Made by a program: the position numbers and the translations under genes
The notes under the pieces: model-generated
The model's input: only the letters and a program-made list of their open reading frames with translations
What the model was told of the DNA's origin: nothing
The model's database searches: none
Assembly: GCA_023205875.1 (NCBI GenBank)
Contig: CP060754.1
Location: 558,001 to 622,000 of the forward strand
Reading direction: 5' to 3'
Length of the DNA stretch: 64,000 nt
DNA from: Chloropicon primus
Lineage: Eukaryota
In this document: positions 1-64,000 of the stretch, in pieces
Layout of the letters: each line of letters opens with the position of its first letter
Numbering within the stretch: position 1 is the stretch's first letter

Positions 1-58
1 ACGGAAAGGTGTACGAGATCTCGATCGATCTGCTTCGGCGTGGGTTGGAGGAGAGACG

Positions 59-655
59 ATGGCGATGATGGCGACGACGAGCATGATGATGACGATGGCG
101 ACGACGAGCGCGAGCGGGGGGAAGGTCGGAGCGGGGCTGCCTTGCAGGGGTCTGGTGTCTACGCGGGCGAGGAGAACGCGCGGGGGCGGAAGGGTCGGAG
201 AGGCCAAGGCTTCGGTCGGGGGAAGGGGGGTCGAGAGGGCGCTGAGGCTCTCCGGGAGGCAGAACGAGGGCTCCTTGTTGGTGTGCCGCGCCACCACGGA
301 CGAGCCCGAAACTGAGCCCGAACAGGCGGAGTCCGGGGGCGAGAAAAGGAAGGTTCTGAAGAACGTGTTCTACGTCGCGGCCGCGATAGCTTTGCCCATC
401 GTTGGCTGGTCGGAGGTGGTGACCGCGACGACGGGGGAGGGCTTGCAAGGAGCCTTTCTCGGGGCCCTCGAGGGCGTGTCCTACCTGGTTCTGCTCGGCG
501 TGATCGGAAAGTCGATTGCGCTCAAGGTCAGGACGGGGACCGGGTTCCCCCCTGGGCCCTACGGCCTCCTGGGCGCGCTGGAGGGCCTCGCTTACCTGGA
601 GCTGGTGGGCCTGATCGTCTCACAGATCCTCAAAGCCAAGGCTGGAGGTGTCTGA
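59..655 (+). CDS. Conserved hypothetical plastid-type membrane protein (resembles Arabidopsis At3g50685)
   Basis: Ser/Thr/Arg-rich transit-peptide-like N-terminus. Duplicated motif GAFLGALEGVSYL / GPYGLLGALEGLAYL among about 3 hydrophobic helices. TGTAA at 718-722. Confidence 0.65.
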   Translation: MAMMATTSMMMTMATTSASGGKVGAGLPCRGLVSTRARRTRGGGRVGEAKASVGGRGVERALRLSGRQNEGSLLVCRATTDEPETEPEQAESGGEKRKVLKNVFYVAAAIALPIVGWSEVVTATTGEGLQGAFLGALEGVSYLVLLGVIGKSIALKVRTGTGFPPGPYGLLGALEGLAYLELVGLIVSQILKAKAGGV

Positions 656-798
656 GGAGTCGGGTTGCCTCGTTTTTCTTGACGTTGGCTTATTTTTCTC
701 TCGAGAGACCGATCGTGTGTAATGCAGAATTGAATACTTGGTTTTGCCACGAAAGAAATGGTGGACTACATTACAGTCTTTGGCACGGGCGTCCTCGT

Positions 799-2446
799 TC
801 AGGCTGCAGGCTGGGAGGCGAACCGCACGGTGGGCCTCGCGTTCATGAGAGGCTTCTCCACGAGCAAATCTGTCTCGGGCAAAGAGGGAGGGCGTCAAAG
901 TCAGAGTCGCGCCAGCGCGTCCAAGAGCGAGAAGGGACTTACATGTGATGAGCGCCGAGAGAAAAGAGAAGAGAACGCAGACGGTGAAATCCCAGTTGAA
1001 GACGCTCCAACTGACCCAGATGCTCTTCAGGGGGCTGATCGCCCGGAAATCGTCCACTCCTTTGACAAAGGTAGTCCAGATCAGGTGGAGCAAGTAGGCG
1101 CCGTACGAGAGCACCGCGATTGGGTACCAGAAGCTCACCGACAGGATGGCGTTGAACGCACGGAGCCTTCCGCGGTTGCACATGAATATGAAATAGGCGA
1201 TGCCCCAGCCAAAGATCCACCTCCCGCCGAGGGCGAGGACTTGGGCCAGGGCCGGCGAGGTCTGGTACGTCAAGTAGTTCGTGCCCGCGCCCAAGAAGAG
1301 GAGGGACCCGAGCACAAGCAGGGTGAGGACGTCCAGGGTGCACAAGGCTGCCCTCGGGAGCCTGATCTCCACCTCCTCCCACTGCATGAGACTCACGGTC
1401 ACCCCGGAGACGTAGGGGCTGTACCTCGTCCACGTGGCCACGTAAGAAAGGGGAAGAATCCCGTTTCCGTCCACCTTCGTTTGGGGGATGAAGTGAAAGA
1501 GCTCCCCCTTCTGCGTGACGTAAAGCATGTAGGCGTTCGTCGCGATGTTGATGCCGGACAGGAAGAAGAGCGCGGCGTAGCAGAACCTTCTTGGCCTCCT
1601 GGCTTTGAAGGAGAACACGAGCCAGATGATCAGCGGCGAGACCAAGTACATTTGAACCTCCACCGCTACGCTCCAAGTCTGCACCAGGCACTGGAAGTCC
1701 CCCACGTAGTTGTTCACGAACAGGAGCATGGGCCAGACTTCGCCAAAGTCCGTGCATTTGTTCCCCGAGACAAAGTCGAACTGAGAAAAGTTTTTGCCCC
1801 CGTTGACCGCCAGGGAGATCTCGTTCGCCGCGATCGTGAGGACGATGGCCGTGACGAGCATCGGGAAGATCCTGAGCCACCTGCGGACGTAGAACGTGCA
1901 GAGCGAGGCGAGGGTCCCCCTGACGCCGCGCTGGAACCCCGCGACCATCTCCTTCAGCAGGATTCGCCCGATCAAGTACCCGGACAGGGTAAAGAACACG
2001 TCCACGCCCATGTCGCCGTTGAACGCGATCTGGGCCGGCCAGAACGAGACGAGTCGGGACACCAGCGGGGACAGCCCGTCGGTCACGACCATGACCATGA
2101 CGTGGAAAGCGATGACCCAAAGGACCGCGAGGGCGCGCAAGCCATCCAAGACAAACGACCGCGATATGCTGTGCGTTTTCGGGCTCCTCCTCCACACTGA
2201 GCCCCAATTTCGCGCCCAAGCCGAACCCAGCCTCCGCCGCAAGCTTGCCTGGCGACCAGACCCAGACCCAGACCCAGACCCCTTCCCGGGGTACGCCAGA
2301 ACGCTCCTCGGCGTCGACCGCTTCCGCAGCGGTTCCTCCTTCCCCGCGTCGTGGCCATCGATTTCCACGGCCTCCAGCCGCGGCAACTCGCGGGTGTCGC
2401 AACACGAGGTCGCCATCCCTTCGTCTCCTTCGTCGACGGCGGTCAT
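799..2446 (-). CDS. Acyltransferase-3 family (OafA/NRF-6-like) multi-pass O-acyltransferase; intron 870-942
   Basis: Motifs LDGLRALAVLWVIAFH, GVDVFFTLSGYL, FYVRRWLRIFP, TWSVAVEVQMYL, LSYGAYLLH. Splicing GTAAGT(942)..CAG(870) restores the typical C-terminal YLLVEKP and a TGA at 799-801. Confidence 0.85.
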
Positions 2447-2811
2447 GGCCCCGCCCGTAACCGCCGCTCGCCCAAAAGAGATGCAAATCACGGTCTAGCA
2501 AGGAGTGTACGGTTTTTTGGATCAAACCCTAAGAAGAAAAGTCTTTGGGCGACCGCCCTATGTAGATTTCCCTTGTTGGCAGGTTTGGACCGAGGGGCGA
2601 GAGCGGCGTGCGGGCGGAGAAACGAGAGAGAACGCGAGAGAGGAGAGACGCCTTTCCTTTCCTTTCCTTTGTGTTTCAGTTGGCTCGGGGAGGCACTCGC
2701 GCTCGCTGGGGAGAGAATTGCGTCGGTGGGGTTGGACGCGGGGCCGGCAGACCACGGAGGAGAAGACTTGGTGAGCGCGCGCGAGCGTCGTCGAGAGGTT
2801 AGGAGAACAAC

Positions 2812-3795
2812 ATGGCTTTGAGGAACTTTTCCAGCGTTCTTCGGGGGCCTTTGGGGCAGCAGCAAGGCCTCCTGGCCCCCGCGAGCGCTTGCTTGGGGCT
2901 TCAGGCCCAGCCGATAGCGGGGCCCCACCTCCAGAAGGGCGGCGAGGTCGCGACGCAGAAGAGGTTCGCGTCCCAGCTCGAGACCCAGCAGAAGATGAAG
3001 TCCGTGGGAAACATTATGAAAATTACAAAGGCCATGAAGATGGTTGCGGCCGCGCGTATGCGTGGCGCCCAGCAGAAGGTCGAGGCCTGCAGAGGCATGG
3101 TCGACCCCAGCATCAAGCTCTTCGGGGACAACCCAATGGTGGAGGGCAAGTCCGTCACGATTCCAGTCACGTCGGACAAGGGTCTTTGCGGTGGTGTGAA
3201 CTCCCAGGTGAACCGCGTGGTGAAGGTCATTCAGGAGTGCAAGGGCCCCGAGGCCGAGACGCCGAGGGTCTGCATCGTCGGAGACAAGGGTAGATCGGTG
3301 CTGTCGCGCGGAATGCCTGACGAGATCGACTTCATCGCCTCCGAGGCGACCAAGCAGGCCGTCACCTTTGCGACCGCTTCCGCCATTGCGGAGGAAGTCC
3401 TGAAGACCGACTCCGCGGCCTCGAGGATCGTTTTCAACAAGTTCAAGTCCGCCATCGCGTTCATGCCAACCGTCGCGACCGTGCCCTCTCCGGAGACCAT
3501 CGAGTCCCAGCCAGCCTTGGTGGAGAAGTTTGACGAGTACGAGCTCGAGGGCCCTGACCGCTCTGAGTTCTTGACCGACCTTCAGGAGTTCAACCTCGCC
3601 TCCACGCTGTACTGGGGAATGCTCGAGAACGGATGCAGCGAGCAGGCCTCCCGTGTGCAGGCCATGGAGAACTCCTCCAAGAACGCCGAGGAGATGCTTT
3701 CGGCGCTCACCATTAAGTACAACAAGACCCGCCAGGCTGGTATCACCACCGAGCTCATTGAGATTATTTCGGGAGCTGTTGCGCTCGAGGGTTAG
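2812..3795 (+). CDS. ATP3: Mitochondrial F1-ATP synthase gamma subunit
   Basis: KITKAMKMVAAA, TSDKGLCG and NKTRQAGITTELIEIISGA motifs; N-terminal presequence. Confidence 0.97.
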   Translation: MALRNFSSVLRGPLGQQQGLLAPASACLGLQAQPIAGPHLQKGGEVATQKRFASQLETQQKMKSVGNIMKITKAMKMVAAARMRGAQQKVEACRGMVDPSIKLFGDNPMVEGKSVTIPVTSDKGLCGGVNSQVNRVVKVIQECKGPEAETPRVCIVGDKGRSVLSRGMPDEIDFIASEATKQAVTFATASAIAEEVLKTDSAASRIVFNKFKSAIAFMPTVATVPSPETIESQPALVEKFDEYELEGPDRSEFLTDLQEFNLASTLYWGMLENGCSEQASRVQAMENSSKNAEEMLSALTIKYNKTRQAGITTELIEIISGAVALEG

Positions 3796-4171
3796 CCATG
3801 TGCGGGAGCATTTAGACACACGCTAGTGGGAGCACAGGGAGAGGGAGCGGAGACGCGAGGCGGGGGACTCTTTCACACGAAAGCCTTCTTTTGTCGGGAG
3901 AGGCGCCCACCACGGGCTTTCGGGGATATATAAGGACACGCGAAGCGAAGTAACCGAAACTTTTAACTGAAGCTTCTTTTAGATATTTTATGCCACTTAT
4001 GTCCCACTCGAGAGCCTCCCCTCTTTCTAAGAGAGAGACACGGCGCCCAAGGCAAGCGGCGGCGGTGCGCGCACGACGCGGCCAAGTCCCACTAAAGTTA
4101 CAAATTTTGCTTTTCGCCCTGTGGAGCGAGAGAGCGGGCCGCCCCTCCTCCTGCAACTGAGCCTCCCCGCC

Positions 4172-4578
4172 TTATCTGGCTGCCACGGAGGCTCTCTGGG
4201 CGGCCTGCTGCTGCTGCTGGTAGTTCAGTGGGCGCCTGAAGAGCATGATGTGGGGCTCAGGCTTGTGGATCGCGTAGTGGATCCAGCCGCGGGACTGCTG
4301 GACGCCGATCGCCCTCCACTCGATCTCAGAGAGAAGCCTCCCGTTCTTTGGGAGGGCCTTTGCGATGTCCTGTGGAAGCACGACGTGCCTGGGGTGTTGC
4401 AACAACGAGGGCGCCCAAACCAAAAAAAAAAAAGACAGACAAAGGAGAGGAGAAACGACAGTTGCGTCAGCACTCTTTTCTGGTCTCGGGCACGAGTGGA
4501 GGCAGCTGACCGGTCTTACCTGTACTCGTAGGTGTCGTCGTAGTACTTCTCGGAGTATTGGATTTGTGAAGAAGGCAT
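4172..4578 (-). CDS. CKS1: Cyclin-dependent kinases regulatory subunit; intron 4389-4519 (probable 5'-UTR intron about 4602-4880)
   Basis: Spliced product [27 protein letters not shown]...[42 protein letters not shown] donor and CTGAC branch point. Confidence 0.95.
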
Positions 4579-5076
4579 GGTTCCTCGTCTGGCTCTTTCC
4601 TCTGGCGTGTCTTGGGTGTGCCACAGGAAAAGCAAAAGAAAACCGACAAAAGAACGACGTGCGAGCGAAAACGGTGTTAGTCCGCCCGCACCGAGTGTGC
4701 CAAAAAGATCCCGGGGTGCGTGGACGCGGACTCCACCCCCCGTCTCGAGAACGAAAAGGAGAACGCCAAGCCCCTTCCCGTCCGTCGACCAAGGGACGCG
4801 AAAACGGGCGCGCGGCGACGATGGGGCGTAGGACAGCGAACGATGCTCTCGACACCAACCGCCTCCCGGTCCCCCCTTACCTCGACTCCTCTTTCCAACG
4901 TACAGTTGCGGTCCTCTTGCGTCGTGTTCCCTCCGCTTCTCTCTCTCTCTCCCCGAGAATTAGAATTCCTCGTCGTTCTCGACGAGATGGAATTTCTACA
5001 GGATGCTTGATCTCAATGGGGCGACTCGTTCTCAACGGCAGGGCAGGGAAGAAATGGCGCGCTCTGTCGGTTTTTG

Positions 5077-5113
<37 letters not shown>

Positions 5114-5292
5114 GACGAAAGCGAAAGGGAAAGGGGGACGAAAGGGAAAGGGGTCGAGGGGTCGAGCAGCGACCTTGGTCACGAACATGGACGGGTGACT
5201 GGCATTGATGGTGCTGACTTGATGAGGACGACGACGAGGAGGAGGAGGAGGAGGAGGAGAATCGGAATCGGAATCGTGGCGTCTTGGTCTTG

Positions 5293-6501
5293 ATGAAGAG
5301 GGGGAGGGAGTGTCCCGCCGCGGCGGCCAGGGGGGCGAGGGAGATCGTGCGCAGGGTCGCGGCGGCGTGCTTCCTGGGCTCGGGGGCGGACCCCCTGGCG
5401 GTGGCGAGGGGGGAGAGCGACGCGCTCCGGAGCCCCCAAGTGCCCGTGGAGGTGGCCAAGCTCCTGATCGACCGGGACGACTTGCTGGGCGCGCTGTCCC
5501 ACGTGGGTCAGACCGCCCTGCTCCTCTTCCTGAACCTCCACAAGGCGAGCTTCTTCGAGGGGGAGTGGCTTAACCTGGTGGACCTGCTGGCGAGTCGCGC
5601 CAAGCGTCGGGGAGGCTGGAAGGGCGCCTTCAGGGACGGCTGCCTCCGAGGCTGCACGGAGGACGTGGCGCCCCTCCCGACCCCCAAACTCCTGCTGGAA
5701 CAGGAGGGGGCCGGGGAGACTGCCGAGGAGGAGGGCGACGATGCGGTCTCGCCGGTCTCGCCGGTCGACGCGGTCTCGGCGGCGACAGACCCGGAGGCCC
5801 TCCTGGCAGAGTTCGTGGCGTCCATCGAAGAGGGGGAATCGGGGGGCGTGGAGCTGGCGCGACTGAAAGAGCTACTGCGAGGCCTGGATCACGACACGTG
5901 TCCCGCCGTCGTTGGGGACGAGGCCCTGTCCCAGATCCTGGAGGCCCTCCTCAGCGACGAAGCGGGGCTGGAGGACCTGTCCCTGTTCTTCAGGTTTCTG
6001 CTCAAGGCGCGGGTCATGGCACTCGACAAGTCGCCCTCCCAGGCGATGACGGCCGTGATCAAAGCGGCCGCGAGCGCCCACCCCCGAGCTCTGAGCGAGG
6101 CCGTCCTCGTTCCACTGGCGACGTCAGGGACTCTGAACTTGGCTCAGGTGGAGCTCTTGAGGAAGGCGATTTCCGTGAAGGAGCTGGCCAGGCTCAACCC
6201 CACAGTCTTCCAGGAAATCGGGGAGAAGGGGGAGTGGAACGAGAACCACCTCGTGGTCATGCACCACCTCGTGCAGACCTGTGAGGAACTCCCCCCAAAG
6301 GCACTCGGAGCGGCCTGCGTCACTTTCAGGGCCAGGGGCAAGGCGTTCTCCTCCTCCCTTCACTTTGCCAAGCTGATCAACACGATCATTCAAAAGTTTC
6401 CCGAGGAAGCCCGCGGGGAGAAGGAGGGCCTGCTGGAGGCCCTCGAATGCAACACGACTTTTTTTGGCAAGATCGCGAGGTCGCACGCGCAAAAGCTTTG
6501 A
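5293..6501 (+). CDS. FANCE: Fanconi anaemia group E (FANCE)-like protein, C-terminal helical-repeat domain
   Basis: C-terminal half follows the FANCE pattern: PSQAMTAVI, AQVELL, WNENHLVV, SLHFAKLI, ALECNTTFFGK (human ALEPNTTFLRK). Confidence 0.75.
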   Translation: MKRGRECPAAAARGAREIVRRVAAACFLGSGADPLAVARGESDALRSPQVPVEVAKLLIDRDDLLGALSHVGQTALLLFLNLHKASFFEGEWLNLVDLLASRAKRRGGWKGAFRDGCLRGCTEDVAPLPTPKLLLEQEGAGETAEEEGDDAVSPVSPVDAVSAATDPEALLAEFVASIEEGESGGVELARLKELLRGLDHDTCPAVVGDEALSQILEALLSDEAGLEDLSLFFRFLLKARVMALDKSPSQAMTAVIKAAASAHPRALSEAVLVPLATSGTLNLAQVELLRKAISVKELARLNPTVFQEIGEKGEWNENHLVVMHHLVQTCEELPPKALGAACVTFRARGKAFSSSLHFAKLINTIIQKFPEEARGEKEGLLEALECNTTFFGKIARSHAQKL

Positions 6502-6646
6502 GGCGGAGCCGTGCGCCGAGCGTCCTCGATGTGTAAAACTACAAATTATTCAAGTGATGATGTACAATGGACCGATGAGTGTGATATACAAGTGTTTTTA
6601 CACGCGCGCGCGCGGGGGGGGGGGAGGGCATAGGAAGACGACCAAG

Positions 6647-8116
6647 CTAACCCGCCGCGTTCTCCCTCTTTGCGACCAGTTGCTCCAAGGACATGGCGGC
6701 GTGGTGAACGAATGCGGGCTTGATCCAGAACACATGGGACATCACAATCACAACTGCCTGGTAATCGATGTGAAGTGCCCGCGACCATTCCCCGTAGGCA
6801 GCGTATTGACCTCCTCCCGGAACACCCTTCCTCCCGGTGCTTGCCGGGGCCTCTGCAGCACGTTCGTGTTCACTCGCCTTTTGCCCCATATCGTCTGCCC
6901 ACATCTCCTGCCTGGCAAGCCCTTTCAACACTGCGTGAACTGACATGAATAGGTTGTGGACCTCCTCAGTTTTTACGTTGCCCCTGAGGAAATCCGCGTA
7001 CAAGGCGAGGTCTTCCTTGGGCATGGCCACGGTGTCCACCGCCAGCCAAGTTCTGTTCTCCGCCTCCTTCGCTTCCATGTTCCCTTTGGCCCAGCCCACC
7101 CAGGACTCCACAGGCGTTTTCTCGGCCTTCCTCCCGTCGAGGCCGTAGAGCAGCTTGAGGGTCACGAGGACGAGGCCTAAAACGAAGGGATAGGGGCTCC
7201 CCCGAAACGACGTCCCGCCGTGGGCATGCGTCTTGGTCTCGTGTTGGTACACCTGAAAGTACACGTCGGCTTCGGCCGGAAGATAAGAGTGGAGCCTGTG
7301 CACATGCAGCGCGATGTCCAGGGGCAGATTGAGCTCAAAAAGAATCCTCGTCACGAGGCCGCCGACATTTATGACGGGCTTTGGGAGGGACAGGGCCGCG
7401 GACACCTCCACGCACTCGTTCATCATCTTGGTCGCTATCGCTACGACGTTTACCCGGATCACGTGCGGGTTCTTGGGAAAGGGCAGTCTCATCGTCAAGA
7501 TAGCGATCACCAGGTCGATGGGCATGACTGGCTCCCTGAGAATCAGCAGCCCTAGCATCAGTATCGCCAGCGACTTCTCGGGCGGGAACTCCTCCTCCAT
7601 CTTGCTTGTCAACTCTCTGAACAGACTCTCCTTGTTGCCCGAAGAGTCCTCCACACTCGTTGCCTCGTTCAGTTTGGCCACGTTCTCGCTGAGGTCCAGG
7701 AGCCTCGTCCAAATCCTTCGGACGACGGGCGACAGCGCGTCCTGGCACTTGAACATCCGACCAGCGGCCTCGCTCTGCTTCACCAACAACGCCTGGAGCC
7801 TCTCCAGGTGACCGGTCGCGCCTCCACTGCTTGCGTCGAGATTTTCCTCCCACGCAGCTTCCCGCTCCGCCCCCTCCAATTCATACTTTGTCGGAGCCTT
7901 CGGTTGGCTCAGGTGCACCCTACGGACAGCACCGCGCTGCGGTCTAACGGTCTGGGACTCGGGGGCTTCCGTCTGAGTCTCCTGGAAGTCCTGGGCCTGG
8001 GTTCCGCAGTTGGTGCAGGCGAGGTAGCCCGCCACGACGTTGAAGTCCGAGCACCCACAAACGATACAGCTCTGCGTCCCATAGTCGTCCCCGGCCGCAT
8101 ACCCGCCCTGGTTCAT
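6647..8116 (-). CDS. TAF1B: TAF1B/Rrn7-like RNA polymerase I initiation factor subunit
   Basis: N-terminal Zn ribbon CIVCGCSDFNVVAGYLACTNCGTQ. Later SLAILMLGLLILREPVMPIDLV matches the cyclin-fold segment of Rrn7/TAF1B. ATG taken at 8116. Confidence 0.7.
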   Translation of the reverse strand: MNQGGYAAGDDYGTQSCIVCGCSDFNVVAGYLACTNCGTQAQDFQETQTEAPESQTVRPQRGAVRRVHLSQPKAPTKYELEGAEREAAWEENLDASSGGATGHLERLQALLVKQSEAAGRMFKCQDALSPVVRRIWTRLLDLSENVAKLNEATSVEDSSGNKESLFRELTSKMEEEFPPEKSLAILMLGLLILREPVMPIDLVIAILTMRLPFPKNPHVIRVNVVAIATKMMNECVEVSAALSLPKPVINVGGLVTRILFELNLPLDIALHVHRLHSYLPAEADVYFQVYQHETKTHAHGGTSFRGSPYPFVLGLVLVTLKLLYGLDGRKAEKTPVESWVGWAKGNMEAKEAENRTWLAVDTVAMPKEDLALYADFLRGNVKTEEVHNLFMSVHAVLKGLARQEMWADDMGQKASEHERAAEAPASTGRKGVPGGGQYAAYGEWSRALHIDYQAVVIVMSHVFWIKPAFVHHAAMSLEQLVAKRENAAG

Positions 8117-8457
8117 TCGGAACCGAACGGAACCGAACGGAACCTCTCTCCCTCCCCCGCCCTTCCCCTTTGCTTTGCTCTCCGTCGAATTGAGGGGGGG
8201 CTCTTTCCCGGCGGGGCGTGCCAATGGTGGGAGGATCCCGGTGAAACGTCGTTGTCTTCAAAAGGTTAATGTAGACTACCTTGTCGATCGAAAAGAATGC
8301 TTGCTTTTTGCTTTTTATTGGTTTTATTGGAACGACCCGTGTGCGTCTGCTTGAGCACCCGCACGTCAAAGTTTGTTCGTGGTGCCTGCCGGCGAGCCCC
8401 GCTTCTGTCCTTCTCCGAAAGCAAAGTGGTTCAGAAAACGGTTCCCACAGTGGACGC

Positions 8458-9027
8458 TCACCCCATGATCTTTCCGACGATGTGCAAGAAAGTCACCACA
8501 CCGATGAGGCTCAAGCTCAAGCCCAGAACCACGAGCTGAGGAGGAGGAAAAGGACAGAGCGTTGTTGGAAAGTTAGAAATGGTTGGATCCTTTCGAGTGG
8601 AGCGGAAGAAAGGGTCGCCACTTTCGCGGGACTCGAACGGGGACTGGTTCACTCACCGGACTGATCTTGATTCCCTCCATGGACTGCTGGATCACCTGCC
8701 TCTGCCTCGTAGGGCCTGAGGAAGCCGAAAGAAAAACACGAAGAAGAAAGGAGAGGAAGAGGAACGCGTCAGAAGAAAGACCCGAGCGGAGCGAGAAAAA
8801 ATCCTGCGACCCGTGTCCGAAATGGGAGCGGACACGGCGGGGCTACGCAACCCTTTCGCCCCTCCCCCCGTTCGCCTCCCACTCCCCATTAGGTCACCTC
8901 ACTCACCCTGCCTCATTCCTCTTCTTCCCGCTGGCGCTGGCCTGGCCGCGCCCGTTCTCTGTCCCGCGGCGCCTCCGCCCCTCTGGATGTTCTGCGAAGC
9001 TTGCGAAGATGAACTTCCCTTTGGCAT
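8458..9027 (-). CDS. SEC61B: Protein translocon subunit Sec61-beta; introns 8716-8906 and 8536-8656
   Basis: Spliced product: Gly/Arg-rich N-terminus, then GIKISP|LVVLGLSLSLIGVVTFLHIVGKIMG*. Both donors GTGAGT. Confidence 0.85.
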
Positions 9028-9030
9028 CGT

Positions 9031-9072
<42 letters not shown>

Positions 9073-9163
9073 CTCTCGTCGGTGCCGGTGCTCTTCTCTC
9101 GGATTTTTTTCTTTTCTAGCCGCAACGGGAGGAGAGGAGGAGGCTGGTGGTGTGACGTCGTAG

Positions 9164-9287
9164 ATGGTGGCAGGGATCCGGGTTGCGACGCCCCGTGGTG
9201 TGGGAGGGTGTTTGGTAGTGCCGGGGTCACGCGCTGCCATCACCAGGAGGAAGTGGACGGTGGCATCAACCCGATCATCTTCTTCAG

Positions 9288-9366
<79 letters not shown>

Positions 9367-9559
9367 GTCTAAGAAGTCGTCGGAGAAGCAGCGCGCCCCT
9401 CCGGATGGGGAGTACTTCAGAGGGATGATCACGTCCCCCTTAAAAGAGGAAGACCTCGAGAGGGACATGGTGACGCCGACTCTCAAGTTCGTCACGCGAG
9501 CTGGAGTCGTCTTGGTCCTGCTGGTTCTCGGGTTCATGAAGTCCAATAATCTTTTGTAA
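9164..9559 (+). CDS. Small hypothetical single-TM protein, probably plastid-targeted, with a poly-Ser tract
   Basis: Transit-peptide-like start; C-terminal hydrophobic helix [16 protein letters not shown]; stop codon lies within TGTAA. Confidence 0.6.
9290..9364 (+). repeat. (TCA)25 trinucleotide microsatellite encoding poly-Ser
   Basis: Uninterrupted TCA run read directly from the sequence. Confidence 0.95.
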
Positions 9560-9591
9560 ATATACTGCAAGTTGTTGTTGTGTACAATTGC

Positions 9592-11895
9592 TTACTTCAA
9601 AAGCTCCTCCAGCGTTCCCATCTTCGTAATGCTGCACACGCTCTTCAGAAGGCCGCACGCAACAAGGGCTGCAGATCCCTCTCCCAAACGCATACCCATG
9701 GTCAGCGCAGGGAGGGGAGGGAGGGGAAGACCGCTGGCCTCGGCCACCTTTGCAATGGCGGTCAGAGCAATTTTATGACCGGGCTCCGAGGTCACCAGGT
9801 CGGGAAAGAAAAGCACGCGGATGCACAGGGGGCTGATGTGACTCGCGATGAGCGCTGCAACAGTGCAAATGTATCCGTCCACCAAAACTGGCACGCTCTT
9901 CTCTGATGCCTCCAAGATGCTTCCAACGAGTGCACACAGCTCGGCGCCACCGAAGCGTGCGAGGAGTGCTGTCGGACCCCCCGTTCGAACGCCGCCGCTT
10001 TGCGAGGACAGAGCTTTCCGAACAATGCCAACCTTCTTGGCAATGGCCTTCTTTGAGATTTCCCTTCCAACCGTTGCCCCCACTCCGCAGGCTTCCTTGG
10101 GGTCACAGCCTGTCAAAGCACAGAGGAGCAGGGAGGAGATCGTCGTGTTGCCTATTCCAATCTCGCCCAAGAGGATCAAGTCATGCTGCTGTGCTAACGC
10201 CTCTCTGACCTTGGTCCTTCCCACCTCCATCAGCTTGAACACTTCCCCGCTGGTCATGGCATGGCCCCTGCAGCAGTTTCGCGTGCCTTCCCTCAACTTG
10301 AACGAAACCTCTGCTTTCGCATCACTCGGCGGGTCTCCACGGCCCTCGCTGACCCCCACGTCCACGACCTTCAGGTCCACATTGTTTGCTTTGGCCAAGA
10401 CCGGAGCTGCTGTCAGCCCAGTGTTGAGACCTTTCAAAATGCTCCTGGTCACCTCCTGGGGGAAGCCAGAGCACCCCTCCCCGCCCCTCGCCTCGCTCTT
10501 CGCCACCCCATGGTCGGCGCAAAAGATGATGAGCACCGGAGAGCGTATGGAAGGGGTAGGTGATTTCTGCAAGGCTGCTAACCGCGCGCACCAGTCCTCA
10601 AGAGTGCCTAACGAACCCACGGGCTTGCATTTGCGATCCAGCTCTTCAGTCATTGCTTCATACATGTCCGCAAAGTCACCTTCCAATGCAAGGGCCTCGC
10701 CCCCTTTCGCGGAGACGCTGGTCCCCCCCCTCTTCTTCGAAGTGAGCTCCCTTTGGAACACATCGGGGGGGCCAACAGCAGCACACCAAAGGCACAAAAA
10801 CAGACTGGCGAGGGCGAGTCTATACACCGCCCCTTCGCTCTCCATGATGAGCCAAAGGCCCCGGTCACCCGTCACGAGGTCTCTGAGATCCCAGCGCCCC
10901 TCCAAAACCTTCATGGCGATCCCCTCCAGACTGGCCCTTGCCAGAATCGTCGTGAACGCCACAAGCTCCGCCACGCATATTGTTGCCCCGAGGTAGTCCC
11001 CCAAAACTCCTCCCAAGAGGTACCTCGCGTACCTGCCAGATAGCCACGCGGTCAGAAAGACGGCGGCGAGCAGGAGCCAAGTCCAGACCCCGCTCCCGTA
11101 ACAGAGGACGCCCACGGCCACCGTGTAGAGGCTGGCGAAGCTCACCCTTCCAAGAGTCACGAGCTCCTTGGCCCTGAGCATGAAGCCATAGAACCTGTGC
11201 TTCGGGCCACCTTCGTCGACGTAAGGGTTCGTGGCCAGAAGGTATGGGGCCGTCCATCTCGCGGCAGCGTGTGCCACGACAAGGGCCGGTCCAGCCCCGC
11301 TGCAGTCCATCCACGCCCAACGAGAATTTCCGAGAGAAGAGAGGAGCTCGAGCTTTGCCACCACGTAGAGCACGAGCGTGGCGCAGCCGTAAGTCCCGAG
11401 CCTCGTGTCGCTCATAATTTTGAGGATCTGGCTCTTGCTCCAACCACCTCCTATGCCATCGGCGGAGTCCGCGAGCCCATCCTCGTGAAAGCACCCTGTC
11501 ATCCAGAAGGAGAACCCGGTGGAGATCGCCGCTGAGACGGTGGCTGGAAGGGCCAAAAAGTCCACGGCGAAATCAAACCAAACGCTGACGAACAGGCCCA
11601 CTATGCTCCCGGCGAGGGGGAAGTACGCCATCCCCCGCATGAGGTAACCCGGGTGGTGGTCGACCCAAGTGGGGGCAGGCAGGCGAGTGATGAACGTCCA
11701 GACCGTGAAAAACGCCCTAATCTCCGCCCTGAGACCTGAGCTCCCCCCCTCCCCACGGAGGAAGTCGGAGATCTCCTTGTCCACATCGCTCGACCCGCGC
11801 GTGCCCTGGCCCCGTGCCTCAACTGTCCCCCTCTCCAGCACCGACGTGTCCTTCTCCTGGACCCCCTCCCTCCTGATCCCGTTGTTCACGGCCAT
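9592..11895 (-). CDS. cobS-cobT: Fused cobalamin (5'-phosphate) synthase CobS + nicotinate-nucleotide:dimethylbenzimidazole phosphoribosyltransferase CobT
   Basis: Single intronless ORF. CobS motifs: FITRLP, YFPLAG, GCFHEDGLADSADG, ILKIMSDTRLGTYG, GGVLGDYLGA. CobT motifs: KPVGSLGTLE, FCADHGV, GEIGIGNTT, FGGAEL, VLVDGYI, SEPGH, GMRLGEGSAA. Confidence 0.93.
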   Translation of the reverse strand: MAVNNGIRREGVQEKDTSVLERGTVEARGQGTRGSSDVDKEISDFLRGEGGSSGLRAEIRAFFTVWTFITRLPAPTWVDHHPGYLMRGMAYFPLAGSIVGLFVSVWFDFAVDFLALPATVSAAISTGFSFWMTGCFHEDGLADSADGIGGGWSKSQILKIMSDTRLGTYGCATLVLYVVAKLELLSSLGNSRWAWMDCSGAGPALVVAHAAARWTAPYLLATNPYVDEGGPKHRFYGFMLRAKELVTLGRVSFASLYTVAVGVLCYGSGVWTWLLLAAVFLTAWLSGRYARYLLGGVLGDYLGATICVAELVAFTTILARASLEGIAMKVLEGRWDLRDLVTGDRGLWLIMESEGAVYRLALASLFLCLWCAAVGPPDVFQRELTSKKRGGTSVSAKGGEALALEGDFADMYEAMTEELDRKCKPVGSLGTLEDWCARLAALQKSPTPSIRSPVLIIFCADHGVAKSEARGGEGCSGFPQEVTRSILKGLNTGLTAAPVLAKANNVDLKVVDVGVSEGRGDPPSDAKAEVSFKLREGTRNCCRGHAMTSGEVFKLMEVGRTKVREALAQQHDLILLGEIGIGNTTISSLLLCALTGCDPKEACGVGATVGREISKKAIAKKVGIVRKALSSQSGGVRTGGPTALLARFGGAELCALVGSILEASEKSVPVLVDGYICTVAALIASHISPLCIRVLFFPDLVTSEPGHKIALTAIAKVAEASGLPLPPLPALTMGMRLGEGSAALVACGLLKSVCSITKMGTLEELLK

Positions 11896-12095
11896 CGCCT
11901 CGCCTCGCCCATGCCATGATCTCTCTGTCACATGAACAAACCAAACCACCAATGATCAGGAGAGGGAGGGAGGGGAGCCAGGGCAAGGACAGCTCCCAGG
12001 AGGGGCTCTTTGATCCCATGCCAACAACGGCTCGTCTGCTTGATGAAAACGACCTCCCGTGGCCCCCTCACACAACTAATGTGATATACGATAGA

Positions 12096-12837
12096 TTACA
12101 ACTTGGGCAGCAGGGGAACTCGGAACAGGAAGCAGGCACTGCTTATGGCGAGAGCAAAGTAGGAGATGCTGCCCAAGACATTGATGAGGAAGACGGTCAA
12201 ACCAAATGCAAGCGTCCTCTTCACTCTGAATTTCGCCTGCAGAAAGTTGACAAACTTCTCGAACAGGGGCGACGCCGCGACGGCAATCGAGGCTCTGATT
12301 GGCCTCAGCAGGTTTCCAAACGATAGGTAAAGGCCTCCGTAGATCCCCAAGAACGCTTTCCAGTTGCCAGCGGCGAGCGGACTGAGGCCCGTCGTTTGGC
12401 CGCAGATGACCCACGCAATTGTGATGAGCGTGCCTGGCGGGAAACAACAGGTTCGATTCGATTCGGTGAGTTGAAGAAAAAGGTGAGACGGGAAGGATGG
12501 TGTACTTACAAGCATTGACGTTCGACACGAATCCGTACGACAGGAGTACGCTTGCTCCGAGCGATGCGATCTTCTTGCGGTCCAGCCCCTTGCCCTTCTT
12601 GAAGAATGAAACCAGCTTCGCTCGAAATGAGCCCTCCTCTTCCCCTTGGTTGAACCGAAAGCTCACCCTCCCCACGCCGTTCCTAAAGGAAGCCGAGCCG
12701 CGACACGACACCTGCCTCGAACATCCGTGAGGTCGGGACCTCCCAAGTGCGACGACGCCCTGGCCTCCCTGAAACCCCGCTCGCGTCCACCAAGGGGTAG
12801 CCCTCCCCTTCGTCGTCGTCCCTGGCGAGAGCCTCAT
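12096..12837 (-). CDS. Hypothetical plastid-type membrane protein; intron 12434-12509
   Basis: GTAAGT..CAG splice joins LSYGFVSNVNA|CTLITIAW...GLSPLAAGNW...LRPIRASIAVAASP; several hydrophobic helices. Confidence 0.65.
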
Positions 12838-12925
12838 CCTCTTCCTCTCTGGCAAGATCCAAAGACAAGATCCAGACAAGATCTCTTGTGGCCAGGGAGG
12901 CGAGTCGAGAGAGAGAGGGAGCAGC

Positions 12926-14453
12926 ATGGCACGGTGTGGGCGAGGAGGTGTTTGGGGGGGGAGGGGCACGACGGGAGGGACCCACGAGAGGGGTTCGACC
13001 CGACGAGTCGCGAGCGCTCGCGCGTGGTCGAAGGCGGAGGGCGAGAGGGGAGCCCCGAACCGGCATGGCGACAAGGCTATGACGGGCAGCCTGAGGGAGA
13101 GGCTGGGGAAGTTCGCGTGCTCGGTGGCGTGCGCGCTTGTGGTGGGTCAGGGTACCGTCGTCGCGCCAAGCCTGGCCGTGAGACTGACCCCGGAGGAGAA
13201 GAACACGGTCAGCGTCTTTCAGAAGGCGAAGGAGGGCGTGGTGTTCATCACCAACCTCACAAACAGGCAGGATCTGTTCACTCTCGACCTCAAGGAGATC
13301 CCGCAGGGAGCGGGGTCGGGGTTCGTTTGGGATGATCAGGGCCACATCGTGACGAACTTCCACGTGATCAAGGGGGCGAGCGACGTCCAGATCACGTTCC
13401 AGGACCAAAAAGTGAAGCACGGGCGGGTCGTGGGCTACGACGAGGACAGGGACATCGCTATCCTGCAGGTGGACGAGGAGGCCCTGGATGCCGGGTCAAG
13501 GAGCGTGGAAGCCGACACCGTTGGACTGGGGTTGGGGCCCCCCGCTTCGATCAAGGGCGACAAGGCGAGAGGCGGCACCAACAGCGGTGCGGAAGCGCAG
13601 AAGGGTGGGCTTGGGGGAAACGCGGACGGGATCGCCAAGCCTCTCCCCAGGGGCAGCTCGGAGCTGCTCGTGGTGGGCCAGAGGGTCTACGCGATAGGGA
13701 ACCCCTTCGGTCTGGACCACACCCTGACGCAAGGCATCGTGTCTGGTCTCGGGAGAGAGATCACAAGCGGCACGGGTCGGCCGATATACGACGTGATCCA
13801 GACTGACGCAGCGATCAACCCGGGAAACTCAGGTGGCCCACTGCTCGATTCTGAGGGGAACGTGGTCGGCATCAACACTGCGATCTACAGCAGCACCGGG
13901 ACGAGCGCGGGGGTGGGTTTCGCGATCCCCATCGACCCGATCAACTTGTTCGTGGATCAGATCCTGAAATACGGCAGAGTGACCCAGCCCATTTTGGGCA
14001 TCTCCTTTGCCCCTGACCAACTCGTGGATGAACTGGGCATCGAAGGGATCCTGGTCTTGAACGCCATTGAGGGCGGCCCCGCCTCGAAGGCAGGCATGCA
14101 GGCCACCACAAGGGACTCGTTTGGCCGATTGGTTCTCGGAGACATCGTCGTGGGAATCAATGGAACGGAGTGCAAAAACTCCTCCGATTTGTACAGAGTG
14201 TTAAACAAGTTAGCGGTGGGGGATGTCGTTTCGCTGAGCATTATCCGAGGCAACTCGAAGCAGGCGATTGACGTGACGCTGATGGACAGCAACACGGTGA
14301 TACCTCGAATCAGTTTACAGGTATGATGGCAAAATCGTGCGATCGCATTCTCTTCTGAACCTCCCACTGACAAGGATTCTTCTTTCTTTCTTTTCCGTTC
14401 AGAGCGCCCTCACCGCCGAGGACCTGGGGGACTTCGGCGACGACGAGCCCTAA
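12926..14453 (+). CDS. DEG1: Deg/HtrA serine protease, chloroplast DEG1-like; intron 14321-14402
   Basis: Triad motifs TNFHVI, DRDIAIL and TDAAINPGNSGGPL; C-terminal PDZ; lumenal-type signal region. Last exon SALTAEDLGDFGDDEP*. Confidence 0.9.
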
Positions 14454-14496
14454 GCGCTCCCCTTCGTAATGTATCCTTTTTTCTTTCCTTTTGGCA

Positions 14497-15618
14497 TCAA
14501 CTCTTTACCGTGCGAGAGCCAATAATCATCTTTATCCGCTGCACCATGAAGAGGATCCAGGCGAGCGGGTTGGCGTAGCCCAAGATCGTCATCAAACTCT
14601 CGAGCGGAAGAAAGGACGTTTTGAGCTCCTTTGCCCGCCTCTGCGCCTTCGCTGCCCTCTGTTTCCTTCCCTGTATGCTTGGGAATCCGCTCCTTCTTGA
14701 CGTCAACGGCACCCGGCTACTTTGTTGTTGCGTGACGGGTGGCATCACCGGCTCGCTCTCGTCGATCACGATTGGCTTCGAGCTACTACTGCTTACGCTC
14801 GGGGTCGGTGACTGCTCGATTATCCCCTTCTTCTGAAGGTCTTGCACCAAGATCTTGGGAAGGTCGCTCGCCTTGCTCTCCGCTCTGCTGCTCTCCTTCG
14901 CCCCCGTGAGAGGATGGATGTCAGACACTTCCCCTGTGGTCCAGTCGTACGTGTAAAGCGCGCTCCCATCCGAGCGAATCAAGCGCATCTTCACCCCAGT
15001 GTCGCCACCCGTGTTCCCCGCGCGTATCAGAGACTTTTGGCTCAACTTCCTCCGCTCTGACACGACCAAGACCCTGAATATGTTGTCCAGGGGGTGCTCC
15101 CTCGAGGTGATTCCCGTCTCCTTGGAGTAGAAGTGCGCTCCCTGCGCCTCGTCGTCCCTCTCCTCCCAGCCGTAGGGCAGTGGGGCTATCACGCACTGCC
15201 TCGCAATCCACAGCAAGCTCTGCTCCTTCCTTGTGTCGATGCCGAGGTACCTGGCCATCTCCACAATCTCTTCTCGTGAGACGAGGTCCGCTATCACTGC
15301 CTTGAAGGCGTGGAAAAGTCCCTTGTACTCCACATCGCACGGATGGTCGTACTGGGCCTTTCCCGTGTCGTTGTTCAGGTACAAGACGTCGCCTTTGTGG
15401 TCCTCCACCTCTTTCCAACCATCTGGCAAGGGAGCCAAAAGGGCTTGCTCCGCTATCCAAAGAAGCTCCCCATCTTGCCCCGGCCGCAAGCCCAGGTACT
15501 CGGCGTAGTCCGAAACTTCCTGAACCGTGGGCTCTCCCTTTCCTTCCTCTACTTCCTCCTTCCCGCTCTCCTCCTCTCTTTTGTCCCCCTCCGTGGCCAT
15601 GACCTCCGTCCTTTCCAT
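14497..15618 (-). CDS. Protein with two tandem CEP164-type N-terminal/WW modules
   Basis: Two copies of E(V/I)xxxAxYLG...LLWIAxQxxxAPLPxGWxExxD...Y.....TG.....HPxD. Confidence 0.75.
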   Translation of the reverse strand: MERTEVMATEGDKREEESGKEEVEEGKGEPTVQEVSDYAEYLGLRPGQDGELLWIAEQALLAPLPDGWKEVEDHKGDVLYLNNDTGKAQYDHPCDVEYKGLFHAFKAVIADLVSREEIVEMARYLGIDTRKEQSLLWIARQCVIAPLPYGWEERDDEAQGAHFYSKETGITSREHPLDNIFRVLVVSERRKLSQKSLIRAGNTGGDTGVKMRLIRSDGSALYTYDWTTGEVSDIHPLTGAKESSRAESKASDLPKILVQDLQKKGIIEQSPTPSVSSSSSKPIVIDESEPVMPPVTQQQSSRVPLTSRRSGFPSIQGRKQRAAKAQRRAKELKTSFLPLESLMTILGYANPLAWILFMVQRIKMIIGSRTVKS

Positions 15619-15817
15619 CTCGCCCGCTCAACGACTTCTCCAGCCAAGGCCAAGGGGAACGAGAAAGTGGTCTCGCGAGAATGAGAAAGGCACTGGCGCG
15701 CGCGCGCAATAGATTTACAAGAAGTAATTTAGCGTATGTATTTTGATTCACGGCGGGCACGCAGGGGGTGCTGGAATTCTCTTTGCTCCTCCCTCCCCCC
15801 CCCTCATACCTCGCTGC

Positions 15818-17365
15818 TTAGAGGCTGAGGAGGTCTTCGATCCTCGAGGCTTGGGCGTTGGCGTCAGCGCGAGCCTCTGCGGTGGTCTGCTCCTCAACCA
15901 CGTTGACCTTGGCAGGATCCTTCGCCAGCTCCGTCGCTGGTTCTGCATCGAAGCTGATGAGATCGGGTTGGTCGTAACCGCTCGTTCTCTGCTGCGTCTC
16001 TGTCGAAATGCTGCTGCTGCTGCAACTGAAGACGTTGTCTTTCAACTCCACTGCCCCGTCGTCCATCTCTGCGGGGTAGCTTTGGGTGAGTGCGACACTG
16101 TCAACAAGCCCTTTTCCTGGCCTGCCAACGTTGCTGGTCGCGGCACCACCCCCGATCGCCTGATTCGGAGAGAAGATGCTTGTGTACAGGTCCTGGCCTC
16201 CTTCCAAGCCTCCTCCAGCGGCAATATTTTTACAAGGAGGTTTGGACCGGGCAGTCACCAGTGAGTCGTGGAGCATCGTGCAAAAGTCTATCTCGTCGTT
16301 CAGAGTCAGGGCCCTGTGCAAGACGGCTTCGTCGCTCAAGTGGTTGATCCACCGCGTTTTGATTTCCTTCTGGCCTTCCTTGCAGCTCTCCATGATGGAG
16401 ACTACCAACTCGTCCGAGAGGGCCGCGTCAATGGCGTCCCTGCAGTTGGCGTCCACGGCCTCCAGAATCTCTTTCAGCAGAGCACAACTGTTCCACAGAG
16501 TGTCAACCTTTCCCTTCACGTCCTCGTCCGTCGGGACTGAGGCGCTCTCCGCTTCTTCTTCGCTCCTTGTTGCCGTGGGGTAAGGATGGCGGTAAGCCAC
16601 CCTATCGCTGTTGGCCATGTTGTAAATCACGTTGGTCTGCAGTTGGCTGCTGGGGTGACTTCCTTGTTGATTGACGACGACGTAGTGACCCTGGTTCGCC
16701 AGAGGCTGCTCGCTGTAGCGGCTTTCGCTCTCGACCGTCTCCTGCGCTCGCAAGATTCTGGCTATCTCCGCCCTGTTGGCCTCCTCCTCCTTCTCCTCCT
16801 TGGTGGCATAACGCGCCGGTGGCGTGCTGATGGGGACGCACTTCGTTTCCGCCCTCGGAAAGCTCACGTTGTGCTTGAACTTGAGGGTGTTGAAAGCCTC
16901 CTCGAAGCACGGGGCCACGTTCTTCCAGTCCAATATCAAGGTGAGAATCTGGTTCTTCAACTCCTCGCTACAGCCAGCGGTGTCGTTGCTCGTCACGAGG
17001 CGGATCAGGGTCTCCGCGAAGCAGGTCGGGCGGTCCAGATACCCCTGAAAGTCCGACCCGCAGTTCTTGACGCACGTGTCAGTGAGCGTCAGAGTGAGGC
17101 TGGTGACGTGGGAGTCCCCGTAGTCCAAGCGGTTGGACAGTGCGCGCGCCACGCTCTCCTTCATCTTTGCGTCGCCCCTGTTCACGAAGTCCACCACCTC
17201 CATATTGAGAGCCCAGTCCGAAGTCATGAGCAAGTCATTCGTCGCCCTGTTGACCATCTCCCGGACGTAAGCGTTCTCATCGGTCTTCAGGTCACCCCCA
17301 CCTTTCGCCATAACGTTTGCGTCACTTATGGTCTTGTACCCGAAATACGAGCGCAAGCGTTCCAT
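15818..17365 (-). CDS. TOM1-like (TOL) VHS + GAT domain protein
   Basis: VHS motifs RATNDLLMTSDWALNMEVVD, TLTDTCVKNCG, ILTLILDW; GAT-like DEAVLHRALTLNDEI; C-terminal DLISF and DLLSL clathrin-box-like motifs. Confidence 0.85.
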   Translation of the reverse strand: MERLRSYFGYKTISDANVMAKGGGDLKTDENAYVREMVNRATNDLLMTSDWALNMEVVDFVNRGDAKMKESVARALSNRLDYGDSHVTSLTLTLTDTCVKNCGSDFQGYLDRPTCFAETLIRLVTSNDTAGCSEELKNQILTLILDWKNVAPCFEEAFNTLKFKHNVSFPRAETKCVPISTPPARYATKEEKEEEANRAEIARILRAQETVESESRYSEQPLANQGHYVVVNQQGSHPSSQLQTNVIYNMANSDRVAYRHPYPTATRSEEEAESASVPTDEDVKGKVDTLWNSCALLKEILEAVDANCRDAIDAALSDELVVSIMESCKEGQKEIKTRWINHLSDEAVLHRALTLNDEIDFCTMLHDSLVTARSKPPCKNIAAGGGLEGGQDLYTSIFSPNQAIGGGAATSNVGRPGKGLVDSVALTQSYPAEMDDGAVELKDNVFSCSSSSISTETQQRTSGYDQPDLISFDAEPATELAKDPAKVNVVEEQTTAEARADANAQASRIEDLLSL

Positions 17366-17622
17366 CTTGGCTCACCTCTTCGCCAAGTTTTGGCAAGGCG
17401 TTCCTCCTTCCTCCTCCCCCCCTGGTTGGGGTCCCTCACCCCTCCTTCTCCTCCTCCCGAAAAGAGCACCGCCTTTTCCACCTTCTCCGCAATCCTTCTC
17501 CTCCCTCGTCCCGTCGTCGTCGTCGTACAGTTTTTTGAGTGATGAATCCGTCTTTTCCCTCAGGACAGAGGAGGAAAAAGGGGGGAATTTCATTCTCCGA
17601 GATGAAACAAAATGTTACGATG

Positions 17623-18862
17623 TCACGAGGTGGTATACCAATCTGTCCTCTCCACAGTGTGAAAGGAGTCGTTTCTCTTTTGAAGCCAAACGCTTTCGAC
17701 TTTCTCCACCTCCAAGGCGGTCGTGCTCAACGTTATCAGAACGTAGTTGTGCTGCAAGCCCCCCTCCGGGCCCCTCCGTATTCTCGGCACCACCGCACAG
17801 TTCACCTGCGAAGGAAAGGACCAAAGTGTGTGTCAGCCAGGGAACGTGTCGAGGAATTTGCTTTCTTTCATTCTGAAGCAGAAAAAGTGTCGACTTACGT
17901 AAGCCACCCCTGTGGTGTCGTCCTTGTGAAACATCTTCCGCTCCGTCTTCGGCAGCGCACACCTGTGAAGCTTATGGTGCATGTGCCCAAAAACCGCCAA
18001 GGGAATTCGCCTTCCCCTCTCCAGAACCGCCGCGATGGCGTCCTCCATGTCCTTGTCCCCGTAGTCACCCTCCTCGGGTCTCCAGTCTTTCCCGCAGGGG
18101 CTGTCTGTGCGCAACCAAGGAAGAAGAGCCATCTGTCAGTCCCATCGGCCCCGTCCCGCCCGGCTTCAACAACAACTCACCTGCTGTAGACCCCAAACCA
18201 GATGGGCCGTTGTGGCTAAGCAGAAGAAGGGGGTGGTGCTCCGGTTCGGCCAAGCACGCCCCCACGATCTGCGTCGTTGAGTCGTCAAATCCCCTGAGAC
18301 CATACAAATCCCTATAAAAATTGCTGAACCTGCTCCAGTCCCCACCGCCCGCCGAGAAGGGGCGGCAGCCAACTACGCTGAGCCCGAGATCAGGCAAGCA
18401 CTTCGCCGACAGGCCCACGTGGTCATCTCCCAGTAGATCCAGCTGCTCCTCCACGCCCTCCATGCTCCCGCCCCCCTTGGTGGAGTACCACCCATCGTGG
18501 TTTCCTAAAATTACAGCCTTCCTGGCGGAAAGCCGAGAGATCTGGGACACGAGGTCCACGTCCTCCTCCCCAAAATCCCCCACGAAGAGCGACAAATCCG
18601 GCTGCAGCCACGACAGCGCCTCCTCGCTCTCCTCGTTCCACAGGCCGTGGACGTCCCCCACGCACGCAATCTTCAACATCGAGTCGAAGTCCCCGCTCCC
18701 CCCCGCGTGGCACACCCCCTCGTCCCCCCTCGTCCCCCCGCCCCTCCCCTTGGCCCAACTCCACGGCCGCGGTGACCCCAGCCCTCGGCAACCCAACGCC
18801 CTCGCCTCTCCCGGCGACCAGGACCGCAGGAACCGACTCGCCGCGACCCCACCTAGCACCAT
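17623..18862 (-). CDS. Calcineurin-like metallophosphoesterase (TIGR04168-type); introns 18105-18180 and 17806-17898
   Basis: GDVHG, FVGDFG, LGNHD, LSHNGPSGLG and FGHMHH motifs. Splicing gives G|DSPCGKDW and AY|VNCAVVPR. Confidence 0.85.
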
Positions 18863-18932
18863 CCCTCGGCGCCTCGCCCCAATTGATCTTGAAACGCTCC
18901 TGGAGGAGGGCAGCAGGGCGCGGGGGGGGGGT

Positions 18933-19976
18933 ATGAGGGCGGCGAGGGCCGGGGGAGTGCTGCGCGGGAGGAGGGGCGTTGTCGCTGCCTGTGCGAGGGC
19001 GAGGCCTAGCGGAAGCGGAGATACCGGGAAGAAGACTTTCTTTTGCTTCGGAGCGGGGTACACGGGTCTCGGGCTCGCGTGTGCTCTGCAGGGAGACTTC
19101 GTGGTGCACGCGACGACGAGGAGCCCAGCGAAGCAGGACCTCCTGCGATCTTGCGGCATCGTGCCGCACCTCTTCGATCCCTCCTCTGGGTTGAAGCTGA
19201 GCGAGGAGGGGGAGGAGGCTCTGCGCTCGAGCACAGCGGTGCTCTCCACCATCCCCCCCTCTACTGTCGTCGGTCCCCCCCACGGGGTCGACCCCACTGC
19301 GGAGTTGATCCGAGAGGTTTTCTCCGCGACTCGGGGGTCCTCCTTGTCGTCGTCGTCGCCGCCGCCGGAGGGATTGGACTGGGTAGGGTACGTGTCGACG
19401 ACCGGGGTCTACGGCGAGAGGCGGGGGGAGTGGGTCACTGAGGAGACTCCGGTCGGCAGCAACCCGGTGTCCGATCGGGCGTCCGCTCGAATAAGGGCGG
19501 AGGCTGAGTGGCTGGCGCTCCCGGGGGAGCTGCCCGTCCACATATTCAGGTGCGGGGGGATCTACGGCCCCCACCGAAACGTTCTGCGGACCGAGAGCAA
19601 GCCGGAGAACGTGAGGAGGAGGAGGAATCAGCAGCTTGTCTCGAGGTGTCACGTGCTCGACGTCGTTCAAGGCCTCCTGAAAAGCATGGAAGCCCCGAAC
19701 TCTGGTGGCATTTACAACATAGTGGACGATGACCCTGCCCCCAGGGACGCCGTCGAGGCGTTTGCGCTCGGCTTGGTGGGACGCCCGCGCCCCACCGAGG
19801 TGGTTCCGTCGTCGTCGCGGCAGGCAACCAAGCGCGTGAGCAATGCGAGGCTCAAGGGCGAGCTCGGCGTCGTTCTGAGACACCCCACATACAAGGAGGG
19901 GATGAGGGCAATCGTGGAGGGCGACATACGGCCGTTCACACGGGAAGTCTTGGACGAGCTCATAAAGATAAAGTAA
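18933..19976 (+). CDS. NAD(P)-dependent epimerase/dehydratase, atypical SDR (YeeZ-like)
   Basis: FGAGYTG, YVSTTGVYG, FRCGGIYGP, SRCHVLDV, YNIVDDDPA and KRVSNARLK motifs. Confidence 0.88.
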   Translation: MRAARAGGVLRGRRGVVAACARARPSGSGDTGKKTFFCFGAGYTGLGLACALQGDFVVHATTRSPAKQDLLRSCGIVPHLFDPSSGLKLSEEGEEALRSSTAVLSTIPPSTVVGPPHGVDPTAELIREVFSATRGSSLSSSSPPPEGLDWVGYVSTTGVYGERRGEWVTEETPVGSNPVSDRASARIRAEAEWLALPGELPVHIFRCGGIYGPHRNVLRTESKPENVRRRRNQQLVSRCHVLDVVQGLLKSMEAPNSGGIYNIVDDDPAPRDAVEAFALGLVGRPRPTEVVPSSSRQATKRVSNARLKGELGVVLRHPTYKEGMRAIVEGDIRPFTREVLDELIKIK

Positions 19977-20085
19977 ATTTATTGTACAAACACGCAATCT
20001 TGCGCGTGTCCTTTGGTTTGTGCCTTTGCGTGCAAGGTAGCGCCGTAACCCCCAGCTGCTTCCCCGCCGCCCCGGCACCAACACG

Positions 20086-20776
20086 CTACTCCAGTCTCTC
20101 CAAAGATCGGAGCCTCTCCAGTATCACCTGTGGCCACCGGCACAGAGTTTTTTGGGTCAGTCCACAAGGGAACGTCCGGACAAGGAGGTCGAAAAGTCTG
20201 GCGCTTCCCTCCGTCCCTCCGACTCGGGAAGGGGTCTTGGGGGCGTCCTTCTTACCTTTTTGCTGCTCTCTTGAGGCTCTCCGCTGAGAATGAGCTCGTC
20301 CAAAATCACGAAAACCTTGTGGAAGTTGTACACCAAGTGGATCTCCTTGACGTAGTTGAAGTAGTGGTCGAGGACCTCCACGAACAAGTGGATCAGTTCC
20401 AGGTAGGCGAGCTCGTTCTCGTTCACATCGACGCAGAGCGTGAAGAAGAGCCCCGCGTACTTGCGATACACGAGCTTGTGCGTGCGAAACTGTCGGGCGA
20501 ACGGAAGCGCAAACAGTCCGAAGAGAGTCAATCAGCCGAAGGAAAAGGGCGTGGCCGTCAAGGCCAACTGCAGTGTAGGGTGGTGTGAGAGGGGATCATC
20601 TTGTCTTGGACACAACTCCTCACCTCCACTGTGTTGGCGAACTTGGTGCTCCTAGAAGACACGAGACGGTGGACCTCGTACTCGATCTTGTGCTTTTCCG
20701 AATCGTCGAGAGGCACGTAATACTTTGCTAGGCGAGTCTTTCCCAAGACGTTCTGTATGAATATGAATCGTATCAT
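20086..20776 (-). CDS. AP2S1: Clathrin adaptor AP-2 sigma subunit; introns 20490-20623 and 20128-20255
   Basis: [20 protein letters not shown]...[18 protein letters not shown]...[17 protein letters not shown]...SKK|VILERL. Confidence 0.9.
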
Positions 20777-20948
20777 GGTGACGCCACGCTGATGTTCGAA
20801 CGGACTCCACCCTCTCTCCCCCCCCGAACCCAATCACGCACTTCACTTCCTCTCTGCCCCCAGAAAGACACCGTCGCAAACCCTGAAATCGTCGTAAGGC
20901 TTTGGCTCGGGGGCGCGGACCAAGGAGGAGGAGGAGGATAGAGGAAGA

Positions 20949-21470
20949 ATGGTGTACCACTGCTCGATAAGCGTGGACGCGAGCACGAAGCTGGCCTGCG
21001 GGGCGGCCGTGCTTCCGTTGAAGACGCAGACGGCAGGGCCGGCGCCGCACGTGTTCGAGGGGCAGGACGTCGTGGACGAGGCCATCTACCTGTTTCGGTC
21101 GAACGTGCTGTTCCGGAAGTACGACGTGAAGGGTCCTGGGGACAGGACGCTGATCTACCTGACCCTCTACATCAACGCGTGCTTGAAGGCGACGGAGGAC
21201 GCGAAGACGAAGGACCAAGCGAAGAAGATCCTCGACGCGCTCGCGCAGGAGAACTTTAAGATACCCGGCGACGTGGGGTTCGCGCTTGGCGGGTTCATGG
21301 CCGCCCCGAAAACAGGGGCGGAGGGGGAGCTCTTCAGGGGATACATGAAGCAGTGCAGGGAGGAGGTCAGCATCAGGATCTTGGACTTTTGCTTCAAGAA
21401 GGACGGCACGCCAGACAAGTACTGGTACGCCTTCGCGAAGAAAACCTTCATGAACAAGAACTTAAGTTAA
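20949..21470 (+). CDS. ARPC3: Arp2/3 complex subunit 3 (p21-Arc)
   Basis: MVYHCS, DVVDEAIYLFRSNVLFRKYDVKGPGDRTLIYLTLYI, IPGDVGF and FAKKTFMNK. Confidence 0.95.
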   Translation: MVYHCSISVDASTKLACGAAVLPLKTQTAGPAPHVFEGQDVVDEAIYLFRSNVLFRKYDVKGPGDRTLIYLTLYINACLKATEDAKTKDQAKKILDALAQENFKIPGDVGFALGGFMAAPKTGAEGELFRGYMKQCREEVSIRILDFCFKKDGTPDKYWYAFAKKTFMNKNLS

Positions 21471-21526
21471 AGCTTATATTATTGCAGACAGAAGACAACC
21501 CCAAACGCATTGTGCGAAAGTGGCGC

Positions 21527-22447
21527 TCATTGCTGCCCAGCCAACCAGTCGATGACCACCCGCATGAACTTCTTCGGCCGCTCTATGTAGAGCCAGTGAG
21601 AGCAGTCCTCAAAAACTTCCAGCTTGTGTGGGCAGCGAGAACCCAGGAGCTCGTTGATCGCGGCAACGCCTTGGACGGGAAAGACGCCGCTCTTGCCCCC
21701 CGCGAGATTCAGAACCGGTATGCTGTACTTCTCCTTCAGGACTCCTCGCCAGTCCAGAGCCGTGTGGTCCGCCATGAGCTCGCCCAAAAAGTTGGGGTCA
21801 CACTTCAAGGTTTCCTTGGTGATCGTTTCGATGAGCTCCTTTTCCATCTTCTGGGGATCGACCAAGCAGCAGTCCGCGTTCCCTGCGGCGAACCCCGCCA
21901 TGTCCTCCTTCAAAGCTTTCCGCAAGCCCGCCAAGTCCTCGGGGGTTCTCAAACCTTTGCTCCCATCCCGCCAGTCGTCGCGCTCGTACTGTAACGGGGC
22001 CTGATCGATGAAAACGGCCGAGGCTATGCCCTCATTCTGGAACTGCTCGCAGTAAGACCACAGGATGGCCGCCCCCATCGAAGACCCCAGGCAGCACAAG
22101 CGGGCGCGACGGTCGGAGGTCACTTTGGTGATGAAGTCTTTGAGGTCCTGCGCAAGCCTCGCCACCGTGCACCTCTCCTTGTACAAGGACCTCCCATGCC
22201 CCCTGATGTCGAGGACGTACACTCTCCCCACTCCGGAGCGTCGCAAGAGCTCCCCGTCCTCCAAAAAAGCACAAACCGCTGGCGAATAGTACCGCGAAGA
22301 GCCCGACCACCCGTGCAGAAACACGAGGTCCCTCGACGTGCTGGTCTCTTCCAGATTCCCAGGCACCTCGTACGCATCAAAATAAAGCTGGACCCCGTCG
22401 CTCGCCTCGTAGCTGCAATCCCCACACTTTCGATACTCCTCTCTCAT
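21527..22447 (-). CDS. Alpha/beta hydrolase (non-heme haloperoxidase/esterase-like)
   Basis: FLHGWSG, DIRGHGRS, nucleophile elbow GSSMG, and catalytic His in CSHWLYIERP. Confidence 0.88.
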   Translation of the reverse strand: MREEYRKCGDCSYEASDGVQLYFDAYEVPGNLEETSTSRDLVFLHGWSGSSRYYSPAVCAFLEDGELLRRSGVGRVYVLDIRGHGRSLYKERCTVARLAQDLKDFITKVTSDRRARLCCLGSSMGAAILWSYCEQFQNEGIASAVFIDQAPLQYERDDWRDGSKGLRTPEDLAGLRKALKEDMAGFAAGNADCCLVDPQKMEKELIETITKETLKCDPNFLGELMADHTALDWRGVLKEKYSIPVLNLAGGKSGVFPVQGVAAINELLGSRCPHKLEVFEDCSHWLYIERPKKFMRVVIDWLAGQQ

Positions 22448-22630
22448 CCTCGTCCCTCAGTCCCTCAAGTCCCTCAAGTCCCTCAAGTCGCGCGCTCGTC
22501 GCCCGTTTTTTCCGTCTGCCGTCCCGTCCCTTTGGCCTTCTTCCCCCCACAACCCCCACAACCCAGAAAGCGAAGGCCTGACGGCGAGCAGTGCAGTGCT
22601 CCGTATTGTCTGTGTTTTGGTGTCAGTGTT

Positions 22631-23149
22631 ATGGGGAAGGGGGTGAAGTTCGCTGTGGGGGACAATGACTCGTCCAAGAGCCTGGACAAGTTCAAGCCCC
22701 CGGAGGGCTTTGTGAGGGTGAAGCCCAAGGCGTTGGACGGCGAGCTGAACCTGAATCTGAATTCTGGACACGGGGACAAGGAGCTGGTGGTGATCCAGGT
22801 GCCCGACAAGGACGTGGACCTGCTGCGGATAAACGGCAAGGTGCTGGAGCTGGAGAGCGCGAGCGTGGGGGGGCTCAGGGGGACCCTTGACGTGGGTGCA
22901 GGGGAGGAGTACGCGATACGCCAGGAGGACGAGGTGTACGCCAGCCAGTTCCACGCCCTGATGCCTGCGGGGGACAAGTACCTCAAGGTGGAGCCCGCCA
23001 AGCACATGCTGGTCCTGACGCGGGCGTTGAGGAAGCCAGCCGGAGCGTCCGCGCCGTCGAAGGGGGTCGTGAAGACCGAGGGCAAGGCGAAGAAGGAGGG
23101 GAAGAGCGGCACCAAAAAGAAGTCCAAGAAGAAGAAGCGGGACAAGTGA
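22631..23149 (+). CDS. RNA polymerase I subunit A34.5 (RPA34/PAF49)-like protein
   Basis: FKPPEGF and KELVVIQVPDKDVDL resemble the A34.5 fold; Lys-rich C-terminal tail. Confidence 0.6.
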   Translation: MGKGVKFAVGDNDSSKSLDKFKPPEGFVRVKPKALDGELNLNLNSGHGDKELVVIQVPDKDVDLLRINGKVLELESASVGGLRGTLDVGAGEEYAIRQEDEVYASQFHALMPAGDKYLKVEPAKHMLVLTRALRKPAGASAPSKGVVKTEGKAKKEGKSGTKKKSKKKKRDK

Positions 23150-23227
23150 ACCACGAAGGAAGGGAGGAACAACGAATGCAAACAGTGTACAAATATATAC
23201 ATAATGATTCAAAACAATTTCATAGCA

Positions 23228-25267
23228 TTACAGCGTATCCACCAAAGTCGCGAACGCTGGCCTGATCACCCCGGGATTCCCTTTGCCGCTCTTGCACAGC
23301 AGCATGACCAGCACCCCCTTCCGACCCTTCCTGAACGACGTCCTCAGGTTCTGTTGCTCGCTGATCGATTCCCTCAGGCCCTCGGCGTGGCAAAAGGCCT
23401 CGGCGGCGAGGGTGAACCCCTTGCACTTCTTGGGCAGGACACCCAGAGTCACGCGACCCAGAAGGGGCCGGTCCTCCCCCAAGTCGTACTCCGCGCTTCC
23501 TCTGCGGGAAGACGACTGCTCGTCGCGGTAGGCCTCGATGTCCTTGGAGGTTGCCCTGTATATTCTCGAACCAGTTTCCATCGTGCCTTTCCTCGCGGGA
23601 AGCAGGAGAGCTCGGACGAAGCAGCGAGGGTCGTGCACTCTTGCGAGCTCGTCCCTCGCTGGATCCGTTCCAACCGGCCTTACCACGAACATCCCTTCCC
23701 CGCCCACCCCCTGGCCGCGCGAGGCCTCCCGTGAGATGGCCTCCCAGCTCACCTGCTCGCTTTGGTCGGCGTCCCTTAGCCTCGCGTTCGTCGCGTAATC
23801 CACGGAGTGCGACTTGTCAAGCCCCAGATCTGGATAGCTGTCGGGGAAAACGCAGCGCTCACATATCTGCGTGTACCATTTCCACTCCCGCAGCCCAACT
23901 CCTACCGCATTGGAGCGCACGAGAGACATCCAGAGAGCATGCGTCCAGCGCCTCGGAAGGAGAAACGAAAACCCCCCGGTGGCCTCCTTGCTCGTGCTCT
24001 TGTCGATCAGAACGACAGGGAAGCTCGTACCCACATTGCGCTCCGCCGCGGCGGCCGTCTCCGAGAGAGCCACGTGGACGTCGTGCATCAAGTTTGCTTT
24101 CCTGTGGAGCCTCCCCACGGCCTCCTCGTCCATCGGCTTCCGCTCAAACCTTTCGAGCTGAACTTTCCCCTCGTCCACGCGGAGTGTGTTGGCGAGACTC
24201 TCCATCCTGGACTTGAGGTGCTCCGGATGAGAAAACTTGTCCCCCTTCGTGAGAACCGCGCGAAGCCGAGGATCGAGGAGGTTCAAGCTTTCTGACTTGC
24301 CCCACCCGGACCGCTTCGGCAGGCAGGGATCCGCTTCGAGCAGCGAGTTCATCTTCTCGCGGGGCACGCCCAAGGACTCCTCGACGACTTTTCTGCTCTG
24401 GGAGCCCCTCACCTCAACCCTCTTGATGCGGCTCTCCAGGCACTCCATGCTCACCGTCCCTTTGCATTCGGGACCCGTGCACGCTCGTACCGCCTTCTCG
24501 AGCTCTGACTTGACTTGGTCGTACGTGTGGCAGTGCACCCACAGCAGGGGGGAGTACAGATCCTCCCCCTCCCTCGTGCTGCAAAACCAGGTGATCAGCA
24601 GGGGAGATAGCGCTCTTCCACCAGGCTTGCCACCCTCCGGAGCGCCGTGGAACGTCGTCTCCTGCTCGAAGGGCTTCGGCCCCTTCGCGAGGTCAGCGCC
24701 CGACGGTAGGACGCCTTCGCTGCACGACGCCCCGAGCACCCTGAGCAAGCAATCCCTCGTTCCCGTCAACCGAAAGGACCAAAAGTAAGAAAGGTCGTGG
24801 ACACAGACCCCGTCCGACAGCGTCTTGCAGAAGCTCGAAATCCCCAGTCCTTTGCCCCTGGCACCCTGCGGAAGGTGGTGTCCCCACAGATTGATCATCT
24901 TCTGGCGCTTGGCGTACCACTTGTGGGTCTCGAGGTAGCTCACCGTGTCGCTCACCCGGACGGAGTTTCTGATGTCCTGGAGCTTCCTCCTCCTCCTCGC
25001 CTCGCGACACAGCGGGATCGTGGCATCGCCAGGCGCGTCGCCCCCCGAAGAAGCCGCGCAAGTCCGTCGCATCTTCGCCCTCCTCTCGTTCGGGCGCCTC
25101 CTGTGCCGCTTTCCCATGTGGCTCGTCGTTCGCCTCTGGCCCGACCGACTGAGCGCATCGTGGCCGAACTTGAAGCCCTCAGTCCCCACCCCACCCCCCA
25201 AAGCTTCGCACAGGGACACCACCTCATTCGACCGCGACTCCCCGAACTCCAGCACGTCCACCTTCAT
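23228..25267 (-). CDS. POP1: RNase P/MRP protein subunit POP1
   Basis: RRTTSH, LETHKWYAKRQKMINLWG and VHDLSY; POPLD-like PRRWTHALW..GLREW..FPDSYPD. Confidence 0.9.
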   Translation of the reverse strand: MKVDVLEFGESRSNEVVSLCEALGGGVGTEGFKFGHDALSRSGQRRTTSHMGKRHRRRPNERRAKMRRTCAASSGGDAPGDATIPLCREARRRRKLQDIRNSVRVSDTVSYLETHKWYAKRQKMINLWGHHLPQGARGKGLGISSFCKTLSDGVCVHDLSYFWSFRLTGTRDCLLRVLGASCSEGVLPSGADLAKGPKPFEQETTFHGAPEGGKPGGRALSPLLITWFCSTREGEDLYSPLLWVHCHTYDQVKSELEKAVRACTGPECKGTVSMECLESRIKRVEVRGSQSRKVVEESLGVPREKMNSLLEADPCLPKRSGWGKSESLNLLDPRLRAVLTKGDKFSHPEHLKSRMESLANTLRVDEGKVQLERFERKPMDEEAVGRLHRKANLMHDVHVALSETAAAAERNVGTSFPVVLIDKSTSKEATGGFSFLLPRRWTHALWMSLVRSNAVGVGLREWKWYTQICERCVFPDSYPDLGLDKSHSVDYATNARLRDADQSEQVSWEAISREASRGQGVGGEGMFVVRPVGTDPARDELARVHDPRCFVRALLLPARKGTMETGSRIYRATSKDIEAYRDEQSSSRRGSAEYDLGEDRPLLGRVTLGVLPKKCKGFTLAAEAFCHAEGLRESISEQQNLRTSFRKGRKGVLVMLLCKSGKGNPGVIRPAFATLVDTL

Positions 25268-25556
25268 CACACGCCCCAAAACTCAACTCTCTCTCTCTCC
25301 CTCTCGATCTGGCTGCACACACCCACACCCTTCGATCTGTTGCCCCGGCCCGTCTTCGTGGAGCGAGAGACGCACCAGCAGAAACAATTTGGGTTTGAAT
25401 CTCCGTTATCTCGGGCCCCGCAATTGACCCTCCCCTCCACTTCACGCACGCACACCAACCAACCCACCAAACCAGCACCAAGAGAGTCGTCCTTCCGCCC
25501 CGCCTGGCTGATTGAAGGGGAGGAAAAAGCGAAGCGAAGGGAGGGGAACGATAACG

Positions 25557-27035
25557 ATGAGCAGGACGCCGCTGGCCTCGGGGGTGGCGGAGAGGGGGAT
25601 GCGGAGGGAGATCCCATTCCACATGCCTGGGCACCAGAGGGGGAGAATCGTGCACCCCGTTATGAGGGAGTTGGCCAAGGATGTCTTGAGGTTTGACACG
25701 ACGGAGGTGAAGGGCCTCGACTACCTGTCGACCCCGAGCGGAATCATCCAGGAGGCCCAGAGCCTGGCGAGCGAGGCCTTTGGGGCGGACAGGAGCTGGT
25801 TCCTCGTGAACGGGACGACTGTGGGGATACACGCGGCTGTGATGTCCGTGGTGCGGGGAGAGGGGGACTCCATCGTGTTGTCGAGGGATTGCCACCAGAG
25901 CGCCTTCTCGGCTTTGGTCCTGTCCGGTGCGGTGCCGGTGTGGGCCAAGCCGGACTACAACGAGGGCTTTGGGTTCGCGACCGCTTCCGCTGGAGGTGTG
26001 AGGGAGGCCCTTGAGGGCTGCGATGAGCCGCCCGCGGGGGTTCTCCTGGTCTCTCCGAACTACTATGGCGTGTGCGCGGATGTCTCCGAGGTTGCCAGGG
26101 CCTGCCACCACGGGCAGCAAGTTCCCCTGCTCGTGGACGAGGCTCACGGCTCGCACTTTGCGTTCCACGAGAGGTTCCCACCGTCCTCACTGGAATCTGG
26201 CGCTGACTTGGTCGTGCAGTCGACCCACAAGACCCTTGGCGCGATGACCCAGGCGTCCATGCTGCACGTCAAGGGCGAGAGAGTGAGCAGCGACAGCATT
26301 TGCACGTCGCTGCAGGTCCTTCAGTCTTCCAGCCCGAGCTACATCCTCATGTCATCCTTGGACGCTGCGAGAGCCCAGGCCTCAATGGCCTCGGACTACT
26401 GCGACGGCGAGCCAGGCTCAGAGCAAAAGTTCTCGCGAGTCGTGGAGGACAGCTTGGGGGCGAAGGAGGAAATCAATCGCATCCCGGGGCTCCAGGTCTT
26501 GGGCGGAAGGGGCGTGGATCCCTTGCGCCTCACAGTGTGCGTAGCGCAGCTCGGGCACAACGGGTTCGACGTCTCCTCGATCTTGGAGGAGCGGCACGGC
26601 ATCGTCCCCGAGCTGGCAAATGAGAAGTGCGTCGTATTCATCCTCACCCTCAGCACCACCCTGCAGGATTTGGAGCAGCTCACTCGTGCCCTGCGAGACG
26701 TCGCGTCCAGCAGTCGCAGGGCGCAATCGGGCCGCGACGCGTGTTCAAGCGAAGATTCGTCTGGGTTGGCCTCGGTCTTCGACAGCCCGCAGGTCCTATC
26801 TCCGAGGGAAGCCTTCTTCTCCAACCAGAGGCGGGTTGACATAGGGAACGCGGTCGGGCAAATATCAGCGGAAACGGTTTGCCCTTACCCTCCGGGAATT
26901 CCAATCTTGTGTCCGGGAGAACGAATAACACGTGATGCACTGGAGTTCTTGCAAACTTTCAAGAGCAGCGGGGGGTATGTTACCGGGTGCAGCGACGCCA
27001 CCTTGTCATCGATTCTGATTGTTGTGAACCGGTAA
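25557..27035 (+). CDS. Orn/Lys/Arg decarboxylase (bacterial-type, fold-type I PLP enzyme)
   Basis: FHMPGH, FLVNGTT, LVDEAHG, PLP-lysine QSTHKT, SSSPSY and PYPPGIP. Confidence 0.92.
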   Translation: MSRTPLASGVAERGMRREIPFHMPGHQRGRIVHPVMRELAKDVLRFDTTEVKGLDYLSTPSGIIQEAQSLASEAFGADRSWFLVNGTTVGIHAAVMSVVRGEGDSIVLSRDCHQSAFSALVLSGAVPVWAKPDYNEGFGFATASAGGVREALEGCDEPPAGVLLVSPNYYGVCADVSEVARACHHGQQVPLLVDEAHGSHFAFHERFPPSSLESGADLVVQSTHKTLGAMTQASMLHVKGERVSSDSICTSLQVLQSSSPSYILMSSLDAARAQASMASDYCDGEPGSEQKFSRVVEDSLGAKEEINRIPGLQVLGGRGVDPLRLTVCVAQLGHNGFDVSSILEERHGIVPELANEKCVVFILTLSTTLQDLEQLTRALRDVASSSRRAQSGRDACSSEDSSGLASVFDSPQVLSPREAFFSNQRRVDIGNAVGQISAETVCPYPPGIPILCPGERITRDALEFLQTFKSSGGYVTGCSDATLSSILIVVNR

Positions 27036-27712
27036 AGGGTCGCGATGTAACTTGATTTTTTAAATCTGCTCTCTCCCTCCCTTCCTTTGGAGCGGGAGTG
27101 TCTTCAGGCCCAGGGGCCCCGCACCCACCCGAGGCGGGTCTCTCGTAACGGGTGGTGGTCTTGCCTTGTTCCTCCTCTCCTGCTGCCGGAAGGTCCGTCG
27201 CGTCGGAAATGTCTGTGTCCCTCTCTTTCAGGTCAAGGATCCCCCGAGACCGCGTTTTGCTCTCTCAAGTGCTTTTTCCTTCTTACTCGTTGACCCAACG
27301 GCCATCTTCTCCAGGAGAGGAGAGGAGAGGAGTTTTCCTTTTCTCTTTCTCTTTCTCTTTCTCTTTCTCTTAATCCTTTCCGAAGGAGAAATCGTAAAAC
27401 CCAAAGATTTCAAAAAAACGACGAAACCACTGGCACTGGGGGGAGGGGAGGGGGGAGAGAGACTGACCACCAGTGTGCGCCTTGAGAGGGGGGAGAGAGC
27501 AATGGAAGTCCGCGAGCCAAAGGACTGAGGGACGACGAGACCAGAAGTAAAGGGAACCCCCTCGAGAGTGGCGGTTGAAGAAAGTCTGTGCGTGCGTGGG
27601 GGGGTCGGAGAGCACCGCGCGCGTAACGTTGGTTTCGGTGACCTTCCTTGAGGGGAATTGAAGCGAGCCTCGGGTTCGGGAGGTTGAGCCTGCAGGGCAC
27701 GGGAGCTTCAAG

Positions 27713-30700
27713 ATGAGCTTCAAGAATGCGGCGGGGAAGGCTGCTGCCGAGAGAGCCATCAAGTCCTCGATCAAGGACACCTTCAGGGCCGTGAAGAAAC
27801 CTCCGAAGCAGCTCTACGAGGAGCTCTTGAAGCAGAACGACACCAAGTTCTCGCCGGAAGAGCTCGAGAGACTCTTCACGGCCTTCTCAATCCTGTCCAA
27901 GGACAGGCTTCAGAGGTCGCAGTTCACGGACCTGGTCACTCAAGAAATTGGTTGGTCGAGCGCCCTCCTGCGGGACCAGCTCTTCAAGGCCTTCGACCGA
28001 CACGGCGATGGAGAGCTCGATTTTGTTGACTTTTGCAGGGGATACTCGACTTTCTTGCGGGGTTCCGTCCTGGACTTGGTTGAGTTCGCGTGGAACCTTT
28101 ACCGCATCGGCGAGTCGGACACCCTGTCGGTGGAGGACATCACCAAGGTGCTGGAGCACGCGGTTGGATGCCTCGAGGAGGTCAGGCTGAAGCACGGTTC
28201 CCACATCGGGACCGTGGTGGACACAAGGTTTCCAGAAAAGACAGCTAGCGCGCTGGTCGAGAAGTGCATAGAGAAGAACACGGGGTACCTTAGCAAGCTG
28301 GAGTTCAAGCGCCTGATTCTCAGGGAGAGAGCTTTCATCGACTCCCTGATCCCTGCGTTTCAGTTTGTTCAGGTTGACCCGCTGCACCACGCAGCGGAGA
28401 TCGGGGACGCAGACGAGTGCAGCCACCTCATCAAGGTGGACGCCTTCGACCCAGACGGGAAGGACGCGTCCTTGTTCCCCGTCACGCCTTTGCACCTGGC
28501 GGCCCAGTACGGGCACATCAAGGTGTGCGAGGTCCTCATGGAGCTTGGTGCGAACCCAAGGCTTCACGACGGGGATGGAAACTGCCCTCTTCACCTCGCG
28601 GTGATCCACGACAGGCCAGATGTCGTGGACTTGTACATTGACAGAAAGCTCGAGCTCCAAGTTCCGACGTCCGAGAATCAGACCGCGTTTCACCTCTGCG
28701 CCATGTACCCACATAGCAGGGCGATGGCGACTCTGATCTCAAAGCTGAAGATCAACCTCGACACTTTCAGGGACGACCTTGGCAACTCGCCAGTCCACTC
28801 CGCTGCCGTGTCCAACAATTGGAAGATGCTGCAGCTGGCCTTGGACAACAACAAACTGGGAACCAGTGGCATCAACGCCCAGAACGAGCTCGGGGAGACT
28901 CCCTTCCTCATGGCTTGCCTTCACGGCTCCTCACAGACAGCGATGATGCTCCTGAAGCTCGGTGCGGACCCCACGCTGGCGAACAACCTCGGGAAGAACG
29001 CCCTCCATGTCGCCGTGGAGAGGAAGGGGAACGAGGAGGTCCTTGCGCTGTTGCTTAAAGATGGCAGGTGCCAAATCAACACGGCGGACAGCACTGGGTG
29101 CACTGCCCTGAATCTCTGTGTGAAGACGACTGACTTGAAGATGTTCAAAATCCTGATCGATGCTGGGGCATCAATCAATACGACGGAAATCGGCACGGGG
29201 TACACGCCCCTCCACAACGCCGTGCTTGCTGACTGGCTTCACGGTGTGGAGGTCCTCCTGTCGCAGCCTGACTGCAAGCTGCTGAAAGACGTGAAGGGGA
29301 GGTCTCCGCTGGATTATGCGAGGCACAGCAGAATTGCAGAGGTGCTGAGGGACTACATTGTGAGGTTGCACCCAAAGTACTCCCCCGATTACCCCGTTGA
29401 GTTCTTGTACGCCTTGATATTCTACGACGGCAACTGGGTGCTTCAGAACGACGGAGACTTGAGAAACAAGAGAGTTTTCAGCGGGACCACGGTGTCGAAA
29501 AGAATTTCTGATGGCAGGGCGAAGCATGGCTTGGTCGACAAGAAGTCTTTGAAGGCCAAGCTGCTTTCTGTGGGCCTCATCTTGTTGGAAGAGCTTGTTT
29601 ACAAGCAAGAGTACGTCGGCGGACTGGTGAAAGGGAACGTGAAGCAATTCACAGTAGTCAGGGTCGGGGCACCGCTTTACCGACTTCAGCAGCAAGCCAT
29701 GAAGATCAGGCATCCTTGCAAAAGGACTGACGTGAACATGGTTGAGGACTTTTTCGTGGACGATCTGTCCTATCCCAAGACCGGCTTCCACGATTTCACT
29801 CAAGCCGAGAAAGTCAAGCTGATTCTGAGTATCATTCAGGGCGTTCCGAACAGCCAGGAATACTCGCACGTGAAGGGCGCGACCATCGACCACGATGTGC
29901 CCGACAACTGCGGGGTATCTCTCCCTCTCTACCGGGACTTCAAGGTGATCCACGATTTCCAGCTGATGCACAACGAGAGGAGCATTTTGAACGTCATGAA
30001 GTACTGGAAGGTCTCCAAAGCATTCTCGTTCGGCTACGTCATCAGGCATCTGGCAGAGTTCATCCACGAGTCAAAGGACAACAAATTCCAGGGCTTGCAG
30101 GCTCTTCTCGAGTACTTTGGACACAAGATAGCCTTCTACTTTGGATTCTTCTCCTTTTACAACAGTTGGCTCGTGGCTCCTGCCGTTGTGGGCATAGCAG
30201 TGTTCGGCATGCAGTTCATTCCGTCTGAGTATGACTCCATGATCGACACCAGCAACGAGGTGGAGCAGGAATTCGATGACCAGTACGATCACCCACTGAT
30301 GTTTGCTTACGCCTTTTTCATCATCCTTTGGGCTCCAATCTTTTTGTGCAAGTGGGGAAGGAAGCAAGACGAGCTGTCTCACTTGTGGCATGTCGACAAG
30401 AAGGACAAGCCTGACCAGACCCCGAACCCCTACGCGAACACCCTGCCTCGACTAGTGTTCGCCGACGGGACTTGGCAGTACAGGAGCAACCCAACGAAGT
30501 CTCAAAAGAAATTCCGGTTCTATCACTTGATCGGCAGAACGATTCCCGCGTTTTTGCTTGCGTTTGGGGCAGTCTTCGGTTACCTTTATGGACTGACTTA
30601 CTTGGACGAGTTTTTGGACGAGGAGGAAAGCTTGCACACGAAGTTCAACACCCCCTTCCAGAAGAGAAACTGGTACGGGACCTTTGCGTACATGGGGTTG

Positions 30701-32596
30701 GGCGGAGTCCATGCGATCATGATCTTCGTCCTGAACACGCTGTTCAGAAAAGCTGCGATTGGACTCACTTGGGCGGAGAACCAAGCCACCCACGTCAAGT
30801 TCGAGAGGAGCTTGGCCATCAAGCTGGTCATCTTCATGTTCATCAACACGAATTTCGGGTTGTTCTACTTCGCGTTCTGGAAGAAAGACATCGATAAGAC
30901 CGCGATGCACCTGGCCTCTATTGTGGTCGTGACCCAGGTCTTGAAGTGCATGGGCGAGTTCGTTCTTCCGAAGTTCTCTTCTTCTTCCTCCAAGAAGATC
31001 AAGAAGAGCAGCAGCAAGGTGACCCCGTTGGAACCGGCCAAAGAGCTGGAGGACCCCGTGGCGTCCAACGAGGCGCAGAGGATCGCCCCAGGAAACATGC
31101 CCGAGACTTTCGGACAGAGCAGAATGGAGGTCGAGGCCAAGTTCTCTTCGACGGCTTGTGACTTCAGCGACATTGTCATCCAGTTTGGTCTGATCGTCTT
31201 CTGGGGAAGTGCCTGGCCTCTCGCCGCTTTCGTCATTTACCTGCTCAACCTAGTTCAGGTGAACATTGACGTCTGGAAGTACTGCACGTACTTGAAGAAG
31301 CCGTTCAGTGTCCGCATTGGTCACATCCCCCACTTCTGGCTGTACACCCTCGAGGGCCTCGCGGTCCTGGGTCTGGCAAACCAGTGCTTCATGCTGGGAA
31401 TCTCCACGAACACGATGGAAGAGTACTTCTTCCCTGGCATCTCGAGTTGGGAGCGCCTGCTCGCGGCCTTCTTGGCCGAGAACTTCTTTGCCCTTTGCTA
31501 CATCCTTCTGAGGCTCGTCATTCTGGGGAAGAAGCCCCTGTGGATCCAAAAGAAGAGGAGGGAGCCTCTCAGGTACGTCAGGGACGCCTACAGGGTAGGC
31601 TGCGAGCTGAGAGAGAGGATGCAGCAGAAGCTCCTGGTGAGCCCCGCCGCGAACCTCGAGGACATTTGCAGAATCAACGACATGGACGAGAGCACCGCAG
31701 AAAAGTATCTCATCATCGTGAGGTACCTTCAGTCCAGGAGTAGGGAGGAGAGGACCAAGCTCCTCTCCGACCCGACCCTGACGATCTCGTCGCTGCTGAT
31801 GAAGGTGACCTTCTCCACTAGGAGCGGAATGTGGGCCGACCCAGGCGAGCTCACCACGAGCATTGCCCTGCTGCAGCAAATCGTTCCGATCCGGGACCTG
31901 ACGCGGGCGTACAAGATGGGAAGGAGCCTGAGGGAGACCGCGTACGACATCTGGATCCAAAACGAGGACTCCATGTCCCCCCAGGAGGACTACAACGTCC
32001 TGATCGTCAGGCAGTTCTCCTGCATCAAGCACGACTGCACGTTTGAGCAGGCGCAGCGCTACTGCATGCTGGTGAGGTACATTGAGCAGTACCTGTCCGG
32101 CAACCCCTTCGAGGTGATCAGAAACCTCGAGGAGAAGTACCCCGAGGGGCTCCTGCAGGCTCTGACTGGCCTGGTCCAAGAGTACGGAAACGAGGACCGC
32201 GGGGAGCCTGTTCCTGGCAATTTGGGGACCGCCATCGAGCCGATCCCACTGGCTCGGGACGCGTTCCAGTTCGGCGACGTCATCCGAAGGAAGATGTTCG
32301 AGATCTGGATCACGAACAACTACCTGATACTGGAGGAGCTGATGGACAAGGCCGCTACCGAGCTAGGACTGGTGGTGCCGCAGGTGGAGAGGTACCTGAT
32401 GATCAAGAGGTACTGCGAGAGCTTGACGGAGGACGAGCGTCACGACGTCTTGAATGTAAAACAGATTGAAACGCTGCTCTTGACCAAGGAGATCTTGTCC
32501 AAGAGGTCGAGGGGATCCTGGAAGGACGAGGGAGAGAGGAGCTTCAAGGAGTACACACCTCCCGTTGTCACGAGCTCTTCCTTCTTGAGCCCATAG
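27713..32596 (+). CDS. EF-hand + ankyrin-repeat + anoctamin (TMEM16) multidomain protein, 1,627 aa
   Basis: EF-hand DRHGDGELDFVDF; about 9 ankyrin repeats (TPLHLAAQYGH, TPFLMACLHG, TPLHNAV); anoctamin motifs YFGHKIAFYFGFFSFY, LTWAEN, FYFAF, IQFGLIVFWGSAWPLA and RIGHI..W. Confidence 0.9.
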   Translation: MSFKNAAGKAAAERAIKSSIKDTFRAVKKPPKQLYEELLKQNDTKFSPEELERLFTAFSILSKDRLQRSQFTDLVTQEIGWSSALLRDQLFKAFDRHGDGELDFVDFCRGYSTFLRGSVLDLVEFAWNLYRIGESDTLSVEDITKVLEHAVGCLEEVRLKHGSHIGTVVDTRFPEKTASALVEKCIEKNTGYLSKLEFKRLILRERAFIDSLIPAFQFVQVDPLHHAAEIGDADECSHLIKVDAFDPDGKDASLFPVTPLHLAAQYGHIKVCEVLMELGANPRLHDGDGNCPLHLAVIHDRPDVVDLYIDRKLELQVPTSENQTAFHLCAMYPHSRAMATLISKLKINLDTFRDDLGNSPVHSAAVSNNWKMLQLALDNNKLGTSGINAQNELGETPFLMACLHGSSQTAMMLLKLGADPTLANNLGKNALHVAVERKGNEEVLALLLKDGRCQINTADSTGCTALNLCVKTTDLKMFKILIDAGASINTTEIGTGYTPLHNAVLADWLHGVEVLLSQPDCKLLKDVKGRSPLDYARHSRIAEVLRDYIVRLHPKYSPDYPVEFLYALIFYDGNWVLQNDGDLRNKRVFSGTTVSKRISDGRAKHGLVDKKSLKAKLLSVGLILLEELVYKQEYVGGLVKGNVKQFTVVRVGAPLYRLQQQAMKIRHPCKRTDVNMVEDFFVDDLSYPKTGFHDFTQAEKVKLILSIIQGVPNSQEYSHVKGATIDHDVPDNCGVSLPLYRDFKVIHDFQLMHNERSILNVMKYWKVSKAFSFGYVIRHLAEFIHESKDNKFQGLQALLEYFGHKIAFYFGFFSFYNSWLVAPAVVGIAVFGMQFIPSEYDSMIDTSNEVEQEFDDQYDHPLMFAYAFFIILWAPIFLCKWGRKQDELSHLWHVDKKDKPDQTPNPYANTLPRLVFADGTWQYRSNPTKSQKKFRFYHLIGRTIPAFLLAFGAVFGYLYGLTYLDEFLDEEESLHTKFNTPFQKRNWYGTFAYMGLGGVHAIMIFVLNTLFRKAAIGLTWAENQATHVKFERSLAIKLVIFMFINTNFGLFYFAFWKKDIDKTAMHLASIVVVTQVLKCMGEFVLPKFSSSSSKKIKKSSSKVTPLEPAKELEDPVASNEAQRIAPGNMPETFGQSRMEVEAKFSSTACDFSDIVIQFGLIVFWGSAWPLAAFVIYLLNLVQVNIDVWKYCTYLKKPFSVRIGHIPHFWLYTLEGLAVLGLANQCFMLGISTNTMEEYFFPGISSWERLLAAFLAENFFALCYILLRLVILGKKPLWIQKKRREPLRYVRDAYRVGCELRERMQQKLLVSPAANLEDICRINDMDESTAEKYLIIVRYLQSRSREERTKLLSDPTLTISSLLMKVTFSTRSGMWADPGELTTSIALLQQIVPIRDLTRAYKMGRSLRETAYDIWIQNEDSMSPQEDYNVLIVRQFSCIKHDCTFEQAQRYCMLVRYIEQYLSGNPFEVIRNLEEKYPEGLLQALTGLVQEYGNEDRGEPVPGNLGTAIEPIPLARDAFQFGDVIRRKMFEIWITNNYLILEELMDKAATELGLVVPQVERYLMIKRYCESLTEDERHDVLNVKQIETLLLTKEILSKRSRGSWKDEGERSFKEYTPPVVTSSSFLSP

Positions 32597-32808
32597 AATA
32601 ACAATTATATTGAAGAAGTTGTTCTTGTTGTATTTTTTCACATCGCGCAGAAGACACGGCGGTGCCTTCTTGTCCTCTCTTCCTTCCTCTTCCTTTGCGC
32701 GAAAGATCTGGCTGTCTACTTGCCTTTGGGGGAATCGGAATCGAGATCTCTCTAGTCTGACGTAGGGGGGCTGGGCTAGACACGGGGAGGCAACAACACC
32801 GAACGACG

Positions 32809-33724
32809 ATGAGAAACTTGACGCAGTTGACGAAGAAGCTGGTCAGCGGCCTTGGCGGGAGCCTCGTGACATCGCAGACCCAGGCGAGGGCCTTTAACAT
32901 GGTGCCCATGGTTTTGGAACGGTCCCAGGGCGGAGAAAGGGCTTTCGATTTGTACTCGAGGCTCCTCAAGGAGGGCATCGTCTTCGTCAACGGGCCCGTG
33001 AACGACCAGATGTCGTCCCTCGTTGTCGCGCAGCTCCTGTTCCTGGAGTCCGAGGGAACGAGCAAGCCGGTAGGTCACGAGCGCGCGCGCCGAACTTTTG
33101 CTCTTCCCCTCCCCGCGTGCCTGCCCTGTCGGAAGCCACAGTCCACTGACCCCGGAGTCCCTCGTTTTCTTTCTTTCCCCACGTGTCCGACGGGAAAACA
33201 GATCAACATGTACATTAACAGTCCCGGCGGCTCGGTCACGTCTGGCCTCGCTATCTATGACACCATGCAGTACATCGCGAACCCCATTCACACCTTGTGC
33301 GTCGGCCAAGCGTGCTCCATGGCTTCGGTATTGCTTTCCGCTGGCACCCCCGGGCAGAGGAGGGCGCTTCCGAACGCCAGGGTGATGATTCACCAGCCTT
33401 CCGGTGGGGCTCAGGGCCAGGCTACAGACATAGCGATCCGAGCGCAGGAGATACTTTCCCTGCGCGAACGCCTCAATCACATCTACGTGGAGCACACTCA
33501 TCAGGTGAGTGCACTCGAAAGTGCGGGGCGTGGTCCCAACCGACGATCGCAACGCGCCCTGACCTTGATTTGTTCTCTCGTACCCTTTCTTTTATCCTCT
33601 GCAGCCGCTTGCCGTGATTGAGGAGAGCGTGGAGCGAGACCACTTCATGAGCGCCGAGCAGGCCAGGGACTTTGGCATATTGGACGAGGTCATCCAAAAG
33701 AGACCCGAGCCGGTCGAGGAGTAG
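32809..33724 (+). CDS. CLPP: Mitochondrial ATP-dependent Clp protease proteolytic subunit; introns 33070-33201 and 33505-33604
   Basis: [26 protein letters not shown] and MIHQPSGG; last exon [18 protein letters not shown]. Confidence 0.95.
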
Positions 33725-33931
33725 CACACGTCTCTCCCCCCGTGGGGGAGGACGAGGAGGGGAGCATAAGATTTAAACCTGAAGTTGCTTTTGTACAAAT
33801 TTTTTCTCACCAAGACCCGGACCCGCTAAAGTCTCTCTGGCGCGCGCGTGGTGTGCATCCTGAACTGGTTAAATTGGTTCTAAATTACATAAGGAAGAGT
33901 TACAAAGGTCGACACCAGAACCGGGACGATC

Positions 33932-34484
33932 TCAGCGCGCCACGGGCGTGTTTGATCTCGTGCTCGAGGTTGACTGGTTGGAGCCTCGCCTCGCCTGGTT
34001 CATCCTAAAGCGACTCGCCGTGAAGTTCTGCTTGGTCGTGGCACCGAGGTACCCTCCGGTGAAGCCTGGAAGTTTCATAAATTGATTTTTGACCTGAGGA
34101 AACACGAAAGGGACGGAGTCTGTCAGTGTCAACGGAAGGGAGCACGACGGCCTGCAACACGGGCTCCGAAAAAGTGCTGAATCGAAGCCCACTTGGCCTG
34201 CTGCCCCGGAGACTCACCTCGTTCTCGACTTGCTTCATGGCAATCCCGCTGGTTCTATGGTGCCGCCCCCCGCTCTCGGTCGACGAATCCTTCTGGCTTA
34301 TGCCTTGAGAATGCATGAAGCCCACGGTGTTGGCGGACTCCCTCGGGTCCAAGCCCCGGCCGGAGTAGAACGAAGGGTACTTGGGGCTCTCCTCCAGGTG
34401 CGTGCCGTTGTACTCCTGCGGCCCAGCTCTCTTCGCGTCAGCCTTGTAGCGCGACAACACTTCGACCGTCTTCGCATCACTCAT
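33932..34484 (-). CDS. Hypothetical hydrophilic protein; intron 34094-34217
   Basis: GTGAGT donor, CTGAC branch and CAG acceptor join [21 protein letters not shown] in frame. TGTAA downstream on the minus strand (about 33886-33904). Confidence 0.55.
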
Positions 34485-34956
34485 TCTCTGTCTCTATGCG
34501 GTATTCCTTTCCCTCGTTCGTCCTCGCAGTGTCCCTCTTCAGTTGGACATCAGCTACAACTCGCTTGCTGAATTCTATTCCGTCCCTTCACAGGTCTTCC
34601 CCCCTTCCAGAGAGTCCAACCCCCAGTGGCAACACGCAAGCACGCGCCTTCCTCCCCTCGCCCCAAAGTTCCCTACTTTCTCTCCTCAAACCCCTCAACT
34701 CGTTCGCACACGAGCACAAGTCTCTCTCTCTCTCTTCTGCCTTTTCTCCAGTGCGAGCTCCACCAAGGTCTTCCTGGCTGATAGTCAACTCTCTCTCTCT
34801 CTCCTCACACTTTCCCATACGGAAATGTCATGGCCACTGAGGGGAGGGAAAAAAAGGCGGGAACGAACTCGGCCTCGAGGTCTCGAGGGAACTGAACTGA
34901 AGCCTGCCTCGCGGTTGTTGTTTGCTCGAGTGTGTCGCGCACGAGCGGGAGTGAAG

Positions 34957-36486
34957 ATGGGACCAAGTGCGGAACAGATGAACGCGGCGAGAAGAGGGTT
35001 CCAGATTGTAGTGGCCGCGACGCGCCAGCTCGGCATAGGGAAGAAGGGGAACCTTCCTTGGAAGCTTTCCGGAGACATGTTGTACTTCAAGAGGCTGACG
35101 CAAGAGACGAGGGAGGCCGGGAAGAGGAACGCGGTGGTGATGGGCAGGAACACGTGGGAGTCCATCCCGAAGAAGTTCAGGCCTCTGCCGGGGAGGCTGA
35201 ACGTGGTCCTCTCGAGGAGCGCGCAGAACAACGAGAACGTGAACTCCTTCAACACCAGCGCGCAAGGCCTCTTCGACGGGGAGAAGGGGAGTTCTGACGT
35301 GGCCGTCCACGGGAGCCTCGAGAGCGCCCTGGAGATGCTCGCCTCCCCGGACTTCAGGGACAGCATCGAGACAGTGTTCGTGATCGGGGGCGGCCAGGTG
35401 TACAAGGAGGCCCTGGAGTCCCCTCTCTGCGAGGCGGTCCACCTGACCGAGATTGATTCCGACTTCGAGTGCGACACTTTCTTCCCTTCCATCGACCCGA
35501 CCAAGTTCAGGATCTGGTCGTCGAGCCCGGCCAAGAGAGACAAGGAGTCCCAGTACAGTTTCCTGTGCTACTCTCGCTCGGGAAAAGTTGACCCGCCCGC
35601 GCTTCCTTCGGCGACGTGCTCCAAGCACGAGGAGTACCAGTACCTCGACATGATTGAGGACATCATCGAGAACGGGATGTACAGGGGGGACAGGACTGGG
35701 ACAGGGACGTTCTCGAAGTTCGGGTGCCAGATGAGGTTCGACTTGAGGCGCTCCTTTCCCTTGCTGACGACCAAGAGAGTCTTCTGGAGGGGCGTCGTGG
35801 AGGAGCTGCTTTGGTTCATGAGAGGGTCCACCAACGCAAAGCTCCTGCAGGAGAAGAACGTGAGGATCTGGGACGGTAACGGCTCGAGGGAGTACCTCGA
35901 CAGCATCGGTCTCACGGACAGGGAGGAGGGGGACCTCGGGCCCGTCTATGGCTTCCAGTGGAGGCACTTTGGGGCGGAGTACACCGACATGCACGCAGAC
36001 TACTCCGGGCAGGGCATCGACCAGCTGGCGGAGGTCATTCACAAGATCAAGAACAACCCGAACGACAGGAGGATCATTCTCACGGCATGGAACCCAAGCG
36101 CGCTGAAAGACATGGCCCTGCCTCCTTGCCACATGATGTGCCAGTTTTACGTCGCCAACGGGGAGCTCTCTTGCCAAATGTACCAGAGGTCCTGCGACCT
36201 TGGTTTGGGCGTGCCCTTCAACATTGCCTCTTACTCTCTCCTGACTTGCATCATCGCCCACGTCTGCGGTCTCAAGCCAGGCGACTTTGTGCACACTCTT
36301 GGGGACGCTCACGTGTACAGCAACCACGTGGAGCCGCTCAAGGAGCAGCTCCAGAACGAGCCGAGGCCGTTCCCCACGCTCTCCATCAACACCGACAACA
36401 AGGACATCGAGGCCTTCTCCTTCGAGGACTTTGAGCTTTCCGGCTACGAGCCTCACAAGAAGGTGGCGATGAAGATGGCCGTGTGA
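34957..36486 (+). CDS. DHFR-TS: Bifunctional dihydrofolate reductase-thymidylate synthase
   Basis: DHFR motifs [32 protein letters not shown] motifs [32 protein letters not shown]. Confidence 0.98.
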
Positions 36487-36563
36487 AAGCCCCTTCCTTC
36501 GGGGAAACAACAACAAAAAAGTTAACGAACCTCCCGTGTTATATCTGCGTGTAACAAAAAGGC

Positions 36564-37105
36564 TTAGGCTTCCCCTTGTACCTTCACGGTCAGGCTTTCG
36601 CCGTACTCGACGTTGTAGTCGAACAGAGTCTTGTCTTCGTCGAGTTCAATGCAGCCGATGAACAGGCTCATGCTGCCAGGGTCGCCTTTGGTCCTGGGCG
36701 CCACCTCGACCTCCTTGATCGACGAGATCTTCCTGTGGAGCAGGTTCTCCCCCTCCACTCGAAACTCCTTCCCGTCAGGCCTGCGGAAGTGCAGGTGAGG
36801 GAAGATCGCCTCCCCCTCCGAGGTCACGGTGTCCCCGTCGCGGAGGCCGTTCTCCTCCACGCTCTTCTCGAGGTCGCAGGCTGTTCCGTCCTTGCGCGAA
36901 AGCCGACAGAAACGCAGCTGCCAAGGAGCGAGAGGTGAAACGAAGAAAACCTCGGTCAGCCACGGCGGGAACTGTCGGAGACTCGCGTCGAAAGCGGTGC
37001 AGCTCGTACCTTTGCGAGAGGAATGACCTCCTTCAGCGCATCTCCGGCGCCAACGTCCACGGGAACGAGCTTCCCGGTCCTCTTCTTCACCCGAAGAACC
37101 ACCAT
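36564..37105 (-). CDS. Small protein with two tandem ubiquitin-like domains; intron 36918-37009
   Basis: Domain 1 MVVLRVKKRTGKLVPVDV...DLEKSVEENGLRDGDTV. Domain 2 LHFRRPDGKEFRVE...IELDEDKTLFDYNVEYGESLTV. Each carries an LxxxKT/SLxxxxI/V-type UBL signature. Confidence 0.65.
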
Positions 37106-37327
37106 TCTGGCCGTTTTTAACGGCGGTTAGAAAAATGTGAAAAGACCTCTGCTGGCTTGTCCTTGGGGGGTCGTCGACGACCGTCATCTTGTCCTTGCGT
37201 CGTTGTTGAGGCGTTCGGGCGAGAGGAGAGTTTATTCGATTGCTATCATTGATCCATTAAATTTATTTCTACTTTACAGTTGGAGCGCCGATCCTTTGCC
37301 CCGCGCGCGGTTCCCTCGGGCCGCCGC

Positions 37328-38371
37328 TCAGGCGAGTTTGAAGTCCCTCGGAAGCGCAACCACGTGCTGGAAGGCGACGCTCCTGTTGGTGGAGTAACCA
37401 GGGTTGGTGGGGTCCTCGTCGTCGTCGAATGCCAGGGAGTAGGGCCCCCAAGCTCCGTTCTTCCCCTGCCAACGGGCAGTCTGGACCACAAAAGCCCTGT
37501 ACAACATGGTCGTGTCTGGAAACATCGCGAGTACGTACGATCCCTCCGGGAAGGCCTTTGAGCTCTTCTTCTCCTTTGGCTTGGGAAGCCTGATGACCTG
37601 CTTGGGCGACAGGTGGTGGATGCTGCTCGTTCCCCCGGCGTCCGCATCCTCGTCAAGTATTGTGTACGTTAAATGGTCTCCGCTTATGTTCATGACACGG
37701 CCCAAGATCCACTCGTCCGGAGCTCCAGCCCTGGATATCTTTGCCGCAACCTGGTCACCCTGCTTGACGTGACTGTCCTCCCTGGCACTCTGGGCCACGA
37801 CGCTCGCACTGGGGCGAACGTTGTCCCTGAAGGACGAAAAGAAAAGAAAAGAAAAAAAAACAAGTCAGTCACTCCACCAAACCTCTTTGTCTTCGAATTA
37901 GCCTCCTGACCAAGCTTACCTCTGCGCCAGGGCATCCGCCTGCTGCTGGTGCAGCTTGTTCAGCTCCTGCTCCGCCAGGCTGAGGGTTATCTCGCTCTCG
38001 AACTTGACCAGCTCCTCGTCCAAAAGTTCGATGTGCCCCCCCAGGAGGTCGTGCGCCGTGTTCGTGAGCTCCACCTTCTCGTTACCCAGCATGAGGAGGT
38101 TCCCCTGGACCGCGTCGAGCTCCTCCCTCAGGGCAGCGAGCTCCTTCTTCTGCTCGTCCGTGGCATTCCGCGACGTTTGGGGCGTGAACTCGAGGCACCT
38201 CGCCGTCAACTTCTCCGAGGTCTCCAGGAGCTCCTGCTCCCTCGCCGAGATGTCTTTGATGGTATGGAATATTCTACATACTTCCGCCGGCAGGCCGGAA
38301 ACGCCGTCAAGGTAGCTGTCCAGATAGATCTTCCCCGGAGGAGCCTCCCTCGTCTCGCCGGCCGCGGTCAT
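37328..38371 (-). CDS. SGF29: SGF29-like tandem Tudor protein with an ING-type N-terminal domain; intron 37827-37919
   Basis: N-terminus YLDSYLDGVSGLPAEVCRIFHTIKDI..EKVELTNTAHDLLGGHIELLDEEL. C-terminus GDQVAAK..EWIL..VLAMFPDTTMLYRA..YSLAFDDD. Confidence 0.85.
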
Positions 38372-38578
38372 TCCGCCTACCCTTCCCCTTCTCGCACGCG
38401 GGTCCACCTCCGCGCCAGAGTCAGAGTCAAAAAAGTGAGCGCGCGCGTTTGGATGCCTGGAAAATGAAATTAGATGAGAGCAAGGGAAGGGGGAGCTGGA
38501 GGTTCGGCAAGGGAAGGGGTATGATGAGTATAATACAAACAAGGGAAAGGGGGTGATATACCACGATTCCCCCACCTC

Positions 38579-39676
38579 CTACTTCTTCCTGTTGATTTTT
38601 CTCTGGATCTTCTTGGCTGCTCGCGAGGAAAGGAAAGAAGGAAAGTGAGTACAAAGGCCCGGGAACGTTCGAAGATTGGAGAGAGCAACCCTGTGACTTA
38701 CCTGTCCGCTCCTTGAGGTTGGTGGTCCTCTTCTTCTGCTTCTCGTCCCTCTTCGCCTTCTGATCCTCCTCGATGGTCTTCCACTTCTCGGACTTCTTCT
38801 CCTTCTGCTTCTTTTCTCTCTTGATGGCCTGTGAAACACGCGTTTTGGTGAGTCGACGGTGAGACAAAAGGTGACGCGGGAAAGGTTTTTCGCACCCCGT
38901 GGCCAAGGAGACAGCCAGGGGCGAGAGTGATTCCGTACCTTTTGGAGCTTCTTCGGGTCGTTGAAGACCTTCTTCCCCTCCGCCCTGTCGAAAGCGTCTC
39001 CCCAAGCCGCTTCGTTTCCCTTGTCCTCCGCAGCCTTCTCCTTCTTCTTCAAGGCTGCCTTGAGCAATGCCTGCTTGGTCTTCTTCCTCTGGCTCCTCTC
39101 GGCACCCGATGGCTCCTTGCCCCCCTGATACTTGACGTTGAACTCCACTTTCTGGAACTGAACGTCCTCCTCGTCGACGTCTGCTCCGCCTTTCCTGGCC
39201 TTGGCCCGCTTCGACTCCTTGAAGGCCTCCGCCTGCTTCTCTGTCGTAGACTTCGCATTCTCGGGGTCGAACTTATCGCGTTTTCGAAGCTTTCCCTCCC
39301 TAGCGGCCTGGGCGTTAAGCGGGGACCAGAGAGCGCAAGCAGGTGCGTCAGTACATGTCCCTCCAGCTCTTCGTCAAATCGAGACTTCCTCCTTACCTCC
39401 TGTTTCTTCTGAGCTTTCACGCTCTTGCTGTGCCAGAACTGGCTCCCCGTGTCTTGCACCTGCGAGAACCCAATCGAGTCGAAACGTCAGGACGAGGCGA
39501 GCGTCACAAAACAGGCCGCTAACCAAAGCGAGCCTTTCACAGACACCTCTCCGCATCGCAAGAGGCCTTACCTTTCCTGTATCGACGAAGTACTTTGCGG
39601 GAACCATCTCCGCGAGCCTGTCCAGGAATCGGCTGCAGTTCACGGTCTCCTCCCCCATCGACAACGACGTCGTCAT
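38579..39676 (-). CDS. SURF6: SURF6/RRP14 nucleolar protein; 4 introns (about 39460-39571, 39308-39396, 38830-38938, 38618-38701)
   Basis: Rrp14 N-terminus FLDRLAEMVPAKYF and KFDPENAKST; SURF6 core AWGDAFDRAEGKKVFNDPKKLQK|AIKREKKQKEKKSEKW. Confidence 0.85.
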
Positions 39677-39677
39677 C

Positions 39678-39712
<35 letters not shown>

Positions 39713-39973
39713 CTCGGTCTCCTCGACCGGGCCGCCTCTTCTACCTCTGGAGGTGGGCGAGGCGACGAACGAGGAGGCTATGGGTTGGTTGGGAAACAAA
39801 ACAAAAGCAGAGGCCACGGTGCGTGGAGGAGTGGGAGGGTGTCTGATGCTTCGGGATGCCGCTTGAAGGATCGAGCCATTTCCTTCTCTTCTCGACGGGG
39901 AACAGGACGGATCTGCTGTGATGTTGGGAGGGACTTGATTGAGGGGCAAGAGAGTGCTTGTGATCTAGAGGCC

Positions 39974-41460
39974 ATGGACACCGTGGATGTGTCCGATAAT
40001 CGGCTGAAGCAGCCGGCGCAGAGGCATTTGTGAGTGACGAGGACCCGACGAGTTTTTCTTTTCTTCGCGCTCGCAACCCTTGTGACTGACGACTCTTGTC
40101 CACCTCCACCCCCGATGATGATGACGATGATGATGATGATGTTGTTGTTATTGTTGTTGTTATTGATGATGCTGATGACTTGCGACCTCCCAGGGAGAAC
40201 TACAGCACAGAGCCTCCAGCGTCTGCGTATCGGAGCGGCCCGACTTGCCGCGACCTGTACAGCATCGAGTTCAACAACGTGGACCCCAGGTATTCTAACG
40301 TCTTTGCGTGCGTCGGAGGCCAGAAGGTAAGTTCCCACCATCATGATCCGAGCGGCTTCTCTCCCCTCGAGAGCTGGCCTTTCGCGGCACGTATGGTCTT
40401 GGAGAGGGCATGCTGACGCGCGTGATGGAAACTGCAGGTCAAGATCTTCTTGGTGGAGGAGGCCTCCACTCGTGGCGGGGAGGCGGACGAGCCGCTCGCC
40501 AAGCTGGTCCAAGAGTACGTGGACCACCGGGGACTCGTTCACAAGGTTCACCACCAAAGTGGCCAGAGGCGAGACCCGGAGAGGGGCGAGGAGTACTACT
40601 GCTGCGCTTGGTCGGTCGCGAACAACGGGGACCCCCTGCTGTGCTTCGGTGGGAAGCTCGCCATCATCAAGGTCGTGAACTACAAGAGCCGGCGGGTGGT
40701 GAACGCTATGCAGGGGCATGGGAACGAGCTGTTCGAGCTCAAGGGGCACCCCACGAAGCTGGGGATCATCTGCAGCGCCAGCAAGGACCAGTCGGTCAGG
40801 CTCTGGAACGTGCAGACTGGCACGGTGATCATGATCCTGGCGGGCCTCGACGGCCACAAGGCGGACGTCATCACCGCGGACTTCCACCAGCTGAGTGGGG
40901 ACAGGCTCGCTTCCGGGGCGGAGGACCACACCGCGAAGATATGGGATCTGAAGCGGTACGAGGACCTCCTCGACAAGTCATTCAGCTGGGAGGGCCACCC
41001 CTCGACGTTCCCGACGGCCTACATGCAGACCCCCGCTTTCTCCACGAATCCCCACGACCACTACGTCGACTGCGTGTGCTGGTACGGGGACCTGCTGCTC
41101 ACGAAGAGCACGCAGGGGAGCATCATCCTGTGGAAGCCCGAGTACGGCGCCGACGGGACCTGCGACGGGGCCCTGCCCCTGAAGACCTTCAAGATCGACG
41201 ACATCAACATCTTCTTCGTGAGGTTCAGCGTGACGGTGGAGGGCAGCAGGTCCCTGCTGGCCCTCGGGAACTCCCTCGGCAAGGTGTTCATCTGGGACAT
41301 CGAGGCCAAAAGCGCCAACCCCAAGGAGATCGTGCGGCTCAGCGCGGCGACGAGGCAGCCGGGAGTGTCCAAGCTCGTCAGGAGGACCGCCTTCTCCTAC
41401 GGGGGCAGGTACCTGGGTTGCGTCACCGACAACCTCGTGTGCGTGTGGAAATTTCTCTGA
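39974..41460 (+). CDS. FIE: Polycomb PRC2 WD40 subunit FIE/EED/ESC; introns 40030-40193 and 40327-40437
   Basis: VFACVGG, EEYYCCAWS, GHGNELFELKGHP, SASKDQSVRLWNV, HYVDCVCWYGDLLLTKS, FFVRFS and LGNSLGKVFIWD. The start codon is less certain than the rest. Confidence 0.88.
40114..40178 (+). repeat. Compound (GAT)n/(GTT)n microsatellite inside FIE intron 1
   Basis: gatgatgatgacgatgat...gttgttgttattgttgttgtt read directly. Confidence 0.85.
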
Positions 41461-41774
41461 ACACTCCAAAGACAAAGTTTCTGGAAACAACAACACGTCT
41501 CTGCAACTTACAATGTAAACGAAGGAAGCCTTATCGTTGTCCCCAAATCCTTGCTTGCTTGCCGAAAGAAACGCCCGCCTCTTGATCGCGCTCTTTTCTT
41601 TCCATCCCCTCTGTCGTGTTGTAGCACCAGAACGAGAACAACAACTCATGCTCCGTTGTACACATCCCCTCACCAGCCAACAAAAATCTTCACTTCTCAG
41701 AAGGGGAAAACCCACGACCGCCCCTCTAGGTCGGGACGCGACCTAAGAGAGGAGGCCTCCGTTCCGTTCGCGTG

Positions 41775-42694
41775 ATGGCGAGGGCGAAGCTGTTCGGTTC
41801 CTGGGGAGCGGAGGCCGCGGCGGCTTCTCCGGAGGCCGCGGCGGCGCCTTTCAAGTGCCAGGCGTTCTTCATCCGGACGAAGGGGGCGGGTAACACGGAG
41901 AGCTGGCCGCAGCTGCTCACGTGGAGGAGCGCGGGGGGTGGGGTGGGCGGACGGAGCACGACGCTGAGGCGGGACAAGCCTTGCTGCTACATATCGACGG
42001 AGTCCTGGCTGATCGACGGGAGGACCGTCTTCGAGGTGTGCGACAAGGACGACGTGTGGCTCACGTGCGTCCTTTCTCCGGCCGGGAGGGCGTGGACGCT
42101 CGAGTGTAAAATCCGGGAGGACGGCCAGGCGAAGCAGGCCCCGCCGCGCTGGGAGCTGAACATCGAGGTCAGCTTGGTGGGGAAAATTGAGGACTGCCCG
42201 TGCTTCCTGCAGGAGGTGAGTTGGAGTTTTGGGGCGAGCGACGGTTCTGCGCGGTTCTTTTTTTTCGCCACAAAAACAGGGGCTGACCTTTCTTTCCGAA
42301 CTCTCTTTTCTTTGTGAACTCTTCTTTCCCTCCGCCGAACCAGAACGCCGTGACCTCGAGGAGGATCTGCAGGGACAAGGGCCCCGCCCTGTCCCCTCTC
42401 GGGGTCATCAACGAGGACGAGGACGCGAGCGAAAAGTCCACTGGGTTGACGAAGGAGGGTGCCTTCCTGCCGGACTTCTCCGACCGATTCATGGAGACGT
42501 ACAAGTCTCTCGGCGGCACCGGCAGCCTCTCGGAGGGGGAGACCGGAGACATCACGTGGTTCAACGCCGGCCTGAGGATAGGCGTTGGCGTCGGCCTCGG
42601 AATCTGCTTGGGAGCGGGTCTGGGCGCTGGCATCCTGGTGCGGTCGTACCAGGTCACGGCGAACTCTTTGAAGAAGAGGTTTTCTACGCTTTAG
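41775..42694 (+). CDS. At1g01500-like conserved protein with Gly-rich C-terminal TM; intron 42216-42343
   Basis: C-terminus GDITWFNAGLRIGVGVGLGICLGAGLGAGILVRSYQ; upstream STTLRRDK and VFEV. Confidence 0.75.
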
Positions 42695-42930
42695 CTTGTT
42701 AGCGCTACTTTGTTTCTTTTTTGTAATTTCGATTTTGTTAGACCGTTGTTCTCCGTCCCGTCCTCTTCTTCTCTTCCTCCCCCCCTCGCGTTCCCCCACC
42801 CAGAACGCTTCGAGCGAGAGGCCGCCCCGCCACCAGAGAGAGGGCGAGCCGCGACCACCGAGGCCTACAAGAGCGCTCTCTTCTCACGAGGGGAAGGCGT
42901 CGGGTGCAGCGTCTGGTGCAGCGCTGCAGG

Positions 42931-43995
42931 ATGGGGCTCCAGGGTTACGTCGGGACCGGGACGGACGTCCAAAGGATCCGAAGGCAGGAGAAGGAGCGAG
43001 AGGAGGAGAGGCGGAAGTACGAGGAGGCGAGGACTAGGGTCGAGGAGGGGAGCGTGAAGGCGAACGCCTTCAAGGAGTTCGGCAAAGCGACGTCCGAGAC
43101 GCTCGAGCAGGCCTTCCGCAACGAGACCGTGGGGCTCGTGTCCCGCGCAGACTTCGCGTCCAAGCGGGCGGACCTGCAGGAGAGGTACGAGGAGGAGGAG
43201 AGGGAAAGGAAGCGGGCGAGGGAGGAGAAGGTCCTGAAGGAGCGCAGGAGGAAACGGTCGCAGCTGCAGGCCAAGGCCAACAAGCTCTCCTTCGTGGGGG
43301 CGGACGACGACGAGGAGGAGGACGACGAGGGCGGGGGGTCTGGCGGGTACGCGCTCGACCTGTTCCGGCGGTCTCGCGGTGGCGGTGGCGCCAAAGGGCA
43401 GTCGGAGCCGGCGACCACCAACGCGAAGAAGTACTCGAACTACGGGAAGAACCCGGACGCGGCGACGGAGTTCCTCCCGGACGTGGACAGGGACATCGCC
43501 GAGGCCAAGCGCAGGAAGGAGCTGGAGGAGGAGTTCCGGAAGGAGGAGGAGGAGGCGAAGTCCCAGCCCCTGAAGATCGTGTACAGCTACTGGGACGGCG
43601 GAGGCCACAGGAGGGAGGTGACGACGAAGCAGGGCGACACCATTGGAGCCTTTCTGAAGCTGGCCCTGGATCAGCTCGCGCCTGAGTTCCGCCAGGTTCA
43701 AAGCAGCTCGGTCGAGAACTTGATGTACATCAAGGAGGATCTCATCCTCCCGCAGCACATGACGTTCCACGAACTTATCGTGAACAAGGCCCGCGGGAAG
43801 AGCGGACCCTTGTTCGACTTTGGCGTGACCGAGGACGTGAGGCTGAAGCAGGACGCCAGGGTGGAGAAGACCGACTCGCACGCCGGGAAGGTCGTGGAGA
43901 GGCACTGGTACGAGAAGAATAAGCACATCTTCCCGGCTTCCAGGTGGGAGATGTACGACCCTCAGAAGACCTTTGACAAGTACACCATATCCTAA
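42931..43995 (+). CDS. XCT: XAP5 circadian timekeeper / FAM50 protein
   Basis: [43 protein letters not shown] and [15 protein letters not shown]. Confidence 0.95.
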
Positions 43996-44136
43996 TAACG
44001 AGGGGTGTTCGGACCTCGTGCCAATATTAGTATTGTATTATAACCGATTGTCCTCCACCTTGCTCAGTGTTACCGTGTTTGCACGCCGAGCCAAGGAAGA
44101 AGCGGGGCCGTGGATCTCGCGCCCAGTCTTCTCCTC

Positions 44137-44485
44137 TCACTGCCAGAACTCGGTTTTCTTTCCCGTCTTCGAAATGGCTTCCAGGACGGCCTGAGGGTCC
44201 AAGTTTCCCTTGACCACGACCTTCTGCGTCTCGAGAGACACCGAGTAATCCTCCACGCCCTCCATCTTCTTGATGATGCGCTCCACGGCGCCGGAGCACC
44301 CTCCGCAAGTCATCGCAACCCTAAGCGTAACCTGCACAAAGAGCACACACACACATACACAAACAAAGAAACGAAAAGCACGCGCGCAGGAAGAAGCGAA
44401 CGGAAGCGGACGCGGTCAGCACTCCGTAGAGACGACTCCCCTCCCATCGCATCACTCCCCTCCTCCCACTCACCTCTGTAGTCAT
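44137..44485 (-). CDS. ATX1: ATX1-like copper chaperone (HMA domain); 12-nt first exon, intron 44332-44473
   Basis: [24 protein letters not shown]...KTGKKTEFW; MxCxxC motif. Confidence 0.92.
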
Positions 44486-44698
44486 CCTCTTTCTCTCTCT
44501 CTCTCTGTGTCGACTCCTCTCTGCTCTCTCTTTCGCTTTCGAGAGCTTTTTCGGAAATTTCCATGTGGCCGTTACGAAATCCCCGGCTGACAGAAGAGAG
44601 CTGAGGTGAGGGACTGGACTGGACTGGACTGACTCTTTCTAGTCGTCGTCGCCGTGTCGTTGTGCAGCAGAGGGGAGAGAGAGGGCGAAGAGGACGCG

Positions 44699-46351
44699 AT
44701 GAACACACTGAGGATTGCGGACGCTCTGGAGAACTTCGGGTCGGGGGGGCACGGGAACGAGGGGGGGGGCGGGGAGTCTGGGGCGGTGCGAGGCACTGGC
44801 CGTGGGTCCGCGTTCCCGAGACAGGACTTCGAGTCGAGCCATGATGCGAAGACGAGGAAGAGGTCGAAATCCTCGGAGTCCTTTTACGCGAACAAGAGGC
44901 CCGAGGGCTTGAGGCCCCTGCAGGAGCGCCCGAACGCGTACCTCGGGCAGAAGCTCTTCACCGCCAAGGTTCAGGACGCGCACCAGAGGCTCGCCAACAG
45001 GAGGTGCGACGTCGTGCCGGGCAGGGCGAACTTTCAGAACTGCATCCCGAGATACCCGACGTCCCCGGACCAGCTCGGCCAGGGGGACGAGGAAATCGCG
45101 CTGCTGAGGAGCAGGGTGCACGTGAACCACACCGATTTCAACCTCGAGTACGACCTCGGCGGGACGATCGGGCAAGGAACCTTCGGCAAGGTGAAGAAGG
45201 CCACGGACAAGGAGAGGGGGGACGTGGTCGCGGTCAAGATGCTGGGTGGCAAGAGCTTCGGGACGAACGAGCTTCGGGCTTTCTTGAACGAGTGCGACAT
45301 CTTGTCCGAGATCGAGCACGCGAACGTGCCCATCCTGCACGGAGTTTACGAGTGCAGCAGGAAGTACACCATGATCATGGAGTACGCCTCGGGGGGCGAG
45401 CTCTTCGAGAGGATTCAGAGCCAGGGTTCCTTCAACGAGGAGGCGGCCGCGAACATTACCCGCCAGCTGCTGAGCGTCTTGCAGTACATTCACGACAAGA
45501 ACATCGCGCACCGCGACTTGAAGCCAGAAAACATTTTGTTCGCGGACTGCGAGAGGGACCTCGCGAAATCGACGGTGAAGCTGATCGACTTTGGCTTCGC
45601 CAAGAGGATGGCGCAGGGGTCCTCGGCATCCGAGGCTTCCAGACCCAAGCCCACCCAGAGCAGCTTTCAGACAAGGCTGGGGTCCCCGAACTACGTCGCG
45701 CCTGAGATTCTCACCTCAAAGATCGGATACGGGGTCGAGGTCGACGTCTGGTCCCTCGGGGTCATCCTGTACATCATGCTGTGCGGCTACTTTCCGTTCT
45801 ACCACGAGAACGAGAGGGAACTCTACCGCCAGATTCGGAAAGGGAGCTTCGACATGCCCTCGGAGGACTGGAGTCACGTGTCGGACGCGGCGAAAGATCT
45901 CGTGAACAGCATGCTGAAGACGGACCCGAGGCTCAGGGCTTCGGCGGCCGACTGCCTCCGCCACCCGTGGATCGCGAAGCCTGGCGTGGCCTCCAAGCAG
46001 CCCTTCCCACAGGCCAGCAGGGACAAGCTGGACGAGTTTCTCGACAGCCAGAAAAAGGTTCCGAAGCTGAAAAAGGTCATGGACAAGGTGCTCAACCCTT
46101 TTCGCCACTCCCCGAAGAAGGGGATCAGCCCTGGCCACCTCGCCGGCGAGGACGCCCGTGCCCGCGCGAGGGGCGGGGGCGAGGTGCTGATGACTGCCAC
46201 GACCGTCGGGGGAGCGTCGACTTCCACGAACGCCACAGAGACGCATAGCAAGGAGAGCATCAGTAGCCCTCTCCACGGTGGCGAGGACGGCTGGAGCACG
46301 CCCAAGTCCACGAGCAAGGGGGGCTGCGCGGGGGGCTGCTGCATACAGTGA
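44699..46351 (+). CDS. CAMK-group Ser/Thr protein kinase without EF-hands; C-terminal Cys cluster
   Basis: GQGTFG, VAVK, HRDLKPEN, DFG, YVAPE and DVWSLG; ends GGCAGGCCIQ*. Confidence 0.92.
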   Translation: MNTLRIADALENFGSGGHGNEGGGGESGAVRGTGRGSAFPRQDFESSHDAKTRKRSKSSESFYANKRPEGLRPLQERPNAYLGQKLFTAKVQDAHQRLANRRCDVVPGRANFQNCIPRYPTSPDQLGQGDEEIALLRSRVHVNHTDFNLEYDLGGTIGQGTFGKVKKATDKERGDVVAVKMLGGKSFGTNELRAFLNECDILSEIEHANVPILHGVYECSRKYTMIMEYASGGELFERIQSQGSFNEEAAANITRQLLSVLQYIHDKNIAHRDLKPENILFADCERDLAKSTVKLIDFGFAKRMAQGSSASEASRPKPTQSSFQTRLGSPNYVAPEILTSKIGYGVEVDVWSLGVILYIMLCGYFPFYHENERELYRQIRKGSFDMPSEDWSHVSDAAKDLVNSMLKTDPRLRASAADCLRHPWIAKPGVASKQPFPQASRDKLDEFLDSQKKVPKLKKVMDKVLNPFRHSPKKGISPGHLAGEDARARARGGGEVLMTATTVGGASTSTNATETHSKESISSPLHGGEDGWSTPKSTSKGGCAGGCCIQ

Positions 46352-46455
46352 CCGTATAAGAAACAGCGATTAAATTACAATCAGTATTTCAGGACTATTT
46401 CAACATGTTTCCCAACCTTAAAGTACATCTATTTGCTTGTTCTTGCCCGCTTCTC

Positions 46456-47526
46456 TCAGAAGATCCCGGCCAGCGTCGCCATTCCGATCATCAGGAACAG
46501 CACCCCTCCCGTCATCTTGAGCACCTTTTCGGACAGATGCTTCGAGAGCATCGCTCCTCCCGCGATAGCGATCAGCGTTGCCGCGAAGTGGCCGACGATG
46601 GAACCCACCGCCACCCCGATGGGGTTTTGCGAAGCCACCAGGGCTATGGTGGCGAACATGGACCTGTCTCCCCACTCTGCGACGAAGATGATGAAGAGCG
46701 TGGAAAGTATGACGCTCATGGCCGACTTGCTCTTCTCCATCACCTGGTCCTCGCCCTTCATGCGCAGGGTCTCCTTGGCGTCCTCGAGCTCCTCCTCGGA
46801 GGAGTCCTTCGCGTCTGACGAGAAGGCGTCTCTCAGGGACTGAACGCCGAACAAGAACAGCAGGACTATCGAGGCGTACTCCGTGATGGGAAAGCTGCTG
46901 TTGAAGAACCCCGGGAGCTTTTGGAACACGTACCCTATGGTCACGGATATCACGCTCATGAGCGACAAGGCGCCCATCGCGCCCGCGAAGACCAGGGCCT
47001 TGGAGTTCTGCGCCGCGAGCAGGGCTGCCAAGAAGAAAGTCTTGTCCCCGATTTCCGACACGAAGATCAGGCTGAAGGCGGAGGTGAACCCGCTGCGTGC
47101 TGCGACCGCGTTGAGGGCCGGAACCTTCCACACCGCGAGCGCAAGCGCGAGAATCAGCACGCCTACCTGCACCGTCCAACCCCCCCAAGCCGGAGGAGGA
47201 GGGGCCCTCTCCATCGAGCCCTCGACCGAGGGCTCGAAGACGTCCCCGCCCTCGACCGAGGTGCTGGTGCTGCCCGCGGACGTCGACGACGCGATCCAGG
47301 ACGACGCGCCCTCGCCGCTCGCCTCCCTGGGCTGCAAGGCCTTGAGGACGTACGCGTTCCAGCGTCTCCTCCAAGTCACGTGAGGCTCGTGATGGACCCC
47401 CGCGAGCCGCTCCCTCAGCGCCGGGCCCTCCGCCTTCCCCGCCACCCGAGCGGCCACCTCGGCCTTCCGCCCGGCCTGCGGAGCCTTTACTCTCCCCGCT
47501 CCCACGCTCAGCGTCGCGCCCTTCAT
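46456..47526 (-). CDS. CMT1: UPF0016/GDT1 Mn2+/Ca2+ transporter, chloroplast CMT1/PAM71-HL type
   Basis: Two E-x-G-D-K/R-T/S motifs (EIGDKTF and EWGDRSM); long transit-peptide-like N-terminus. Confidence 0.88.
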   Translation of the reverse strand: MKGATLSVGAGRVKAPQAGRKAEVAARVAGKAEGPALRERLAGVHHEPHVTWRRRWNAYVLKALQPREASGEGASSWIASSTSAGSTSTSVEGGDVFEPSVEGSMERAPPPPAWGGWTVQVGVLILALALAVWKVPALNAVAARSGFTSAFSLIFVSEIGDKTFFLAALLAAQNSKALVFAGAMGALSLMSVISVTIGYVFQKLPGFFNSSFPITEYASIVLLFLFGVQSLRDAFSSDAKDSSEEELEDAKETLRMKGEDQVMEKSKSAMSVILSTLFIIFVAEWGDRSMFATIALVASQNPIGVAVGSIVGHFAATLIAIAGGAMLSKHLSEKVLKMTGGVLFLMIGMATLAGIF

Positions 47527-47891
47527 CGCAACACAAAGGCAAAGGTCTCTGGGGCCCCAAACAAGGCGACACGGGACTTTTTCGATCCTCCCCGCGCTTT
47601 CGATTCTCGACCGAACGTTTTTGATAAGATTAGGATCATGCATGGATGAGGATGATTATTATTGAGGGGGGGAACCGGGGGCACCTTGGGACCCCCCCAA
47701 GACTGCAGTCTCGCAGGACCACCTCGAGCGTTTGCCCCTTGCGTCATGAGACAAAATGCAGCTCGCTATCCAAAGGAATAAAGGACAATTCGTATTATAC
47801 AACTTTCAGAGAGAGAACGTTTTTCCAATCATCGCTCTCTCAAGAGGGATCAAATCAATCGTATCGTACAAGGAAGGCCTGTTCCGCCCGG

Positions 47892-49643
47892 TCAGAAGGT
47901 GCACACCTTTTTCAGCTTGTGGCTCGCCATGATCCAGTTGTCGAGGGACTCGATGACGTACATGTTGCTGGGGTTTGCCTTCTTCTTGAGGGCCATTTTC
48001 ACCAGGTAGGCCTCCCCCATGAGCGACTTGAGCTGCTGCATGGGGTCCGACGGCCTCGTCGAGTACGGCGTTTCGTATCCCCCCAGGAACATCCCGCCCG
48101 AGTCTCCCGGCATGCTCTGCGCCACCGTGGCCTCGTAGTCCTGCAAGAGCCTCTCCTGGTCGCTCAGCTTCTTCAGGAGCCTCGAGTTCTCGTCCTCGAG
48201 CTCGGAGACCTTGGACCTGAGATGCCTGGCCTCCTCGTCCCCCGTGCCGAAGTTGTGCCCCCGGCTGTGCTGCTTCTTGTGCATCACCCTCCTCGGCTTC
48301 CCGGCTCCCGGCTCCCCGCCCTGCTCGGTCCTCAGGTGGTGGTTCTGCTCCCTCAGCATGCTGTTGGCCTTCCGCAGAGCTTCCGCCTCCTCCTTGAAGG
48401 TCTGGTACAGGGAGCCCTCCTCGTCCTCCCCGGGCCCCTTGGCGTACGGAACAAGCGCGGAACCTCCGCCGCTCGATTCCACGAGCTTGTTCCTCTTTAT
48501 GGACTCCACGTCCTGCAGGACGTTCTTCAGCTGCTCCTCGAGGGCCTTCACCTTGCTGGACGTGGCCTCTTCCCTCGAGCAGGCCTCCTCCACCTTCTTG
48601 TTCGCCTCGATGACCTGCTCGTCCCGCTGCATCAGGGCCTCCTTCATCTTGTGGGCGTACTCCCTCGTCTGGGAGAGGGTCCTCTGGAGCTCCGACTTGT
48701 CGGCCTCCGGGCTGAAGTTGTACTCCCCGCCGTACGCCGGCGGGGGGGGCCTGGGCTCCGTCCTTGGTGGCGCCGGGGCCGGCGTCCGAGGCGCCGGCTT
48801 GGGCTGGGCGGGAACGGACCGTGGCGCCGGCACGGGCGTCGGGGCAGCGGACTGCGGCGTGTACTCGGGCACGGGATCCAGCTGAGGCTTTGGCGTCAGC
48901 TGCTGCTGCTGCTGCTGCGGTGCCGGCGGGGGCGGAATCCCGACCCCCGCCGCCTGCTGGGGGTTCGGGGCCTGGATCTGCTGCTGCTGCTGCCCGGGGT
49001 ACTGCTGCTGCTGCTGGGGCGTGAACTGCGGGAAGATCTGCCCCGGAGGACCGGGCATTCCCGGCATTCCCGGCATTCCCGGCGGCATGCCTGGCATTCC
49101 CTGCGGGGTTGGCATGCCCGGGGGGAAGAAGCCGTTCTGGGGGGGCACGTTCGGCTGCTTCGACTTGGGCGAGAAAAGCTTGCTCAGGGCCTTGAAGGGC
49201 TTCTTGCCCTGGGGCTGCTGTTGCTGGGGCTGGGGCTGGTGCATGGGCATCTGCATCAGGGGCGTCCCCGCGGCGGGGTTCGGCGGACTCTTCAGGTCGT
49301 TGATGTCGAAGCCCTCCTTCTTGAGGACCATCAGCCTGGCCACCTTGGCGTCCACGGCGTCCGAGATGGCCTGGATGAGCTGCGGCGGCCCCCAAACCGT
49401 GATATCCTGCTTCGTCTTCTGCACCGTCTTCACCGTGAAGGTGAAGCACTTGTCGTCCGTGGTGGACCAGGACAGTATCCTGGTGAAGGCGAACTTCCCA
49501 AGCACGCCGTTCTGGTTCTCTATCGTGACCCCCTCCAACCCAATTCTCAGCCGAACCGTCCCCACGCACCTCGTCCCGGAGGGGTCCCGGAACTCGCAGT
49601 CGAAGAGGTCCTCCACGTCCTGCGGCAGAGGTTGGAACATCAT
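47892..49643 (-). CDS. Hypothetical protein: PH/PTB-like N-terminal domain, Pro/Gln-rich linker, coiled coils
   Basis: 583-aa ORF with strong third-position C/G bias; beta-rich N-terminus (FAFTRILSW); PGMPGMP repeats; heptad-like C-terminus. Confidence 0.7.
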   Translation of the reverse strand: MMFQPLPQDVEDLFDCEFRDPSGTRCVGTVRLRIGLEGVTIENQNGVLGKFAFTRILSWSTTDDKCFTFTVKTVQKTKQDITVWGPPQLIQAISDAVDAKVARLMVLKKEGFDINDLKSPPNPAAGTPLMQMPMHQPQPQQQQPQGKKPFKALSKLFSPKSKQPNVPPQNGFFPPGMPTPQGMPGMPPGMPGMPGMPGPPGQIFPQFTPQQQQQYPGQQQQQIQAPNPQQAAGVGIPPPPAPQQQQQQLTPKPQLDPVPEYTPQSAAPTPVPAPRSVPAQPKPAPRTPAPAPPRTEPRPPPPAYGGEYNFSPEADKSELQRTLSQTREYAHKMKEALMQRDEQVIEANKKVEEACSREEATSSKVKALEEQLKNVLQDVESIKRNKLVESSGGGSALVPYAKGPGEDEEGSLYQTFKEEAEALRKANSMLREQNHHLRTEQGGEPGAGKPRRVMHKKQHSRGHNFGTGDEEARHLRSKVSELEDENSRLLKKLSDQERLLQDYEATVAQSMPGDSGGMFLGGYETPYSTRPSDPMQQLKSLMGEAYLVKMALKKKANPSNMYVIESLDNWIMASHKLKKVCTF

Positions 49644-50004
49644 CTTCGTTTCTGCTCTCTATCTATCTATCTGTCCGCCTGGGTCTCTTTCTTTCTGCTG
49701 AACGTTGTTGCTGGAACTCCGAGAGAGAGAGAGTGAAACAATGAGTGAGCGAGCGAGCGAGCGCGAGCACCCCTCCTCCTCGTCCTCCCCGCTTCCGTTC
49801 AATTCTCAGCAAAGCTTGGGTCCTCGTCCTGGGCGTTCGTCGCGAGTCGTCCCAAGTCTTCCTTCGTTCGCGGGGCGCGCAAAGCTTGGGTCCTCCTCCT
49901 CCTTGAAGACCCAAGACAAAGCAAAGTGTTGTCTTGTCTTGGTTTGGGCCTTCCCTGTCAGTTCCCTTGGGGACCAACGGTCCAATCGAATCGTACAGCT
50001 TTTT

Positions 50005-50150
50005 TTTTCCGGAAAACTTGCAGGGATTCCAGAACACCCGACGGCCTCGCCCACGCGCTCTCTCGAACTTTCCATGGGAGGAGGGCCCCCCGGAAATATC
50101 TGGAAATAGGGATGATTTTTTGGAAATATTTGGAAATATTTGGAAATGTG
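50005..50150 (+). promoter_or_regulatory. Heat-shock-element cluster upstream of HSP90
   Basis: TTCcgGAA (50007-14), TTCcaGAA (50027-34) and GAActTTC (50065-72), plus GGAAAT units with GAA at 50093, 50103, 50123, 50133 and 50143. Confidence 0.65.
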
Positions 50151-50354
50151 GAAGATTTGGAGAGATTTACGCCGCCAAAGGGGAAGAAGCCCGGGCGTTT
50201 CGTTCAGTTCAGTCACAACACACTGTGCGCGACCAAGAACGACAAGCAGAGAGAGAGAGAGAGAGAGAGAGAGAAGGGAGTTTGCAGTTTATTGCACGCC
50301 CACAGCACGAGATACCTACCCACCGCACGAAAACCCCAAGAAAGAAGCAAGACC

Positions 50355-52478
50355 ATGTCGGGAGAGGACGGAGAGACCTTTGCCTTCCAGGCTGAGATCA
50401 ACCAGCTTTTGAGTCTGATCATCAACACGTTCTACAGCAACAAGGAGATCTTCCTGAGGGAGTTGATCTCGAACTCTTCGGACGCCTTGGACAAGATCAG
50501 GTTCGAGGGTCTGACGGACAAGACCAAGCTCGAGGCGGAGCCCGAGCTGTTCATCCACATCATCCCAGACAAGACGAACAACACCCTGACGATCATCGAC
50601 TCTGGTTTGGGCATGACCAAGGCCGACTTGGTGAACAACCTGGGAACGATCGCGAGGAGCGGGACCAAGGCCTTCATGGAGGCCTTGTCCGCGGGGGCCG
50701 ACATCAGCATGATCGGTCAGTTCGGAGTGGGTTTCTACTCCGCGTACCTCGTCGCCGACAAGGTGGTGGTTACCACCAAGCACAACGACGACGAGCAGTA
50801 CATCTGGGAGTCCCAGGCCGGGGGAACCTTCACCGTCAAGAGGGACGACAGCGGGGACATCAAGCGCGGGACCAAGATGGTCCTGCACCTGAAGGAGGAC
50901 CAGCTCGAGTACCTCGAGGAGAAGCGCGTCAAGGACCTCGTCAAGAAGCACAGCGAGTTCATCAGCTACCCGATCTCCCTGTGGACCGAGAAGACCACCG
51001 AGAAGGAGGTCAGCGACGACGAGGCCGAGGAGGAGGACTCCAAGAAGGACGGCGCGGAGGACGAGGAGGGAAAGATCGAGGAGATCGACGACAAGCCCAA
51101 GGAGAAGAAGACCAAGAAGGTCAAGGAGGTCAGCCACGAGTGGAACCTCATGAACAAGCAGAAGCCCATCTGGATGAGGAACCCGGAGGAGATCACCAAG
51201 GACGAGTACGCCGCCTTCTACAAGTCGCTGACCAACGACTGGGAGGAGCACCTCTCCGTCAAGCACTTTGCGGTCGAGGGTAACCTCGAGTTCAAGAGCG
51301 TCCTCTTCACCCCGAAGAGGGCCCCTTTTGACATGTTCGACAACAAGAAGAAGGCCAACAGCATCAAGCTGTACGTCAGGCGCGTCTTCATCATGGACAA
51401 CTGCGAGGACTTGATGCCAGAGTACTTGAACTTCGTCAAGGGAATCGTCGACTCGGAGGACCTTCCTCTCAACATCTCTCGTGAGATGTTGCAGCAGAAC
51501 AAGATCTTGAAGGTCATGAAGAAGAACCTTGTCAAGAAGTGCTTGGAGATGTTCAACGAGATCGCCGAGAACAAGGACGACTTCGCCAAGTTCTACGAGG
51601 CCTTCGGAAAGAACCTCAAGCTCGGAATCCACGAGGATAGCCAGAACCGCGCCAAGCTCGCCGAGCTCTTGAGGTACAACTCCACCAAGTCCGGGGACGA
51701 GCTCACCAGCCTCAAGGACTACGTCACCAGAATGAAGGAGAACCAGAAGGACATCTACTACATCACCGGAGAGAGCAAGATGGCCGTCGAGAACTCCCCA
51801 TTCTTGGAGAAGCTGAAGAAGCGCGGACTCGAGGTCCTCTTCATGGTCGACCCCATCGACGAGTACGCCGTCCAGCAGCTCAAGGAGTACGACGGGAAGA
51901 AGCTCGTGTGCTGCACCAAGGAGGGACTCGAGCTCGAGGACTCCGAGGAGGAGAAGAAGAAGAAGGAGGAGGTCAAGGCTCAGTTCGAGCCTCTGTGCCG
52001 CCTCATGAAGGACATCTTGGGAGACAAGGTCGAGAAGGTCATCGTCTCCGACAGGATCGTCGACTCTCCTTGCTGCCTCGTCACTGGCGAGTACGGCTGG
52101 AGCGCCAACATGGAGCGTATCATGAAGGCCCAGGCCCTCAGGGATAACTCCATGTCCAGCTACATGAGCTCGAAGAAGACCCTCGAGCTCAACCCAGACA
52201 ACTCCATCGTGAAGGAGCTCAGGAAGCGCAGCGACGCTGACAAGAGTGACATGACCGTCAAGGATCTTTCCCTCTTGCTCTTCGAGACCTCCCTTTTGAC
52301 GTCTGGATTCAGCCTCGACGAGCCAAACACCTTCGGAGGCAGAATCCACAGGATGATCAAGCTCGGCCTCGCCATCGACGACGATCTTGATGGCCTGAGC
52401 CTCGAGGAGGATGGCGATGACATGCCTGCCTTGGAGGAGGACGTTGACGAGGGCTCCAGAATGGAGGAGGTCGACTAA
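50355..52478 (+). CDS. HSP90: Cytosolic heat shock protein 90
   Basis: [43 protein letters not shown] and C-terminal MEEVD. Confidence 0.99.
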
Positions 52479-52500
52479 ATTTTTCCCTCTTGCGAACGCG

Positions 52501-52523
52501 TTACACACGCACGGGATCTGTAA
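52501..52523. promoter_or_regulatory. Back-to-back chlorophyte-type TGTAA polyadenylation signals for HSP90 (+, 52519-52523) and UTP14 (-, 52501-52505)
   Basis: TGTAA/TTACA between convergent stops. The same motif occurs at 718, 771, 4098, 6532, 6598, 27046, 36550, 41514 and 42722. Confidence 0.65.
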
Positions 52524-52622
52524 AACACACGTGAATTACTGGGGAGATTAAAAAATCTCTGAATAGATCAAGTTTAGAATGGAACTTTCATTCACGCTCT
52601 GAGATCTTGTTCTTGCTGTCTC

Positions 52623-55106
52623 TCACACTTTCCTCACTCCAGAGATTCCTCCCTCCTTCCTTGGGTGAGAGTTGGTTTTCGTGAAAGACAGCGGGTCGAT
52701 TCTCACGCCCGTCGTCGTCAGCACTTCTGGCCTCGTCAGGTCCCTGTGAGACTTATCAGAGTTGAAATCGCTTCCAAGGGGAGTCCGGATGCTTCGCTCA
52801 TAATCCGCCCTCGTCTTGAAGGGAAAGGGCACAGCCGTGGTCGTGTACTTTGAAGCTTTCTTGTCGTAACGCTCCGAAATCACAACGTGCTTCAGCTTTC
52901 TGTCTTGCCTCGAAGCGATGGCTTCCTTCCTCTGCGCTTCCGCATTTGCCCGTGCCTTCAAGATCCACTTTGGTGTCTTTCTGTCACCCTCCCACTTGCC
53001 CCAGCCAGGGAGGTCCGCAGGTTCGTCAAATGCGGGCAACTCGTCCACAACGTTCTGAAGCTTGTCTTGTTGAAAGTCCGTCTGCACGTCGTCGCCGAAA
53101 GCGCCAAAGGCTTGGGACACGATCTGCCTCTGCGACAGGTGAGGTCCTTCGTTTTCTTCGTCCTCCAAATACATCTTCTCGTCCTCCGTCATGTCCGCAG
53201 AGGCAGCCCCCTTCTTCTTGGTCCTCTTGGGCTTCGAGGCCTCGGCCGTCGAACCGTTTTTGGCTTGCCGTGCTTTCCCCTCCGGAACGTCCAACTGGCT
53301 GGCTTTGAATGACTCGTCCCTGGACCTCGCTCTCGTCACGATGGTGTGCCCGTAATTGAGCTTAACGCTGTCGTCGTCCCCACTCTTTTTGCCAGGTGCA
53401 CCCTCCTCCTCTCCCTCCTCTTCCCCCGAGGTCTCGCTGCCAGAATCATCGTCCCCCCCTCGACTTTGAACCTTGTTGCCCTTGCGCCCAAACGAAAGCT
53501 TGCCGCGATCCTGGTCCGCTTTGTCATCACCTGAATCTTCCTCCTCCTCAATGGAGTCTTCCAATTCCATGAGGAAATCCTCTGCGTTCTGCTTCGCTTC
53601 TTCTTTCTTCTTGTCCATCGCCCTCTTCATGAATGGGAGGCTGAAGAGGCCCTTTTTGGGCGCCTCGGCATCAGGATTCTCTTCAAGAAGCTTGAGCACC
53701 TCAGCCTTGGCCTTGTTATTGATCTTTTGCATGGCCTTCCCCTCGTCTTGGGAGTTGTCCGACTCCTCCTCCGAGGAGGAATAGTCCTCGCTCTCGTCCT
53801 GGTAATTGACTTTTCTCCTCAAGGCCTCGCTGATCCGGTTCTGCTCGCTCAGCGCGGTCTTGGTGCTGTCATCCAAACGGTGAAATCCTCTTTGAAGGGC
53901 ATGCTTCGCCCACTTCGAGGTGTTCTTGTGCTTCAGGGTCAGCCTCTCCCTTGCTCTGAGGTACTCGGCGTGCTCGACCTCCTTCCTCATCGCCTCAGGA
54001 TCCATGTCAATTCCTTCCTTTTCTATCCTTCTCTGCTCCACCTTCTTGAGGTACTTGTGGTGCCTCTTGCTCTTGATCGCCTTCAGCCTCTTGGCCTTCT
54101 GGTCCTGGTAGAACAGGACGCTCCTCATCTTCGCCAACTTCGCCTGCCGCTCCTTCAGTTCTTCCTTCGTCAGGGTGTTGCTCGGGAGGAGCTGGTCCTC
54201 CTCGGCGGCTTTGCCCATCTCTTCGCCAAGCATCTCCGCGATCTCCTTCTCCATCTCGCTCTCGGGCTTGACCTTGTCGGCGAGGCCCGCAGTAGTCGTC
54301 ACCACTTGAAGGTTTGCCGCCTGCCTGTTCGAGAACTCGAGGGTTCGCGCCTCTCTGTTCGCCTTGACGATGTTCTGCCACTTGCTCACGTCCTTGGAAG
54401 TTATGCTGTACGCCGCCTTGCGCTCGTTCCTTTCCTGAACAATCTTGGGAAGTGGAGCTGCTGTAGGGGTCATCCGTTTCAGGGACTTCTCCAGCTTCCT
54501 ACTCCTCGAAGTGGGCTTCTCCTCCGACTCCTTCCACGTCCCCACCAAGTCCGACAGAGTTAGAGCTTCCTGCTGGGACTCGTCGCCCAGCTTGGGCGCC
54601 ACCGCGCCACCGCTCCGCCCCTCGGCCCGCTCGCCGTCCTCCCTCATCTGGCGGAGGCTTGCGATCATCGCGCGGTGCCTCTCCTCGGACTCGCTGTCCT
54701 CCTCCTCCTCCTCCTCCGAGCTCAGCTCTCCGTCGTCGTCGTCGCTCTCGCTCTCGCTCTCCCCCCCGCCTCCGCGACCTTTGCCCCCGCTTCCATACTT
54801 CGCAAAGTCAAAGTCGCCGAACTTCTGCTCATCCTCCGAATCGAAGGCCTCGTCCGAGTCGATCTCCTCGTCGTCATCCTCCCCTATCTCGACGTCCGAG
54901 TCCTCCTCCCCCGTCCTTGTTCCTGCAATGTAGTTAATGTCCTCGTCCTCGAGAGCCCGGCGGTTTCGACTCTGCACCCTCGCGTCCTCCTCCGCGTCGC
55001 TGTCCACCTCGTAAAGGTCATTAGCCTCCCCTTCCTCCTCCCTCTTCGACACCTTCCCTCTCCTCTCCTTCCCCCTCCCAAGGGTCTTCCTCTTCGCCCC
55101 CCCCAT
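52623..55106 (-). CDS. UTP14: U3 snoRNP-associated protein UTP14
   Basis: ERKAAY, KAKRLKAIKSK, ERLTLKHKNTSKWAK, LPGWGKW and PFPFKTRADYERSIRTPLG. Confidence 0.92.
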   Translation of the reverse strand: MGGAKRKTLGRGKERRGKVSKREEEGEANDLYEVDSDAEEDARVQSRNRRALEDEDINYIAGTRTGEEDSDVEIGEDDDEEIDSDEAFDSEDEQKFGDFDFAKYGSGGKGRGGGGESESESDDDDGELSSEEEEEEDSESEERHRAMIASLRQMREDGERAEGRSGGAVAPKLGDESQQEALTLSDLVGTWKESEEKPTSRSRKLEKSLKRMTPTAAPLPKIVQERNERKAAYSITSKDVSKWQNIVKANREARTLEFSNRQAANLQVVTTTAGLADKVKPESEMEKEIAEMLGEEMGKAAEEDQLLPSNTLTKEELKERQAKLAKMRSVLFYQDQKAKRLKAIKSKRHHKYLKKVEQRRIEKEGIDMDPEAMRKEVEHAEYLRARERLTLKHKNTSKWAKHALQRGFHRLDDSTKTALSEQNRISEALRRKVNYQDESEDYSSSEEESDNSQDEGKAMQKINNKAKAEVLKLLEENPDAEAPKKGLFSLPFMKRAMDKKKEEAKQNAEDFLMELEDSIEEEEDSGDDKADQDRGKLSFGRKGNKVQSRGGDDDSGSETSGEEEGEEEGAPGKKSGDDDSVKLNYGHTIVTRARSRDESFKASQLDVPEGKARQAKNGSTAEASKPKRTKKKGAASADMTEDEKMYLEDEENEGPHLSQRQIVSQAFGAFGDDVQTDFQQDKLQNVVDELPAFDEPADLPGWGKWEGDRKTPKWILKARANAEAQRKEAIASRQDRKLKHVVISERYDKKASKYTTTAVPFPFKTRADYERSIRTPLGSDFNSDKSHRDLTRPEVLTTTGVRIDPLSFTKTNSHPRKEGGISGVRKV

Positions 55107-55174
55107 CTCAGCCGCCGCTGCTTGCTGTTCGAAAAACCTGCAGGGGTCTGCACCTTTGGCCAAGGCACCCGGGG

Positions 55175-56296
55175 ATGGAGACGACGACGACGACGACGAC
55201 GACGTGCCTGGAGTTCTACAGCGGGGTTGGGGGGTTGCACTACTCGCTGCGCAAGGCGAGGAAAGGGGAGGATGTGAAAGTCATCGAGGCGTTCGACGTG
55301 AACGACTTGGCGAACGTCGTGTACGAGTTCAATCACGGCATCAAACCGACATCGAGGGACATCGGCAGCTTGGAAGCCAAGGATTTGGATGGGAAGGCGG
55401 ATGCGTGGCTTCTGTCGCCGCCGTGCCAACCTTACACTCGACAAGGTCTGCAGAGGGGCTCGGAGGACCCAAGGGCGCAGAGCTTCATCAAGCTGCTGGA
55501 CAAGCTCGGGGACCTCGAGTGCAAGCCCAGTTACCTGCTGATCGAGAACGTGGTCGGCTTCGAAGAATCTGAGACGAGGAACCACCTCGTGGACACGATG
55601 AAGAGAAACAATTACACGACGCAAGAGTTCCTCGTGAGTCCAATCGACCTTGGGGTTCCCTACTCGAGAGCGAGGTACTTTTGCTTGGCGAAGATTTCCC
55701 CCCTGAAGTTCCTCCGCGGGGAGAACGACTTCAAGATCTCGAAAGGCCCCCCAGAAGTCGGGAAGGTCCCGCAAGAGTGCCGGCCCCTCAAGGAGTACCT
55801 TTCGGAAGAGCTGGTCTTTGAGAACTACAGCGAGTCCAGCGACCTGTGGGCCCAGTGCTTGGTGAAGAGCGGGGTGAGGAAGTATCTGGGCGCCATCGAC
55901 ATCGTCTCCCCTCACTCGAGAAGGTGCTGCTGCTTTACCAAGAGCTATTACAAGTACTACAAAGGGACGGGGTCCCTGATTGCCGTGAACTCCGTGCCGT
56001 TGGAAGACGGGCAACGCAGCTTTGTGGAAGAGGATGGGACAGTTCACATTCAGTTCTCCACCGTATCCTCATCGGAGATGGACAACTTGGAAAAGGTGGA
56101 AGACTCGCTGCTGGACCAGCTCGTTCTGCGTTACTTCACGCCTCGGGAGGTGGCGAACCTACACTCTTTCCCCTCGGATTTCTCCTTCCCCGAGGGAATA
56201 ACAAGGAAGCAGAGGTACTCCCTCTTGGGCAACAGCTTGAGCGTTGCCGTCGTCGCCCACCTGCTCGAGTACCTTTTCCAGGAAGGGAGCGGGTGA
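55175..56296 (+). CDS. DNMT2: tRNA (cytosine-38) C5-methyltransferase DNMT2/TRDMT1
   Basis: LEFYSGVGG, SPPCQPYT, ENVVGF, RARYF, the DNMT2-diagnostic CFTKSY, LRYFTPREVA and GNSL. Confidence 0.93.
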   Translation: METTTTTTTTCLEFYSGVGGLHYSLRKARKGEDVKVIEAFDVNDLANVVYEFNHGIKPTSRDIGSLEAKDLDGKADAWLLSPPCQPYTRQGLQRGSEDPRAQSFIKLLDKLGDLECKPSYLLIENVVGFEESETRNHLVDTMKRNNYTTQEFLVSPIDLGVPYSRARYFCLAKISPLKFLRGENDFKISKGPPEVGKVPQECRPLKEYLSEELVFENYSESSDLWAQCLVKSGVRKYLGAIDIVSPHSRRCCCFTKSYYKYYKGTGSLIAVNSVPLEDGQRSFVEEDGTVHIQFSTVSSSEMDNLEKVEDSLLDQLVLRYFTPREVANLHSFPSDFSFPEGITRKQRYSLLGNSLSVAVVAHLLEYLFQEGSG

Positions 56297-56400
56297 CCCC
56301 TTTCAGTGCTCGGGAGTGCTTGGGGGTTTTGTACGATAGTGTTCAGGCGATCACCAGGGGTTTAGCTTGTACGAATAATGCAGTGTGTATGTTGTATGTC

Positions 56401-57270
56401 TCAGAAGTCGCCTTCGATGGTCGACCACGCGTGATTGATGGCCTGCGAAATCTCTTGGACCTTGGAGCGTATCCTCTCGGCGTCCTTGCCGCCCAAGGCC
56501 TTGCCAAAGCGGTGCATGAACTTGTCCGGGTGCCACCGCAAGTGCGCCCTTTTGAAGGCCCTCTTGTGCGCAACGAACGCTTCCTTCGAGTCGGGCGTGC
56601 CTTTCTCCCCGCCTTTCGCTCTCGTGATCTCGGCCGCGGCCATCGCGGACAGCAACCCCGAAGTGACCGGCGGCCAAGGCACCTCCTCGTAGCTCACCGG
56701 CGCTGCCTTCTCCCTGGCCTCGAACGCCTCCCACGCCCTCTCGTGCGATGTCCACAGCTCCGCTGCCTCGTCCGATCCGAAGAGATCGACCTTCGACATC
56801 GCTTCGAGGAGCTTCTCGGCGGCCGCCTCGGCTTGCTTGAACTTGACGTCCTCGGACCGCACCTCCGCCGCCCAGGCCTTCTCCTCCTCCGTCTGCATGC
56901 GAACTTTCGTCGCCTCCAGTCTGGTTTCACCCTCGTTCCACGCGTTCTGGTACCACTGATACTCCCTCAGCTCCTTCATGGTCTCCCTTCTCTCCCTATT
57001 CAGCCGCACCCTCTCCCGCTTTTGGAGCACGGCTCTCATTTTGCGGTAGAAAGCATCCGCCTCCCCTTGTTGGAGCTTCCCTTTCCTTTGCCTCAAAAAA
57101 GTCCGTAATCCCTCCACGTCCACCGCCTCTACCTTGCACACCTCCTCCCAAAACTCTCTTTCCCCCTCCCCCTCCTCCTCCTCCGACGTGCACACCTCCT
57201 CCTCCGACGTCTCCTGCTCCCACACGGGGACCCTCTCCCCCTCCCTCGGCAACCTTGGCCCGTACTCCAT
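56401..57270 (-). CDS. Hypothetical protein with an NFKBIL1-like C-terminal (J-like RWHPDKF) domain
   Basis: YEEVPWP..LRWHPDKFMHRFG..VQEISQAIN; charged coiled-coil N-terminus. Confidence 0.65.
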   Translation of the reverse strand: MEYGPRLPREGERVPVWEQETSEEEVCTSEEEEGEGEREFWEEVCKVEAVDVEGLRTFLRQRKGKLQQGEADAFYRKMRAVLQKRERVRLNRERRETMKELREYQWYQNAWNEGETRLEATKVRMQTEEEKAWAAEVRSEDVKFKQAEAAAEKLLEAMSKVDLFGSDEAAELWTSHERAWEAFEAREKAAPVSYEEVPWPPVTSGLLSAMAAAEITRAKGGEKGTPDSKEAFVAHKRAFKRAHLRWHPDKFMHRFGKALGGKDAERIRSKVQEISQAINHAWSTIEGDF

Positions 57271-57653
57271 GCCCTCCCTCCCCCCTTCTCCCCAACGACG
57301 CTCGTACTTTGCTTGGCCCCGCCTTTCCCTCAGCCGTTTTCCTGGAAACGCTCAGGCAGGAAGCGCCAGCTCGAGCCCGCGCGCGTTTTCATCTCGCCGC
57401 GGTTCAAATGGTAACGGATCGCCAGCGAGGCAAGGAGGGACGAGGGCGTCAAGGAGCACGGGCGCGGAGAACAGGAGGCAGAGGAAGCAGACAGGTGGGG
57501 AGCATGGCCTCCTCGCTTTCGTTCGAGCGCTCGCTCGAAGGGAACGCTGGAGTATTGACGCGGGCGTGAGCCATGGTTCTCGAGGAGGGGAGCAGCGCGC
57601 GGGAACGAGAGGCCACGAAGGGGAGGTGACTGCGCGCGCGTGTGGCCGAGGGG

Positions 57654-60600
57654 ATGTGGGTGCCGAGTAGCGGAGCGCAGTGGGCGTGGGTGTGCGTGGC
57701 GTACGTCGTCGTCGTTCTGTGCCTGAAAAGGCTCGGGGCGAAGCTGCTTGCCGGCTTGCTCACCAGGGACAACTTGGTGGTGAACATCAAAGTTGTGAGC
57801 CTGGCGAAGCTCAAGAGCGTGGATTTGAAGATACGCACGAAGGCCTTCAACGTCCGTGTGCTAGCGAGCGAGGTGGCGGTCGACAGGGTCAGGCTGATAC
57901 AGGCGGTGAGCGAGGTATTCGTCTGGGTCTTCAGAGGTTTTTCGTTCAATATTCCGATTCGGGTGAGCGGCCTGGTGGTGACGCTCGACAAGATCGACGC
58001 CGTACCGGATGACGCAGCCTCTGTCGTTGGAGGGAGGACCAAGGGCAAACAGCACGTGCTGTATCAGTACTTCAAACTGTACCTCAGCAGGGTCGCTGTC
58101 TTCGTGCTCTGCCTGTTCAGAGTCGACGTCGACAGCTTCAGAGTGAACTTGTCCCGCGGGGACGTCAAGATCGAGTTCAACATGGAGAACACCTGCATGA
58201 AAAGTCAGAAAAGGAGCCCCAGCTTGTCCATGAAGAGCTTATCTGCAAGGGCTTCGCTGCACCTGAAGGATTCAGGCGCAGCGGACCTCGTGCTGTGCGA
58301 GAGTCAGTTGGAGGACCTTTCCGTAAAAGCCTCCGGCCTGGAGATTTTGGATTCTGGGCTGAAGTACCACAGAGTCGACGTCGACATGAAGGAAGCCCTG
58401 GCCGCCCATACCTCACAGCTGGAGCTCTTAGTGCCCCTGGTTGAAACGAGTAGTGGCCCAGGCCAGAACGAGATGAGCACGCAAGCATCGACGCTCATGG
58501 CGTACGCGCCAAAGCGGGTGAATGTAACGGTGTCTAACATCAGGGTCCACACCCTCGAAGATAAGACGAGCCACCCTTGGTATGGTTTTGAGGTCAGCAC
58601 GCTGAGCATCGCCCTGACGCATCGGACAAGGCACGACCAGAGCTTTCCTTCCTTCAAAGCTTTCAGGTACACGTGGCAATTGCAGGTAAAGTCTGATCAG
58701 TTCGAAGGACGCTTGGTGCACAACGGGCACGAAATTGCGGAGGTTTTGTCGAAAGACATCAAGTCTGTCACCACGTCAACGAAGACAAAGAAGCTGGTTC
58801 AGAACGTGATTGTGAACGTGGAAAGCATCAAAACCAGAGTGAAGCCCGTCAGGGAGGATACGATTGCTTTTATCACTACGAGGGTTCAAGAGTATCAACT
58901 TGGCAGGGCTCAAGTCGCCAGGGCAAAGGGTGGCGACGCCATCCCTCGCACGGACGATCTCCTTGGGCTCCAGATTGCAATCAATAATGTGAGCAGCTAC
59001 TTTGACTCACAGGGCAAGGAGTCTCTTGTGACAAGCCTACCGAATCTGTCTGTCAACCTGCAGAAGAAACCCGAGGGATTCTTCTCGCACATCGACTGCA
59101 GAGATCTCGGCGTATCGCTTTCAAAGGAGGGCAAGAGATTCACGAACAGCAAGCTCAGCGCCATTCGAAACCAAGATATTGTGGTTTTGGGCAACCTCCG
59201 CATGTCCTCCGAGCTCACCCAAGGCGATAGCGGGTCTCCTGTTTTTGACCTGGACGCAAACATCGTCGGGTGCGAGGTACAACTTGCCTCTCAGTATCTG
59301 CTGGTTGCTGATATAATCAACCAACACGGGTCTCCGATAATAGCAGGGGGTGCTCTCAAAGTAAACGAGGGGGTGAAAGACCCCAAGAGTTCTGTCATTG
59401 CGAATGTCCGCGTGGAATGCTCCAAGATAGCCCTTCACTTCAGTCCCGTGGGGGGAGAGGAAAACGAAGTGGAGTTGTTTGAGACCAAGAGCACTGAGCA
59501 GGGCCTACTCTGCCGAGTAGACTTCTTCTCCTTCAGCTCAATGCAAGGAGAGACATCAAATCTGCATGTGAAGAAGTTGACTCTTTGCAAATCGGCAAAC
59601 TTTGAGAGCCTGGATGACAGCTCTGGAGTTTTCTTGTATTTGACTACAATAGAAGATCTGACCCTCACTATCAGCCGTGTTGTGAGGGGATCGGGCGACT
59701 TCCAGCATGTTTTGAAAGTGTGGTGCAGCAGGTTGAAGGTGGAATCCGATTGTGAATCCTCCATGTTTCTTCTTCAACTGTCTGAAAGGGCAAGCAAAGA
59801 TTTCGATCGCATGCGCAGATTGCCGTTAGTGGTGCAACTTCCTCGTGAATCAAGGGAACCTGTCAAGCCCCTCTTTGACATCCAAACGCATCGACTTGAT
59901 GTTGTCTTCAAAGAGTCGAGAAAAGACATCAGGGTCTCCGTGAGATCACTGGTTGTGAGGGACGAAAAGCATTTTGAGAGCAAGTACGTGTCATTGTTCG
60001 TGCTCGACAAGGAGGTGTTGAAGCTGAAAGGTGTACGACTAGGCGTGAAACCGACTGCAGAGGACACTTTACAAATCACATTACGGATAAACCTAGCGAG
60101 TGGGAGATTGCCGGACAAGTTGGAGGTAGGAGAGGTGTTCAATGGGCACATCTCGTCCTTCAGTGTCTTGGAGAAGGAAATCAAGAAAAGAGCTGGGGTG
60201 CATCTCGGTGGCAATGTCGAAATCGACCCAAAAGTCGAAAGGAACTACAATCTGATCGTCAACCTCAATGAGTGGGAGATCGAGGTCGAGCACTCACAGT
60301 TTGAGACGTGGCTCAGCTCCCACAAAAGCTTGCTTTACGAGTGCAACCTCGGAATGCACTTGGTCAAGGAGACATCTCAAGGAGACATCTCCGTTTTCGA
60401 CTATTTCAGTCCATCGAAGAACGAAGAGAGGCTGAGCGACGAGCCCAGCCAAAACAGAAGCAATGAATACTTGTGCAAGAAATTGATCAGGAGTTATGTG
60501 AAGGCTTGCGGGCAAATTGGCAGCAAGAGGAAATTCTTCAAAAACGCGCTTTCCTTGAGTGGCAAGGGAACGATGCTTAGGCTTCATGCCTGCCAAAGCG

Positions 60601-63600
60601 AAGATGCCTCAGTATCATCCATGGGAGAGATTGCCAGAAGAGGGATGGTGTTGAAGAAGGGGGATACATGTCTGATGGACCTCAGTGCCACATTTACGGA
60701 GATCTTTGCACACGTTACAAGCATGCCCGACCCGTTTGCACATGTCCGAATGCTGCAAATATCGTCCTCACCACCACCAAAGCCAAAGAGCAAGACTAGC
60801 ATGGGGACAATTGGAACACCAGAATCCAATTGCAGCATCTATGGAGACATTCATATTGGCATTGAAAGGTTGGAAGGAAAGTACGGTGTGGCAATGGAGC
60901 CTTACTTTGCTTATGCCGGCCGAGCCTTGAGGAGGCTCTCGCCATCAGGGGATTGCAGCGAGAAGAAGGAAAAGGGGCACGTTTTTGAGCATTTGCACGA
61001 CACCCTCTATGAGCACTTTCACTTGTCTGTGGCAAGTGTCAATGCCGTGCTTTTAGCAGAGACGGACCTCCCTGAAGACATGACAAATGCAGATCGCTAC
61101 AATGTCGCCTTTGATGATTTTGAGCTTGGGTTGGCACAAAGCACTTGCACTGTTGCGTGCAAGAACTTTGTGGTGGATTCAGCGTACAAGATTCACAGAG
61201 GAAATGCTCTGAGCTCCTCTGTCCAATACGAGTACATTCCGATACTCAAGTCCCCCGCGTTTGGATTTTCTATCACTCTTGACTTGAAAGATGACCGTGG
61301 TGCAATGGATGAGGCGCCGACAGGCATGATCTTTGTTTCGATCAATTTCATGAAGGGTGTCTCCACGACTTCTCCCGTAGTGTTCGCAGGGGAAAGACAA
61401 GTGAAGTGCTTAGCGCACATCATATGCTTGCTCAAGGATCCTCCAGACGCATTGAGAGATTCTTTTCAGCGAAAGCCTTACGGATGCACGGAGGAGACGG
61501 AAGCTCACAAATTTGTCAAGAAACTCAAAGGGCTCGAGTTCGAAGTCACAAGTGACCCCCTTCAAATACGATTTTGGGATCCCCTGCCCAATGCTGAGGA
61601 CCACGTCGCAACTCTGGACGTCCAGGATTACCTGCTGGCAATGAGCTTCGTTTACACAGACCTGAGGATGAAAGTGGCGAACGCCAAAGTGCGACGCGTG
61701 CCAAAGTTGAAGGAAATAGACATTAGAGGGAATGATCTTATATTCAACCTGAAGGAGAGCGCTGACGGAGGAGAGGAGAGGACCAGCGAAACTAGTGGAT
61801 TGGTTGAGAAGGAATTAGAAGACAAGATCGCAAAACTTTTGGGGAATGCAAAACATCTAGATTCCTTCAAAGACAAGGAGTCCCTTGTTCTGAGAATCGA
61901 AAGCATGACAGTCTCCCAAAGAAGGAAAGAGGGCAACTTACTTGAGAGAGCGCCTTTCAAGATTGAAATCCACAAGCCAAGAGGTCTGATCAATACTTTC
62001 AAAAGGGACGCTCTCTATACGTGTATACAGGCGGTCGCCAGCGGAATAAATGACGTGCTGAATGAACATGAAGGGGAAGACGAAAGAATGGAAGAAGCAT
62101 GTGTGGTGCCTAAACGGGTTACTTTGCCGGAGAAAGAAGTCGATGGCAAGTCGACCACTGGGGCTGAGGAGCAAGATCTCCTGAGTCTTCTCTTGGAGAA
62201 AGATGAAAAGCAGATCATCTCGTCAAGCAATGCCGGAACCGCTGACGATGGCAAAATGGATTTGAACTTTGTGATCGAAGCCATTCAGCCCCAGTTCAAC
62301 ATGGAATCGGAGGGTGCAAATGGTCGATTCCTCTTGTCTGCAGAGAAAGCGATCGTGAAAGGCTACAAGGGTTTTGTCGACGGGGTCTGCTTCCAGCAGA
62401 AGAGTGAGATTGCCTTGCAATCGATTCAGATGCACATCTGTCAATTGGATGTCGACCCCAATGCCAAGGTTCAATGGCTGGATGCAGGCCAAGTGAAGTC
62501 CGGGACTCTAGTGTCAGCCAACGAGTCTTTGCTGCACTCTGTCTTTGATCCGTGCTCGATTTCTTTGAATTTGTTTCAGAGAGGTCAGTATTTCGAGATC
62601 GACATTGATTTGGCCTCCCTAACCCTCGCGCTTGATTCCAGGGAGTTTCAAATTACTTCTGACGTGGTGAGCAGGATTGCCCTTTCCCCCTTCCCAAAGA
62701 TGTCGGAAAAGGTAAGCTTGTCCCTGCTTGGCTCCGACATGCTACAGATCACGAAACTGGGCATGTTCGCCTCACCAGAGCAACTGGATAGTTTCCAATC
62801 TTTGAATAGAGCAGCCTACGAGGATCTGCAGAACATCGTGTACGCCCAGCAAATCTCAAAACGAGCTGTGGAAGAAGTGATTGAAAAGCCGGGAATCCGG
62901 TGCCCAGATGCCTCGTACTTGAAGGAGAGGTTGGGCGAAAACATGAGGTACACTTTGCAGGAGAAGAAGGACCTTGTGAAGACATTGCTGCAGGCCGAGA
63001 AAAAGGCTAAAGCCTTGTCCAGCACAAACCACAAGCACACGAAGGTTTCTTTGAAGGTCAACGAGGTGAAGTGGTCTCTCTGCAAAGACAGAAAGGTCTT
63101 TATGGAGGCGACCTTGAAGAAGGTCAACTTCTCGAGGGTCCGTTACGAGGACTTTTCTGGAATAACAAGATTTCAGATCGGGGATGTCACCTGCGTCGCA
63201 AGCATTTTGGACGAGAAAGAAAACGTGAACACGTACGAGGTCCTCAGAAATTGGCAGATCAAGGAGTACGACTCTGTCCCTTTCATCCACATCTACATGG
63301 TCGCCAACGGGGAGAGCAATGGGTTGTCCTCCTTTGAGCTTTGTGACATCACCATGCATCCGATTGAAATATCCATGGCGCAAAAGACGGCCTCGGAGAT
63401 TCAAAAGTACTTTTTCCACAAGACCCTTAGCCCTGAGGAGAGGCAAAAGTTGTGGTCCCACGTCAGCAGCAGCTCTCCAGCGCCCCCAAGGAAAAGTGCG
63501 AACTTGGCCGAGAAGCCAGGGAAAGATGAATCGGGAGAGCAAAGCCCGGGGAGCTCTAGTCGGAGCCACCACAAGTCAACCCGCTCTCTGGATCTCAGTG

Positions 63601-64000
63601 CCCGCTCCATGGAGTCCGCGCTGTCTTCCCAATCCCAGGAGGTGTCCCACGTCCGAGCAAAATCGTTCGCGATGAGCGCGACGGACTACCTGCTCGAGGA
63701 CGAGGACATGGACGAGAACTTGTCTATGCTTGATCTCCTGAATGGGGGCTTCCCCCTGTCCCCATCGGACAGGAAGCTCATCCGCCAGGACAGCATGAAG
63801 CAGGAAAGGGGAATCCTCCTGAACAAAGTCAGGTTCAACGAGTTGGGCATCAAAGTCAGTTTCGAGAGCATCGTCCTGAACGTTTCGGACATGAAGGTGT
63901 ATCTGGACACCTTCAACTATCTTTACTACAAGGGGACGTGGAAGGACTTGCTGGACAAGGTGAAGTGGAACATCGTCAAATCGGTGGTCAAGAATGTAGC
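57654..64000 (+). CDS. SABRE: SABRE/KIP/hobbit (BLTP2/KIAA0100/FMP27) bridge-like lipid transfer protein; 3' end lies outside the window
   Basis: Frame starting ATG TGG GTG CCG at 57654 has an N-terminal TM (WAWVCVAYVVVVLCL) and is in phase with the window end. Motifs FVIEAIQPQFNMESEGANGRFLL, DVDPNAKVQWL and Apt1-like VSDMKVYLDTF..YKGTWKDLLDKVKWNIVKSV. Confidence 0.85.
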   Translation, partial: MWVPSSGAQWAWVCVAYVVVVLCLKRLGAKLLAGLLTRDNLVVNIKVVSLAKLKSVDLKIRTKAFNVRVLASEVAVDRVRLIQAVSEVFVWVFRGFSFNIPIRVSGLVVTLDKIDAVPDDAASVVGGRTKGKQHVLYQYFKLYLSRVAVFVLCLFRVDVDSFRVNLSRGDVKIEFNMENTCMKSQKRSPSLSMKSLSARASLHLKDSGAADLVLCESQLEDLSVKASGLEILDSGLKYHRVDVDMKEALAAHTSQLELLVPLVETSSGPGQNEMSTQASTLMAYAPKRVNVTVSNIRVHTLEDKTSHPWYGFEVSTLSIALTHRTRHDQSFPSFKAFRYTWQLQVKSDQFEGRLVHNGHEIAEVLSKDIKSVTTSTKTKKLVQNVIVNVESIKTRVKPVREDTIAFITTRVQEYQLGRAQVARAKGGDAIPRTDDLLGLQIAINNVSSYFDSQGKESLVTSLPNLSVNLQKKPEGFFSHIDCRDLGVSLSKEGKRFTNSKLSAIRNQDIVVLGNLRMSSELTQGDSGSPVFDLDANIVGCEVQLASQYLLVADIINQHGSPIIAGGALKVNEGVKDPKSSVIANVRVECSKIALHFSPVGGEENEVELFETKSTEQGLLCRVDFFSFSSMQGETSNLHVKKLTLCKSANFESLDDSSGVFLYLTTIEDLTLTISRVVRGSGDFQHVLKVWCSRLKVESDCESSMFLLQLSERASKDFDRMRRLPLVVQLPRESREPVKPLFDIQTHRLDVVFKESRKDIRVSVRSLVVRDEKHFESKYVSLFVLDKEVLKLKGVRLGVKPTAEDTLQITLRINLASGRLPDKLEVGEVFNGHISSFSVLEKEIKKRAGVHLGGNVEIDPKVERNYNLIVNLNEWEIEVEHSQFETWLSSHKSLLYECNLGMHLVKETSQGDISVFDYFSPSKNEERLSDEPSQNRSNEYLCKKLIRSYVKACGQIGSKRKFFKNALSLSGKGTMLRLHACQSEDASVSSMGEIARRGMVLKKGDTCLMDLSATFTEIFAHVTSMPDPFAHVRMLQISSSPPPKPKSKTSMGTIGTPESNCSIYGDIHIGIERLEGKYGVAMEPYFAYAGRALRRLSPSGDCSEKKEKGHVFEHLHDTLYEHFHLSVASVNAVLLAETDLPEDMTNADRYNVAFDDFELGLAQSTCTVACKNFVVDSAYKIHRGNALSSSVQYEYIPILKSPAFGFSITLDLKDDRGAMDEAPTGMIFVSINFMKGVSTTSPVVFAGERQVKCLAHIICLLKDPPDALRDSFQRKPYGCTEETEAHKFVKKLKGLEFEVTSDPLQIRFWDPLPNAEDHVATLDVQDYLLAMSFVYTDLRMKVANAKVRRVPKLKEIDIRGNDLIFNLKESADGGEERTSETSGLVEKELEDKIAKLLGNAKHLDSFKDKESLVLRIESMTVSQRRKEGNLLERAPFKIEIHKPRGLINTFKRDALYTCIQAVASGINDVLNEHEGEDERMEEACVVPKRVTLPEKEVDGKSTTGAEEQDLLSLLLEKDEKQIISSSNAGTADDGKMDLNFVIEAIQPQFNMESEGANGRFLLSAEKAIVKGYKGFVDGVCFQQKSEIALQSIQMHICQLDVDPNAKVQWLDAGQVKSGTLVSANESLLHSVFDPCSISLNLFQRGQYFEIDIDLASLTLALDSREFQITSDVVSRIALSPFPKMSEKVSLSLLGSDMLQITKLGMFASPEQLDSFQSLNRAAYEDLQNIVYAQQISKRAVEEVIEKPGIRCPDASYLKERLGENMRYTLQEKKDLVKTLLQAEKKAKALSSTNHKHTKVSLKVNEVKWSLCKDRKVFMEATLKKVNFSRVRYEDFSGITRFQIGDVTCVASILDEKENVNTYEVLRNWQIKEYDSVPFIHIYMVANGESNGLSSFELCDITMHPIEISMAQKTASEIQKYFFHKTLSPEERQKLWSHVSSSSPAPPRKSANLAEKPGKDESGEQSPGSSSRSHHKSTRSLDLSARSMESALSSQSQEVSHVRAKSFAMSATDYLLEDEDMDENLSMLDLLNGGFPLSPSDRKLIRQDSMKQERGILLNKVRFNELGIKVSFESIVLNVSDMKVYLDTFNYLYYKGTWKDLLDKVKWNIVKSVVKNV

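Follow-up and report, generated by a model that had tools for sequence, protein, structure and literature searches.

A transcribed CobS-CobT fusion gene of Chloropicon primus and its candidate role in vitamin B12 remodelling

Does the picoalga Chloropicon primus carry a genuine eukaryotic fusion of the cobamide enzymes CobS and CobT, and, if so, what would a single protein of this kind do in an alga? The question arises from a 64,000-nucleotide stretch of contig CP060754.1 (positions 558,001 to 622,000 of the forward strand; referred to as the window, with positions counted from its first letter), in which a first-pass annotation made from the sequence alone had noted both domains in one open reading frame (ORF) and had proposed a role in exchanging the lower ligand of vitamin B12. 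The locus is concluded to hold a real, expressed and widespread fusion of two known enzymes that is apparently undescribed, and the protein it encodes is a candidate enzyme for the remodelling of pseudocobalamin.

The gene, its transcript and its setting

The fusion gene occupies 9592..11895 of the minus strand as a single intronless ORF of 767 aa, the size first estimated, with an ATG at 11895, a TAA at 9592 and zero internal stops. An upstream TTG at 11952 was ruled out as the start, since an RNA-like contig begins at 11904 and homologues start with MAVNN; proteins with this same start occur in both of the two nearest homologue clusters.

One sequencing run (X1) yields a 2347-nt contig that corresponds to 9558-11904 with zero gaps or mismatches and begins 9 bases 5' of the ATG, and a run of a separate study (X2) yields a contig at 9542-11402 that bridges the CobS/CobT junction. 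GT-AG introns of neighbouring genes are removed from the X1 and X2 contigs at four places; the RNA nature of the runs is deduced from these spliced neighbours, as their records merely presume RNA. Runs X3 and X4 provide fragments only over the locus; X5 gives a chance piece of 45 bases, and X6 has no match to the locus. Gap-free RNA-like contigs from two studies span the junction, as expected of one mRNA rather than two, and the CobS-CobT gene is transcribed as a single transcript; the contigs, from four runs aligned to 8000-14500, do not define transcript ends or levels.

The neighbouring genes are eukaryotic housekeeping genes (Rrn7, FANCE, VHS-GAT and Utp14) that support the algal context assigned at the outset, and the GC3 of the fusion (0.73) is near that of its neighbours (0.76-0.86). 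Among the 100 frames of at least 200 aa scanned in the window, no other B12 gene was found, nor were CbiZ, CbiR or CobU.

Domain architecture of the fusion protein

Both halves are recognised by the profiles of their Pfam families. The CobS (cobamide-5'-phosphate synthase) domain (aa 66-313; 10957..11700, minus strand) matches PF02654 with an E of 2e-41 and 142.8 bits (gathering score 23.2), and the CobT (NaMN:DMB phosphoribosyltransferase) domain (aa 410-763; 9607..10668, minus strand) matches PF02277 (DBI_PRT) with an E of 2e-82 and 277 bits (gathering score 22.6). The profile check suggested by the first-pass annotation thus identifies both families and a complete CobT domain, originally drawn at about 10670-9592; the CobS domain, drawn at about 11730-10880, likewise stands, except that it ends near 10930-10960 and not at 10880. 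On the NCBIfam equivalog models, which are built for and tuned to prokaryotes, both halves score below the curated cut-offs (CobS, TIGR00317, 103.6 versus 110; CobT, TIGR03160, 271 versus 319.3).

The CobS half includes seven predicted membrane helices and the residues typical of the family. The loop-2 motif HxDxxxDxxD (H137, D139, D143 and D146; 11458..11487, minus strand) and the loop-6 motif GxxGDxxG (G296-G303; 10987..11010, minus strand), both as defined in the available part of PMC8092220, are conserved in 74-76 and 77 of 77 aligned rows, respectively, and the conserved Met and Arg that close loop 2 are present (M161 and R165). Residues described in that source as essential in Salmonella CobS (D82, D86, D89 and G232) are conserved in 74-77 of the 77 rows. 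Polytopic membrane character is indicated by hydropathy and by the model helices, and the topology itself is deduced by counting helices against the Salmonella cytoplasmic loops 2, 4 and 6. The mean identity of the CobS half is 57%, compared to 46% for the CobT half. An AlphaFold model from 77 sequences has a mean pLDDT of 87 and a pTM of 0.58; fold searches returned matches to CobT only, with a best Z of 6.4 for the CobS half.

Past the CobS profile lies an eighth, eukaryote-specific hydrophobic helix (aa 354-374; 10774..10836, minus strand), which is indicated by hydropathy, the model and a comparison of CobS tails and has W-C-x-x-V-G-x-P at its end. The helix had been recognised previously as an element of the linker; its existence holds, whereas its assignment to the linker does not, as it is part of eukaryotic CobS. 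At a KD of at least 1.2, a further hydrophobic stretch is detected in nearly all fusions (74 of 75), in every long-tailed split half (45 of 45) and in most eukaryotic CobS proteins of the outgroup (33 of 37); at a KD of 1.5, the counts are 67, 39 and 20, respectively. By contrast, the sampled prokaryotic CobS proteins are without the eighth helix, and all 45 complete ones terminate no more than 10 residues from the end of the profile. A helix specific to the fusion linker is ruled out, since stand-alone eukaryotic CobS proteins have it in common. In the topology deduced from the helix count, the seventh helix is predicted to end outside and the eighth to return the chain to the catalytic (cytosolic) face, placing CobT there; Lys/Arg (positive-inside) counts give moderate support only for this topology. 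The eighth helix can be inferred to have made the CobS-to-CobT fusion workable. The flexible linker (aa 389-407; 10675..10731, minus strand) ranges from 23 to 148 aa in length across relatives, with a mean identity of 12%, and is disordered in the model at aa 390-399 (pLDDT <50).

The CobT half aligns with the structure of Salmonella CobT (1d0s) with a Z of 44 and an rmsd of 2.0 over 330 residues, and the CobT fold is retrieved by Foldseek with an E of 3e-20. The catalytic Glu of Salmonella (E317) has its equivalent in E739, and Salmonella E174 has its equivalent in E578. Of these, E739 is within the RLGEG motif (aa 736-740; 9676..9690, minus strand), which is retained as originally noted, aligns with the Salmonella motif and keeps its Glu in every one of the 101 fusion rows. 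The CobT of bacteria is a homodimer with a shared active site.

The base pocket has hydrophobic residues, as in DMB-selective enzymes. F478 and I486 (10438..10464, minus strand) occupy the positions of Salmonella S80 and Q88, based on alignment to 4kqj (on which the numbering was checked), and a pair of F/Y plus V/I is found in 101 of 101 fusion rows. Hydrophobic residues at these positions lower adenine activation, and the Propionibacterium freudenreichii F/V enzyme does not activate adenine, according to the available text of PMC4657239. Judged from its residues, the F478/I486 pocket appears to resemble those of adenine-excluding enzymes. Such a pocket fits a remodelling enzyme but is no marker of one, because most sampled bacterial rows are hydrophobic too, just 5/87 and 1/80 bacterial CobT rows departing from an aromatic-plus-hydrophobic pair.

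CobS (EC 2.7.8.26) and CobT (EC 2.4.2.21) of Salmonella enterica share with the fusion the Pfam families, the loop-2 and loop-6 motifs, the CobT fold and the catalytic Glu; however, these proteins are separate, function in de novo synthesis and have S80 and Q88 where the fusion has F and I. Like the fusion, the COBT (Cre12.g555500) and COBS (Cre01.g036950) of Chlamydomonas reinhardtii and the COBT and COBS of Pavlova (Diacronema) lutheri are eukaryotic remodelling genes, but they are separate. The CobS of D. lutheri, which also bears the extra helix, groups with the fusions in a common clade of eukaryotic CobS proteins but lies outside the fusion clade. In the BluB/CobT2 of P. freudenreichii, CobT is fused to a neighbouring pathway step and has an F/V pocket that excludes adenine (PMC4657239, available text); this fusion is bacterial and its partner is a soluble upstream DMB synthase, whereas the partner in the algal fusion is a downstream membrane enzyme. 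The CobS of Vibrio cholerae, while unfused, sets a precedent for CobS-dependent remodelling without CbiZ (PMC7733943, available text).

Distribution and evolutionary history

A search with the full-length protein gave 137 matches, 120 of which are listed; 74 of these 120 are full fusions (more than 60% of both domains covered) and a further 33 cover both domains partially, with CobS before CobT in every fused match listed. Named carriers include Chloropicon, Micromonas pusilla and the diatoms Fragilaria, Nitzschia, Seminavis, Cyclotella, Stephanocyclus and Tryblionella; the closest named homologue among the matches listed is Chloropicon WZN61495.1 (57% identity). Metagenome contigs have both domains in one stop-free frame at 26 of 63 loci. 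The fusion was found at none of the best 80 of at least 575 loci of prokaryotic genomes. Both genes are present at 51 of these 80, in the order cobT-cobS at 42, in the order cobS-cobT at 2 and on opposite strands at 7; a rare bacterial fusion may exist beyond these best 80. A search for viral relatives produced 7 pattern matches, 0 of them confirmed.

The architecture, regarded earlier as unusual, is thus widespread in green picoalgae and many diatoms and not peculiar to one alga; what stands of that view is that no description of a CobS-CobT fusion was found in the literature searched (mostly outside subscription journals). In the algal-B12 papers searched for 'fusion' and 'fused', neither word ever refers to CobS-CobT, and the main text of the C. 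primus genome paper mentions neither cobS nor cobT. Public annotations already show both domains.

Separate phylogenies of the two halves, as proposed in the first-pass annotation, both recover a single clade of all fusions, with a support of 98 in the CobS tree (FastTree, 208 rows) and 98 in the CobT tree (FastTree, 224 of 303 rows, bacterial-like rows thinned); IQ-TREE on hand-picked subsets concurs (support of 99 for 41 rows and 100 for 47 rows). Outside this clade are the stand-alone CobS proteins of Diacronema, Pavlovales, Prorocentrum, Hondaea, Pyropia and Discosporangium and the stand-alone CobT proteins of Discosporangium and Micractinium; these proteins nevertheless group with the fusions against the sampled prokaryotes. 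Nested inside the clade are stand-alone halves of Skeletonema, Thalassiosira exigua, Discostella, Cyclostephanos and Mediolabrus. Such re-splits are considered genuine because real stop codons with no partner nearby are seen at loci L092, L093, L102-L104, L118, L124 and L125, and a divergent pair of split halves at L106. The sequence comparisons suggest, as the simplest reading, one fusion event inside eukaryotes, followed by a patchy spread among green algae and diatoms and by later fissions. An AU test of whole fusions does not reject a grouping of Chloropicon-like and Micromonas proteins that was named after the trees had been viewed (p-AU 0.071). Transfer between green algae and diatoms may have run either way, as this grouping of green rows is not rejected and bacterial sampling is thin.

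Certain algal gene models are shorter than the fusion. Fragilariopsis cylindrus OEU20787.1, of 356 aa, shares 99% identity with residues 428-783 of fusions in the same cluster that are 783 aa long; it starts at a Met just ahead of the CobT domain and may be the id 180280 of PMC4850488. The gene model of M. pusilla CCMP1545 likewise begins within CobS. In the available parts of Helliwell 2016 (PMC4850488, Table S1 and Data S2), F. cylindrus and Phaeodactylum tricornutum are scored as CobT-positive and CobS-negative; a P. tricornutum sequence was not found among the named matches. Based on such comparisons, the published diatoms with 'CobT without CobS', and with them part of the excess of COBT over COBS, may be truncated gene models.

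Proposed function and competing explanations

The preferred reading, with a probability of roughly 0.6, is that the fusion is a membrane-tethered enzyme that remodels pseudocobalamin in two steps, swapping the adenine tail of imported cyanobacterial pseudo-B12 for DMB and so yielding B12 that the alga can use. The CobT half would make alpha-ribazole-5'-phosphate from scavenged DMB and NaMN, with the hydrophobic F478/I486 pocket disfavouring adenine, so that pseudo-B12 would not be remade. Helix 8 would bring the chain to the catalytic-loop face of CobS and keep CobT on a flexible tether by the CobS site, with the tether providing co-expression and a high local concentration and no rigid tunnel. 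CobS would then join the ribotide to the corrin by direct exchange on pseudocobalamin, after which an unlinked phosphatase would take off the 5'-phosphate and the cobalamin would be used by METH. In C. primus, METH is present and METE is absent, as reported in section 3.6 of PMC12458973.

The remodelling role that had been put forward for this locus is supported by a CobT knockout of Chlamydomonas and by the predicted DMB-selective type of the pocket. In the available text of a 2026 preprint (bioRxiv 10.64898/2026.08.07.738727), C. reinhardtii loses remodelling when COBT is knocked out; COBT is described as needed by a mechanism that is unknown, and the essentiality of COBS is doubted since COBT looks commoner. 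A COBS knockout screen reported there gave no mutants, and its authors suggest that COBS may be non-essential. Confidence in the remodelling role is tempered by this empty screen, by the scores of both halves under the NCBIfam cut-offs and by the linkage of cobU in two lineages.

The CobS of V. cholerae is said to catalyse direct exchange on pseudocobalamin. By analogy, an exchange of this type is tentatively taken, at slightly less than even odds, as the likelier route in the alga compared to one via cobinamide-GDP, because P. tricornutum remodels (bioRxiv 10.64898/2026.08.07.738727) without CobU and CbiB/CbiZ (bioRxiv 2020.01.24.918219), C. reinhardtii is without CbiZ and CbiR (PMC7733943) and V. 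cholerae remodelling involves CobS (PMC7733943), as far as the available parts of these sources go. The argument made initially for exchange, that no activating gene is in the window, is weak because eukaryotic genes need no linkage and cobU adjoins these genes in two diatom-like lineages.

Ordinary nucleotide-loop assembly, in which CobS would have no exchange activity and B12 would be finished from cobinamide-GDP supplied by a CobU encoded elsewhere, following either cobinamide salvage or cleavage of the CbiZ/CbiR type, is unlikely but credible. It is the textbook CobS reaction (PMC8092220), and HGT-derived CobU and CbiB-CbiZ are described from diatoms (bioRxiv 2020.01.24.918219), both in the available texts. 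CobU-DUF4346 is encoded head-to-head with the fusion at loci L126, L113 and L111 and 2-5 kb from a stand-alone CobT at L118, L124 and L125, which fits a cobinamide-GDP route in these two diatom-like lineages. However, CobU is found at just 6 of 57 eukaryote-type loci (L081-L137, most of them short) and in two lineages, P. tricornutum remodels without CobU and CbiB/CbiZ, and C. reinhardtii has neither CbiZ nor CbiR; the failure to find cobU among frames of at least 200 aa in the window also counts against this route but says little about the genome.

Substrate channelling had been suggested in the first-pass annotation. Improbable is true channelling, in which CobT would dock rigidly on CobS and hand over the ribotide directly, the fusion having been selected for that purpose. 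Its retention across green picoalgae and diatoms, the membrane-anchored CobS/CobT complex proposed for bacteria (PMC8092220, available text) and the BluB/CobT2 precedent (PMC4657239, available text) would agree with such a handover; however, rigid docking is made unlikely by the variable, poorly conserved linker and by repeated splits that include the divergent pair at L106. The linker is also of low pLDDT, the pTM is 0.58 despite the mean pLDDT of 87 and the proven remodellers C. reinhardtii and P. lutheri have separate genes (PMC4850488, available text).

More doubtful still is that only the CobT half matters, with CobS a membrane anchor or relic and the exchange performed by another enzyme. 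While algae are reported to have COBT more often than COBS and the COBS screen gave no mutant (bioRxiv 10.64898/2026.08.07.738727, available text), the CobS half is the better conserved of the two, its catalytic Asp residues are near-invariant and the 'CobT-only' model of F. cylindrus matches full fusions at 99% over their C-terminal half. Bacterial contamination, or a merger of two genes by assembly or annotation, could be suspected of an intronless ORF from two mostly prokaryotic families but is refuted by the spanning RNA-like contigs, the eukaryotic neighbours of similar GC3, the lack of fused loci among the best 80 of at least 575 in prokaryotes and the intron-like frame breaks at shared positions of diatom-like homologues.

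The remodelling reading has consequences for how B12 use by algae is understood. The conserved CobS-CobT fusion argues that both steps work together, and the truncated-looking model of F. cylindrus undercuts part of the doubt over COBS. In a bolder form, which is conceivable though rather doubtful, the fusion alone would account for algal remodelling, as a DMB-selective transesterase, encoded by one gene, that converts pseudo-B12 to B12 at the membrane without a cobinamide intermediate. It would have a single origin in eukaryotes and have passed between green picoalgae and diatoms, and truncated models would hide its CobS half, so that P. tricornutum and other 'CobT-only' remodellers would carry the fusion too. 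If true, B12 remodelling in ocean phytoplankton would be traceable by a single marker, and the gene alone would serve as a portable tool. Because the halves of one gene can be mutated separately, the question of algal remodelling is open to direct test. In parts of the ocean B12 limits phytoplankton, and a marker of remodelling bears on the competition between cyanobacteria and eukaryotic algae.

Termini of fused and stand-alone forms

Most fusions (48-62 of 77 rows) carry the conserved motif T-V-L-x-x-G-x-V-E-x-R-G and E-I-x-x-F-L N-terminal to CobS; in C. primus this motif occupies aa 17-42 (window 11770-11847). Inspection by eye revealed no evident signal or transit peptide at the fusion N-terminus. 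Simple-sequence tracts of (GAT)n and (GA)n lie 3' of the fusion gene (window 9290-9365 and 9030-9080), in a stretch without contig cover. Judging from aligned homologs, the reference gene models of F. cylindrus (OEU20787.1, P0442, vs P0443-P0454) and M. pusilla (P0156 vs P0160) look like N-terminally truncated fusion pieces, in which CobS is wholly or partly hidden.

Stand-alone eukaryotic CobS proteins (e.g., P0211, P0232, P0243, L132:5734-7062 and L134:2676-3824) end in a cysteine directly after the extra hydrophobic helix in 27 of 37 cases, most often preceded by Glu or Asp. This cysteine, absent from fused and re-split forms, could be guessed to serve as a lipidation site or cobalt ligand.

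Adjacent genes and fission

Separate cobS and cobT genes are immediately adjacent in several eukaryotes, including tail-to-tail pairs (loci L132 and L134-L137) and the protein pairs P0243/P0313 and P0177/P0300; adjacency is based on consecutive protein ids in Skeletonema and on source contigs of equal size in Discosporangium. Such neighbours possibly represent the state before or after fusion. For both Skeletonema and T. exigua, single-domain trees place the split CobS with one fused subgroup and the split CobT with another, a pattern suggestive of fission via duplication and reciprocal loss.

Other fusions and the salvage cluster

Prokaryotic CobT is joined, on either side, to a nitroreductase (BluB-like) domain at L001, L003, L023 and L030, a fusion type already known. 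In two diatom-like lineages, a eukaryotic CobU-DUF4346 fusion protein (L126:4442-5644, minus strand; L118:12201-13240; L124:9320-10411; further loci L113, L111 and L125) adjoins the cobS/cobT genes, with which it forms a small B12 salvage cluster.
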